A stretch of DNA of 37,546 nucleotides from Phycisphaerae bacterium (GTDB lineage: Bacteria; Planctomycetota; Phycisphaerae; UBA1845; PWPN01), in assembly GCA_039961895.1 (NCBI GenBank), contig JABRVU010000355.1, positions 1 to 37,546 of the forward strand. The letters run 5' to 3'. Of this stretch, positions 1 to 37,546 are shown piece by piece. The stretch's first letter is position 1, and each line of letters starts with the position of its first letter. The position numbers and the translations under genes were made by a program. Under the pieces are notes generated by a model that was not told the origin of the DNA, searched no databases, and worked only from the letters and a program-made list of their open reading frames with translations.

Positions 1-1776
1 TATTCGCGCGATTACCTGCGCGTCACCGAGACGGCGAGCACCGAACACCACGGCGGCACGCCGTCCGGTGAACATCAGACGGCTCCGCGGGCTCATCTCA
101 GCGCCGCGACGACGGCGCCACAGGCTCATGGAAGCGCTCATGCCCCCGTGCCCGAGCGCGGCTACGAGCGCTATTTCGCGTTCATCGGCCTGTTCGTGTT
201 CAGCATGTGCGTGCTGGTGCTGGCCGGCAACTTCCTGCTGCTGTACCTGGGCTGGGAAGCGGTGGGTCTGTGCAGCTACCTGCTGATCGGCTTCTATTAC
301 CAGAGGCCGTCCGCGGCGGCCGCGGCCAAGAAGGCCTTCCTGGTCAACCGCATCGGCGATTTCGGCTTCGGGCTGGGCATCCTGTTCCTGTATCTGTGGC
401 TCGCGCCGCTGGCCGACGGGCGCAATCCGCTCGATTACGCGGTGGCGTTCGAGCTGGTCGGCCGGCTGGAGGAGTGGCAGGTCACGACCATCGCGTTGCT
501 GCTGTTCTGCGGGGCGGTGGGCAAGAGCGCCCAGTTGCCGCTGTACGTGTGGCTGCCGGACGCGATGGAGGGCCCCAGCCCGGTCTCGGCGCTGATCCAC
601 GCGGCCACGATGGTGACGGCCGGCGTGTACATGGTGGTGCGCTGCGGGCCGATCTTCACCCTCTCGGAGATCGCCCCGTCGGTCGTGGCGGCGGTGGGGG
701 CGGTGACGGCGCTGTACGCGGCCACCATCGCCGTCGCCCAGTACGACATGAAACGCATCCTGGCCTATTCGACCATCAGCCAGCTCGGCTACATGTTCCT
801 GGGCGTGGGGGTGCTGGCCGCGGACTCGGCCATCTTCCACCTGTTCACGCACGCTTTTTTCAAGGCCCTGCTCTTTCTGGCCGCCGGAAGCGTGATGCAC
901 GCCCTGGGCGGGATCATCGACGTGCGGCAGTTCGGCGGGCTGCGGCGGCTGCTTCCGGTGACCTGCGCGACCTTCGTGGTCGGGTCGCTGGCCCTGGCGG
1001 GGTTCCCGTTGCTGGCCGGCTTCTTCAGCAAGGACGAGATCATTCACGCGGCCTTCGGGCGGCATTGGGTGTTGGGCGCGATCGGGCTGGTGACGGCCGT
1101 CCTGACCGCCTTCTACACGTTCCGCATGGTGTTCCTGGCGTTTTCAGGTCCGCCGCGCGTGCCGGCGGGCGCCCATCCCCATGAGTCGGGCGGGTGGATG
1201 CTGGCGCCGCTGGTCGTGCTGGCGATCGGAGCGGTCGGAGCCGGATACGCCGGCGTTCGTTTCGGCCACGGCGGCTTTCTGGGGCTGTTCGCGCCGCATG
1301 GGGCGTTTCACCGTTTTCTGGAGCCGGTGGTCGAGCCCTACCGTTCGGCGAAGCTGCTGAGCGCGGGGCCCGAGGCGGCCGGCGGCCACGAAAGCCCGCT
1401 GCTGATGTACGTCTCGGCCGGGCTGGCCGTCGCGGGCATCCTGGCGGCGTACCTGTTGTACGCCCGGCGGCGCGACCTGGCCGAAGCGGTCCGGCGGGCC
1501 CTGCCCGAGGCTCACGATCTGTTGCACCACAAGTATTACGTGGACGAACTCAACGACGCGGTGGTCGTCCGGCCGCTGTGGGAGACCGGCCGGCTGTTTT
1601 ACGGCGTCGATCGCATCGTGGTGGACGGGCTGGTCTGGGCGGTGTCGGCGGTCCCGCGGGCCGTGGGCTTCCTCATCCGCCCGCTGGCCAACGGGGCCAT
1701 TCAGAGCTACGGCGTGACCATGACCGCGGGGCTGTTCCTGATGGTGCTGATCGTGTGGCTGGTGGGTAAGGGCTGA
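1..1776 (+). CDS. nuoL: NADH-quinone oxidoreductase subunit L (5' end outside window)
   Basis: Frame 1 is open from base 1 (YSRDYL...). Motifs GWEAVGLCSYLLIGF, NRIGD, GKSAQLPL..WLPDAMEGPSPVSALIHAATMV, AYSTISQLGYM, HLFTHAFFKALLF. Followed by nuoM and nuoN. Confidence 0.97.
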   Translation, partial: YSRDYLRVTETASTEHHGGTPSGEHQTAPRAHLSAATTAPQAHGSAHAPVPERGYERYFAFIGLFVFSMCVLVLAGNFLLLYLGWEAVGLCSYLLIGFYYQRPSAAAAAKKAFLVNRIGDFGFGLGILFLYLWLAPLADGRNPLDYAVAFELVGRLEEWQVTTIALLLFCGAVGKSAQLPLYVWLPDAMEGPSPVSALIHAATMVTAGVYMVVRCGPIFTLSEIAPSVVAAVGAVTALYAATIAVAQYDMKRILAYSTISQLGYMFLGVGVLAADSAIFHLFTHAFFKALLFLAAGSVMHALGGIIDVRQFGGLRRLLPVTCATFVVGSLALAGFPLLAGFFSKDEIIHAAFGRHWVLGAIGLVTAVLTAFYTFRMVFLAFSGPPRVPAGAHPHESGGWMLAPLVVLAIGAVGAGYAGVRFGHGGFLGLFAPHGAFHRFLEPVVEPYRSAKLLSAGPEAAGGHESPLLMYVSAGLAVAGILAAYLLYARRRDLAEAVRRALPEAHDLLHHKYYVDELNDAVVVRPLWETGRLFYGVDRIVVDGLVWAVSAVPRAVGFLIRPLANGAIQSYGVTMTAGLFLMVLIVWLVGKG

Positions 1777-3620
1777 TGATCGAGCTGCAAGAGTGGATTC
1801 TGACGTTGCTGATCGCGGCGCCGCTGGCCGGCGCGGCGGCAGTGGCCCTGTTCGGCACGGCCGGCGCCGGCGGGGACCGGCCGGCCGAGGGCACGTCCGC
1901 CCGAGGACTGGCCCTGGCCTTCTCGCTGCTGACGGCGGGGCTGGCGGTTGTGGCCGTCGCCCTGTTCTTCCAGGCCCGCGGGCCGACCGGTCGGCCCGTC
2001 GCCGACGGCGGCGAATACGCCCTGGTCCTGGACTTGAGCTGGGTCCGCGACACCGACAGCATCCGCCGGCAGGTCGATTTCCGCTATCACGTCGGGGTGG
2101 ACGGGCTGAGCCTCTGGCTGCTGGCCCTGACCGCGTTCATCACCCCGCTGGCCGTCTGGGCCAGTTTCAGCGGCATCCGCGATCGGCAGCGCGAATACTA
2201 CGCTCTCATGCTGCTGCTGGAGGCGGGGATGATCGGCGTGTTCTGCGCCCGCGACCTGCTGCTGTTCTACATCTTCTTCGAGTTCACGCTGGTGCCGCTG
2301 TTCCTGCTGATCGGCGTGTGGGGCGGGCCGCAGCGCCGGTCGGCGGCGGGCAAGTTCTTCCTCTACACTTTCGCGGGCAGCATGCTGACCTTCGCCGGCG
2401 TGCTGTACCTGGCCTGGCTGGCCGCCGCCCAGCACGGGGGCGTGTTCACCTTCGACCTGGAGAAGCTCTACGCCCTCCAGCTCACGCCGCGGCAGCAGGG
2501 CTGGCTGTTCCTGGCGTTTTTCGCCGGCTTCGCGATCAAGGTGCCGCTGTTCCCGTTTCACACCTGGTTGCCGCTGGCCCACACCGAGGCTCCGACCGCC
2601 GGCAGCGTGCTGCTGGCCGGCGTGCTGCTGAAGCTGGGGACGTACGGCTTCCTGCGGTTCAGCCTGCCCATGCTGCCGGAGGCCGCCCGGGCCTTCGCGC
2701 CGTTCATGGCCGTCCTGGCGATCATCGGCATCATCTACGGGGCCCTGGTCGCGTGGGTGCAGGACGATTTCAAGCGGCTGATCGCGTATTCATCGGTCTC
2801 GCACCTGGGTTTCTGCATGTTGGGCATGTTCGCGCTGAACACGGCCGGGCTGACCGGCGCGCTGTTGTACATGGTCAACCACGGGCTCTCGACCGGGGCG
2901 CTGTTCCTGGTGGTGGGGATGATCTACGAGCGCTATCACACCCGCGCGTTCGGCCGGGTGGGCGGGCTGGCCCGGCGGATGCCGTGGATGGCGTTTTTCC
3001 TGCTGTTCTTCGTATTGAGCAGCATCGCCCTGCCGGGGCTCAACGGGTTCGTGAGCGAGTTCCTGGTGTTGCTGGGGACGTTCACCTCGGGGCGCGCGGA
3101 GGGCGGATACCCGGCCGGGCCGCTGGGCGCGCCTTACGCGATCCTCGCGGCGACCGGGATCATCCTGGGGGCGGTGTACATGCTGGCCTTCGCCGGCAAG
3201 GTGCTGTTCGGGCCGCTGCGCGAGCCGGAGCACACGCCGGACGTTTCCGGCGGTCTGACCGCCGACCTGACCCGCCGCGAGATCGCCATCCTGACGCCGA
3301 TCGCGCTGGCCTGCGTTCTGATCGGCGTCTATCCCGGGATGCTGACCGCCAGCATCCAGCCGGCCGTCGAGCGGCAGGTGCTGGCCCGGGTGTTCGCGGC
3401 CGACGGATACGAGCTGGCGTCCGACAGCGGATTGCGGAATGCGGATGGCGGATTGAAAACCGCCTCGCCGGGCGTTCCGACGACCCTGGTCAGCAGCAGG
3501 ACGGAAGGCACGGGCCGGCGGGAGGCTTTCTCACCTCCCCCTTCTCACTTCTCCCTGCCTCGCTACGGTTTCAATGATTCGAGAGCCGCATCGGCCGCGC
3601 GGGAGGAGGCCCGCCGATGA
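1776..3620 (+). CDS. nuoM: NADH-quinone oxidoreductase subunit M, with C-terminal extension
   Basis: GVDGLS, FYIFFE, KVPLFPFHTWLPLAHTEAPTAGSVLLAGVLLKLGTYG, AYSSVSHLG, LPGLNGFVSEF. TGATG overlap with the nuoL stop. Confidence 0.97.
   Translation: MIELQEWILTLLIAAPLAGAAAVALFGTAGAGGDRPAEGTSARGLALAFSLLTAGLAVVAVALFFQARGPTGRPVADGGEYALVLDLSWVRDTDSIRRQVDFRYHVGVDGLSLWLLALTAFITPLAVWASFSGIRDRQREYYALMLLLEAGMIGVFCARDLLLFYIFFEFTLVPLFLLIGVWGGPQRRSAAGKFFLYTFAGSMLTFAGVLYLAWLAAAQHGGVFTFDLEKLYALQLTPRQQGWLFLAFFAGFAIKVPLFPFHTWLPLAHTEAPTAGSVLLAGVLLKLGTYGFLRFSLPMLPEAARAFAPFMAVLAIIGIIYGALVAWVQDDFKRLIAYSSVSHLGFCMLGMFALNTAGLTGALLYMVNHGLSTGALFLVVGMIYERYHTRAFGRVGGLARRMPWMAFFLLFFVLSSIALPGLNGFVSEFLVLLGTFTSGRAEGGYPAGPLGAPYAILAATGIILGAVYMLAFAGKVLFGPLREPEHTPDVSGGLTADLTRREIAILTPIALACVLIGVYPGMLTASIQPAVERQVLARVFAADGYELASDSGLRNADGGLKTASPGVPTTLVSSRTEGTGRREAFSPPPSHFSLPRYGFNDSRAASAAREEARR
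3427..3555. repeat. Two short tandem heptamer arrays inside the nuoM 3' extension
   Basis: GCGGATT/GCGGAAT/GCGGATG/GCGGATT at 3427-3454 and TTCTCAC/CTCCCCC/TTCTCAC/TTCTCCC at 3528-3555. Confidence 0.7.
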
Positions 3621-5302
3621 ACGACCTTTTCGGCCTGCTGGCTCCCGAGTTGATCGTGACGGGCGGGGCGGCAGCGGTTCTGCTGCTGGGCGTCAGCGCC
3701 GCCGAGCCCGCCCGCGGCTATACCCGCCTGGTGGCGCTGTTCAGCGTGTTCCTGGCCTTCTGCGTCACCTGGTATGACCCGGTCGAGAAGCCCGTCGAGC
3801 TGGCGGGGATGCGCTTCGGCCCGCTGTCTTATTACGTCCGGCTGATCGCCCTGTCCATCGGGATGCTGGTGTTGCTGGTCAACTGGCATCTGCCGGCGCC
3901 GCAGGAGCGCGGCGAGCACTTCGCCATGATCCTGTTCAGCCTGACCGGGATCATGCTGACCAGTCTGGCCGATGACCTGGTGCTGCTGTTCCTGGCCGTC
4001 GAGCTGGTCAGCGTGCCGAACTACGTGCTGGTGTCCATCGGGCGCAGCGACATCCGGGCCCAGGAGGCGGGCCTGAAGTATTTCTTCCTGGGCGCGCTCT
4101 CGGCCGGGCTGCTGGTCTATGGTTTCAGCTTCCTGTACGGGGCCTCGGGGACGACGGTGTTGAGCCGGATGTCGCTGGCCGAGGAGGGCGGCTTCGTGAC
4201 CGTCGGGCTGCTGCTGGCCTTCTGCGGGCTGGCGTTCAAGGTCGCGGCCGTTCCGTTTCACACCTACGCCGCCGACGTGTATCAGGGCGCCGCCGCGCCC
4301 GTCACCGGTCTGCTGGGGTTCTTTCCGAAGGTCGCGGGTTTCGTGGCCTTCATCAAGCTGTTGCTGCTGGTTCAGCCGCCGGCCCAGGTGCTGGCCCGCG
4401 GATGGGACCTGCCTTCGCCGGCGTTCGTGTTCCTGTGGATGGCGGCGGCGGCGACCATGACCGTCGGCAACGTGCTGGGTCTGATGCAGAGCAACGTGAA
4501 ACGGATGCTGGCTTATTCGAGCATCGCCCATTCGGGGTACATGCTGGTGGCCTTGCTGGCCGGTCCGGTGGTCAGCGGCGGTCCGCTGCGCGACGGGCTG
4601 TCGGCCATGCTGTTTTACATCGTGATCTACGGGGTGATGAACCTGGGGGCGTTCGCGGTGCTGGCCCTGATCCAGGTCCGCGGGGCCCCGGCCGAGGAGC
4701 TGGACGACCTGGCCGGGCTGTCCCGGCGGGAGCCCCTGGCGGCATTGGCCCTGGCGGTCTGCGTGTTCAGCCTGATGGGCATGCCGCCGACGGCCGGCTT
4801 CTTCGGCAAGGTCTACGTGTTCAGCACGGCCCTGGCGACCGATCCTTCGATGGGCCGCGGTCCGGCGATGGTGGCCTTGGCGGTCGTGGGGCTGCTCAAT
4901 TCGGCGGTGGCGGCCGGGTATTACCTGCGGATCGTGGCGGCCTGCTACCTGCGCGAGCCGGTGGCCGAACCGGCGGCCCGTCCGCGCGATCACGGCGTCA
5001 GGCTCGGCCTGCTGGGCTGTTGCGTGGCGGTTCTGGTGCTGGGCGTCTGGCCCGAGGGGCTGCTCAAGATGGCCCGGATGCCCTTCGACGATCTCACCGC
5101 GCCGGCCGGGGCGGTCACGCGGCTCGAACAGAATCCGCCGCTCATCCTTCCGGCGATTCCGGCGGTGAACGGCGAGCCGCTGGTGATGACGCATCCTCGA
5201 CCGCCGGGTCAGGGACAATTACCGCAGCCCCGGATTGTGTCACCGACCCTCGCCCCTCCGTCGTCGGCGTTTTTGATTGAATCGACGGGGACCAAGCGAT
5301 AA
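3617..5302 (+). CDS. nuoN: NADH-quinone oxidoreductase subunit N, with Pro-rich C-terminal tail
   Basis: EAGLKYFFLG, FKVAAVPFH..AADVYQGA, KRMLAYSSIAHSGY, GMPPTAGFFGK, YYLRI. ATGA overlap with nuoM. Confidence 0.97.
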   Translation: MNDLFGLLAPELIVTGGAAAVLLLGVSAAEPARGYTRLVALFSVFLAFCVTWYDPVEKPVELAGMRFGPLSYYVRLIALSIGMLVLLVNWHLPAPQERGEHFAMILFSLTGIMLTSLADDLVLLFLAVELVSVPNYVLVSIGRSDIRAQEAGLKYFFLGALSAGLLVYGFSFLYGASGTTVLSRMSLAEEGGFVTVGLLLAFCGLAFKVAAVPFHTYAADVYQGAAAPVTGLLGFFPKVAGFVAFIKLLLLVQPPAQVLARGWDLPSPAFVFLWMAAAATMTVGNVLGLMQSNVKRMLAYSSIAHSGYMLVALLAGPVVSGGPLRDGLSAMLFYIVIYGVMNLGAFAVLALIQVRGAPAEELDDLAGLSRREPLAALALAVCVFSLMGMPPTAGFFGKVYVFSTALATDPSMGRGPAMVALAVVGLLNSAVAAGYYLRIVAACYLREPVAEPAARPRDHGVRLGLLGCCVAVLVLGVWPEGLLKMARMPFDDLTAPAGAVTRLEQNPPLILPAIPAVNGEPLVMTHPRPPGQGQLPQPRIVSPTLAPPSSAFLIESTGTKR

Positions 5303-5349
5303 AGTAGAGCATTGGCCATGGGGACGGACGAGGGAGAAAAGAGGCCGCC

Positions 5350-6366
5350 ATGTCAAGGCTTCTCCATCGGCGCTTTACGTCGGCAGTCGCCCTCGTGCCG
5401 CTGCTCGGCACGGTGGTTGGAGCAGCCCCGCTTCCTCCCGACGGGTATCAGTGCAAGGACCACCCGGCCGCATCCTGCGACGTGCATTACCGGTCTGACC
5501 GGCCGGCGTACCTGGTACCCGCGAACATCGTCGCCGCCTTGGCCTCAGACCACGTGGGCTTATTACCGGGCGTGACCACCACGACCGTCTATCTGGATCC
5601 CGCGACCGGTCGGCTGACGTTCGAGTACCAGGTCGAGGCCACGACCTTCGCCATCCAGAGGGCGTCGCTGGACGGGCTCTGGGCGGTGACGATCTTCGAC
5701 GCCGGGTCCGACGGATCGGGCCATTCGGGCGGGGCTCTGCTCGCCCCGAGCTGGCTCGACGGCGACCCCTATTCCATCTATCGGGCCGACTCGCCCTTCG
5801 GCGACTCGCCGGCGTGGAATTTCCGGGAAGCGGGTCTCGGCACCAGCATCGGGGGCGCGGGCGCGACGGAGAGATCCGCGCGCATCTGGTTCGAGACCGA
5901 CGCGGGGTCCGCCCAAGCCGGTTCGGCGGCCTACCTGGGGCCCGGGGCCCGTTCCGCGACGGCGGCGGTGCTGGTCCCCTCCGCCGTGCCCGACCGGGAC
6001 CTGGACGGCGTGCTGGACGGGCTCGACAACTGCCCGCTCTCTCCCAACGCCGACCAGCTCGACGCGGACGGCGACGGCACAGGCGACGCCTGCGACGCCT
6101 GCCCGGATACGCCCGTCGGAACGCTGGTCAACGTCCGCGGCTGTCCGGCGACGCCGGGCGACTCTGATCTCGACGCCGACGTGGACGCAGACGACCTGGC
6201 CATCTTCGTGTCCTGTTTGACCGGTCCGCATATCGGACCGGTGTCGTCGGCCTGCGAGCGCATGAACCTCGACGGGGACGGCGACGTCGATCACGTCGAT
6301 TTCGGGCTGTTCCAGCGGTGCATCAGCGGCCCCGGGCGGGTCGCGTCGGCCGGCTGCCTGGACTGA
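5350..6366 (+). CDS. Secreted protein with thrombospondin type-3 Ca-binding repeats and a C-terminal dockerin/EF-hand-like domain
   Basis: N-terminal signal-like segment; DRDLDGVLDGLDNCP..NADQLDADGDGTGDACD; GDSDLDADVDADDL..C and NLDGDGDVDHVDFGLFQRC; purine-rich RBS (GAGG) upstream. Confidence 0.8.
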   Translation: MSRLLHRRFTSAVALVPLLGTVVGAAPLPPDGYQCKDHPAASCDVHYRSDRPAYLVPANIVAALASDHVGLLPGVTTTTVYLDPATGRLTFEYQVEATTFAIQRASLDGLWAVTIFDAGSDGSGHSGGALLAPSWLDGDPYSIYRADSPFGDSPAWNFREAGLGTSIGGAGATERSARIWFETDAGSAQAGSAAYLGPGARSATAAVLVPSAVPDRDLDGVLDGLDNCPLSPNADQLDADGDGTGDACDACPDTPVGTLVNVRGCPATPGDSDLDADVDADDLAIFVSCLTGPHIGPVSSACERMNLDGDGDVDHVDFGLFQRCISGPGRVASAGCLD

Positions 6367-6390
6367 CCGCCGAGCGGGCGTTCGTCCCGA

Positions 6391-6418
6391 TTGCGTCAGC
6401 GTGCCGCGGCGATAGACT
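6391..6418 (+). promoter_or_regulatory. Putative sigma70 promoter (near-leaderless) for the UbiA-family gene
   Basis: TTGCGT-N16-TAGACT; ATG 8 nt after the -10 box; no SD. Confidence 0.45.
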
Positions 6419-6426
6419 GTCGGGCC

Positions 6427-7308
6427 ATGTGGGACTACTTCCGTCTGATGCGCCCGGCCCAGTGGGTCAAGAACGTATTCGTCTTCGCGGCCCTGGTCTT
6501 CGGCAACCGGCTCCACGACGGGCGGGCGGTGGCGGTGTCGCTGGCCGCCTTCATCGCGTTCTGCCTGGCTTCTTCGTGCGGATACGTCTTCAACGACATC
6601 CTGGACCGCGAGCGCGACCGGCATCACCCGGTGAAGAAGCTCCGACCGGTGGCCAGCGGGGCAGTCAGCCTGCGGATGGCCGGCCTGTTGAGCCTGCTCC
6701 TGGCCGTCGCCGCCTGCCTGGTGAGCATCCGCCTGCCGGGCGTCTTCCAGTTCACCTTGTGCGTGTACGTGGCCTTGAGCCTGGTCTACTCCCTGGCCCT
6801 CAAGCACCGCATGTTGCTGGACGTGATCACCATCGCGGTGCTCTTCGTGATCCGGGCGGTGGCCGGCGCCCTGGCCATTCAGGTGCACTCCTCTCCCTGG
6901 CTGCTGGTTTGCACGTTCATGCTCTGCCTGTTCCTGGGCTTCGGCAAGCGGCGCTGCGAAATCGCCATGCTGGGCAACGGCGATCTCCAGGGGCATCGGC
7001 GGACCCTCGACCGCTACACGCCCGACCTGCTCAATCAGCTCCTGAGCACCTCGGGCGGCATTGCCATCATCACCTTTCTGCTCTACACCCTGGAGCGCGA
7101 CCCCCAGGGCCCCTTCGGGGACCGTCGGCAGGACCTGCTCTATACCCTGCCGCTGGTGGTCTACGGCATCTACCGCTACGCGATGCTGATCGAGCTGGGC
7201 AAGGCCACCGGCCCGACCGACCTGATGATCAAGGACCCGCCCTTCCTGGGCGCCGTCGGTTTGTGGCTTCTGGCCGCCGGGTATGTCCTGTACGGCCCGA
7301 TGCGCTGA
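6427..7308 (+). CDS. UbiA-family prenyltransferase (decaprenyl-phosphate phosphoribosyltransferase-like)
   Basis: MRPAQWVKNVFVF, YVFNDILDRERDRHHPVKKLRPVASG, GKRRCE; multiple TM helices. ATG at 6427 preferred to TTG at 6391. Confidence 0.9.
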   Translation: MWDYFRLMRPAQWVKNVFVFAALVFGNRLHDGRAVAVSLAAFIAFCLASSCGYVFNDILDRERDRHHPVKKLRPVASGAVSLRMAGLLSLLLAVAACLVSIRLPGVFQFTLCVYVALSLVYSLALKHRMLLDVITIAVLFVIRAVAGALAIQVHSSPWLLVCTFMLCLFLGFGKRRCEIAMLGNGDLQGHRRTLDRYTPDLLNQLLSTSGGIAIITFLLYTLERDPQGPFGDRRQDLLYTLPLVVYGIYRYAMLIELGKATGPTDLMIKDPPFLGAVGLWLLAAGYVLYGPMR

Positions 7309-7336
7309 TTGACTGACCCCCGTTGCGGACTAGAAT
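7309..7336 (+). promoter_or_regulatory. Putative sigma70 promoter
   Basis: TTGACT-N16-TAGAAT immediately after the UbiA stop, ~185 nt upstream of the kinase GTG. Confidence 0.6.
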
Positions 7337-7521
7337 CTAGTGTGACAGGGCTGATCCGTAGGCCTGGGACGCCGACGAAGGCTCTTCACCATGTCGCAGA
7401 CCGATAAGCAGGATTGTTCCCGGCACGGGCCGGCTTGTGACACGCGGCGGGCCCGCGGGCGATCCGCTGCGGTTCCGCGCCTGATCGTCCATCCGCTCGC
7501 ACGGGGAGATCGAGGTCGTAC

Positions 7522-9186
7522 GTGGCCACTTTGCACGTCTTGCAAGGCCCCGACAAGGGGCGGACCTTTCGCACCATGAACGAGCCGGCGGTGCTCGGGC
7601 GTGAGAGCGATCAGATTCCGCTCAGCGACCGTACGGTTTCCCGTCACCATGCCCAGGTCCACCCCGACAACGGTTCCTGGGTGCTGACCGATCTGAACAG
7701 CGCGAATGGGACTTACGTCAACGGCGTTCGGGTCCGCACGCCGGTGCGTCTCAAGCACGGGGACCAGATCAAGCTCGGGTCCACGCTGATCGTCTACGCC
7801 GGCGATCAGTCCATGGAAAAACTGAGCGGCCCGAACATCCCGCGGGACATGATCGACCTCGACGCCAGCAGCCCGAACTTCGATTCGGCGATCCTGTCGT
7901 CGGCCGGCAGCGAGGACTCGATCATCATCGCCGGGCCGGAAGTGGCCGAGGCCGCCCGGGCCTGGAAGGTGATGTCCGAGATCACCGCCGCCATCGGCGC
8001 GATTATCGACCCCGATCAGCTCCTGGAGCGCGTCATGGACGTGATCCTCGAGGAGCTGCCCATCGACCGCGGTTTCATCCTGATGTACGACCGCAAGGGC
8101 GAGGAGCTGGTGCCGCAGGTGGTCCGGTATCGGCGCGGCGTGCGGGCCAAGAAGCAGAAGATCACCACCAGCCGGCGGATCATCCAGCACGTGCTCGATC
8201 ACCGGGCCGCGGTTCTGTGCACCAACGCCATGGACGACAAGCGCTTCCGCACCGACGCGGCCCAGGACAGCATCACCGACTTCGGGCTGCACTCGGTGAT
8301 CTGCGCTCCCATCATGGTCAAGGACCTGTTGCTGGGGGTGATCCACATCGACTCGGCGGCGACCGCCCATACGTACACGCCCGAACAGCTCCGGCTGATG
8401 GGGGCCATCGGGCAGATGACCGGGATGGCCATCCAGAACGCCCGTCTGGTCCAGCAGCAGATGCAGTTGGCCCGGCTGGCGGCCACCGGCGAGACCGTCG
8501 CCTACCTCTCGCACCATATCAAGAACGTGCTCCAGGGCATTCAGAGCGGCGGGGACCTGGTGACCCTCGGCCTCAAGCAGCAGAAGATCGAGGTCGTCCA
8601 GCAGGGCTGGGGCATCGTCGAGCGCAACCTCGAGCGCATCCTGAGACTGAGCACCAATATGCTGGCCTTCAGCAAGACGCGCGAGCCGCGCCTGGTCCAG
8701 AACTATCTCAACCGGATCATCGCCGATGCCGTCCAGCTCGCCCAGAAACGCGCCGACGAAAAGAACGTGGTGCTGCTCGCGGATTTCGAGGAGTCCATCC
8801 CGCCCATGCCGCTGGATGAGGAGGGCATCCATCAGGCCGTGTTGAACATCATCACCAACGCCATTGACGCCGCGCCCTCCAAGAGCGGCGTCGTGAACGT
8901 CAATACGCTGTTCTTTGCCGAGGAAGGCATCGCCGACATCGTCGTGCGCGACAACGGGCCGGGCATCGAGCAGGACAAAATTGAAGAAATTTTTGAGCCA
9001 TTCAAGTCAAGCAAGGGCCAAGCCGGCACCGGTCTGGGGTTGGCGGTCGCCCGCAAGGTCATCCGTGAGCATCACGGACGGATAGTCGTCGAGAGCCGTC
9101 CCGGCGAAGGCACGACGTTCCGCATCCGGCTGCCGGTTCAGGAGCTCTCGCGGGCCAGCGAAGAGACCTATTCCACGCTTCAGTAG
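7522..9186 (+). CDS. FHA-GAF-HisKA-HATPase sensor histidine kinase (cytoplasmic)
   Basis: FHA motifs LGR, VSRHHA, SANGTYVNG; GAF SVICAPI..LLGVIHID; H-box SHHIKN; N-box NIITNAIDA; DNGPGI, FEPF, GTGLGL. Confidence 0.92.
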   Translation: MATLHVLQGPDKGRTFRTMNEPAVLGRESDQIPLSDRTVSRHHAQVHPDNGSWVLTDLNSANGTYVNGVRVRTPVRLKHGDQIKLGSTLIVYAGDQSMEKLSGPNIPRDMIDLDASSPNFDSAILSSAGSEDSIIIAGPEVAEAARAWKVMSEITAAIGAIIDPDQLLERVMDVILEELPIDRGFILMYDRKGEELVPQVVRYRRGVRAKKQKITTSRRIIQHVLDHRAAVLCTNAMDDKRFRTDAAQDSITDFGLHSVICAPIMVKDLLLGVIHIDSAATAHTYTPEQLRLMGAIGQMTGMAIQNARLVQQQMQLARLAATGETVAYLSHHIKNVLQGIQSGGDLVTLGLKQQKIEVVQQGWGIVERNLERILRLSTNMLAFSKTREPRLVQNYLNRIIADAVQLAQKRADEKNVVLLADFEESIPPMPLDEEGIHQAVLNIITNAIDAAPSKSGVVNVNTLFFAEEGIADIVVRDNGPGIEQDKIEEIFEPFKSSKGQAGTGLGLAVARKVIREHHGRIVVESRPGEGTTFRIRLPVQELSRASEETYSTLQ

Positions 9187-9838
9187 CCCTGTCAGGGTTT
9201 GTGACCTTCACGGCGCGTCCATTCCGTAGCAGCCGGGTTGGAGTATGTGGTCGTAGCCGCTGATCGCTCCCCAGTTTCCGCCGGTGCGGTTGAAGGCGGA
9301 AAACGGTCGATGAGGCGCCGGTCGCTGCACTTGTCCTGCTGTTTCCCGCATCCGGCATCCCTGGACAAGGGTTCGAATGGCCAGCGATGCTTCCCAGAAT
9401 CACGCCGGAGCGCGCGTTCGGGCTATTCACGCGGCATCGAAGGCGGGTTTGCTCAATCCTCGTCCAGCTCTCCGCCGATGTTAGCATGACAATAGCCTAG
9501 GCGGATTGAGGACAGGTCGCCGACTCCGGCACCGCAACCCGGAGGCAGACCCCGCCGATCAGAATCATCCTTGCCATGCGGAGGAGGGCACCTCGCGCCT
9601 CTGGCCCGCGGTCGCCGCCATGACGCGGGCGGCGGCTTGAGCGCCAGACACGGCACGGACGGCGGACCAGGAGCCGATGGGGCCCGCCTCGGCCGCCGCC
9701 CCTTCGGGTCGGCTTGCTTCGGGAGCGCGGGCGCGATCGAGGGTGGTGCTTCGGCCGGGCACGGCCAAGGAACGGGCGACGGCCGATCTCCTCGCCTGCG
9801 CCGCGACGCCGCGTCCGAACAGCAGACGCATTCGCTGA

Positions 9839-9867
9839 TTGACAACCGCAGGGTCACGCGCTATGTT
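9839..9867 (+). promoter_or_regulatory. Putative sigma70 promoter for the GT4 gene
   Basis: TTGACA-N17-TATGTT. Confidence 0.55.
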
Positions 9868-10058
9868 ACCGGCGGATGGTCGGGCCGAGGCGGTAGGATG
9901 AGCCGGCCGACACAACCGGTCCCGATGCAATCAGCGACGAAGCTGGCGCTGATTGACCCGCCGAGTAGTCGGATCGCAAACGGCCGGTGCCGCGACGGGG
10001 GCAGGAGGGTGTGTCATCGGAAGCGGACCTCGCAACAGGGACGAGGAGTGTCGCGACC

Positions 10059-11390
10059 ATGAGAGTGCTGATGCTAGGATGGGAGTTCCCGCCGTTCATC
10101 TCCGGGGGGTTGGGGACCGCGTGCTACGGCCTGACCAAGGCCATGAGCCAGATCGGCACCGAGGTCATTTTCGTCTTGCCCCGTCCGGTGGCCTCGCAAT
10201 ACAGCGGACACGTGCGGCTGGTCTCGCCCTCGACGTTGTCGGCGGCGCTCGGTTCTTATTCCTATGAAATGGATGAGTTCGCCCGGGTGACGTTCCGGGC
10301 GCTGGACGCGGGGGTGGGGTTTTCGCCCTATGACGCGCCGCGGACGCTGTCCCAGGCCATCGAGGACAAGATCCGGGCGGCGCGGGCGGCGGCGCGGGCC
10401 CAGGCCGGTCCGGCGGTCGAGGCGGTGATGCAGCACGCTGCGGCTCCCGCCGCCCATTACGGCTCCGACCTGTTCTCGGAGATCGAGCGCTACGCCCGCA
10501 TGGCCGCCCTCATCGCCACCGAGGAGGACTTCGACGTCGTCCACGCCCACGACTGGATGACCTTCCGGGCCGGGATCGCCATTTCCGCCATGAGCGGCAA
10601 GCCCCTGGTCGTGCAGGTCCACTCCACCGAGTTCGACCGCAGCGGCGAGCACGTCGATCAGCGCATCTACGACATCGAGCGCGAGGGCATGCACTTCGCC
10701 CGGCGGATCATCGCGGTCAGCCACCTGACCAAGAACATCATCACCGCCCGTTACGGCGTGCCACCGGAGAAGGTCGAGGTGGTCTACAACGCCATCGAGT
10801 TCAACGGCAACGACCCCTCCGGGATCCTGCCGCCCATCGGGCGCAACGACAAGATCGTGCTGTTCCTCGGGCGGATCACCATGCAGAAGGGCCCCGAGTA
10901 TTTCCTGGCCGCCGCCAAGAAGGTGCTCGAGGTCATGCACAACGTCCGGTTCATCATGGCCGGCTGGGGCGACATGATCCGGCGGACCATCGAGCTGGCC
11001 AATCACATGGGCATCGGCCACAAGGTGCTCTTCACCGGCTTTCTGCGCGGGCCGGACGTGGACCGCGTCTTCCGCATGGCCGACCTGTACGTCATGCCCA
11101 GCGTTTCCGAGCCCTTCGGCATCGCTCCGCTGGAGGCCATGTCCAACGACGTGCCGGTGCTGATCAGCAAGCAGTCGGGAGTGTCGGAAGTGCTCTCCCA
11201 CGCCCTCAAGGTGGACTTCTGGGACGTGAACGAGATGGCCAACAAGATCATCGCGGTGCTGCGCCATCCCCCGCTCCAGAAGACGCTGCGCGAGCACGGG
11301 CGGATCGAGGTCCGCAAGCTCTCCTGGCAGGACTCCGCCCGGCGCTGCGTGGAGGTCTATCAGCAGGCCGGCGCGGCCAACGGGCAGTGA
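10059..11390 (+). CDS. GT4-family glycosyltransferase (alpha-glucan/glycogen synthase-like)
   Basis: MRVLMLGWEFPPFISGGLG, HAHDW, HSTEFDR, GRITMQKG, PSVSEPFGIAPLEAM; GAGGAG RBS before ATG 10059. Confidence 0.9.
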   Translation: MRVLMLGWEFPPFISGGLGTACYGLTKAMSQIGTEVIFVLPRPVASQYSGHVRLVSPSTLSAALGSYSYEMDEFARVTFRALDAGVGFSPYDAPRTLSQAIEDKIRAARAAARAQAGPAVEAVMQHAAAPAAHYGSDLFSEIERYARMAALIATEEDFDVVHAHDWMTFRAGIAISAMSGKPLVVQVHSTEFDRSGEHVDQRIYDIEREGMHFARRIIAVSHLTKNIITARYGVPPEKVEVVYNAIEFNGNDPSGILPPIGRNDKIVLFLGRITMQKGPEYFLAAAKKVLEVMHNVRFIMAGWGDMIRRTIELANHMGIGHKVLFTGFLRGPDVDRVFRMADLYVMPSVSEPFGIAPLEAMSNDVPVLISKQSGVSEVLSHALKVDFWDVNEMANKIIAVLRHPPLQKTLREHGRIEVRKLSWQDSARRCVEVYQQAGAANGQ

Positions 11391-11447
11391 CGGGGTCGTC
11401 GAATCAGCGCGTTCTTCGCGCCGGGTGAATAATCCGGTTCTTCATCG

Positions 11448-11514
11448 GAACGCATCCGAAAACCCTGAATGCCGAACGGCTGGAAGCCGGCCCCCCGCAG
11501 TTTACGATGCGCTC
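11448..11514 (+). repeat. ~67-bp REP-containing dispersed repeat, copy 1
   Basis: GAACGCATCCGAAAACCCTGAATGCCGAACGGCTGGAAGCCGGCCCCCCGCAGTTTACGATGCGCTC; aligns with 14756-14824 (reverse complement) and 31586-31652; imperfect terminal inverted repeats. Confidence 0.75.
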
Positions 11515-11559
11515 TGAAGCCCGCGGCTCCTTGGGGCCGGATCGGTCGGTTCGAGGGGT

Positions 11560-12363
11560 TTAGAACGCGCTCTCATCGCACCACTTCAGGGGACTGATGG
11601 ATATCCATCCTTCAAAGACGGCGGCGACGTCGGTGCCGGGCGCGGCCGGCCGGTCGTGATAGCTGGCCACGTTCTCGCAGCTCTCGGAGCCGTCGGCCTC
11701 TCGGAGGACGCGGTAGTCAAGGTGGTAGGGGTCCCGGCTGATCCGGGTCAGCATCGCTCCGCGCGTGGGTTGGTCGCCGTCGGGGATCGGCAGATTGACG
11801 TTCCACCAGCCGCGGCTCATGGCCGGCGGGCTTCGCCGCAGGGCTTCCGCAATCAGGGCATGATCCCGCGGCGGGGCATGGGGCGGGCAGGGTGCGTCCG
11901 GCATGATGATCGCCGCGATGACCGCGGCCGCCGTGCGCGTCGAGCGGAGCCACTCCACCGGGGCCCCGCCGCGCGTATATTGCGAAAGGGCGATCGCCGG
12001 GATGCCGTAAAACCCGGCCTCGCGCGCCGCCGCCACGGTACCAGAGTTGTAGATGTCGATGCCCAGGTTGCTGCCGCGGTTGATGCCGCTGAGGACCCAG
12101 TCCGGCCGGCGCCGCCCGGGCAGGCCCACCGCCGCCCGCACGCAGTCGGCCGGCGAACCCTCGACCACCGTCAGCGGCCCGATGCCTTCGGCCTCCGCGG
12201 CCCGTAGCCGGAACCGGTCCGACACCACGTGCCCCTTGCCGCTCTGGGCCTCGGAGGGCGCGATGACTTCAATGCTCGCGCCGGCCAGGCCGCTGACCGC
12301 CTCATACAGGGCCCGCAGGCCGGGGGCGTCGTAGCCGTCGTCATTGGTGAGCAGGACGTGCAT
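11560..12363 (-). CDS. surE: 5'/3'-nucleotidase SurE
   Basis: LLTNDDG, QSGKGH, GSPADCV, SGINRGSNLG..YNSGTVAAARE, NVNLP, ISISPL. Confidence 0.92.
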   Translation of the reverse strand: MHVLLTNDDGYDAPGLRALYEAVSGLAGASIEVIAPSEAQSGKGHVVSDRFRLRAAEAEGIGPLTVVEGSPADCVRAAVGLPGRRRPDWVLSGINRGSNLGIDIYNSGTVAAAREAGFYGIPAIALSQYTRGGAPVEWLRSTRTAAAVIAAIIMPDAPCPPHAPPRDHALIAEALRRSPPAMSRGWWNVNLPIPDGDQPTRGAMLTRISRDPYHLDYRVLREADGSESCENVASYHDRPAAPGTDVAAVFEGWISISPLKWCDESAF

Positions 12364-13382
12364 CAGGTCGTCTTCGCCCGTTCGCGTTCGATGAACCGCG
12401 CTGCCAGAAGCCCCACCTCGAACAGGGCCACCATCGGGATCATCAGGGCCATCATGCTGAACACGTCCGGCGACGGCGTGATCACCGCCGAGGCGATGGC
12501 GATCACGAAATACACGTGCCGCCGCAAGCGGGCCATGTCCCTGGCCTCCGCGATCCCGATGATGGTCAGCAGCGAGACCACCACCGGCATCTGGAAGCCG
12601 ATGCCGAAAGCGGCCATCATCTGCAGGATCAGGATCACCGATTCGGGCAGGCTCAGCAGGGGGATGACGCGGTTGCCCTTGCTGGCCGGCGTCAACGGCC
12701 CCAGCGAATAGACCTTCTCGCCGAAGCGCACGCGGATTTCATGGGCCGCCTGGTTGAGCCACAGCGTGCCTTCCGGCGGGTGGGGGGGGTCCTTCGTGAA
12801 CGCCGGCATCGAGGTCGGCCAGGCCGGCTGCGTGGCCGGCGGAAGCGTGGTCTGGATCAGCGTCGGGGCCGGCTTGAGCGCGTCCGGCAGCCACTCCGTC
12901 GGATCGGGATACTCCTTGCGATACCCGATGAAGAAGTCCATCATCACCGGGGCCACGACGAAAAGCATGAAGAACGCCCCGATGAAAAACAAAGCGATCG
13001 ACACGGGCACGAACCGCCGGACCCACCGCCGTTCGGTGGGGTACAGCCCTGCGGCCACGAAACCCCAGAGCTGGGCCAGCCCGTAAGGCGCGGTGATGAC
13101 GAAGCCCACCAGGAACATGATCTTGAACTCGAGCACGAACGGCCCCTCGGCCGTCAACTGGTACAGGTCGCGGGGCATCTCGTGCTTGTCCAGCGCCGCA
13201 TACACCGGGCGGGTCAGCAGCCACATCGCGTAGCCCCTGAACACCCAGCAGGCGATCGCACCGACGGCCATGGCCACCAATGCCCGTACCAGGCGCGTGC
13301 GCAGCTCCTCGAGATGTTCGCCCAAGGTCATGCGGACTTCGTCGGGGTGGGGATGGCGGTCGGGACGGTTCCAGAAGGGCAT
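12363..13382 (-). CDS. tatC: Twin-arginine translocase subunit TatC with a large Pro-rich loop insertion
   Basis: MTLGEHLEELRTRL, QLWGFVAAGLYPTERR, FGIGFQMP, ITPSPD, ALFE. Start uncertain (13382 or 13331). Stop overlaps the surE ATG. Confidence 0.93.
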   Translation of the reverse strand: MPFWNRPDRHPHPDEVRMTLGEHLEELRTRLVRALVAMAVGAIACWVFRGYAMWLLTRPVYAALDKHEMPRDLYQLTAEGPFVLEFKIMFLVGFVITAPYGLAQLWGFVAAGLYPTERRWVRRFVPVSIALFFIGAFFMLFVVAPVMMDFFIGYRKEYPDPTEWLPDALKPAPTLIQTTLPPATQPAWPTSMPAFTKDPPHPPEGTLWLNQAAHEIRVRFGEKVYSLGPLTPASKGNRVIPLLSLPESVILILQMMAAFGIGFQMPVVVSLLTIIGIAEARDMARLRRHVYFVIAIASAVITPSPDVFSMMALMIPMVALFEVGLLAARFIERERAKTT

Positions 13383-13553
13383 GTGCGGTGGTACTCGTTC
13401 GAGAAAGCGGCCGGCGGCCGGCCGGTCGCATACGGCCATCAGCCCGCCGGGCCGCCCTTCAAGGACCGATTCGCCTCTCCTCCGAGCCGCGACCGTGAGG
13501 CAGCGATTGGAGGCATCCACGGCCCCTGACGGGCTCGGACCTGAAGGCCGACG

Positions 13554-13582
13554 ATTGTATGGCTCCCACGATAAGGAGGGAA
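13554..13582 (-). promoter_or_regulatory. Putative sigma70 promoter for tatC-surE
   Basis: Minus strand TTCCCT-N17-TACAAT. Confidence 0.4.
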
Positions 13583-13654
13583 GCCCGCGCGCGATTCGCC
13601 CTCGCTCGCGTTCGCGGACTCGTGCTCTCCCGGCGTCGTTGGGGGCGGCGGGCG

Positions 13655-14689
13655 CTATTCCCGCCCGGTCGCCTTGGGTTCCAGCGTGAGATCATCCGTC
13701 CGTCCGGCCTGGAGCAGGTAATAACCCTGGGCGGCGATCATGGCCCCGTTGTCGGTGCAGTATTTCATCGGGGTCAGGTGCAGGGTGACGCCGTCTTGCG
13801 CGCAGGCGGCGATGAGCTGCTCGCGGAGCCGCTTGTTGGCCGCCACGCCGCCGCCGACCACGACGGTTTGGACGCCGGTCCGCCGCACGGCCTGCATGGT
13901 CTTGCCGACCAGGACGTCGACGACCGCGGCCTGGAAGCCTGCCGCCACGTCGGAAACGTCCTGCTCGGTGAGATGGTCCAGCGGACCGGCCTTACGGCCC
14001 GGTCCGTGCACGTCGTACAACACCGCCGTCTTCAACCCGCTGAACGAGAAATCGAGGGTGTCGCGGTCCAGCAGCGAGCGCGGATAGTCGCGCGCTTTCG
14101 GGTCGCCCGTCCGGGCCACCCGGTCGATCACGGGTCCGCCGGGAAAGCCCAGATTGAGGATGCTGGCCACTTTATCGAAGGCCTCGCCGGCGGCGTCGTC
14201 GATGGTCCGTCCGAGCAGCTCGACGTGCAGCGGATCGCGCACCAGAAACAGCGAGGTGTGTCCGCCGCTGACCACCAGGGCCACCGCCGGCCAGGGCGAC
14301 GGTTCGACCGGCGCATCGATGGCCGCGCTGGTCGCGTGGGCGAAGATGTGATTCACGCCGATCAGCGGCTTGCGCCAGGTCAGAGCCAGCGTCTTGGCCG
14401 CCATCACGCCGATCAGCAGACAGCCCATCAGCCCTGGCCGGTTGGTGACCGCGATGGCGTCGACGTCGCGGCGCCCGGCGCCGGCGGCGGCCAGGGCCTC
14501 CTGGATGACCCCGTCGAGGTTCTCGATGTGCGCCCGCGAGGCCAGCTCGGGCACGATCCCCCCGTACTTGGCGTGCACGTCGAATTGCGTGGCCACCACG
14601 TTCGAGCGCACCACGCGCCCGCCGGTCACGACGGCCGCCGACGTCTCGTCGCAGGAGGTCTCGATGCCCAGGAGCGTGGGTTGGGACAT
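13655..14689 (-). CDS. tsaD: tRNA N6-threonylcarbamoyltransferase TsaD
   Basis: LGIETSCDETS, GGIVPELASRAH, NHIFAH, VSGGHT, DDAAGEAFDK, FSFSGLKT, GGVAAN, CTDNGAMI. Confidence 0.97.
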   Translation of the reverse strand: MSQPTLLGIETSCDETSAAVVTGGRVVRSNVVATQFDVHAKYGGIVPELASRAHIENLDGVIQEALAAAGAGRRDVDAIAVTNRPGLMGCLLIGVMAAKTLALTWRKPLIGVNHIFAHATSAAIDAPVEPSPWPAVALVVSGGHTSLFLVRDPLHVELLGRTIDDAAGEAFDKVASILNLGFPGGPVIDRVARTGDPKARDYPRSLLDRDTLDFSFSGLKTAVLYDVHGPGRKAGPLDHLTEQDVSDVAAGFQAAVVDVLVGKTMQAVRRTGVQTVVVGGGVAANKRLREQLIAACAQDGVTLHLTPMKYCTDNGAMIAAQGYYLLQAGRTDDLTLEPKATGRE

Positions 14690-14755
14690 GGCTACGAGGT
14701 CCGCGATACCTGATTCCCGTCATTCATAGCCGGTCTGCAAACGGCTCGTTGTCTG

Positions 14756-14824
14756 GAGCCCATTCCCAAACCCATGTGGAACCGGCTTCCAGCCGGTCGA
14801 GGGCCAGGGTCATGGGTTGGCTTC
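14756..14824 (-). repeat. ~69-bp REP-containing dispersed repeat, copy 2 (overlaps the rsmE stop)
   Basis: Reverse complement reads GAAGCCAACCCATGACCCTGGCCCTCGACCGGCTGGAAGCCGGTTCCACATGGGTTTGGGAATGGGCTC. Confidence 0.75.
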
Positions 14825-15532
14825 TTCCCACCGCGCGGGCTTCCGGGCGGCGTGGACCAGGGCCGCCAAGGCGATGGCCGCCGTCTCGATACGAAGCACG
14901 TTGGGCCCCAGCGACACTCCCGCGCAGCCATGCTCCAGCAGCAGGGCGATTTCGTCGTCGGCCCAGCCGCCTTCCGGCCCGACAAACGCCAGGAGCGTTC
15001 CACAATCCGGCACCTCCGGCCAGGATCCGCCGGGCATCGCCACCCAGGCCCGATCGTGACCGCGGATGCGCCGCACGGCCTCGTCAAGAAGCTCAGGTGT
15101 CGCCAGGTCGGGGATCCAGGCCTGCCCGGACTGCTTGGCGGCCTCGATCGCCGTTCGGCGCCAGCGGTCCAGCCGGTGCCCGGAGGCGTTGCTGACCGAC
15201 CGCCGCGTCACCAGCGGCACGATGCCCGCCACGCCCAGTTCCGCGCATTTCTCGACCAGGAAATCCTGTCGAGGCCCCTTGGGCAAGGCCGCGGCCAGGG
15301 TCAGCGCCGGCTCAGCGCGGGGACACAGTCGGAGGCTCTCGACGGCGACGTCGACAGCGCCACGGCCGGCGGATGCGATCCGCCCCCGCGCCTCCCGTCC
15401 GAGCCCGTCGAACAGGGCCACCTCGTCGCCGGCCGACAGCCGCCGGGATCGGCGGGCGTGATCGGCCTCCCGCTCATCCAGCCGTACGACGCCCGCCTGC
15501 AAGCCTTTGACGTAAAACCGCGGCGCGCCCAT
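14810..15532 (-). CDS. rsmE: 16S rRNA m3U1498 methyltransferase RsmE
   Basis: PRFY, H..RSRRL..GD...LFDG.G, EKCAELGV, EAAKQSG, VGPEGGW, LGPNVLRIETA. The true start MGAPRFY lies inside the longer ORF-track call. Confidence 0.93.
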   Translation of the reverse strand: MGAPRFYVKGLQAGVVRLDEREADHARRSRRLSAGDEVALFDGLGREARGRIASAGRGAVDVAVESLRLCPRAEPALTLAAALPKGPRQDFLVEKCAELGVAGIVPLVTRRSVSNASGHRLDRWRRTAIEAAKQSGQAWIPDLATPELLDEAVRRIRGHDRAWVAMPGGSWPEVPDCGTLLAFVGPEGGWADDEIALLLEHGCAGVSLGPNVLRIETAAIALAALVHAARKPARWEEANP

Positions 15533-15541
15533 GGGCGCGGC

Positions 15542-15570
15542 ATTATCGGCTGTTGCCGGCAGCCCCGCAA
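15542..15570 (-). promoter_or_regulatory. Putative near-leaderless promoter for rsmE-tsaD
   Basis: Minus strand TTGCGG-N17-GATAAT, 9 nt before the rsmE ATG. Confidence 0.45.
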
Positions 15571-15605
15571 TGAAGTCATCGCCCGGTTCGGTCGATGCAG
15601 CCGTT

Positions 15606-16145
15606 ATGCGTACTGATACCCTGACCGCTCCGCCACCCGAGGTCTCCGAACCCGCCGATGCTTTCGATCCGGCAGATTCCGTCGAAAGCGCCCATCCGGC
15701 GGCGACCCCATCTCCAGCGTCTCCGGCCGCCGACCCGGACGCCAGCGCCGTCAACCGGGCGGCCATCGAGGAAGAAGTCAAAGAGTTCGTCAAGATTTCA
15801 TCGGTTCCCGCCCCGGACCAAGACGCCGTTGCCGAACACGAGGCCGCAAAGTCGGCCGAGCCCGGCCCGGTCCCGTCTCCGGGTCTCGTGAAGCGCGTGC
15901 TCATGTGGCCGGTTCAGTGCCTGATCGGCCTGTTGATCCTTCTGGACCTGCCCTTCTGTTTTCTGGGCAAGAGGATCAAGTCGTTTGTCGGCTGGCTGGC
16001 CATCGGCACGGCGGTCATGGCAGCCGGCGTCTGGCTTTACGGCCCGAAACTGGCCGGTCGACCGACCCCCCGTGAAGACCAACCATCCAGCACGCTGACC
16101 CGTGCCGAACACGAATCCGCGCCCACCAGGAGCAAGGATCACTGA
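15606..16145 (+). CDS. Hypothetical membrane protein (acidic Pro/Ala-rich N-terminus, one or two C-terminal hydrophobic helices)
   Basis: Open frame filling the rsmE-riboswitch gap; LILLDLPF..LG...K..VGWLAIGTAVMA. Start uncertain (15531, 15570 or 15606). Confidence 0.6.
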   Translation: MRTDTLTAPPPEVSEPADAFDPADSVESAHPAATPSPASPAADPDASAVNRAAIEEEVKEFVKISSVPAPDQDAVAEHEAAKSAEPGPVPSPGLVKRVLMWPVQCLIGLLILLDLPFCFLGKRIKSFVGWLAIGTAVMAAGVWLYGPKLAGRPTPREDQPSSTLTRAEHESAPTRSKDH

Positions 16146-16261
16146 GTATGACAGCGCTGGACCGCATCGGTAGAGACCGGACGTGAGTGCCGGTCGCAAC
16201 GGAATAGACGGCCCGCGGAATCTGTCATGCACCCCAACTCCGGGCCGCCCGGCTTGCGTCG

Positions 16262-16289
16262 TTGACACACGTGAACCGTCGGCTATACT
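16262..16289 (+). promoter_or_regulatory. Sigma70 promoter upstream of SAM-I riboswitch 1
   Basis: TTGACA-N16-TATACT. Confidence 0.7.
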
Positions 16290-16315
16290 GATGGGACTTG
16301 ACAATCAGGTGCAGG

Positions 16316-16446
16316 CTCTTATCCAGAGTGGCAGAGGGAACGGCCCTTTGACGCCACAGCAACCCGCTTTGGCCCCGCCGCCGGCGGCGCCAGTAGGGTG
16401 CTAACTCCTGCCCATGGCCGGCTTTGGCTAATGGGGAAGATAAGAG
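16316..16446 (+). ncRNA. SAM-I (S-box) riboswitch aptamer
   Basis: P1 CTCTTATC/GATAAGAG; ATCCAGAG; TGGCAGAGGG-AACGG-CCCTTTGACGCCA (P2 with kink-turn); GCAACC...GGTGCTAACTCC; P4 hairpin. Confidence 0.95.
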
Positions 16447-16469
16447 GACAATGGCGCCGGTGCCACTTG

Positions 16470-16508
16470 ACCTCTCTCCCTGCCCAACGGCCGGGAGAGA
16501 GGTTTTTT
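16470..16508 (+). terminator. Intrinsic terminator (expression platform of riboswitch 1)
   Basis: ACCTCTCTCCC...GGGAGAGAGGT followed by a T-run; the 5' arm CCTCT can alternatively pair with AGAGG at the P1 3' strand. Confidence 0.9.
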
Positions 16509-16523
16509 GTTGCACGTCATGTT

Positions 16524-16615
16524 CACAACGGAGGCACGGAGAACCTGGAGAAGCCATGTCCTCGGAGTAGAGAACCAAGGGAACCGGCTCCAGAGTTCTC
16601 TTTGTTTCCGCGGTG
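16524..16615. repeat. Long imperfect inverted repeat in the leader of the ThrC-like gene
   Basis: CACAACGGAGGCACGGAGAACCTGGAG (16524-16550) pairs, with G-U pairs, to CTCCAGAGTTCTCTTTGTTTCCGCGGTG (16588-16615). Confidence 0.65.
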
Positions 16616-16643
16616 CAAGCAGACGGGTTCGAGGAAACAGGTC

Positions 16644-17981
16644 ATGAGTTACGTGGTCGGTCTCAAATGCCGCGAGTGCGGGCAGCAGTATCCCGATTCG
16701 CCGCTGCACGTCTGCGAGGTGTGTTTCGGGCCCCTGGAGGTCGAATACGACTATGCGCGGATGCGCGGGCGGGTGACGCGCGCGTCGATCTCGGCGGGAC
16801 CGGCGTCGCTGTGGCGCTACCGCGACCTGCTGCCGCTGACGGGCGAGCCTTCGACCGGTTTCTGCTCGGGCTTTACGCCGCTGCGGCGGGCCCGCAACCT
16901 CGAACGCCGCTGGGGTTGCAGGGAAATCTACCTCAAGGACGACTCGGTGAACTGCCCGACGCTCTCGTACAAGGAGCGCGTGGTCAGCGTGGCGGTGAGC
17001 AAGGGGATCGAGTTCGGGTTCGAGACCTTCGGCTGCGCCAGTACCGGCAACCTGGCCAACAGCGTGGCCGCCCACTCGGCGTTCGTGGGCCGGCGGGCCT
17101 ACGTGATGATTCCGCACGACCTCGAGCAGGGCAAGGTGCTGGGCTCGCTGATCTACCGGCCGAAGATGGTGCGCATCCGCGGCAACTACGACGACGTGAA
17201 CCGGCTGTGCGCGGAGATCGCGGACAAGTACCGCTGGGCGATCGTGAACGTGAACCTGCGGCCGTACTATACCGAAGGGGCCAAGACCTACGGGTTCGAG
17301 GTGGCCGAGCAGTTGGGCTGGAAGCTGCCCCGGCACATGGTGCTGCCGACCGCCGGGGGCACCATCCTGCCCAAGGTGTGGAAGGCCTTCCGCGAGCTGG
17401 TGGACCTGGGCCTGGTCGAGGACGCGCCGTGCCGGATCTACTCGGCCCAGGCCGGCGGGTGCGACCCGGTGGTCCGGGCGGTGCACGAGGGGACGGACAT
17501 CATCAAGCCGCAGAAACCGCGGACCATCGCCAAGTCCATCGCCATCGGTAATCCGGCCGACGGCTATTACGTGATCCAGGCGGTCAAGGAATCCGGCGGC
17601 TGGGCCGAGAGCGTCAGCGACGACGAGATCATCGAGGCCATCAAGCTGCTGGCCGAGTGCGAGGGCGTCTGGACCGAGCCGGCCGGCGGGACCACCGTCG
17701 CGGTCACGAAAAAGCTGCTCGACCAGGGCCGGATTCCGCCGGACGAGTCCATCGTCGTCAGCATCACCGGCAACGGCCTCAAAACGCAGGAAGTGGTGCT
17801 CGACAGGCTGGAGGAGCCGGCGCTGATCAACGCGCGGCTGGCGGAATTCGACGAGGTAGTGGCCTCGACGGCGGGCACGGTTTCGGCCGCTGGTGCCGCC
17901 AGGGGGGCGCACGACCAACGTGCCGATCAACGCGCCGCGGGCTTGAGCCCCCGCGGCGCCCGTGCGGAGCGCGCCTCCTGA
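16644..17981 (+). CDS. Threonine-synthase-like fold-type II PLP enzyme; probable sulfur-carrier-dependent homocysteine synthase
   Basis: N-terminal CxxC..CxxC, SLWRYR, PTLSYKER (PLP Lys), CASTGNLANS, EGAKT, SIAIGNPADG, EPAGG, ITGNGLKT; RBS GAGGA. The specific function is inferred from the riboswitch and neighbours. Confidence 0.88.
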   Translation: MSYVVGLKCRECGQQYPDSPLHVCEVCFGPLEVEYDYARMRGRVTRASISAGPASLWRYRDLLPLTGEPSTGFCSGFTPLRRARNLERRWGCREIYLKDDSVNCPTLSYKERVVSVAVSKGIEFGFETFGCASTGNLANSVAAHSAFVGRRAYVMIPHDLEQGKVLGSLIYRPKMVRIRGNYDDVNRLCAEIADKYRWAIVNVNLRPYYTEGAKTYGFEVAEQLGWKLPRHMVLPTAGGTILPKVWKAFRELVDLGLVEDAPCRIYSAQAGGCDPVVRAVHEGTDIIKPQKPRTIAKSIAIGNPADGYYVIQAVKESGGWAESVSDDEIIEAIKLLAECEGVWTEPAGGTTVAVTKKLLDQGRIPPDESIVVSITGNGLKTQEVVLDRLEEPALINARLAEFDEVVASTAGTVSAAGAARGAHDQRADQRAAGLSPRGARAERAS

Positions 17982-18097
17982 AACCCCGAAAACACACCGG
18001 AGGGACGCCGGCACCGCACGAGCCGGTGGCGAGGGGAGTTTGCGACGGTAAGATGGGTCGATCGGCGGGCCCGGAAACTGATGAGGAGCAGGCGATC

Positions 18098-18367
18098 ATG
18101 CAGGTGCGGATACCGGCCACGTTGAGGAAGTTCACCGAGGGGGCCGACACCCTTCCGGCCGCCGGCGCCACCGTGGGCGAGGTGCTGGCCGGCTTATGCG
18201 AGCGCTACCCCGATTTCCGGCCGCGGCTGTTCAAGCCGGACGGGTCGCTCAACCGGTTCGTCAACGTGTTCGTGAACGAGGAGGACATCCGCTTCACGGG
18301 CGACTTGCAGACACCGGTCAAAGAGAACGATGAGATCAGCATCATCCAGGCGGTAGCCGGGGGGTAG
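18098..18367 (+). CDS. MoaD/ThiS/CysO-family ubiquitin-like sulfur carrier protein (89 aa)
   Basis: MQVRIPATLR...TVGEVL...FVNVFVNEEDIRF...DEISIIQAVAGG*; C-terminal Gly-Gly; GAGGAG RBS. Embedded in ORF-track entry 17657..18367. Confidence 0.93.
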   Translation: MQVRIPATLRKFTEGADTLPAAGATVGEVLAGLCERYPDFRPRLFKPDGSLNRFVNVFVNEEDIRFTGDLQTPVKENDEISIIQAVAGG

Positions 18368-18447
18368 CAGCGTGTGGCATCGTCCGCCAATCGGCGAACG
18401 AAGCCGGCTGACAACCGGTGCCCCGTCAGAGAAGCCACGGGTGAACC

Positions 18448-18984
18448 ATGGCGGTGATCCAGCACGAACTCGAACTGACCTTTCCGGCCGCCAAGGTGGT
18501 CCGGCCGGTGCTCTGCGAGATGTTCCGGAGGCACGAGGTGGTCTTCAACGTGGCCCGGGCCAACGTGACCCGGCAGCGCGGGCACTTTCACTTCACCCTG
18601 CTGGGAGAAGAGGGGGTGGTGAAGGCGGCCGAGGAATACCTGCGCACGGCCGGGATCGAGGTCCACGTGTTGCGCAGCGGGCCGTTCGAGGGCAAGCTGC
18701 CGGCCCGGCCGGATCGGCTGGGCTCGAACCCCAGCGAGCCGCGGGCCGCGCGGAAGCTGTGGCTGACTTATTCCGAGGCCCTTCGCGACCGGCCCATCGT
18801 CTGGGAGATGGCCTGCCGGTTCGACGTGACCTTCGACATCCGCCAGTCCAGCGTGGGCAAGGACGTGAACATCATGGCCGTCCTGCTCGAGGGCCCGGCC
18901 AGTCACGTCGAAGGGGCGATGGAGTTCCTTCGCCGGATCGGCATCGAAGTCGAGCCGATCGAGAAGAGCGTGATCGAGGGGTGA
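18448..18984 (+). CDS. Stand-alone tandem NIL-domain protein
   Basis: Two internal repeats: LTF...RPVLCEM...EVVFNVARANV...LLG......AEEYLR..GIEV and LTY...RPIVWEM...DVTFDIRQSSV...LEG....EGAMEFLR..GIEVEP. Confidence 0.78.
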   Translation: MAVIQHELELTFPAAKVVRPVLCEMFRRHEVVFNVARANVTRQRGHFHFTLLGEEGVVKAAEEYLRTAGIEVHVLRSGPFEGKLPARPDRLGSNPSEPRAARKLWLTYSEALRDRPIVWEMACRFDVTFDIRQSSVGKDVNIMAVLLEGPASHVEGAMEFLRRIGIEVEPIEKSVIEG

Positions 18985-19121
18985 GGTACGGTGCGAGCGT
19001 GGCAACGTGAAAAGGTGGAAGGGTAAAGAGCCGCGTGCTTCGAGCCCGCGCGGTTCCTTCCCAGTCGCCGGATGACCCGGAGCGCGCGACGGTTGCCAGC
19101 CCCGCGGGCAGCGAGTGACCG

Positions 19122-19865
19122 ATGTCGGCCGATGCGTTGGATCGTTCCAGATGCTCTCTTCGGCAGGAAATGGCTTCGACGGCTTTTTCCTCGGCCGTCG
19201 GGGCCGCGTTGATGCTCTACGCCGGTTTCGGCATGAACCTGCGCGGGGTGAGCGGCGCGGGGCTCTATGATGGATCGGTGGCGGCGTTCACCTGGACGAT
19301 GAAAATCGGCGGCCTCGCGATGGCCGCGTCGGCGGTGCTGTTGTATGCGGGGTGGAGGCCGGTCCTGCCCGCCGATGCCGTCCTCACGGCGGTCATTGGA
19401 GCGATCCTCGCGGGCACCGGCATGATCTGGATGGTCAACCAGGACGTGCAGGGCGTTCTCAACCTGGTGTTCGCGTTGTTGTTCCTGGGGGCGGCCAGGC
19501 GGAGTTGGATGGTGTTCAGGGCTTCATCGCGGGGAACCCCGCCGCCGGCCGGATCGTGGCGGGAAGAGGAGCCGATCGGGCGGGAACAGAACCCGCCGCG
19601 GCCGAGCGTCGCGGACCGCCAGGCGGCGATGGATCGACTTCTGGCGGCCAAGCGCCGGCAACCGCCGTCGGAGCCGCCGCCGACCGAGCCGGCGGGGGCG
19701 GTGACGAAGCCCGCCGAACCGGTCGTTGTGCAACAGCAGGAAGCCGTTCGGCCGAGCCCCGGGCCGGCCGCCTCGGCGCCGGCGGACCCGGCGCCGCCGA
19801 CAGCGGCCCTGACGGACGAACCCGCGCCGGAGGGTTTCCTGGCGCAGTTGGGCCGTGATGAATAA
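19122..19865 (+). CDS. Hypothetical membrane protein (about 4 TM helices plus a Pro/Ala-rich tail)
   Basis: Hydrophobic segments in the N-terminal half; low-complexity tail ending PEGFLAQLGRDE. Confidence 0.65.
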   Translation: MSADALDRSRCSLRQEMASTAFSSAVGAALMLYAGFGMNLRGVSGAGLYDGSVAAFTWTMKIGGLAMAASAVLLYAGWRPVLPADAVLTAVIGAILAGTGMIWMVNQDVQGVLNLVFALLFLGAARRSWMVFRASSRGTPPPAGSWREEEPIGREQNPPRPSVADRQAAMDRLLAAKRRQPPSEPPPTEPAGAVTKPAEPVVVQQQEAVRPSPGPAASAPADPAPPTAALTDEPAPEGFLAQLGRDE

Positions 19866-19887
19866 CGGAAGGAAGTCATCGAACGAC

Positions 19888-20961
19888 ATGGCCATCAGTC
19901 AGGCGGCACAGAAAATCGAACAGGACCCCGAGCTGGCCCGTTATTCGCGCCAGATGCTCTTCGAACCGGTCGGCGAGGAAGGGCAGCGCCGGCTCATGGA
20001 ATCCCGCGTCACGCTGATCGGGTGCGGCGCGTTGGGCACCGTCCTGGCCAACACCCTGGTGCGGGCGGGCGTGGGTTTTCTGCGCGTGGTGGACCGCGAT
20101 TTCATCGAGTCCAACAACCTCCAGCGTCAGGTGCTCTTCGACGAGGACGACATCGCCGGCAACCTGCCCAAGGCCGAGGCCGCCCGCCGGAAGCTGGGGC
20201 GCATCAACTCCAAGGTCGCGGTCGAGGCGGTCGTGACCGACGTGAATCACCGCAACATCGAGCAGTTGGGCGAAGGGGCCGACCTGCTGCTGGACGGCAC
20301 GGACAACTTCGAGACGCGCTTCCTCATCAACGACCTGGCGGTGAAGACGCGACGGCCGTGGGTGTATGGCGCCTGCATCGGGGCCACCGGCCTGGCCATG
20401 CCCATCCTGCCGAACGATACGCCGTGCCTTCGCTGCGTCTTCGAGAGCGCTCCTCCGCCGGAGATGAACCCGACCTGCGACACGGCCGGGGTGCTCGGGC
20501 CGGTGGTCAACATCGTGGCCAGCTTCCAGGCCCTGGAGGCCATGAAAATCCTCATGGGCCGGACCGAGGCCGTGGTTCGCCGGCTGCTCAACTTCGACGC
20601 CTGGGACGGGCGCTATTCGCTGCTCAACGTGCAGAAGGCCTATGACCAGGGCGACTGTCCGTGCTGCAAGCAGAAGCGGTTCGAATACCTGGAGGGCCGC
20701 TTCGGCAGCAGCGCGACGACTTTGTGCGGCCGGAACGCGGTGCAGATCACCCCGCCGGGCGGTCTGAAGGTGGATTTCAGGACCATCGCCGAAAAGATGA
20801 AGGCCGCCGCCGGCGCCGAGCCGCGCTTCAACGCCTTCATGCTCAAGGCCGACGTGGCCCCCTACGAGATCACCGTCTTCGCCGACGGGCGGGCCATCAT
20901 CAAGGGCACCAACAAACCCGACGAGGCGAAATCCGTCTACGCCAGGTACATCGGGGCGTGA
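19888..20961 (+). CDS. MoeB/ThiF-family (E1-like) adenylyltransferase
   Basis: RYSRQ, IGCGALG, DRDFIESNNLQRQ, DGTDNFETR, CLRC, CDTAGVL, CPCC, C-terminal LCGRNAVQI...ARYIG; no rhodanese domain. Confidence 0.92.
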   Translation: MAISQAAQKIEQDPELARYSRQMLFEPVGEEGQRRLMESRVTLIGCGALGTVLANTLVRAGVGFLRVVDRDFIESNNLQRQVLFDEDDIAGNLPKAEAARRKLGRINSKVAVEAVVTDVNHRNIEQLGEGADLLLDGTDNFETRFLINDLAVKTRRPWVYGACIGATGLAMPILPNDTPCLRCVFESAPPPEMNPTCDTAGVLGPVVNIVASFQALEAMKILMGRTEAVVRRLLNFDAWDGRYSLLNVQKAYDQGDCPCCKQKRFEYLEGRFGSSATTLCGRNAVQITPPGGLKVDFRTIAEKMKAAAGAEPRFNAFMLKADVAPYEITVFADGRAIIKGTNKPDEAKSVYARYIGA

Positions 20962-20969
20962 TCATCGAC

Positions 20970-22121
20970 ATGCGCGAAATCATCTACCTGGACAACGGCG
21001 CGACCAGTTGGCCCAAGCCGCCTGGCGTTCAGCGCGAAATGGCCCGGTTTCTGGCGGAAGACGCGGGCAATCCCGGCCGGTCCGGGCATCGCATGGCCCT
21101 GGCCGCCGAGAAGATGCTCGACGACGTGCGCGGCAAGCTGGCCCGGCTGTTCGACGCCGCCGATCCCAGGCGCATCATCTTCACCCTCAATTGCACGGAC
21201 GCGCTCAACATGGCCATCAAGGGCGTGCTGGGCGAGGGCGATCACGTCATCACCTCGATGCTCGAGCACAACAGCGTCTCCCGGCCGCTCCAGGCCCTGG
21301 CCGACGCCGGGCGCATCGCGCTGACGCGCCTGCCGATGGCCGAGGGCGGCTTCATCGACCCTGCGGCCGTCCGTCGGGCGGTCACGCCCAAGACCCGGCT
21401 GATCGCGGTCACGCATTGCAGCAATGTGCTGGGCACCATCCAACCGGCCGAAGAGATCGGGCGCATCGCCCGAGAGCACGATCTGCTGTTCCTGCTGGAC
21501 GCGGCCCAGTCGGCCGGTCTGATCCCCATCTCCGTCCGCCGCATGAACATCGACCTGCTGGCGTTTCCCGGCCACAAGGCCCTGCTGGGCCCGGCGGGCA
21601 CCGGGGGGCTCTACGTCGGCGAGCGGGCCGACCCGGCCCCCTGGCGCGAGGGCGGCAGCGGGGGAGACTCCAAGTCGCCCGTCCAGGCCCTGCTCGAGTT
21701 CCCTTATCGCCTGGAGGGCGGAACGCCCAACACCGTCGGGCTGGCCGGCCTGGGGGCGGCGCTCGATTTTCTGCTGGAGCGCGATCCGCACGAATCGCTG
21801 GAACACGAGCGCAGGCTGGCCCGGCTGCTGGTTGAGGCCCTGGCCGATGACGACCGGATTGCGTTGCTGGGCACGCCCGACTATTCCCGCCGCGCCGGCG
21901 TGGTCGCGTTGACGGCCGGAGGCATGCCCACCCAGGAGCTGGCCTCCGTGCTCGACGTGAACTTCAACATCGCGGTTCGGCCGGGGCTGCACTGCGCCCC
22001 CTACATCCACAAGGAGCTGGGCACCTTCCCCGACGGGGCCCTGCGCGTTACTCCGGGGCCGTTCAGCACCGAGGAGGACGTCCGTCGGCTCGCCGAAGCC
22101 CTGCCCCAGATCGTCCTGTAA
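20970..22121 (+). CDS. Cysteine desulfurase family protein (class V aminotransferase)
   Basis: IYLDNGATSWPKP, EHNSV, DAAQSAG, GHKALLGP (PLP Lys), EGGTPN, VRPGLHCAP (catalytic Cys). Alternative GTG at 20958 overlaps the MoeB/ThiF stop. Confidence 0.92.
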   Translation: MREIIYLDNGATSWPKPPGVQREMARFLAEDAGNPGRSGHRMALAAEKMLDDVRGKLARLFDAADPRRIIFTLNCTDALNMAIKGVLGEGDHVITSMLEHNSVSRPLQALADAGRIALTRLPMAEGGFIDPAAVRRAVTPKTRLIAVTHCSNVLGTIQPAEEIGRIAREHDLLFLLDAAQSAGLIPISVRRMNIDLLAFPGHKALLGPAGTGGLYVGERADPAPWREGGSGGDSKSPVQALLEFPYRLEGGTPNTVGLAGLGAALDFLLERDPHESLEHERRLARLLVEALADDDRIALLGTPDYSRRAGVVALTAGGMPTQELASVLDVNFNIAVRPGLHCAPYIHKELGTFPDGALRVTPGPFSTEEDVRRLAEALPQIVL

Positions 22122-22257
22122 GCGCGAATCACCCGCCCCTGGAAAACCGAACCCGTTGGTGGCAAAGGGACACGATACCCAATAAACTGCTCTTCAAGTT
22201 GACTTCCGGGCGGCAGCCCGGAGCTGCGCGCATGCCGGCATTCCGATGGGCGACATC

Positions 22258-24099
22258 ATGAATCGGCGCGAGTTCCTTTCGGCGGGTGGTGCGGCGTTTC
22301 TGGGAACGGCCTTCGCGGACAGGGCCCTTCGAGCGCAGGATGGCCCAGGGGCGTTGACGGCGCCGGCTGGCATCGAGTGGAAACGGCACGACGCCTCCCG
22401 GCTGTTCGATCAGGTGATCGTCGACGGCCGGCCGCTGGTCAACCCTGAGGAGAAAGCCGGCCTGCTGGATGGGTGTTGCCGGCTGATCGCCGACGGCCGG
22501 CCGGGACCGGAGACTCTGCTGGGTCCAGCCGCCCCAAGGGCCGTCGTCGGACCGGTCCGGGCCGCACTGAGCCACCGGTTGCTCCCCTCGGCCGGCGGTG
22601 CCGGGCCTGATCTGCTCGAGGCCGTCCTGACGCTCCAGAACACGTCGGATGCGCCCCATGAGGTCTGGGCGGGCTTCCTGACCGGGGCCCGCCCATGTGC
22701 CGATCCCGCCGACCAGCGGGTGTACGTGCCGCTTTCGGCGTCGGCGCTGGGCGACAAGCCCGACGATCCCCGCGGGAGACTCAAGGATTGCCGGCAGGTC
22801 GTCGGCCGCGAGGGTTTCCTGGCCCACTACCTCGAACCCCAGGCCAGCGACCTGCGCGAGGCCCCCAGCCGGGCGGCGCTGCTGGCGCCGGTCGTGGACG
22901 TTTTCGCGGACGGCGGACCCGGGCGCCTCGCTTTCATCGGTCCATCGACGCAGCCTCTGTTGTTTGAGGCTCTTCAGGGTCCGTCCGGACGGGCCTGGCG
23001 GTTCGGACGGCGCCTCTCGCTGGGGCCGGGAGAGTCGAAAACCGTCAGCGCTTATCTGCTCCCGCATCGCGGCGACGCCGCCGAAGCCTGGAGCGTCTTC
23101 CACCGCGTCGCCCATCGCGAGGAGCATCCGCCCGTCGAGTGGTTGCGCGAGGTGCGGGTGCATTACTACGATTTCCTGTCGCCGGCGGTGCCCGACGGCC
23201 CGCGCGGCCTGGGCTATGACCTCGATCTCAAGCACTTCAACGAGTTTCACGTCGGCCTGGCCACACAGCACGGGTACTATGCCTCGTGCGGCGACTTCGT
23301 CCACCCGGATCGCAAGGAATGGCAGGCCATGCCCACCGACCCGGCCGGGCCTGTCACCATGTCCATCGAGAAGGTCCGGGCCCGCGTCGAGGCCACCCGC
23401 AAGGCCGGCGTCCATCCGGCCATCTACATGCACTACGCGATCATCGACGAGGGCTCGCCCCTGTTCGAGCAGATGCGCGATTCCATCCTGACGGACGCCG
23501 CCGGCCGGCCGGTGCCCTTCGGCTGGAAGGGGCCGGATACCATCACCCAGACCTGGCGCATGTCGCAGAACGCGCCGCAGTGGCGCGACCATCTCGTGCA
23601 GCAGGCCCAGTGGATCATGGAGCTGTTCAAACCCGACGCGATCGTTTTGGACGAGACCTTCACCGCCTGGGGTTACGACCATCACCGCGACCGCCGCGGG
23701 CCGCTCTCGGCCGGCGGGATCGAGCTGATGCGCAAGCTCCGGGCGGTGGTGCGCTCCTTCGGACCCGACAAGGCCCTGCTGGCCAGCGACTGCTCGATGG
23801 CCAATTTCTGCCTGTGGGGCGACGGCGAGGCCGGCGATCACTGCTACGACCGGCTGCTGGGCCACGAGCTGTACCGCCTGCCTCCCGTCCGCTACCTGGC
23901 CGCCCTGGGACGCAAGCCCTGGCTGCCGTGCGCCTGGCTGTATCACTCGCTCTGGTCCGCCCAGATGGACCTGGCCCGCAAGACCGGCGCGGCCGTCGGC
24001 GTCAGCAACGGCTGGGGCGACGGCTTCGGGCTGACCCGCCTGCCCGCGGAGGCCAAAAAGCGGATGCTCGCCGATATCGAGGCCCTGGCGAGCGGATAG
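22258..24099 (+). CDS. Tat-exported protein with a putative glycoside-hydrolase-like TIM barrel
   Basis: MNRREFL Tat motif; C-terminal half has GVHPAIYMH, WRDHLV, PDAIVLDET, typical of GH-like barrels. Family not identified. Confidence 0.65.
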   Translation: MNRREFLSAGGAAFLGTAFADRALRAQDGPGALTAPAGIEWKRHDASRLFDQVIVDGRPLVNPEEKAGLLDGCCRLIADGRPGPETLLGPAAPRAVVGPVRAALSHRLLPSAGGAGPDLLEAVLTLQNTSDAPHEVWAGFLTGARPCADPADQRVYVPLSASALGDKPDDPRGRLKDCRQVVGREGFLAHYLEPQASDLREAPSRAALLAPVVDVFADGGPGRLAFIGPSTQPLLFEALQGPSGRAWRFGRRLSLGPGESKTVSAYLLPHRGDAAEAWSVFHRVAHREEHPPVEWLREVRVHYYDFLSPAVPDGPRGLGYDLDLKHFNEFHVGLATQHGYYASCGDFVHPDRKEWQAMPTDPAGPVTMSIEKVRARVEATRKAGVHPAIYMHYAIIDEGSPLFEQMRDSILTDAAGRPVPFGWKGPDTITQTWRMSQNAPQWRDHLVQQAQWIMELFKPDAIVLDETFTAWGYDHHRDRRGPLSAGGIELMRKLRAVVRSFGPDKALLASDCSMANFCLWGDGEAGDHCYDRLLGHELYRLPPVRYLAALGRKPWLPCAWLYHSLWSAQMDLARKTGAAVGVSNGWGDGFGLTRLPAEAKKRMLADIEALASG

Positions 24100-24190
24100 A
24101 ATGGCGCCACGGCGGGGCACGAGGGACGTTCGCGGCCGGGCGGACGCCACCGCGGGGATCCGAGTCGCCGTTGGAGAACCGAGGGAAGCC

Positions 24191-25093
24191 ATGAACGCAA
24201 GAATCGTCCTGGGGGTCTTGCTGCTGATTCATGGGGTTGGGGGCTGCGCCCCAAACCGGCCCGAGCCGGCGGCGGCACGAGTCCCGATCATCCGCGAGCG
24301 CGACGGGGCTCCGCCGGAACTCGTCGCCCAGGCCCGCAAGCTCCGCGACGCCGGGCGCCTGCTGGCCATCGACGACGTCAGGAAGCAGTTGGGCCGGACC
24401 TCCTGCCGCCTGTCGCTGCCGGTTCCGAACTCCCGCCCGCTGACCGGCAGCCAGATCTGGGCCCGGGCCCGCCGGGCTCATCTGCGGGTCGGCTACTTCT
24501 TCCTCTGCAACAAGTGCAGCAACTGGCATCTGAACCTGGCCGGCGGCTACGCCATCACCGCCGACGGGGCGGTGGCGACCTGCTTTCACGTCGTCGAACC
24601 CAGGGATATGAAGGAAGGCTACCTGCTGGCGGCCACCGACGACGGAAAGGTCCTGCCGGTGACGGCGGTTCTGGCCGGCCATCGCACCAACGACGCCTGC
24701 ATCCTCCGCGTCGCGTCCGAAACTCCGCTCGAACCGCTCCCGCTGAATCCCCACGTGACTCCCGGCGATGACGTATGGTGCTACAGCGACCCGGTCAATC
24801 GCACCGGCTTTTTCAGTCGGGGCATCGTGAACCGCTTTTACCAGCACTGGCACGCCGGCCGTGCCAGGACCCGGCCGCCGGTCCGCATGAACGTCTCGAC
24901 CGACTGGGCGCCCGGCTCCAGCGGGGCGGCGGTGCTCGACCAGTACGGCAACGCCGTCGGGCACGTGGTCGCCGTCTCGGCCCGCGGCGAACACCCGGCC
25001 AGCGGCCCCAGCACCCGCCCGGCCGGCGAAACGGTCATCGTCTTTCACGACGCCGTCCGCGCCGCCGACGTGCTCGCCCTGGTCAAGCGGTGA
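24191..25093 (+). CDS. Trypsin-like serine protease, lipoprotein
   Basis: Lipobox-like GVGGC; ATCFHVV (His), NDACIL (Asp), PGSSGAAVLD..GN.VG (Ser). Confidence 0.82.
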   Translation: MNARIVLGVLLLIHGVGGCAPNRPEPAAARVPIIRERDGAPPELVAQARKLRDAGRLLAIDDVRKQLGRTSCRLSLPVPNSRPLTGSQIWARARRAHLRVGYFFLCNKCSNWHLNLAGGYAITADGAVATCFHVVEPRDMKEGYLLAATDDGKVLPVTAVLAGHRTNDACILRVASETPLEPLPLNPHVTPGDDVWCYSDPVNRTGFFSRGIVNRFYQHWHAGRARTRPPVRMNVSTDWAPGSSGAAVLDQYGNAVGHVVAVSARGEHPASGPSTRPAGETVIVFHDAVRAADVLALVKR

Positions 25094-25165
25094 GGGACCC
25101 GAAGCCCCGCGTTGCGTTCGATTCGCCGTGAAAACCTGGAACCACACTCAGCAAAGGCGCGTCCC

Positions 25166-26773
25166 ATGTTCATCGCTACCCGGCGGACAACGTTCCCCGT
25201 GAAATCTCGAAACCACCACCGCGCGGGCGGCTTGCTCATTTCTCGCCTCTCACGTCCTGCTTCCACGGCGTTGCAGTCTGTAACCTTCGGACTGATCGCC
25301 CCGTGGCTGGTCACGGCGCCGGCGGTCGCCGCCGATCGCCCGAACGTCGTCCTGATCTACGCCGACGACGTGGGCTACGGCGATTTCGGCTGCTACGGCG
25401 CCACCGCGGTGCGGACGCCCCACGTCGATCGTCTGGCCGCCGAGGGTTTGCGCTTCACCAGCGGCTATTGCTCATCGGCCAGTTGCACGCCCTCGCGCTA
25501 CTCGATGCTGACCGGCGAATACGCCTTTCGCAAGAAAGGCACAGGCATCCTGCCGGGCGACGCGGCCCTCATCATCCGGCCCGGCCGCACGACCCTGGCG
25601 TCGATCCTCAAGCAGGCCGGCTACGCCACCGGCGTGGTAGGCAAGTGGCACCTGGGCCTGGGCGCGGGAACGAAGGACAAGCCCCTGGACTGGAACGCGG
25701 ACATCCGCCCCGGTCCGCTCGAGATCGGCTTTGATTACTGCTTCATCATGCCGGCCACCGGCGACCGCGTGCCCTGCGTCTACGTCGAGGACCGCCGCGT
25801 CGTGGGGCTCGATCCGGCCGATCCCATCCGCGTCAGCTACCAGGAGCCGTTCCCCGGCCTGCCCACCGGCGTGACCGCCCGCGACCGGCTCAAGATGAAC
25901 TGGAGCCACGGGCACAACATGGCCGTCGTCAACGACATCGGGCGGATCGGTTACATGTCCGGCGGCAGGCGAGCCTTGTGGGTGGACGAGGACATGGCCG
26001 ACGTCTTCACCCGCAAGGCCCTGTCCTTCATCGAGCGACACCAAGACGGCCCGTTCTTCCTCTACTTCGCCACGCACGACGTGCACGTGCCGCGCGTGCC
26101 GCACCCGCGCTTCGTCGGCCGGAGCGGCATGGGGCCGCGCGGCGACGCCCTGGTGCAGTTCGACTTCTGCGTCGGCGAGATCCTCGCCGCTCTGGACCGG
26201 CTCAGGCTCAGCGACAACACACTGGTGATCCTGACCAGCGACAACGGGCCGGTGCTCGACGACGGCTACCAGGACCAGGCCAATGAGCTGCTCGGCGGCC
26301 ACAGGCCGGCCGGTCGGCTGCGCGGCGGAAAGGGCAGCCTCTTCGAGGGCGGCACGCGCGTGCCGTTCATCGTGCGCTGGCCGGCGCGGATCAGGCCCGG
26401 CGTCTCCGACGCGCTGGTCAGCCAGGTGGATTTTCCGGCCAGTCTGGCCGCGCTCACCGGCCGCAAGCTCGCCGACCCCGACGCGCCCGACGGCGTCAAC
26501 GTCCTGCCCGCGCTGTTGGGCGAATCGCGCAGCGGCCGGGACTTCGTCGTCGAGCACGCCGGCAGCACCGCCCTGCGGGCCGGAAACTGGAAGTACATCC
26601 CGCCCGGCCAGACCCGCGACGGCCTCAACCCCCGGCAGACCACCCGCATCGAGGCCCCCGGACTGCTCTTCAACCTGGCCGACGATCCCGGCGAGACCCG
26701 CGACCTGGCCGCCCAGGAGCCCGAAAAACTCAAGGAAATGACGGCCCTGCTGGCTCGAATCCGCGAGAGATGA
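25166..26773 (+). CDS. Arylsulfatase (S1 sulfatase, Cys-type)
   Basis: RPNVVLIYADDVG, CTPSRYSMLTG, GKWHLG, TSDNG, GGKGSLFEGGTRVP, LFNLADDPGE. Start uncertain. Confidence 0.93.
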   Translation: MFIATRRTTFPVKSRNHHRAGGLLISRLSRPASTALQSVTFGLIAPWLVTAPAVAADRPNVVLIYADDVGYGDFGCYGATAVRTPHVDRLAAEGLRFTSGYCSSASCTPSRYSMLTGEYAFRKKGTGILPGDAALIIRPGRTTLASILKQAGYATGVVGKWHLGLGAGTKDKPLDWNADIRPGPLEIGFDYCFIMPATGDRVPCVYVEDRRVVGLDPADPIRVSYQEPFPGLPTGVTARDRLKMNWSHGHNMAVVNDIGRIGYMSGGRRALWVDEDMADVFTRKALSFIERHQDGPFFLYFATHDVHVPRVPHPRFVGRSGMGPRGDALVQFDFCVGEILAALDRLRLSDNTLVILTSDNGPVLDDGYQDQANELLGGHRPAGRLRGGKGSLFEGGTRVPFIVRWPARIRPGVSDALVSQVDFPASLAALTGRKLADPDAPDGVNVLPALLGESRSGRDFVVEHAGSTALRAGNWKYIPPGQTRDGLNPRQTTRIEAPGLLFNLADDPGETRDLAAQEPEKLKEMTALLARIRER

Positions 26774-26824
26774 CCGTTCGCGTCACGGCCCCTCGACGTC
26801 GGGGGACGCGACGCCGGGTTATCC

Positions 26825-28441
26825 TTAATCACCCCAGGTTTCCGCCGCCGTTCGGGCGATTTTTCCGTAGACCCGCCGGGCCTCCTGGATGAGGGCCAGG
26901 GCCTCATCGCGCTGGGACGGCGTGGGGTACCGCTTCGGGCGGTTGCTGATCGTCTCCAGCCGGTCGAGCCAGCGGAGCATGTATTCGGAGTCAGCCCGCG
27001 AGGCGGTGGGTTTGCCGTCCAGCGTGACGTAGACCGGGCTGGTGTGGGCCTGGCGCATCCGGCCGTCGGGAGCCCGGTAGACGGCCCTGGCCGCCAGCCA
27101 TCCGCTCCGCTTCACGCGATGCGCGATCTCGACCGTTTTCCTCAGCACCGGCGCGGGTTTCTCGCCGGTGAGCTTTTCCGAGTGGATGACCTGGCCGTTG
27201 CAGACGACGTCGATGGCGTCGATCGCCTCGATGGCGCGCAGCTCGGCCTTGACGCGCAGGCCTTCCCGGCCGCTGGTGCGGGCGAGGACGTCGCCGGGGA
27301 AGTGCCCATCCACGGTGAGTATCAGCATCGGTCCGCTGGTGGCGAAGGTCCGACCGGCACGAACCGCGCGGTTGAAGCCCTCGACCGTCAGCGGTTCGTC
27401 CAGCCGGGCGTAGGTCCGGCTGTAGCCCGCCGGCGAGGGCATCACCCCGATGGCCGAGCCCCCGGTCACGCCCAACCGGAAACCGCAGTTGAGCCAGCGG
27501 TAATAGACTCCGTTGGTGCGCAGGAACAGCTCGTCCTCTCCCCAAGGGCCGGGCGAATCCTCGATCTCCGGCCCGATCATGCCGCAGCAGACCGGCATGG
27601 TCGTGGCCCGGTGGAAATGGTTGTGGCAGACCTGCACCGTATCGAACAGCCCCAGGGCGACGCCCACCACGTTCCCGCCCCACAGCGGCTTGTCCGTATC
27701 GATGACGCATTCGGGCGATTGCCGCCTGGCCAGGCGCTGGAAGACCACGTCGGGCGGCCAGGTGGCGGTGCGTCCGGCGAAGACGATCGGACGGTTGAGG
27801 CCGAAGATCAGCAAGGCCCCCACGGACGCGAACGGCTCATCGCCCAGGCGTTCGATCTCGATGTTGTTCATCACCACCAGGTGCGTGTCGTCGGCCCGGG
27901 CGACGGGCCACTCGGGGCGCTCCGGCCAGTCCGCCTTGCCGAACTCGTTCCAGTACGAGAACACGGGCAGGATGTTGAGGTCGTCAGCCAGGGCAAGTTG
28001 TCGGAGCGTGGCCGGGCTGTCGTGTCCGAAATGGACGTGATGATCGGCCGAGTACCACCCTTCCTTGTGCATCTCGACCCAGGGTTCCATTTCGACGGCC
28101 AAGTCGATCGTCCGGCCGGCCTCGACGGCGACTTCGCGCCGCACCGGCGGATACTCCTTGCCGCGCTCGAGGTGGACGATCGCCTTGCCCGCCGGCAAGG
28201 CCAGGGTGAACGCGCCGTCGCAGGAGAAACTGCGGTCCTTGGCGTAGGGCGTGCAGCCGGGCGAGGAAGGCTCGAAATACCGCCGGCCCGCGGACTCCAC
28301 CCAGGCCCGACAAGGCAGCCCGCCCGGCCGGCCGGCGCGCGTCACCGTGACCGACAGGGTACCCGTCTGGGCGTTGGCCATCAGCGCGAACAGGCCGACG
28401 CTCAACCCCGACACGCTGATGCGGACAAGGTTCGTGAACAT
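26825..28441 (-). CDS. Secreted CehA/McbA-family (PHP-like) metallohydrolase
   Basis: Signal peptide; ERGKEY; GWYSADHHVH; YYRWLNCGFRL...GGSA; RTY; GRTFATSGPML; AHTSPVYV. Confidence 0.75.
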   Translation of the reverse strand: MFTNLVRISVSGLSVGLFALMANAQTGTLSVTVTRAGRPGGLPCRAWVESAGRRYFEPSSPGCTPYAKDRSFSCDGAFTLALPAGKAIVHLERGKEYPPVRREVAVEAGRTIDLAVEMEPWVEMHKEGWYSADHHVHFGHDSPATLRQLALADDLNILPVFSYWNEFGKADWPERPEWPVARADDTHLVVMNNIEIERLGDEPFASVGALLIFGLNRPIVFAGRTATWPPDVVFQRLARRQSPECVIDTDKPLWGGNVVGVALGLFDTVQVCHNHFHRATTMPVCCGMIGPEIEDSPGPWGEDELFLRTNGVYYRWLNCGFRLGVTGGSAIGVMPSPAGYSRTYARLDEPLTVEGFNRAVRAGRTFATSGPMLILTVDGHFPGDVLARTSGREGLRVKAELRAIEAIDAIDVVCNGQVIHSEKLTGEKPAPVLRKTVEIAHRVKRSGWLAARAVYRAPDGRMRQAHTSPVYVTLDGKPTASRADSEYMLRWLDRLETISNRPKRYPTPSQRDEALALIQEARRVYGKIARTAAETWGD

Positions 28442-28585
28442 GTTGGGAGATTACGCCCTTCGCCGGGCTGGTGAAAGGGGCCCGGCAGGACCAGCCGCCC
28501 GACGGAGATCGAGGGCGATCCGCATCCTGGACCACAACTACCCGAAAGCCATCCCCAGTCCACCCACCCGCACGAACCGTCCGGC

Positions 28586-28614
28586 TTGCTCGAAGACCGT
28601 CGGGCGGATAGGTT
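28586..28614 (+). promoter_or_regulatory. Putative leaderless promoter for the yhbY operon
   Basis: TTGCTC-N17-TAGGTT, then 6 nt, then ATG 28621; no SD. Confidence 0.45.
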
Positions 28615-28620
28615 TTCATC

Positions 28621-28938
28621 ATGCCGGATAGGCCACACATCGGCGGCCTCGAACCCACGCCGGAGCCGAGCCCGGCCATGCGACGGGAGCTGCGCTCGCG
28701 GGCCCAGAGGCTCAAGGCCCGGCTGACCGTCGGCCGCAAGGGGCTCACCGGCCCGTTCCTGGAGGAGGTTCGCGGCGAACTGGGGCGACATGAGCTGGTC
28801 AAGGTCCGGCTGGACGTGGATGAGGCCGACCAGGCCGACGAACTGGCCGGGGCCCTGGCCGAGGCCGTGCCCTGCCACCTCATCCAGCGGATCGGGCGGG
28901 TCGCGCTGCTGTACCGACCTGACGGACAGGAACCATGA
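28621..28938 (+). CDS. yhbY: YhbY/CRS1 (CRM) RNA-binding protein
   Basis: RRELRSRAQRLK....VGRKGLT......V...L..HELVKV...IQRIGRVALLYR. Confidence 0.85.
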   Translation: MPDRPHIGGLEPTPEPSPAMRRELRSRAQRLKARLTVGRKGLTGPFLEEVRGELGRHELVKVRLDVDEADQADELAGALAEAVPCHLIQRIGRVALLYRPDGQEP

Positions 28939-30083
28939 GCGACAAAGGACGGGTCTGGCCTGATGAATCCCGCCGGATGACCGATGAGGCCACCGGCGCG
29001 ACCGTCTGGCAGATCACCAGCCACCCGAGCATCAGCCACGGCCTCTATTTCCTCACCGATTCGTTCCTGCCGGACGAGCGGTCGCTGGTGTTCGCCGGCC
29101 TCAGGACCGGAACCGCCAACTTCTTCCGCGCCGGGTTTCCGGCCGGTGAAATCACGCAACTGACCGACTCTCCGGGCATCAACAGCTTCTCCGCCGTGCT
29201 CAGCGCGGATGGGCGGACGTTGTACTTCACGCGCGATTCCGCCATCGTGGCCCTGGACTTGGCCGGCCTCGAGGAGCGCGTGTTGGCCGACTTCCCCGGC
29301 GGCAAGCTCGGCGAGGTGGACCTGTCGGCCGACGGAGCGTGGATCGTGTCCGCCATCAGGCTCGGCGACGGGCACGGGATCGCGGTCGCCTCGGCCCGCG
29401 GGACGGGCGGTTCGATCATTCACCGCCAGGCGCGGACCATCATCCACCCCCAGTTTCACCCCACTGATCCGACGCTCATCGAGTACGCCGCCGACCCCGC
29501 TCCGCGCATGCACCTGATCCGCCGCGACGGCAGCGACAACCGCTGCCTCTACCGGCACGACAACGACGAGTTCGTGGTCCACGAGACCTGGCTGGGCGAC
29601 ACCGGCGACCTGGTCTTCACCGTCTGGCCCAAGGCCCTCAAGCGGATGCGGCTGCCGGAGGGGCGGATCGAGCCGATCGCCGAGTTCAACGCCTGGCACA
29701 TCTGCCCCAGCCGCGACGGGCGCTACGTGATCTGCGACACCAACCATCCCGACGTCGGGATCCAGGTGGTGGAGGTCGCCACCGGCGCCCGCCGGACGCT
29801 CTGCCATCCGCGGAGCAGCAACGGCGGCTCGCAATGGAAGAAGAGCCGATACGCGCTGCGCGAGGACTTCGAGGCGGCGGCCAGGGCCGGCTCCGGCGAC
29901 GTCTCGAAGGAGTTGTCCTGGATGGAGATGAAGACCGACACCGTGTACGGCCCGCAATGGAGCCATCCGCACCCGGCCTTGAGCCGATCCGGCCGGCTGG
30001 CCACCTTCACCAGCGACCGCACCGGCTGGCCGCAGGTCTACGTGGTCGAGTGCGGGCTGCCGGCGTTCCGGTCCGTGGCATGA
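28935..30083 (+). CDS. Oligogalacturonate lyase family (PL22-like) beta-propeller
   Basis: N-terminal KG..WP.E.....D..TG..V.QIT....H.LYF, HPQFHP, HETW, WH, C-terminal HPHP..S..G....FTSDRTG..QVY. Confidence 0.75.
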   Translation: MSDKGRVWPDESRRMTDEATGATVWQITSHPSISHGLYFLTDSFLPDERSLVFAGLRTGTANFFRAGFPAGEITQLTDSPGINSFSAVLSADGRTLYFTRDSAIVALDLAGLEERVLADFPGGKLGEVDLSADGAWIVSAIRLGDGHGIAVASARGTGGSIIHRQARTIIHPQFHPTDPTLIEYAADPAPRMHLIRRDGSDNRCLYRHDNDEFVVHETWLGDTGDLVFTVWPKALKRMRLPEGRIEPIAEFNAWHICPSRDGRYVICDTNHPDVGIQVVEVATGARRTLCHPRSSNGGSQWKKSRYALREDFEAAARAGSGDVSKELSWMEMKTDTVYGPQWSHPHPALSRSGRLATFTSDRTGWPQVYVVECGLPAFRSVA

Positions 30084-30127
30084 CCGGCGGCGCCCGGGAG
30101 GCCCGAAGAGCACAGAGGGAGGTCACG

Positions 30128-31483
30128 ATGTCCTCGTTGCGGCGTATCGTTTCATCGGCCCCGAGGGTTATCGCCTTGCGGCGGGCCGTCTGGGGGTGGC
30201 TGATGGCCGGGCCGGCCCTGGCGGCGCCGCCCGCGCTGGATCTGCTCAATCTTCCCGTGGTCGATCCGGCGCTGGTCAGCATCCGCGCCGTCACCAAAGG
30301 ACCGAAGTTCCACTGGTTCGGCTATTACGACAAGCACCAGTTCGACCCCACCGGCCGATACCTGCTCGCCCACCAGGCGGATTTCGAGCATCGTTCGCCC
30401 ACGCCCGACGACGTCATCAAAATCGGCATGGTCGATCTGGCCGACGGCGACAGGTGGATCGAGCTGGGCGAAACGCGGGCCTGGTCCTGGCAGCAGGGGG
30501 CGATGCTCCAGTGGCGCCCGGGCTCGGACAGCGAGATTCTCTTCAACGACCGCGAGGGCGACCGTTTCGTCTGCCGCGTGCTCGACGTGAAGACCCGCCG
30601 GATACGGACGTTGCCCATGGCCATCGGGCACGTCAGCCCCGACGGCAAGCAGGCCCTGTGCGACGACTTCGCGCGGATTCAGCACATGCGTCCGGGCTAC
30701 GGCTACGCCGGCGTCGAGGACCCCTATAAGGACGATCCGGCGCCGGAGGAGGCCGGGGTCTACCGCATGGACCTCGATACCGGCCAGACGCGGTTCCTGG
30801 TCTCGATCGCCGCCCTGGCCAGGATTCCCTACCCGACCGCCACGCCCCGCGACCGGCACTACCTCAACCACCTCCAGTGGAGCCCGGACGGCAGGCGCTT
30901 CCTCATGTTCAACCGCTGGGTCGGGGGGGTGAGCGGGCAGCCCACGCGGGTGTTCACCGCCGACACGGCCGACGGCGGGAACCTGCGGCTGCTCTCGGCC
31001 GTCGGGGCCTCGCATTACATGTGGCGCGACAACGACCACGTGCTGATCTGGGGCCTGGGGGGATACAAGCTCTACGCCGACGACGGCAGCGGCGAGCCTC
31101 AAACGACGCTCTGGACCGCGCCCAACGGCCATCAGAGCTTCATCCCCGGCACGCGGAAGCAGTGGCTGGTCACCGACACCTACCCGCAGGGCGGCAAGCG
31201 CGAGCAGATCGTCTACCTGTTCCATCTGCCGACCGGGCGGGCGTTCATCCTGGGCCGCTTCCACTCGCCCAAGGCCTACAGCGGCGAATGGCGCTGCGAT
31301 ACCCATCCCCGGGTGAGCCGCGACGGGCGGTTCGTGGTGATCGACTCGCCCCACGGCGGCGAAGGGCGCCAGCAGTACCTTATCGACATCAGCCGGATCG
31401 TGGACGGCGAAGGCATCCGCCCGGCGGCCGCCAAGGCTTCGCCCGGACACGATGGCCGACGGCAGGATGCGACGCGCGGGTGA
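30128..31483 (+). CDS. Secreted TolB/PD40-like beta-propeller protein
   Basis: HWFGYYDK, AWSWQQGAMLQW, RPGYGY, NHLQWSPDG, LVTDTYP, WRCDTHPRVSRDG; GGAGG RBS before ATG 30128. Confidence 0.7.
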   Translation: MSSLRRIVSSAPRVIALRRAVWGWLMAGPALAAPPALDLLNLPVVDPALVSIRAVTKGPKFHWFGYYDKHQFDPTGRYLLAHQADFEHRSPTPDDVIKIGMVDLADGDRWIELGETRAWSWQQGAMLQWRPGSDSEILFNDREGDRFVCRVLDVKTRRIRTLPMAIGHVSPDGKQALCDDFARIQHMRPGYGYAGVEDPYKDDPAPEEAGVYRMDLDTGQTRFLVSIAALARIPYPTATPRDRHYLNHLQWSPDGRRFLMFNRWVGGVSGQPTRVFTADTADGGNLRLLSAVGASHYMWRDNDHVLIWGLGGYKLYADDGSGEPQTTLWTAPNGHQSFIPGTRKQWLVTDTYPQGGKREQIVYLFHLPTGRAFILGRFHSPKAYSGEWRCDTHPRVSRDGRFVVIDSPHGGEGRQQYLIDISRIVDGEGIRPAAAKASPGHDGRRQDATRG

Positions 31484-31585
31484 GGCGGAGCGGTACGCGA
31501 AGCGGGAATCGTTCTACCCCCACTCCCATCCCCTCCCGTTCCTCCTTGCTACTGTTTCGAAGCGCTTCGGAACCGCGCGGGCGAA

Positions 31586-31652
31586 GAACCCATCTCAAAA
31601 CCCTGAAAACTGACCGGCTGGAAGCCGGTCCCACACGGTTCTGGGACCGGTC
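31586..31652 (+). repeat. ~67-bp REP-containing dispersed repeat, copy 3
   Basis: GAACCCATCTCAAAACCCTGAAAACTGACCGGCTGGAAGCCGGTCCCACACGGTTCTGGGACCGGTC, between convergent genes. Confidence 0.78.
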
Positions 31653-31753
31653 GCCAAAGGATGGGATGGGCTTGACAAGCCCGCGGTTTGTTGAGCGTGC
31701 CTTCCGCGGCGCTATCTTTGGAACACCGAACCCTGAAACCCTATGGCGGCATC

Positions 31754-32707
31754 TCAGCCAAGCTTGCCGCGAAGCAGCTCCAGGCTCTTGGGCACGCCGG
31801 TGGCGGGCGGCTCCTTGCCCTCGAACTCCAGCGAGATCCAGCCTCTGAAGCCCGCCTTGCGCAGGATCTCGCCCACCCGGGCGTAGTCGATGTCCAGCGT
31901 GTACCACTCGCCGCCGCCGAAGTAAGTCTTGGCCTGGACCATGAAGGTGTGGGGGGCGATCTGCTCCATCTGTTCATAGGGGTGGTCGAGGAAGTTGCCC
32001 GTGTCCATCAGCAGCTTGAGCCACGGCGAGCGGATGGCGTCGTGGATGCGCAGCAGGCCGGCGGCGGTCCGGCCGATACCCCAGTGGTTCTCGAGGGCCA
32101 GGGTGACGCCGCATTCGGCGGCCTTGGGCAGACACTGCTCGATCGACTCGATGCACCACTTGAAGCCCTCGTCCTCGGTGTGGCCGGGCAGCAACGGCTC
32201 GATGCCCTGATGCTTCATCAGCTCATCGAACGACGCGATGGTGTTCCACCGGCCGGTGTTGAGCCGCAGCACCGGAATGCCCATCGCGTAGGCCAGCTCG
32301 ATGCAGTGCAGGGTGTGCTCGACGTTCTTGCGGCGCAGGGCGGGGTCGGGATAGACGAAACCCTGGTGGATCGAGAAGCCCATCAGGGCCAGGCCGTTGG
32401 CGAAGGCCCGCTTCTTGAGGTCCTGAAGGTAGGGCCTGGATTCGCTGCTCATCTGACGGTGGAGGATCTCGACGCCGTCGAAGCCCATCCGGGCGGCCTG
32501 GTCGATGCAGTCGGCGACCTCGACCTTCTGCTCCTTGAAGTGCCAGAAGGAGTAGGTGGACACTCCGATCGGCCAGCCGCGCCGTGGCCCGGCGGCGGAG
32601 GTCCGGGCAGTGGCCGGTTCGTCGCCGGCTTGGGCCGCACCGCCCGCCGAGGTCGATGCCGCCGCGCCGATCACGGCACCCAGCAGCTCGCGCCGCGTGG
32701 TGTTCAT
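31754..32707 (-). CDS. Tat-exported sugar phosphate isomerase/epimerase (xylose isomerase-like TIM barrel)
   Basis: MNTTRRELL; GVSTYSF, GFDGVE, LALENHWG, DTGNF, AK, GFRGWISLEFEG. Confidence 0.88.
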   Translation of the reverse strand: MNTTRRELLGAVIGAAASTSAGGAAQAGDEPATARTSAAGPRRGWPIGVSTYSFWHFKEQKVEVADCIDQAARMGFDGVEILHRQMSSESRPYLQDLKKRAFANGLALMGFSIHQGFVYPDPALRRKNVEHTLHCIELAYAMGIPVLRLNTGRWNTIASFDELMKHQGIEPLLPGHTEDEGFKWCIESIEQCLPKAAECGVTLALENHWGIGRTAAGLLRIHDAIRSPWLKLLMDTGNFLDHPYEQMEQIAPHTFMVQAKTYFGGGEWYTLDIDYARVGEILRKAGFRGWISLEFEGKEPPATGVPKSLELLRGKLG

Positions 32708-32820
32708 AAGCCTTCTCCGAAGCGGGAAAGACGCCCCATCGTTTTCGCAACCGGTTGACGGTCGCCGCCTCCCGGCGGCGCGGCCCGGAACGTCGGGCAC
32801 GGGTCCTTCTCGGCCTGATG

Positions 32821-33636
32821 CTACCCTCCGCCGGCGGGCTTCCCCGGTCCGGGCGCGGCGCCGGGCGCGAGGCGATCCTCCGCCGGAGCGGCGCGACGGT
32901 CCACCAGCACGGTCCGCGGCAGCAGGCGTTCGATCTCCGTCGTGCTCTTGCCGCGCAAGTCCACCACCGTCTCGAGCATCGGCGAGGAAAACAGGCCGAT
33001 GCGCTCATTGCCCGCGATGGCCACCGGGTTATTGGTGCTGATTCCGCCGACCAGGCAACCGATCATAAAAACCAGGTTGTTCCGCGGAAAGTCGCGGATG
33101 CGGATCAGCGGGGCCAGGGGGTGGCCGGTCGCCCGGAAGCAGTGATCGACCAGTTCCGTGCAATAGTAGCGGTCGTTGTCCGGCGAGAACTTATCGTCGT
33201 ACATCACGTCCGCGGCGATGAGCCGGTCCAGTTCGGCGAGGACCTCGGGAATCAGGTAGGCATACTCCGGCTTGAGGCGGCAGACCACCAGGTTCCTGGT
33301 GCCGTCCAGCCACCAGTCGACCAGGTATCGGCGGGCCACGCCGGCGGGGGTGACATCCGCGACGATGACGCCGTCGGGACCCACGTGCCGGACCAGCGAG
33401 GCGTGAGACATCTGGCTCTCGGTGCATTCGGCGATGGTCTTGCTGAAGTCGACCAGCCCGCCGGCCAGCTCGGTGTTGCTCAGGCGGAAGATCACATCGC
33501 CGGGTTTGAGGACGCTTTCCAGGCCGGGGACGATGCGGACGGCCTCGTCGTGCCACTGGCCGATGGAGCGGGGGACCGGCGTCATTTGACATCCGGCGGC
33601 CCACAGCAGGAATCCGGCGATGCAGGTTCGATTCAA
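32821..33636 (-). CDS. YiiX/YebB-like permuted papain-like (NlpC/P60) lipoprotein
   Basis: TTG start with GGAG RBS; lipobox AAGC; LKPGDVIFR, SHASL, YDDKF....YYCTELV (His precedes Cys). Confidence 0.8.
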   Translation of the reverse strand: MNRTCIAGFLLWAAGCQMTPVPRSIGQWHDEAVRIVPGLESVLKPGDVIFRLSNTELAGGLVDFSKTIAECTESQMSHASLVRHVGPDGVIVADVTPAGVARRYLVDWWLDGTRNLVVCRLKPEYAYLIPEVLAELDRLIAADVMYDDKFSPDNDRYYCTELVDHCFRATGHPLAPLIRIRDFPRNNLVFMIGCLVGGISTNNPVAIAGNERIGLFSSPMLETVVDLRGKSTTEIERLLPRTVLVDRRAAPAEDRLAPGAAPGPGKPAGGG

Positions 33637-33665
33637 CCGGCCTTACTCCCGGAAAAGGCTTTCGC

Positions 33666-33694
33666 AGTATAGGCGAATTCGGAGATGCTCACAA
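33666..33694 (-). promoter_or_regulatory. Putative sigma70 promoter for the YiiX-like gene
   Basis: Minus strand TTGTGA-N17-TATACT. Confidence 0.55.
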
Positions 33695-34003
33695 GCCGCC
33701 GGGTCCCGGGAATGGGGTTCAGGGGTTCACGTCGGGTCCGTGACGAATTCCGCGGGCCCGCCGCCATTGGCGGGCCGTCAACCGGTTCCGTGCCCGGCGC
33801 CATTTTCCGCCCACGTGCGACGCCGCGAGGTCCGTCCCGCCTCCACAATAGGGTACGGGAATCCCCGCCAGGCCTCTCCGATGCCGTCACCCTTGTGCGT
33901 CGGCCGTGGTGGTCTGAAACGATTGTCGGGTTGTCCTCCCCTCACGGCCCCCTCCCGGAGTTCCCGAGAGGATGCACTGGCGTGTCGGCGCTGGTTTGCA
34001 TCG

Positions 34004-34029
34004 GTAGCGACCGGCCTCTGTGCCGGTCG
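34004..34029 (+). repeat. GTAG-type REP palindrome
   Basis: GTAG followed by CGACCGGC-CTCTGT-GCCGGTCG. Confidence 0.55.
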
Positions 34030-34204
34030 TGGAGTGGTTTCCGGCTTACCACGGCCTGCGCGGGGGCAGGCCGCCACGAGATGGCGCTGTTATACGGGCC
34101 TGCTGCTCGACGCCTTGTGCGCGGCGGCATGAGCCCGCACAATGGCACAAGTCGAGCTTAGCGAAACCCCGGCGTCGCCGGAAGCCACGTCGGGGAAAAC
34201 GCGG

Positions 34205-35377
34205 ATGACCCGCATGTTTCAGACGATCGTACACGTGGACCCGTGGGACCTGGTCGATGAAGGCATCGACGCGGTGCTGGATCGGCTGGCCGGCGAGGCC
34301 GGCGCGACCGGCATCAGCGTAACGCTGTCCGCTCCGGCGGCTGCGTACCTCCGGCCGCATCAGGGCGTCCATCCGCGAACGTTCCGCTCCGAGGGCGGCC
34401 TTCAATTCCAGCCGGCCAAGGACGCCTATGCCGCCACGCGTCTTCGCCCGCTGACCGCCGAATGGCTCAAGAAGTCCAATCCGCTGATCGAGGTCGCGCA
34501 GGCCTGTCAAGACCGCGGGCTGACGCTGCGCGGGCGGATCGTCTGTTGTCAGAGCGACCTGCTGGCGCCCCGGTTCGACTTTGCGGCGGCGAAGGATGTA
34601 TTCGGCGACAGGCATCCGGGTTGGCTGTGCCCGGCGAATCCGGATGTCCGGGCCTTCCTGCGGGCCCTGGTCGCGGACCTGGCCGCCAACCTGCCGACCG
34701 AGTCCCTCGAGCTGGTGGCGGCCGGCTTTCCGCCGCCGGCGGACTGGAACGCGCATCGTGACGCCGGTTTCGACGCCGGCCCGGCCGGACAGTGGCTGTT
34801 GAGCCTGTGTTTCTGCGAATCATGCCGGCAGGCCGCCGCGGACGTCGTCGATGTCGCCGCCGCGGCCCGGTCGGCGACGGTGATCCTCGAACCGGCCCTC
34901 AAGACCGGCGAGCCGGTCGCGCCGTCGGTCGCCGACCTGCTGGCCGACGACCCGATTCTGCGGGCCTTCGCCGAATGGCGTGCCGAGCAGGTGATGAAGC
35001 TGATCGGGTTGATGAAGAACGCGTGCGGATGCCGCCTGCTGTTGAACGTCGGTCCTGATGCCTGGACGCCCGACGCCGACCTGGCCGCCGTCGCGGGGCG
35101 CTGTGACGCCCTGGTGGCGTCGGCCGCGACGGAAGAGGCCGTTGAACCCGCGATTCGACAGGCACGGACGGCGGCCGGCGCTGACGGGCGGGTTGAAATC
35201 AGCATCGAGGGCGGCTCGCCGGGTTACACCGAATCAGCGTCCCTGGTCCGCTCGTTTTCGACGGCCTTGCGCATGGGCCTGCGCTGCGCCGTCGTCGGGA
35301 GCTACGGGCGGATGCCCCTGGCCCGCCTGGAATGGATCAAACAGGCCGCACGCTACGCCCTGCGCGAGTCGCAATGA
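34205..35377 (+). CDS. Hypothetical protein, probable TIM barrel (GH-like) with Cys motifs
   Basis: PWDLVDEGIDAVLDRL, LCPANPDVRAF, LSLCFCESC, SYGRMP. Start uncertain (34142, 34205 or 34214). Confidence 0.7.
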   Translation: MTRMFQTIVHVDPWDLVDEGIDAVLDRLAGEAGATGISVTLSAPAAAYLRPHQGVHPRTFRSEGGLQFQPAKDAYAATRLRPLTAEWLKKSNPLIEVAQACQDRGLTLRGRIVCCQSDLLAPRFDFAAAKDVFGDRHPGWLCPANPDVRAFLRALVADLAANLPTESLELVAAGFPPPADWNAHRDAGFDAGPAGQWLLSLCFCESCRQAAADVVDVAAAARSATVILEPALKTGEPVAPSVADLLADDPILRAFAEWRAEQVMKLIGLMKNACGCRLLLNVGPDAWTPDADLAAVAGRCDALVASAATEEAVEPAIRQARTAAGADGRVEISIEGGSPGYTESASLVRSFSTALRMGLRCAVVGSYGRMPLARLEWIKQAARYALRESQ

Positions 35378-35457
35378 CCAAGGCATCAAGAGACCCTCCC
35401 CTGACGCTCACCGCCGACCGGCGGAAAGCCGGTTGCACGCGGGTTGGGGGATGGGCC

Positions 35458-35739
35458 CTACCGCCCTGACGACAGCGGGACGCCCGTGGGCTCGTGCCAG
35501 CGCCGCCCGTGGGTCTCGTGGTGTCGCCGGATCAGTTGCCGGACGTAGGCATCGAGCTGCTGCGCGGTGAGCCGGCGCAGCTCCGATTCGCCGAGCGGTC
35601 CGTCGGCCAGCAGTTTCGTGAGCGCCCGGCGGGCCTGGTCCGGGTCGGGGTACATCGCCCGCAGCCGGGGTTGATCGAGGTAATAGTCAGGCAATGTTTC
35701 CATCCGCCCGCCGCGCAGCACCCAGTTGAACCACTGCAT
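35458..35739 (-). CDS. 93-aa hypothetical protein downstream of SAM-I riboswitch 2
   Basis: GGAGAGG-TGAC-ATG RBS; mostly G/C third codon positions; no motif recognised. Confidence 0.65.
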   Translation of the reverse strand: MQWFNWVLRGGRMETLPDYYLDQPRLRAMYPDPDQARRALTKLLADGPLGESELRRLTAQQLDAYVRQLIRRHHETHGRRWHEPTGVPLSSGR

Positions 35740-35865
35740 GTCACCTCTCCTGGCGGGCGAGCCACGGGCGTCCCTCTCCGGGCCGTGGCGCGCCGAACCT
35801 TGACCGCGAAGGACGCGGAACAGGCCGGGCCCACGCCCGCCGGAAGACCTGGTTACCGAATCTGG

Positions 35866-35892
35866 AAACGAAAAACCCCTCGATCAGAGGGG
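35866..35892 (-). terminator. Intrinsic terminator (expression platform of riboswitch 2)
   Basis: Minus strand CCCCTC-TGATC-GAGGGG-TTTTTCGTTT. Confidence 0.85.
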
Positions 35893-35918
35893 CCGCACGC
35901 CTTTGGTTGCTCCAGCGT

Positions 35919-36025
35919 GAGCCGCATCGTTCCCGCCGTCGGGACGGCTTTGGCACCTTGGCAGACGCCGCCAGGTTGCCGGGCGCTTCAAACGGGCCAG
36001 GACCCTAACGCCACTCGTGATGCTC
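35919..36025 (-). ncRNA. SAM-I riboswitch aptamer, variant
   Basis: Minus strand GAGCATCACGAGTGGCGTTAGGGTCCTGGCCCGTTTGAAGCGCCCGGCAACCTGGCGGCGTCTGCCAAGGTGCCAAAGCCGTCCCGACGGCGGGAACGATGCGGCTC: P1 GCATC/GATGC, P2 GGG-loop-CCC, P3 GCAACC/GGTGC, P4 TCCCG/CGGGA. Confidence 0.85.
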
Positions 36026-36079
36026 GCCATGTCATCGACCGCCGGCCCGTCCACGGACCGACCGGCGTCGATGCCCATC

Positions 36080-36108
36080 TGAATACCACATCCTCCTGCG
36101 GAAGTCAA
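36080..36108 (-). promoter_or_regulatory. Putative sigma70 promoter for riboswitch 2
   Basis: Minus strand TTGACT-N17-TATTCA with a TG extended -10. Confidence 0.5.
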
Positions 36109-36183
36109 GACCCCTGGAGGCCGGAAAACGTCCGGCGGAGCGAGAACGGCTTCCCGGCGGCGGGTGGAGCCTGGCGGGATGCG

Positions 36184-37473
36184 TCAGGCGCTGGCCAGGG
36201 GCCGCAGTTCGCGGTTCTGGCCGTCGAAGGTGACTTTCCGCCCGGTCTTGATGGTCAGGTCGCCCAGCACCACCGCGACGCCCTGCTTGTAGCCGGCGTC
36301 CATGTCCGCGTTGGGCCTCCGGCCCGCGCGGATGCATTCGAGCCAGTTGGCGGCGTGTTCGCCGCCGGGGTAGGGCGGGTCGGCGTCCAGCAGCTTGCGC
36401 GGCTTGATCGCGTCCCCGACTCCCTCGCTGGAGATCACCGGGTTGCCCAGGTCGTGGCCGAACCTGGTCCGGATGGTGCCCTTCTCGAACATGAACACCA
36501 TCGTCTCGTTGTCGATGGTGTTGCCGAAGTGGCTGGTGAACTGGGCGTGGAAGCCCTCGGCGTACTCGAGGACCACGACCAGGTTGTCGGGGGCGGTGCA
36601 GCGCTTGTCGTTGTTGGGGGCGTATTTTCCGCCCCAGCCGGCGGCGGCCACGGGGGCGCCGCAGCCGGTGACATAGTGGACGGCGTTGATGTAGTGCGAC
36701 ATCCACCCGCCCACGGCCCCGCTGGTGAACTCCCAGAAGCCGAACCACTTGGCGGCCATGAAGGCGTCAAAGGGCCGCTCCTTGCGGTTGAACAGGAAGG
36801 CCTTCCAGTTGGTGTCGGCCTCGCTCTTGGGCCCGTCCATGCCCATCCAGTAGGGCGCGTGCCAGGACTCGCTGCCTTCCACGCGGAAGAGCCGGCCCAG
36901 CGTGCCGTCGGCGATGACCTGGCGGACGGCCCGGGCCCCCGGCGAGCTGACGCCCTGCGTGCCGTGCTGGACGACCATCTTCGAGGCCTTGGCCACGTCG
37001 TAGAGCCGGTTGAGATGCACGAGGTCTTCGGCCACGCCCACGATGGGCTTCTCGACGTACACGTGCTTGCCGGCGTGGATGGCGTCGGCGGCCATGATCG
37101 CGTGCTGGTGGTCGGGCGTGGCGATGACCACCGCGTCCACGTCGGCGTCGTCCAGGACCTTGCGATAGTCCTCGAAGGCCCGGGGCCGCTGCCCGAAGTG
37201 TTTCTCGGCCTCGGCCGGATAGCCCTCGCGGCGCTGCTTCCAGATGTCGCAGTTGCAGACCAGGGCGGTGTTGTGGGCCGGAGGCTTGATCATCTCGCGC
37301 AGGATGTAGGGCCCGCGCCCGCCGCAGCCGATCAGGCCGAGGTTGATGCGGTCATTGGCCCCGATGACGCGGGCGTAGGAGGCGGCGGTCAGGTGCGTGG
37401 CCGCCCAACCGGCGGCGCCGGTCAGCAGCCCCTGGCTCAGAAAAGTCCTGCGGGTGGCGGATCGTGGTGACAT
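36184..37473 (-). CDS. Tat-exported Gfo/Idh/MocA-family oxidoreductase
   Basis: TRRTFL; GANDRINLGLIGCGGRG; IATPDHQH; GKHVYVEKP; GAGGAG RBS. Confidence 0.92.
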   Translation of the reverse strand: MSPRSATRRTFLSQGLLTGAAGWAATHLTAASYARVIGANDRINLGLIGCGGRGPYILREMIKPPAHNTALVCNCDIWKQRREGYPAEAEKHFGQRPRAFEDYRKVLDDADVDAVVIATPDHQHAIMAADAIHAGKHVYVEKPIVGVAEDLVHLNRLYDVAKASKMVVQHGTQGVSSPGARAVRQVIADGTLGRLFRVEGSESWHAPYWMGMDGPKSEADTNWKAFLFNRKERPFDAFMAAKWFGFWEFTSGAVGGWMSHYINAVHYVTGCGAPVAAAGWGGKYAPNNDKRCTAPDNLVVVLEYAEGFHAQFTSHFGNTIDNETMVFMFEKGTIRTRFGHDLGNPVISSEGVGDAIKPRKLLDADPPYPGGEHAANWLECIRAGRRPNADMDAGYKQGVAVVLGDLTIKTGRKVTFDGQNRELRPLASA

Positions 37474-37546
37474 GGTTGTGCTCCTCGCAAGTGGCTACGT
37501 CAAGTCTTCACCGCACGGGGCGGACGCGAAGTCCGCAAGTCGGCAT

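Follow-up and report, generated by a model that had tools for sequence, protein, structure and literature searches.

A SAM-I riboswitch and the genes behind it

The window, a stretch of 37,546 nucleotides from Phycisphaerae bacterium (GCA_039961895.1 JABRVU010000355.1:1-37546), contains a promoter-like site, a SAM-I aptamer and a terminator followed by six co-oriented genes on the plus strand, all of them at, or a few bases from, the positions given in an earlier sequence-only reading. The sigma-70-like promoter (16262–16289; TTGACA and TATACT spaced by 16 nt, 11 of 12 matches) is the sole promoter-like site in 15900–22400 (one found, shuffle mean 0.5). The SAM-I riboswitch aptamer at 16316–16446 matches the Rfam covariance model RF00162 over its full length (1–108) and with all helices; at 78.7 bits (E = 4.7e-17) it clears the gathering score of 44.4. 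It runs into an expression platform (16433–16512) with two alternative folds: an intrinsic terminator hairpin (16469–16504; 15 pairs, G+C-rich) with a U-run, and an antiterminator (16433–16481) in which 16433–16447 pairs with 16471–16481 and consumes the 3' strand of P1. A bulge caused a simple terminator scan to overlook the hairpin. Predicted fold energies are −38.5 kcal/mol (z = −2.9) for the terminator-containing fragment and −20.6 kcal/mol for the antiterminator, and by energy predictions only the platform would be switchable. Low SAM would allow the antiterminator to form and the operon to be read, whereas at high SAM the aptamer would lock P1 and the terminator would stop transcription.

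The first gene (16644–17981) encodes a ThrC-family PLP enzyme (PALP, 211.7 bits) with an N-terminal CxxC...CxxC ribbon, which we propose to be a MetM-type homocysteine synthase. It passes the thrC equivalog TIGR00260 (261.2 bits, cut-off 167.1), and annotation pipelines would indeed label it thrC, as had been anticipated; it stays under the cut-off of PRK08197 (295.8 bits, cut-off 303). Its nearest solved structures are all threonine synthases. The second gene (18098–18367) encodes a ThiS/MoaD-type, MetO-like sulfur carrier (ThiS, 63 bits; SAMP1, 60.7 bits) ending in ...AVAGG, and the third (18448–18984) a tandem NIL (ACT-like) protein, with NIL matching in two stretches (74.7 bits). The 137-nt gap noted earlier (18984 to 19122) is real and precedes a protein with a hydrophobic N-terminal half and a Pro/Ala-rich tail (19122–19865), for which domain and family searches returned no family match.

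The last two genes are separated by 8 nt. The ThiF/MoeB-type E1 adenylyltransferase (19888–20961; ThiF, 248.5 bits) has the cysteines of the Zn site and, in the active-site loop, a conserved Cys; its C-terminal domain of ~100 residues carries an invariant Cys (LCGRNAVQ) and gives a weak TBP-like fold match. This domain stands where a rhodanese would be; no rhodanese domain was found anywhere in the protein, including these C-terminal 100 residues, so it is not an E1 of the MoeZ type. The cysteine desulfurase (20970–22121) has the class-V aminotransferase fold (Aminotran_5, 282.8 bits), exceeds the TIGR01977 cut-off (398 bits against 377) and contains the PLP lysine (HK) and the catalytic Cys (LHCAP).

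Conservation of the module across planctomycetes

The aptamer lies 5' of the orthologous enzyme gene in all eight Phycisphaerae loci tested, and in five of five Phycisphaerae genomes with such loci it is the only SAM-I riboswitch. Among 41 relatives searched, SAM-I matches in family f1 occur directly 5' of the enzyme gene in the host genome (G000) and in G005, G012, G016 and G020, where the one in G016 precedes a partial enzyme copy at a contig end; the sole match elsewhere in the family is a second, weak one in G000. Beyond the planctomycetes, the actinomycete Nonomuraea gerenzanensis has a SAM-I riboswitch followed by a 49%-identical enzyme and, adjacent to it, a 48%-identical GG-ended carrier.

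Sequence extends 3 kb or more past the enzyme gene in 67 related loci. Of these, 54 have a carrier gene 3' of the enzyme gene (at a distance of no more than 400 nt in 35), and the other 13 have none nearby. The NIL gene follows the carrier in 50 of the 54 carrier-bearing loci. Metagenome loci seeded with the NIL protein show the same link (carrier 5' of NIL in 57/65), and the two genes are neighbours in 5/5 genomes, even where the enzyme gene lies elsewhere. When unlinked from the enzyme gene in this way, carrier and NIL genes have no SAM riboswitch in front. Further downstream, the E1 is present in 20/67 and the desulfurase, co-conserved with the E1, in 13/67. The sequence-only reading had made the membership of the last two genes conditional on their conservation with the core. 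They keep the same order with it in G000, G005, G012 and G020, and 5 of 14 loci of other planctomycete families show the complete order of five genes, so this test does not remove them from the system. The membrane gene, which had been counted as part of the cluster, does not belong to it in this sense: its homologues occur only in the closest relatives (35–38% identity), it is missing from the module in other planctomycete families, and it is a lineage-specific insert rather than a conserved part of the module.

The window enzyme is accompanied in the host genome by a second ThrC (C169, 232 bits), only 26% identical and in a separate clade, which answers the earlier call for a separate canonical thrC. 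The C169 type recurs in most listed genomes among the 41 relatives, and a separate ThrC of this family-wide type is also present in Fontivita. The window type was found in G000, G005, G012 and G020, plus the fragment in G016. Because the other copy recurs across the family, while the window type is patchy and sits behind a SAM riboswitch, the window enzyme is not the housekeeping threonine synthase, which would stand outside Met/SAM control. In the tree it groups, at 99% support, with enzymes linked to a riboswitch or a carrier, among them that of Nonomuraea. Four of 14 divergent homologues (49–54% identity) have neither carrier nor riboswitch.

The first gene could still encode a second, SAM-regulated threonine synthase or another enzyme of threonine or O-phosphohomoserine metabolism, with carrier, E1 and desulfurase serving some other sulfur need (cofactor or tRNA thiolation) and clustered by chance or co-regulation. 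The equivalog score, the closest structures and the 13 loci without a nearby carrier speak for this, as does a homologue from a cyanobacterium that shares 51.6% identity with MetM and has a MetO-like neighbour; according to PMC12172450 it showed threonine synthase and deaminase activity in vitro and did not clearly act as MetM. Against it stand the separate family-wide ThrC of the host and of Fontivita and the gene order kept across families. The carrier is moreover additional to the ThiS- and MoaD-like ones, being a third ThiS-family gene in G000, G005, G016 and G020. No SAM riboswitch is known to govern threonine supply, and none of the five genomes mentioned above has a second SAM-I riboswitch besides the one at this gene; four of these are without any other candidate homocysteine-forming enzyme, yet MetH is present where tested. 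We consider a threonine-related function quite unlikely.

The NIL protein is modelled as two beta-alpha-beta-beta-alpha-beta domains, the second of which is conserved and ends in an invariant tail that is disordered (...EPIEKSV(V/I)EG). Its sole sequence match among solved structures is the C-terminal NIL (C2) domain of the methionine importer MetN (MetN2, 2qsw; E = 0.14). By fold, the model comes closest to the tandem ACT modules that regulate enzymes of amino-acid biosynthesis (IlvA regulatory domain, AHAS small subunit, SerB2), at TM-scores of only ~0.35. Unlike all of these, the window protein stands alone and carries the flexible tail. It is most likely an accessory, amino-acid-sensing subunit of the methionine type that would regulate the carrier branch.

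Homocysteine routes in the host and its relatives

Searches of the host genome for MetX, MetA, MetY and DUF39 found none of them, an absence that is unproven in an assembly 91.75% complete in 666 contigs. The absence of metA, metX and metY that the sequence-only reading had asked to check is thus borne out at this level; one CGS/CGL-type enzyme is present. O-Phosphohomoserine can be supplied by HomK (TIGR02535; C446, 517.8 bits, cut-off 446.3); classical ThrB models matched only IspE and HddA. MetH is present, as is one Prok-JAB (JAMM) gene (C582, 88.7 bits), unlinked to the operon and recorded here as presence only.

The CGS/CGL-type enzyme (C579) is the single Cys_Met_Meta_PP enzyme of the host, of the PRK07811 type (521 bits, cut-off 513). 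It could in principle make cystathionine from O-phosphohomoserine, an observation that, like the thrC equivalog pass under NCBIfam rules, counts against a homocysteine-forming operon. Homocysteine would then arise from O-phosphohomoserine and cysteine as in plants, with the substrate coming from HomK, and the window operon would make another sulfur compound. C579, however, adjoins a cystathionine beta-synthase with CBS domains, the usual reverse-transsulfuration pair; the other, weak Cys_Met_Meta_PP matches in the host include no cystathionine beta-lyase candidate; and four module-bearing Phycisphaerae genomes lack the family altogether. A plant-like route through C579 is therefore very improbable.

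In several genomes the module would fill a gap in the pathway. Most members of family f1 have MetX adjacent to MetY, and the module-bearing G000, G005 and G016 are without both; G012 and G020 carry the module alongside MetX and MetY, so that it is not always the sole route. The five Phycisphaerae genomes whose only SAM-I riboswitch precedes the enzyme gene (G041–G045), two of them with megabase-scale, chromosome-labelled records and including the cultured Fontivita pretiosa, have no MetX (0/5). MetA is also absent from G041 and G044, and no Cys_Met_Meta_PP enzyme was found at E ≤ 1e-30 in four of the five. DUF39 (PF01837) was found in 0/7 genomes.

A probable protein-thiocarboxylate route to homocysteine

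We conclude that the operon most likely serves SAM-repressed homocysteine synthesis from O-phosphohomoserine with a protein thiocarboxylate as sulfur donor, of the MetM/MetO type, its chemistry being assigned by analogy. This pathway, with the carrier loaded by the E1 and the desulfurase, had been proposed in the sequence-only reading, and genome context, phyletic pattern and phylogeny argue strongly for it. The desulfurase would remove sulfur from cysteine as a persulfide, and the E1 would adenylate the Gly-Gly C-terminus of the carrier. Sulfur transfer, perhaps via the invariant Cys of the E1 C-terminal domain, would yield carrier-COSH. The ThrC-family enzyme would activate O-phosphohomoserine from HomK on PLP, eliminate the phosphate and add the carrier thiocarboxylate at C-gamma. 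Release of homocysteine may be direct, or may come after an S-to-N shift, with the single JAMM hydrolase of the host as the cleaving enzyme; MetH would then methylate the homocysteine.

Transfer of sulfur from a protein thiocarboxylate to a PLP enzyme is reportedly known from CysO/CysM/Mec/MoeZ of Mycobacterium tuberculosis and from HcyS/HcyF/HcyD/MetY of Wolinella succinogenes (Krishnamoorthy and Begley 2011, cited in PMC5764234). These systems share with the window operon the thiocarboxylate donor, the E1-activated carrier and the JAMM hydrolase. Their PLP enzymes, however, belong to the CysM or MetY type, with O-phosphoserine or O-acetylhomoserine as substrate, whereas the one here is of the ThrC family; and neither homoserine acyltransferase (MetX, MetA) was found in the host.

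The closest counterpart is the O-phosphohomoserine thiocarboxylate pathway of Streptomyces albulus (Hasebe et al. 2024, Appl Environ Microbiol). MetM/MetO, Mec and MoeZ of Streptomyces are listed as experimentally supported in a table of PMC13759103, and a SAM riboswitch reportedly precedes S. albulus metM (PMC12172450). Going by these reports, both systems combine a ThrC-family PLP enzyme adjoining a carrier of the ThiS/MoaD type with an upstream SAM riboswitch, available O-phosphohomoserine and a Mec-type JAMM hydrolase in the genome. Many orthologous carriers also extend past the GG (17/44), which matches the Mec-dependent maturation described for MetO in GapMind 2026. For orthology with the enzyme characterised in S. 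albulus (MetM, A0A059WBP2), the Nonomuraea enzyme served as a proxy; it is in the same clade as the window enzyme and only 49% identical to it. Judged by the same reports, the window operon differs from Streptomyces in that its carrier already ends in GG and needs no trimming, its E1 carries the Cys-bearing domain of weak TBP-like fold in place of the rhodanese of MoeZ, a TIGR01977 desulfurase lies within the operon, and the carrier has a linked NIL protein.

Alternatively, free sulfide or a persulfide could be the sulfur donor when the ThrC-like enzyme converts O-phosphohomoserine to homocysteine, the carrier only delivering or buffering sulfide or serving cysteine synthesis via CysM as in mycobacteria. 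The single JAMM gene of Fontivita is flanked by cysM and by a two-domain rhodanese gene, and with one carrier orthologue per Phycisphaerae genome, cysteine synthesis may draw on the same carrier; the carrier and NIL genes that lack a riboswitch when unlinked fit this as well. Sharing is nevertheless compatible with use by this enzyme, enzyme and carrier lie close together in about half of the loci (35/67) and in Nonomuraea, and PMC13759103 lists the enzyme of Streptomyces as requiring MetO thiocarboxylate. We consider this reading quite unlikely.

A NIL domain is also attached to another non-canonical homocysteine route, the L-aspartate-semialdehyde sulfurtransferase of methanogens and Desulfovibrio, in which DUF39 is paired with NIL/ferredoxin and, according to PMC5764234 and PMC12068725, the NIL domain is presumed to be a methionine-binding regulator of activity. 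The likeness ends there: domain searches gave no ferredoxin domain in the NIL protein of the window, DUF39 was found in none of the seven genomes and the chemistry is unrelated, so the operon does not encode this enzyme.

The possibility, raised in the sequence-only reading, that the system is undescribed was rated too high. Its core is not new: Hasebe et al. described MetM/MetO in 2024, the pathway is already in GapMind 2026, and the riboswitch–enzyme–carrier unit occurs in Nonomuraea. What differs from this published core is the carrier-linked NIL protein, the rhodanese-less E1 with its Cys-bearing domain, and a dedicated desulfurase that, in several planctomycete families, is conserved together with the E1. 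If this reading is true, homocysteine, the precursor of methionine, would be made here with the operon's own sulfur-loading enzymes and a small NIL-domain partner.

The riboswitch-led gene cluster

Promoter scanning, Rfam, folding and family searches recovered every part that the sequence-only reading had named on the forward strand: a promoter, a SAM-I aptamer, a terminator and six co-oriented genes. The sigma-70-like promoter (TTGACA-16 nt-TATACT, 16262–16289; 11 of 12 matches) was the sole such site within 15900–22400. It is followed by the SAM-I aptamer at 16316–16446, which scored 78.7 bits against a gathering threshold of 44.4 (E 4.7e-17) with the whole model covered, and by a terminator hairpin of 15 pairs with a U-run (16469–16504). 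When the 3′ arm of the hairpin was left out of the folding, 16433–16447, a stretch including the 3′ strand of P1, formed an alternative pairing with 16471–16481. Judged by folding energies, the leader would be a classical transcriptional OFF switch.

The first gene (16644–17981) encodes a ThrC-family PLP enzyme of 445 aa, with a PALP domain, an N-terminal CxxC...CxxC ribbon and 261 bits to TIGR00260. Downstream, on the same strand, lie a ThiS/MoaD carrier with a GG end (18098–18367), a protein with two NIL domains (18448–18984), a hydrophobic protein that matched no family and whose tail is rich in proline (19122–19865), a ThiF/MoeB E1 without rhodanese (19888–20961) and a TIGR01977-type cysteine desulfurase with HK and LHCAP motifs in its translation (20970–22121). 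The flanking genes are ordinary: TatC, TsaD and RsmE lie upstream of the cluster, and the downstream side encodes an unassigned protein together with a sulfatase. The RNA-library run X10, a small-share run, yielded near-identical short assembled contigs on parts of the enzyme, hydrophobic protein, E1 and desulfurase genes, one of which spans the E1–desulfurase junction (20910–21182); all of them may stem from DNA carry-over. No assembled X10 contig covered the leader or the 137-nt gap after the NIL gene.

A search of 41 relatives (G000 being the window's genome) found SAM-I riboswitches in six genomes. Within the window's family, every match lay directly 5′ of a module enzyme gene (G000, G005, G012, G016 and G020), with the exception of a second, weak match in G000 located away from it; the riboswitch of G039 precedes a Cys/Met PLP enzyme gene. 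The aptamer also lay 5′ of the enzyme gene in all eight Phycisphaerae or Tepidisphaeraceae loci tested, and in five Phycisphaerae genomes it was the only SAM-I element. The second match in the window (35923–36026, reverse strand), 19.5 kb from the first, scored 46.6 bits against the threshold of 44.4, shows P1 mismatches and may represent a copy of the riboswitch that is in decay or has been recruited. On the same strand, 184 nt downstream of it, lies a small ORF (35458–35739, 81–93 aa) that has no Pfam family and is present, among the 41 relatives, in G000 only.

The ThrC-family enzyme and the methionine pathway

The sequence-only reading had proposed a check for a separate canonical thrC in the genome, and a second ThrC (232 bits) was found on contig C169 of the G000 assembly (5.0 Mb, 666 contigs, 91.75% complete), 26% identical to the window enzyme. 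ThrCs of the C169 type are present in most of the genomes listed among the 41 relatives, and the window type in G000, G005, G012 and G020, with a contig-end fragment in G016; both types also occur in a cultured member of the donor-like lineage, the relative Fontivita pretiosa. A tree of 63 rows, with C169-type ThrCs as outgroup, placed the window enzyme in a clade with 99% SH-aLRT, together with 23 representatives and nine further enzymes, from planctomycetes or actinomycetes, that are linked by context. Outside it fell the C169-type ThrCs and a third paralogue class. Threonine synthesis in this cell is very probably not the task of the window enzyme. Source names seen for the family, in the relatives listed (all at least 68% identical), read threonine synthase, the thrC label that had been predicted for the first gene.

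The third ThrC class occurs in G001, G004, G006, G009, G017, G019, G020, G025, G035, G038 and G040 (for example at loci L096–L102), is 31–35% identical to the window enzyme and carries an N-terminal Cys ribbon in most members. We rejected it as a part of the module, since the flanks retrieved around it held nothing that matched the carrier, NIL or E1.

The sequence-only reading had also asked whether metA, metX, metY and metB are absent; the G000 assembly, 91.75% complete, gave no match to MetX, MetA, MetY or DUF39. MetH is present, split across contigs. The sole Cys/Met-family PLP enzyme is of the CGS/CGL type and adjoins a CBS-domain cystathionine beta-synthase; we read the two as a reverse transsulfuration pair. 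Models of the classical homoserine kinases (TIGR00191, TIGR00938) returned IspE, HddA and weak matches only. HomK (TIGR02535), an alternative homoserine phosphotransferase, was found at G000:C446:3437–4618 with 517.8 bits (cut-off, 446.3) and exceeded this cut-off in seven of seven genomes tested; the lineage seems to phosphorylate homoserine by way of HomK rather than ThrB.

MetX and MetY are adjacent in most relatives of the family. G000, G005 and G016 have the module and lack both, while G012 and G020 have the module together with both. The G020 MetX lies in two pieces in different frames (G020:C129:1573–2780), which may represent a decaying metX. Among the five Phycisphaerae genomes, MetX matched in none, MetA in neither of the two tested and a Cys_Met_Meta_PP enzyme (E<=1e-30) in only one, and MetH was present in both genomes tested; F. 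pretiosa had no match to MetX, MetA or a Cys/Met PLP enzyme. Judged by gene content, the module enzyme would be the sole visible homocysteine route in the Phycisphaerae genomes without a Cys_Met_Meta_PP enzyme.

Linkage and proposed roles of the module genes

The other conserved module genes follow in window order in G005, G012 and G020. Of these three, G005 and G020 alone have a match to the hydrophobic protein, which occurs solely in the window's closest relatives, at 35–38% identity, and is an insert rather than a core part.

An enzyme-seeded set comprised 80 related loci, in 67 of which the sequence runs on for 3 kb or more past the 3′ end of the enzyme gene. The carrier followed the enzyme gene in 54 of the 67 (within 400 nt in 35) and was missing from 13; a NIL gene was also present in 50 of the 54 carrier loci (within 400 nt of the carrier in 38). 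E1 was found in 20/67 loci and the desulfurase in 13/67, never without E1. Each of five genomes had a single carrier orthologue and a single NIL gene; the two were always adjacent, even megabases from the enzyme gene. Metagenome loci seeded with NIL, all close relatives and hence not phylogenetically broad, had the carrier upstream in 57 of 65 cases with enough upstream sequence.

Of 301 Planctomycetota genomes sampled, 42 had an enzyme homologue at E<=1e-100, and we inspected 14 of these loci, from different families. Ten contained the carrier, six NIL and seven SAM-I, and the full enzyme-carrier-NIL-E1-desulfurase order recurred in five; in these, as in G000, G005, G012 and G020, the E1 and desulfurase genes are co-conserved with the core. 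Four homologues (49–54% identity) had neither carrier nor riboswitch; they may do something else, and not every homologue need be MetM.

Several Phycisphaerae versions of the module carry a DinB_2-superfamily (thiol-transferase-like) gene between E1 and desulfurase (L024, L026, L031, L045, L050, L055 and L082), which is absent from the window. Ten Tepidisphaeraceae-like loci (L018, L019, L027, L038, L051, L059, L070, L074, L075 and L076) encode a protein of ~300–330 aa between the enzyme and carrier genes, two tested members of which had no Pfam or NCBIfam match. The RNase R gene after NIL in Tepidisphaeraceae was judged to be synteny and set aside as a functional partner.

G000, G005, G016 and G020 have three ThiS-family genes, the module carrier being additional to the ThiS- and MoaD-like ones. 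Two ThiS-family matches were seen in G001 and G002, which lack the module, and likewise in G012, which has it. Among 44 planctomycete carriers, 27 stop at GG and 17 add 1–15 residues, a pattern compatible with a requirement for a protease of the Mec type; each genome tested has one JAMM gene. That of F. pretiosa lies in a cluster of cysM, a Mec-like JAMM gene and a two-domain rhodanese gene (L110, G044:C1:3385916–3389275), and this genome has a single MetO-like carrier. Because the JAMM gene is flanked by cysM and a rhodanese gene, the one carrier may serve both cysteine and homocysteine synthesis.

The second NIL domain is strongly conserved (W..TF, FD.RQ.S, IMAV and the C-terminus EPIEKSV(V/I)EG); the first is degenerate and restricted to the window's lineage. 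In the model (pLDDT 91.5), the conserved tail is disordered and the rest makes up two beta-alpha-beta-beta-alpha-beta domains. The folds that it matched, at a low TM of ~0.35, were tandem ACT regulatory modules from enzymes of amino-acid biosynthesis. Searches of plasmids gave no match, those of PDB sequences 2qsw alone (E 0.14). A persulfide relay through a conserved cysteine was rejected, as no cysteine column is conserved. Since NIL is missing from the actinomycete unit described below and from 4/10 divergent carrier-bearing loci (one of the four on a contig too short to tell), it is accessory and outside the chemistry. We lean towards a role in sensing, of the methionine type, or in regulation on the carrier branch, because PMC5764234 and PMC12068725 report methionine binding for the NIL domains of MetN and of the ferredoxin subunit of L-aspartate-semialdehyde sulfurtransferase. 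In the more speculative proposal given further on, the protein, with its flexible invariant tail (EPIEKSVVEG), may sense methionine and act as a brake or adaptor when the carrier is charged or used. A complex prediction of enzyme residues 1–410, carrier and NIL partner from 38-row alignments, run without controls, gave a score of 0.19 (mark, 0.32), which weighs neither for nor against binding. Atlas indicates stand-alone NIL clusters in Cyanobacteriota and Armatimonadota.

E1 retains the ThiF Zn-site cysteines and the loop cysteine, and its last ~100 residues make up a domain of their own, in which the LCGRNAVQ cysteine is invariant. The model of this domain (pLDDT 80) had no fold match at E<=0.001; a weak likeness to TBP half-domains (E ~0.06, TM 0.47) serves as a lead only. 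We hypothesize that its cysteine is a persulfide acceptor replacing rhodanese: the dedicated TIGR01977 desulfurase would pass persulfide to this small domain of weakly TBP-like fold.

Relation to MetM/MetO and possible origin of the unit

The core MetM/MetO pathway was published in 2024 by Hasebe et al. GapMind 2026 describes a Streptomyces pathway made up of MetM, MetO, Mec and MoeZ and gives threonine synthase as a frequent misannotation of MetM. PMC12172450 places a SAM riboswitch upstream of S. albulus metM and homologues in cyanobacteria, one of which reportedly behaved as threonine synthase and deaminase.

A further comparison comes from the actinomycete Nonomuraea gerenzanensis (a record of >8 Mb filed among plasmids), where a SAM-I riboswitch (68.7 bits) is followed by an enzyme 49% identical to that of the window, in the same tree clade, and a GG-ended carrier with 48% identity. 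No NIL, E1 or desulfurase gene lies within 6 kb; riboswitch, enzyme and carrier are common to both units. Orthology to Streptomyces MetM is judged through this relative. By analogy with Streptomyces, we consider it most likely that the window operon performs MetM/MetO-type homocysteine synthesis under SAM control. The novelty claimed for the system does not extend to the core pathway; as far as the full-text literature searched shows, the NIL protein linked to the carrier, the self-contained pair for sulfur loading and the unusual domain of the E1 are undescribed, and supplements of the GapMind and Microcystis studies may hold neighbourhood data.

The window enzyme is 70–74% identical to Tepidisphaeraceae and Phycisphaerae enzymes and 61–65% to those of two 'same class' genomes. 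Distribution of the module in its family is patchy, and the only strong SAM-I riboswitches there come with it. The simplest reading of these sequence patterns would be that the whole unit was gained laterally and that MetX/MetY were then lost in some lineages. The fuller proposal, a self-contained MetM/MetO system with an undescribed NIL and E1 domain whose whole riboswitch unit moved between planctomycete classes and displaced MetX/MetY, is a tentative one that we hold to be rather unlikely as a whole. Displacement would be in progress, with some genomes having the module without MetX/MetY and others keeping both.

If the proposed NIL brake is true, it would add protein-level feedback on top of the RNA-level SAM switch. 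Together, the carrier-linked NIL and the cysteine-bearing E1 domain could reveal regulation and rhodanese-free loading of protein-thiocarboxylate pathways. With homologues in 42/301 Planctomycetota, and several genomes in which no other homocysteine route was found, the reach of the 2024 pathway would include this phylum. Because the first gene bears the threonine synthase label, automated reconstructions would call module-bearing planctomycetes, including the cultured F. pretiosa, methionine auxotrophs or leave a gap.

Follow-up and report, generated by a model that had tools for sequence, protein, structure and literature searches.

We identified a divergent SAM-I (S-box) aptamer on the minus strand of a 37,546-nt stretch of planctomycete DNA (hereafter, the window), followed by an intrinsic terminator and a single gene for a 93-aa protein. 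We consider it probable that these parts form a working transcriptional OFF switch, with a predicted response to SAM, that gates a one-gene unit (Table 1). A gene outside methionine metabolism would in this way probably be switched on when SAM is low. Such a switch works by an ordinary mechanism. The protein family that it would control is new and very rare, and the K-turn of its aptamer is a natural variant.

Few RNA switches are understood as well as the SAM-I riboswitches, whose regulon is generally described as one of enzymes and transporters for Met, Cys and SAM. If the reading given here is true, this regulon would reach toward signaling through a small, conserved protein that is no enzyme but is controlled by SAM, and expression at low SAM would provide a functional handle on a protein family for which there is no other clue. 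The aptamer would also show in nature a U-U K-turn variant for which studies have so far used a laboratory mutant. Two points limit the value of the finding: members of the family are very rare, and its link to the riboswitch comes from one genome and its strains. The source genome is a draft of 5,002,559 bases in 666 contigs (92% complete), and the window has a G+C content of 68%.

Table 1 Features of the riboswitch locus, its surroundings and the other SAM-I aptamer of the window
Feature	Position	Strand	Basis or remarks
First SAM-I aptamer	16316-16446	+	RF00162, 78.7 bits
411-aa gene without family	34142-35377	+	Convergent with the 93-aa ORF
REP-like intergenic repeat with hairpin	35413-35459	-	Directly 3' of the ORF stop, between the convergent genes
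93-aa gene	35458-35739	-	ATG start, coding-like composition, homologues
5' UTR	35740-35863	-	124 nt between terminator and start codon
Intrinsic terminator	35864-35894	-	Terminator scan; stem-loop 35894-35874, then T-rich tail
Candidate antiterminator helix	35887-35928	-	MFE of 35931-35882
SAM-I (S-box) aptamer, divergent	35923-36026	-	RF00162, 46.6 bits, cut-off 44.4
Strong 5' hairpin, ~19 pairs	36033-36073	-	In MFE and centroid folds of 36080-35860
Putative promoter	36080-36108	-	By eye: TTGACT (36108-36103), 17 nt, TG-n-TATTCA
GFO/IDH/MocA-type oxidoreductase gene	37473-36184	-	Upstream of the aptamer

Conservation and divergence of the second aptamer

An initial annotation, made from the sequence alone, had placed a SAM-I-like aptamer at 36025-35919 and called it the second of the window. 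Both points were borne out by covariance model searches: cmscan of the window reported two aptamers above the gathering score of RF00162, and these are the only two SAM-I aptamers in the genome. The match to the second aptamer covers model positions 1-108 of 108 with E values of 1e-7 (window) and 3.1e-9 (genome), and RF00162 was the best family of its clan for 35400-36200 in a permissive search. Its margin over the cut-off is 2.2 bits, while other aptamers of the order score 77-88 bits.

Of the model pairs, 30 have a residue at each position; 29 of these are standard and 28 sterically formable, the latter distributed over P1 (6), P2a (4), P2b (3), P3 (10), P4 (4) and the single 64-85 pair. P1 is irregular, with a 2-nt (A-G) bulge, and P4 is minimal at four pairs. 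The 64-85 pair, which closes J3/4 on J4/1, is G-C compared to U-A in the consensus, with both sides changed. In the model alignment, the A-U in P1, G-A-G in J1/2, GCAACC, GGUGC, the AA of J3/4 and the A-U in the P1 3' strand are kept. Taking the model positions that contact SAM to be those of the T. tengcongensis SAM-I structure, we found all predicted pocket nucleotides present (A-U/U-A in P1, the G of J1/2, C-A of GCAACC and U-G of GGUGC). J1/2 reads C-G-A-G versus A-G-A-G in the consensus, and the same A-to-C change occurs in the aptamer that precedes a ThrC-like gene in a related genome (G016). A candidate pseudoknot of three pairs, left unscored by the Rfam model, was recognized by eye between U-G-G of the P2 loop and C-C-G of J3/4.

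The K-turn in P2 carries U-U-A on its non-bulged strand versus G-G-A in the consensus, which places U-U at positions 2n and 3n. The 1b-1n G-A pair is kept, with the consensus A at 1n, and the A-G pair is absent. From the model alignment, this arrangement would correspond to the G2nU,G3nU double substitution that Schroeder, Daldrop and Lilley describe for the T. tengcongensis SAM-I riboswitch, where SAM was still bound with a Kd of 1.95 uM, about 4-fold weaker than in the wild type, while changes at 1n abolished binding (PMC3651934). For ribosomal Kt-23, a natural A-U pair is reported at the corresponding K-turn position (PMC2790904). The deviations in J1/2 and in the K-turn look tolerated.

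The branch of the second aptamer in a tree of 28 aptamers is very long (0.82), and its identity to any other sequence of the tree is only 45-58%. A recent duplication of the first riboswitch was rejected as its origin: identity between the two aptamers of the window is 55%, and the first one groups with aptamers of related genomes. Overall, we regard the second aptamer as real with high confidence.

Expression platform and predicted switching

The terminator scan returned two overlapping sites compared to 0.7 +/- 1.0 in shuffled sequences. The terminator stem begins 28 nt after the aptamer and comprises eight pairs, six strong and two G-U, around a loop of 5 nt; the isolated hairpin has a folding energy of -12.8 kcal/mol and is followed by a T-run, in agreement with the terminator initially annotated at 35892-35866. 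The candidate antiterminator is an extended form of the helix initially proposed. Its 5' strand (35928-35925 and 35922-35912) takes in four bases of the P1 3' strand, while seven of the terminator's eight 5'-strand bases fall within its 3' strand (35901-35887). When the platform was folded without the terminator 3' strand, the antiterminator helix was the MFE structure (-15.8 kcal/mol). In the complete platform, a shorter hairpin combined with a 7-bp terminator is slightly more stable (-21.4 versus -20.6 kcal/mol). The antiterminator proposed in the initial annotation, thus, holds for the nascent platform but not as the preferred fold of the finished one. A terminator of seven to eight pairs appeared in the MFE structure whether P1 was enforced or blocked. 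Folding energies, therefore, yield no clean two-state behavior, and the switch would have to be kinetic. The layout, in which P1, antiterminator and terminator share strands, is that of a classical S-box and would constitute a candidate switch under kinetic control only.

Between the terminator stem and the start codon lie 135 nt, a distance that weighs against the proposed switch. Folding of 35900-35730 gave a z score of -1.87, with 9 of 200 shuffles folding equally well, and a long-range helix predicted in the UTR could cover the Shine-Dalgarno (SD) sequence. Upstream of the aptamer, the hairpin noted in the initial annotation is present and possibly serves as a stabilizer of the 5' end. The promoter proposed further upstream was not confirmed: a sigma-70 scan of 35200-36400 returned no sites, and the putative -10 hexamer TATTCA, preceded by TG, matches the consensus at three of six positions. 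As no promoter passed the scan, co-transcription with the upstream oxidoreductase gene is possible.

Strain variation was assessed using public sequencing runs. Parts of 35300-36300 occur in 20 listed runs, which come from 15 studies of bioreactor, sludge, hot spring and soil samples, and several strains carry the module. The comparison drew on four runs at 85% likeness, which represent two haplotypes. The ORF contains four variable sites: two are synonymous, Q60R affects a column where the family alignment varies, and G86S belongs to the variable tail. The UTR likewise contains four, none of them compensatory, and is the most variable part among strains. One difference falls into the terminator stem-loop, within the loop (35883), and one into the platform, where a change at 35896 seen in one run at a depth of 2.4 weakens the top hairpin of the antiterminator. 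For the aptamer and the 5' hairpin, no strain differences were listed, a count that is not significant for the aptamer because at ~2% divergence about two differences are expected in 104 nt and the data amount to effectively one comparison. The diverged haplotype has 80 unlike letters in place of 36075-36151, and likeness resumes at 36074; conservation of the putative promoter stretch thus falls below 85%. The point at which likeness resumes, at the hairpin, would place the transcript start near 36075. In addition, a 368-nt contig from a metatranscriptome library spans 35539-35906 and bridges the terminator, UTR and ORF start. It provides a weak hint of read-through transcription, with a depth of 2.6 and possible DNA carry-over.

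From these features we predict the following course of events, including the SAM response, the kinetic control, the co-transcription of switch and gene and the translation of the latter. With transcription starting near 36075, binding of SAM would close P1, which would then hold 35928-35923 and possibly the nucleotides down to 35919. The 3' half of the platform would, in this state, be free to form the eight-pair terminator, and RNA polymerase would stop in the T-run at ~35870. At low SAM, the P1 3' strand would instead pair with 35901-35887 and occupy most of the terminator 5' strand, a pairing that would take place in the short window before the terminator 3' strand emerges. Polymerase would then cross the 124-nt UTR, and the 93-aa ORF would be translated from a good SD sequence and an ATG codon.

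SAM-I (S-box) riboswitches are known from the leaders of methionine genes in Bacillus, and the T. tengcongensis aptamer has been crystallized. With these systems, the second aptamer of the window shares the four-helix junction, the core motifs, a P2 with a putative K-turn and the expected OFF state at high SAM, and its candidate terminator/antiterminator platform would also use the P1 3' strand. It differs in a score barely above the cut-off, the P1 bulge, the U-U K-turn and the short P4. Unlike in the known systems, moreover, the candidate antiterminator overlaps the terminator only partly, and the target is no Met, Cys or SAM enzyme or transporter.

An alternative is that the RNA derives from a SAM-I riboswitch but is decaying or re-purposed and has lost a useful response to SAM. 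Its terminator would then be a leaky attenuator that acts constitutively, or would end transcripts from upstream, and the gene would be expressed independently of SAM. The low score relative to the order, the long branch and low identity in the aptamer tree, the bulged P1, the minimal P4, the K-turn without its A-G pair and the formation of the terminator irrespective of P1 all fit this explanation, which we nevertheless consider unlikely. A decaying element is expected to lose pairs, whereas here all helices and conserved core motifs are retained and the 64-85 pair has changed in a compensatory manner on two sides. Moreover, the corresponding K-turn variant was tolerated in the experiments described in PMC3651934, and the aptamer is without listed strain differences while its flanks vary, although this last point is weak.

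A further explanation separates the RNA element from the gene: the aptamer and terminator would give rise to a short, stable riboswitch-derived sRNA, and the ORF would be transcribed from its own promoter in the spacer. The length of the spacer between terminator and ORF and its variability among strains would be compatible with such an arrangement, as would the end of the RNA-library contig at 35906, short of the aptamer. The position of a contig end is, however, uninformative at a depth of 2.6, and the same contig spans the terminator, unlike a transcript starting in the spacer. As the sigma-70 scan also revealed no promoter-like site within the 124 nt, we regard this explanation as very improbable and retain the SAM-controlled one-gene unit.

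The 93-aa gene, its family and its genomic setting

Several features indicate that the 93-aa ORF is coding. An SD-like GGAGAGG (35750-35744) lies 4 nt upstream of the ATG; motifs of this kind precede 8 of the 22 provisional starts in the window and that of the 93-aa ORF is among the better ones, in keeping with the strong ribosome-binding site initially noted. G+C contents at codon positions 1, 2 and 3 are 0.745, 0.479 and 0.862, as in the neighboring genes. Overlapping frames of the ORF lack coding-like codon-position GC, and the interval between switch and gene contains no other coding-like ORF.

To the initial description of the protein as an orphan, database searches added a small set of relatives. 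A word-indexed search of 5.8 billion proteins returned one 99%-identical copy only, while phmmer against 1.84 billion cluster representatives yielded four metagenomic homologues of 90-134 aa that are 44-57% identical (E values of 1e-22 to 3e-13), all on contigs of 671-1456 nt (ENA/Logan). The protein is, thus, without a known family but has four distant homologues and one near-identical copy. The five family members start with M-Q/E-W-F-N-W and have 18 invariant columns in common up to residue 75, beyond which they differ in length and sequence. This shared start fixes the start codon. A 465-aa internal-repeat protein (P0006, E value 1.6e-4) was judged spurious and kept out of the alignment. 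Remnants of a known met gene, a possibility raised initially, can be set aside: the ORF has no match in Pfam, NCBIfam, PHROGs or PADLOC, and the four homologues share its start. On the evidence of these comparisons, the ORF is a real and conserved gene, and its family shows the pattern expected of a translated, selected protein.

Searches with the family profile covered ~1,080 genomes of the phylum, in overlapping sets drawn from the order (279 genomes), the phylum (401) and the class (401), and recovered the gene of the window only. Two matches in the order search (E values of 1.3e-3 and 7.9e-3), located inside ORFs of 282 and 362 aa, were taken as noise. Scanning for a pattern derived from the family alignment gave 47 genome, 256 metagenome and 45 viral contig matches, none of which was confirmed. 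A DNA pattern for W-F-N-W-x-L-x-G-G retrieved 48 genome and at least 120 metagenome loci, none matching the family profile; their best profile E values were 0.012 and 0.017, respectively. Literature searches on planctomycete SAM-I riboswitches and on SAM regulons with hypothetical proteins turned up no such family, leaving aside the supplementary tables of PMC9943018, where small hypothetical genes associated with riboswitches are listed. As far as sequence can tell, the family is new and very rare.

The 93-aa protein is small (11 kDa) and basic (pI 10.1), and the five family members have no conserved Cys or His. AlphaFold2, run with the five-sequence alignment, predicted six helices with a mean pLDDT of 76; the helical core shared with the homologues comprises 75 residues. 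The best Pfam match of the protein was HTH_91 (E value 0.084, 13.1 bits versus a cut-off of 27), and a single PHROGs match to one homologue had an E value of 0.09; no family was common to more than one of the five members. Fold searches gave no significant neighbor in the PDB with Foldseek (best E value 2.9) or in a wide VIA-align search (best Z 5.5, 7xpc_C), and the best E value in BFVD was 0.45. A sequence-profile search of the PDB returned a designed protein as the best match (E value 0.011).

The sole recurring theme among the weak fold matches was ECF sigma region 2. ECF sigma or sigma-like chains accounted for 11 of the 50 fold matches listed (Z 3.8-4.7), values that helical bundles reach as noise, and structural matches in the Atlas had TM scores of 0.55-0.58. 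The protein resembles region 2 (PF04542) in being a small helix bundle of similar size but differs from it in lacking a sequence relation and a region 4. At the sequence level, we rejected an assignment to sigma-70 region 2, as hhalign gave a probability of 0.1% against ten region-2 segments of the same genome; all 30 places listed by a genome-wide PF04542 search lie outside the window. Likewise rejected was the N-terminal SAM-like or core-binding domain of phage integrases (PF02899 and kin), a lead that came from language-model feature scores of 0.87-0.88 only and for which no Pfam match was found for any of the five members at E values up to 5. From these observations, the product is most likely a small soluble binding or regulatory protein with a protein or nucleic-acid target and not an enzyme or transporter.

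Downstream, the ORF meets a convergent gene as initially described, with a gap of 80 nt to the end of the 411-aa gene at 35377. The 411-aa gene is kept in 25 of 26 related genomes but its neighbors are not; in 11 related loci, the oxidoreductase gene and the other neighbors were absent within 1.5 kb of it. Family searches with the 411-aa protein revealed no recognizable link to SAM. Between the two genes lies a REP-like repeat whose 20-nt core occurs in 163 copies genome-wide (83 + 80; control 0), with a further copy in the window at ~14758-14799. The hairpin of this repeat probably marks the 3' end of the transcript.

The convergent arrangement raises the question of an antisense or dual function, in which SAM-controlled read-through would chiefly lower expression of the 411-aa gene. 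A precedent is described in PMC2566862 and PMC9943018, an S-box-controlled antisense RNA for the ubiG operon of Clostridium acetobutylicum. The SAM-I switch of this ubiG-mccBA operon is likewise situated 3' of a convergent gene, and read-through is antisense to that gene. The short gap, the conservation of the 411-aa gene and a terminator scan that found no T-run terminator 3' of the 93-aa ORF on the minus strand are all consistent with such a role. The window differs from the precedent, however, in containing a conserved protein gene between switch and convergent gene, and the convergent gene is without a known sulfur role. Considering also the REP-like hairpin between the genes, the relatives that keep the 411-aa gene without such a module and the rarity of antisense-acting SAM-family riboswitches (56 compared to 8,039 sense-acting ones in Table 1 of PMC9943018), we rate this as the least probable explanation.

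SAM-I riboswitches in related genomes

The first aptamer of the window precedes genes for a ThrC-like PLP enzyme and for ThiS/MoaD-like, NIL-domain, ThiF-like and cysteine desulfurase-family proteins. The distribution of SAM-I in this lineage is patchy: aptamers were detected in 6 of 41 close relatives, counting the genome of the window, in neither of two genomes of the same genus and in 20 of 151 genomes of a sample spread over the phylum. For the five other close relatives with SAM-I, the aptamer is located before a ThrC-like gene in four (G005, G012, G016 and G020) and before a homoserine dehydrogenase gene in one. The profile search of the order recovered no member of the 93-aa family from the four genomes with the ThrC-like arrangement and, thus, the 93-aa protein is not a regular accessory of this pathway. 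The suggestion that it assists the sulfur-carrier pathway encoded 19 kb away is, therefore, not supported; the distance itself is no evidence.

To place the locus among SAM-I targets, we examined 24 aptamer loci, 23 from the phylum sample and one from a close relative, leaving out the two of the window and defining the target as the longest ORF starting at most 450 nt downstream. Textbook targets followed the aptamer at 18 of these loci, comprising eight ThrC-like PALP proteins, seven homoserine dehydrogenases and one each of a Cys/Met PLP enzyme, a MetX-like hydrolase and a YitJ-like protein. Two loci were sub-threshold matches, one of them adjoining a CRISPR-like repeat array. At the remaining four, located in two genomes (G344 and G428), the aptamer precedes ORFs of 123-172 aa without an assigned family.

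These four loci resemble that of the window. In G344, two SAM-I units are arranged in tandem before ORFs of 123 and 163 aa, and in G428, SAM-I aptamers precede ORFs of 153 and 172 aa. The aptamers score 45.7-70.4 bits, and the ORFs, as in the window, have no Pfam or PADLOC match. Inspection by eye of G344 revealed a clear T-run hairpin after one aptamer, a weaker one after the other and an SD sequence before each ORF. The layout in G428 points to translational control instead, as the ORF begins 6 nt downstream of the aptamer. Three of the four aptamers agree with that of the window in the G-C form of the 64-85 pair and in a CAUC/GAUG P1. A clade of aptamers associated with ORFs of this kind found no support in the tree of 28 aptamers and was rejected, and comparison by hhalign showed the proteins to be unrelated to that of the window (probability of 0.8% or less). 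A SAM-I aptamer before a small protein without known family, thus, recurs in the phylum, each time with other cargo.

A bolder version of the SAM-controlled one-gene unit would make the 93-aa protein an effector of SAM status that is produced only at low SAM and relays this state to processes other than methionine synthesis. It might act on a component of transcription or translation or on a SAM consumer, for example, DNA methylation or restriction. The boldest form of the idea would make the module a guard against sudden SAM depletion, for example, by SAM-degrading enzymes of phages. We consider this extension doubtful; if true, the small ORFs of G344 and G428 would represent analogous cargo of the same regulatory idea.

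The first SAM-I aptamer and its gene cluster

The first SAM-I aptamer of the window scores 78.7 bits and heads a gene cluster that resembles a pathway making homocysteine by way of a protein thiocarboxylate (see table). Across the phylum sample, the ThrC-like enzyme was also the commonest SAM-I target, found at eight of the 24 aptamer loci examined.

Locations of the genes, aptamers and repeats discussed in the text. Window 16316-22121 spans the first SAM-I aptamer together with all genes of its cluster.
Feature	Location	Strand
ThrC-like PLP enzyme, NinF-type zinc-ribbon at N-terminus	window 16316-22121	
ThiS/MoaD-like carrier	window 16316-22121	
NIL-domain protein	window 16316-22121	
247-aa ORF, unknown	window 16316-22121	
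ThiF/MoeB-like adenylyltransferase	window 16316-22121	
Cysteine desulfurase-family protein	window 16316-22121	
411-aa protein gene	window 34142-35377	plus
REP-like intergenic repeat with 6-bp hairpin	window 35413-35459 and ~14758-14799	
G344 tandem SAM-I pair (L232, L228)	G344 contig C2, ~1,545,900-1,546,700	minus
G428 sub-threshold SAM match (L233), 35.9 bits	G428 contig C1, ~328,100-329,700	

SAM-I aptamers preceding small ORFs in other genomes of the phylum

In G344, a genome of the same phylum, two SAM-I aptamers scoring 45.7 and 58.8 bits are arranged in tandem with a spacing of 470 nt. Downstream of each come a hairpin, its T-run and a Shine-Dalgarno-like motif, all recognized by eye, and then a small ORF (123 and 163 aa); neither ORF matched a Pfam or PADLOC family. 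Further small ORFs of 130 and 69 aa lie downstream of the tandem units, and a third aptamer in this genome is located upstream of a ThrC-like gene.

A second genome of the phylum, G428, carries aptamers of 70.4 (L224) and 68.6 bits (L230) preceding ORFs of 153 and 172 aa, respectively, to which no family was assigned. Because the ATG lies just 6 nt 3' of the aptamer, translational control is suggested at both loci. The ORF following the 153-aa one looks ferritin/Dps-like by eye. The sub-threshold G428 match is probably spurious. In its neighborhood, a unit of ~28 nt recurs in the downstream DNA and in repetitive translations, and these repeats look like a CRISPR array.

Genomic surroundings of the second aptamer

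The 411-aa protein encoded convergently to the 93-aa ORF occurs in 25 of 26 related genomes at 27-57% identity, with differing neighbors, and searches of Pfam, NCBIfam and PADLOC returned no family match; its gene appears to belong to the order's core gene set. Beside its orthologue in the same-genus genome G001 lies a minus-strand ORF (L022, 720-1331), the product of which, judged by eye, looks like a putative IS200/RAYT-type transposase.

One copy of the REP-like repeat is situated immediately 3' of the 93-aa ORF stop codon. A count over the 5-Mb genome, allowing at most one mismatch, gave 163 occurrences of the repeat's 20-nt core (83 forward and 80 reverse) and zero of the reversed pattern, used as a control.

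Upstream of the leader, a second haplotype from hot-spring and sludge runs carries 80 unlike letters in place of 36075-36151, which separates the leader hairpin from the oxidoreductase gene, with both flanks 95-99% alike. At its loose end at 36152, a short hairpin and the T-run behind it are retained, possibly the terminator of the oxidoreductase gene.

Sigma-70 region 2 (PF04542) matched at least 30 places in the whole genome, which therefore holds many ECF-type sigma factors.
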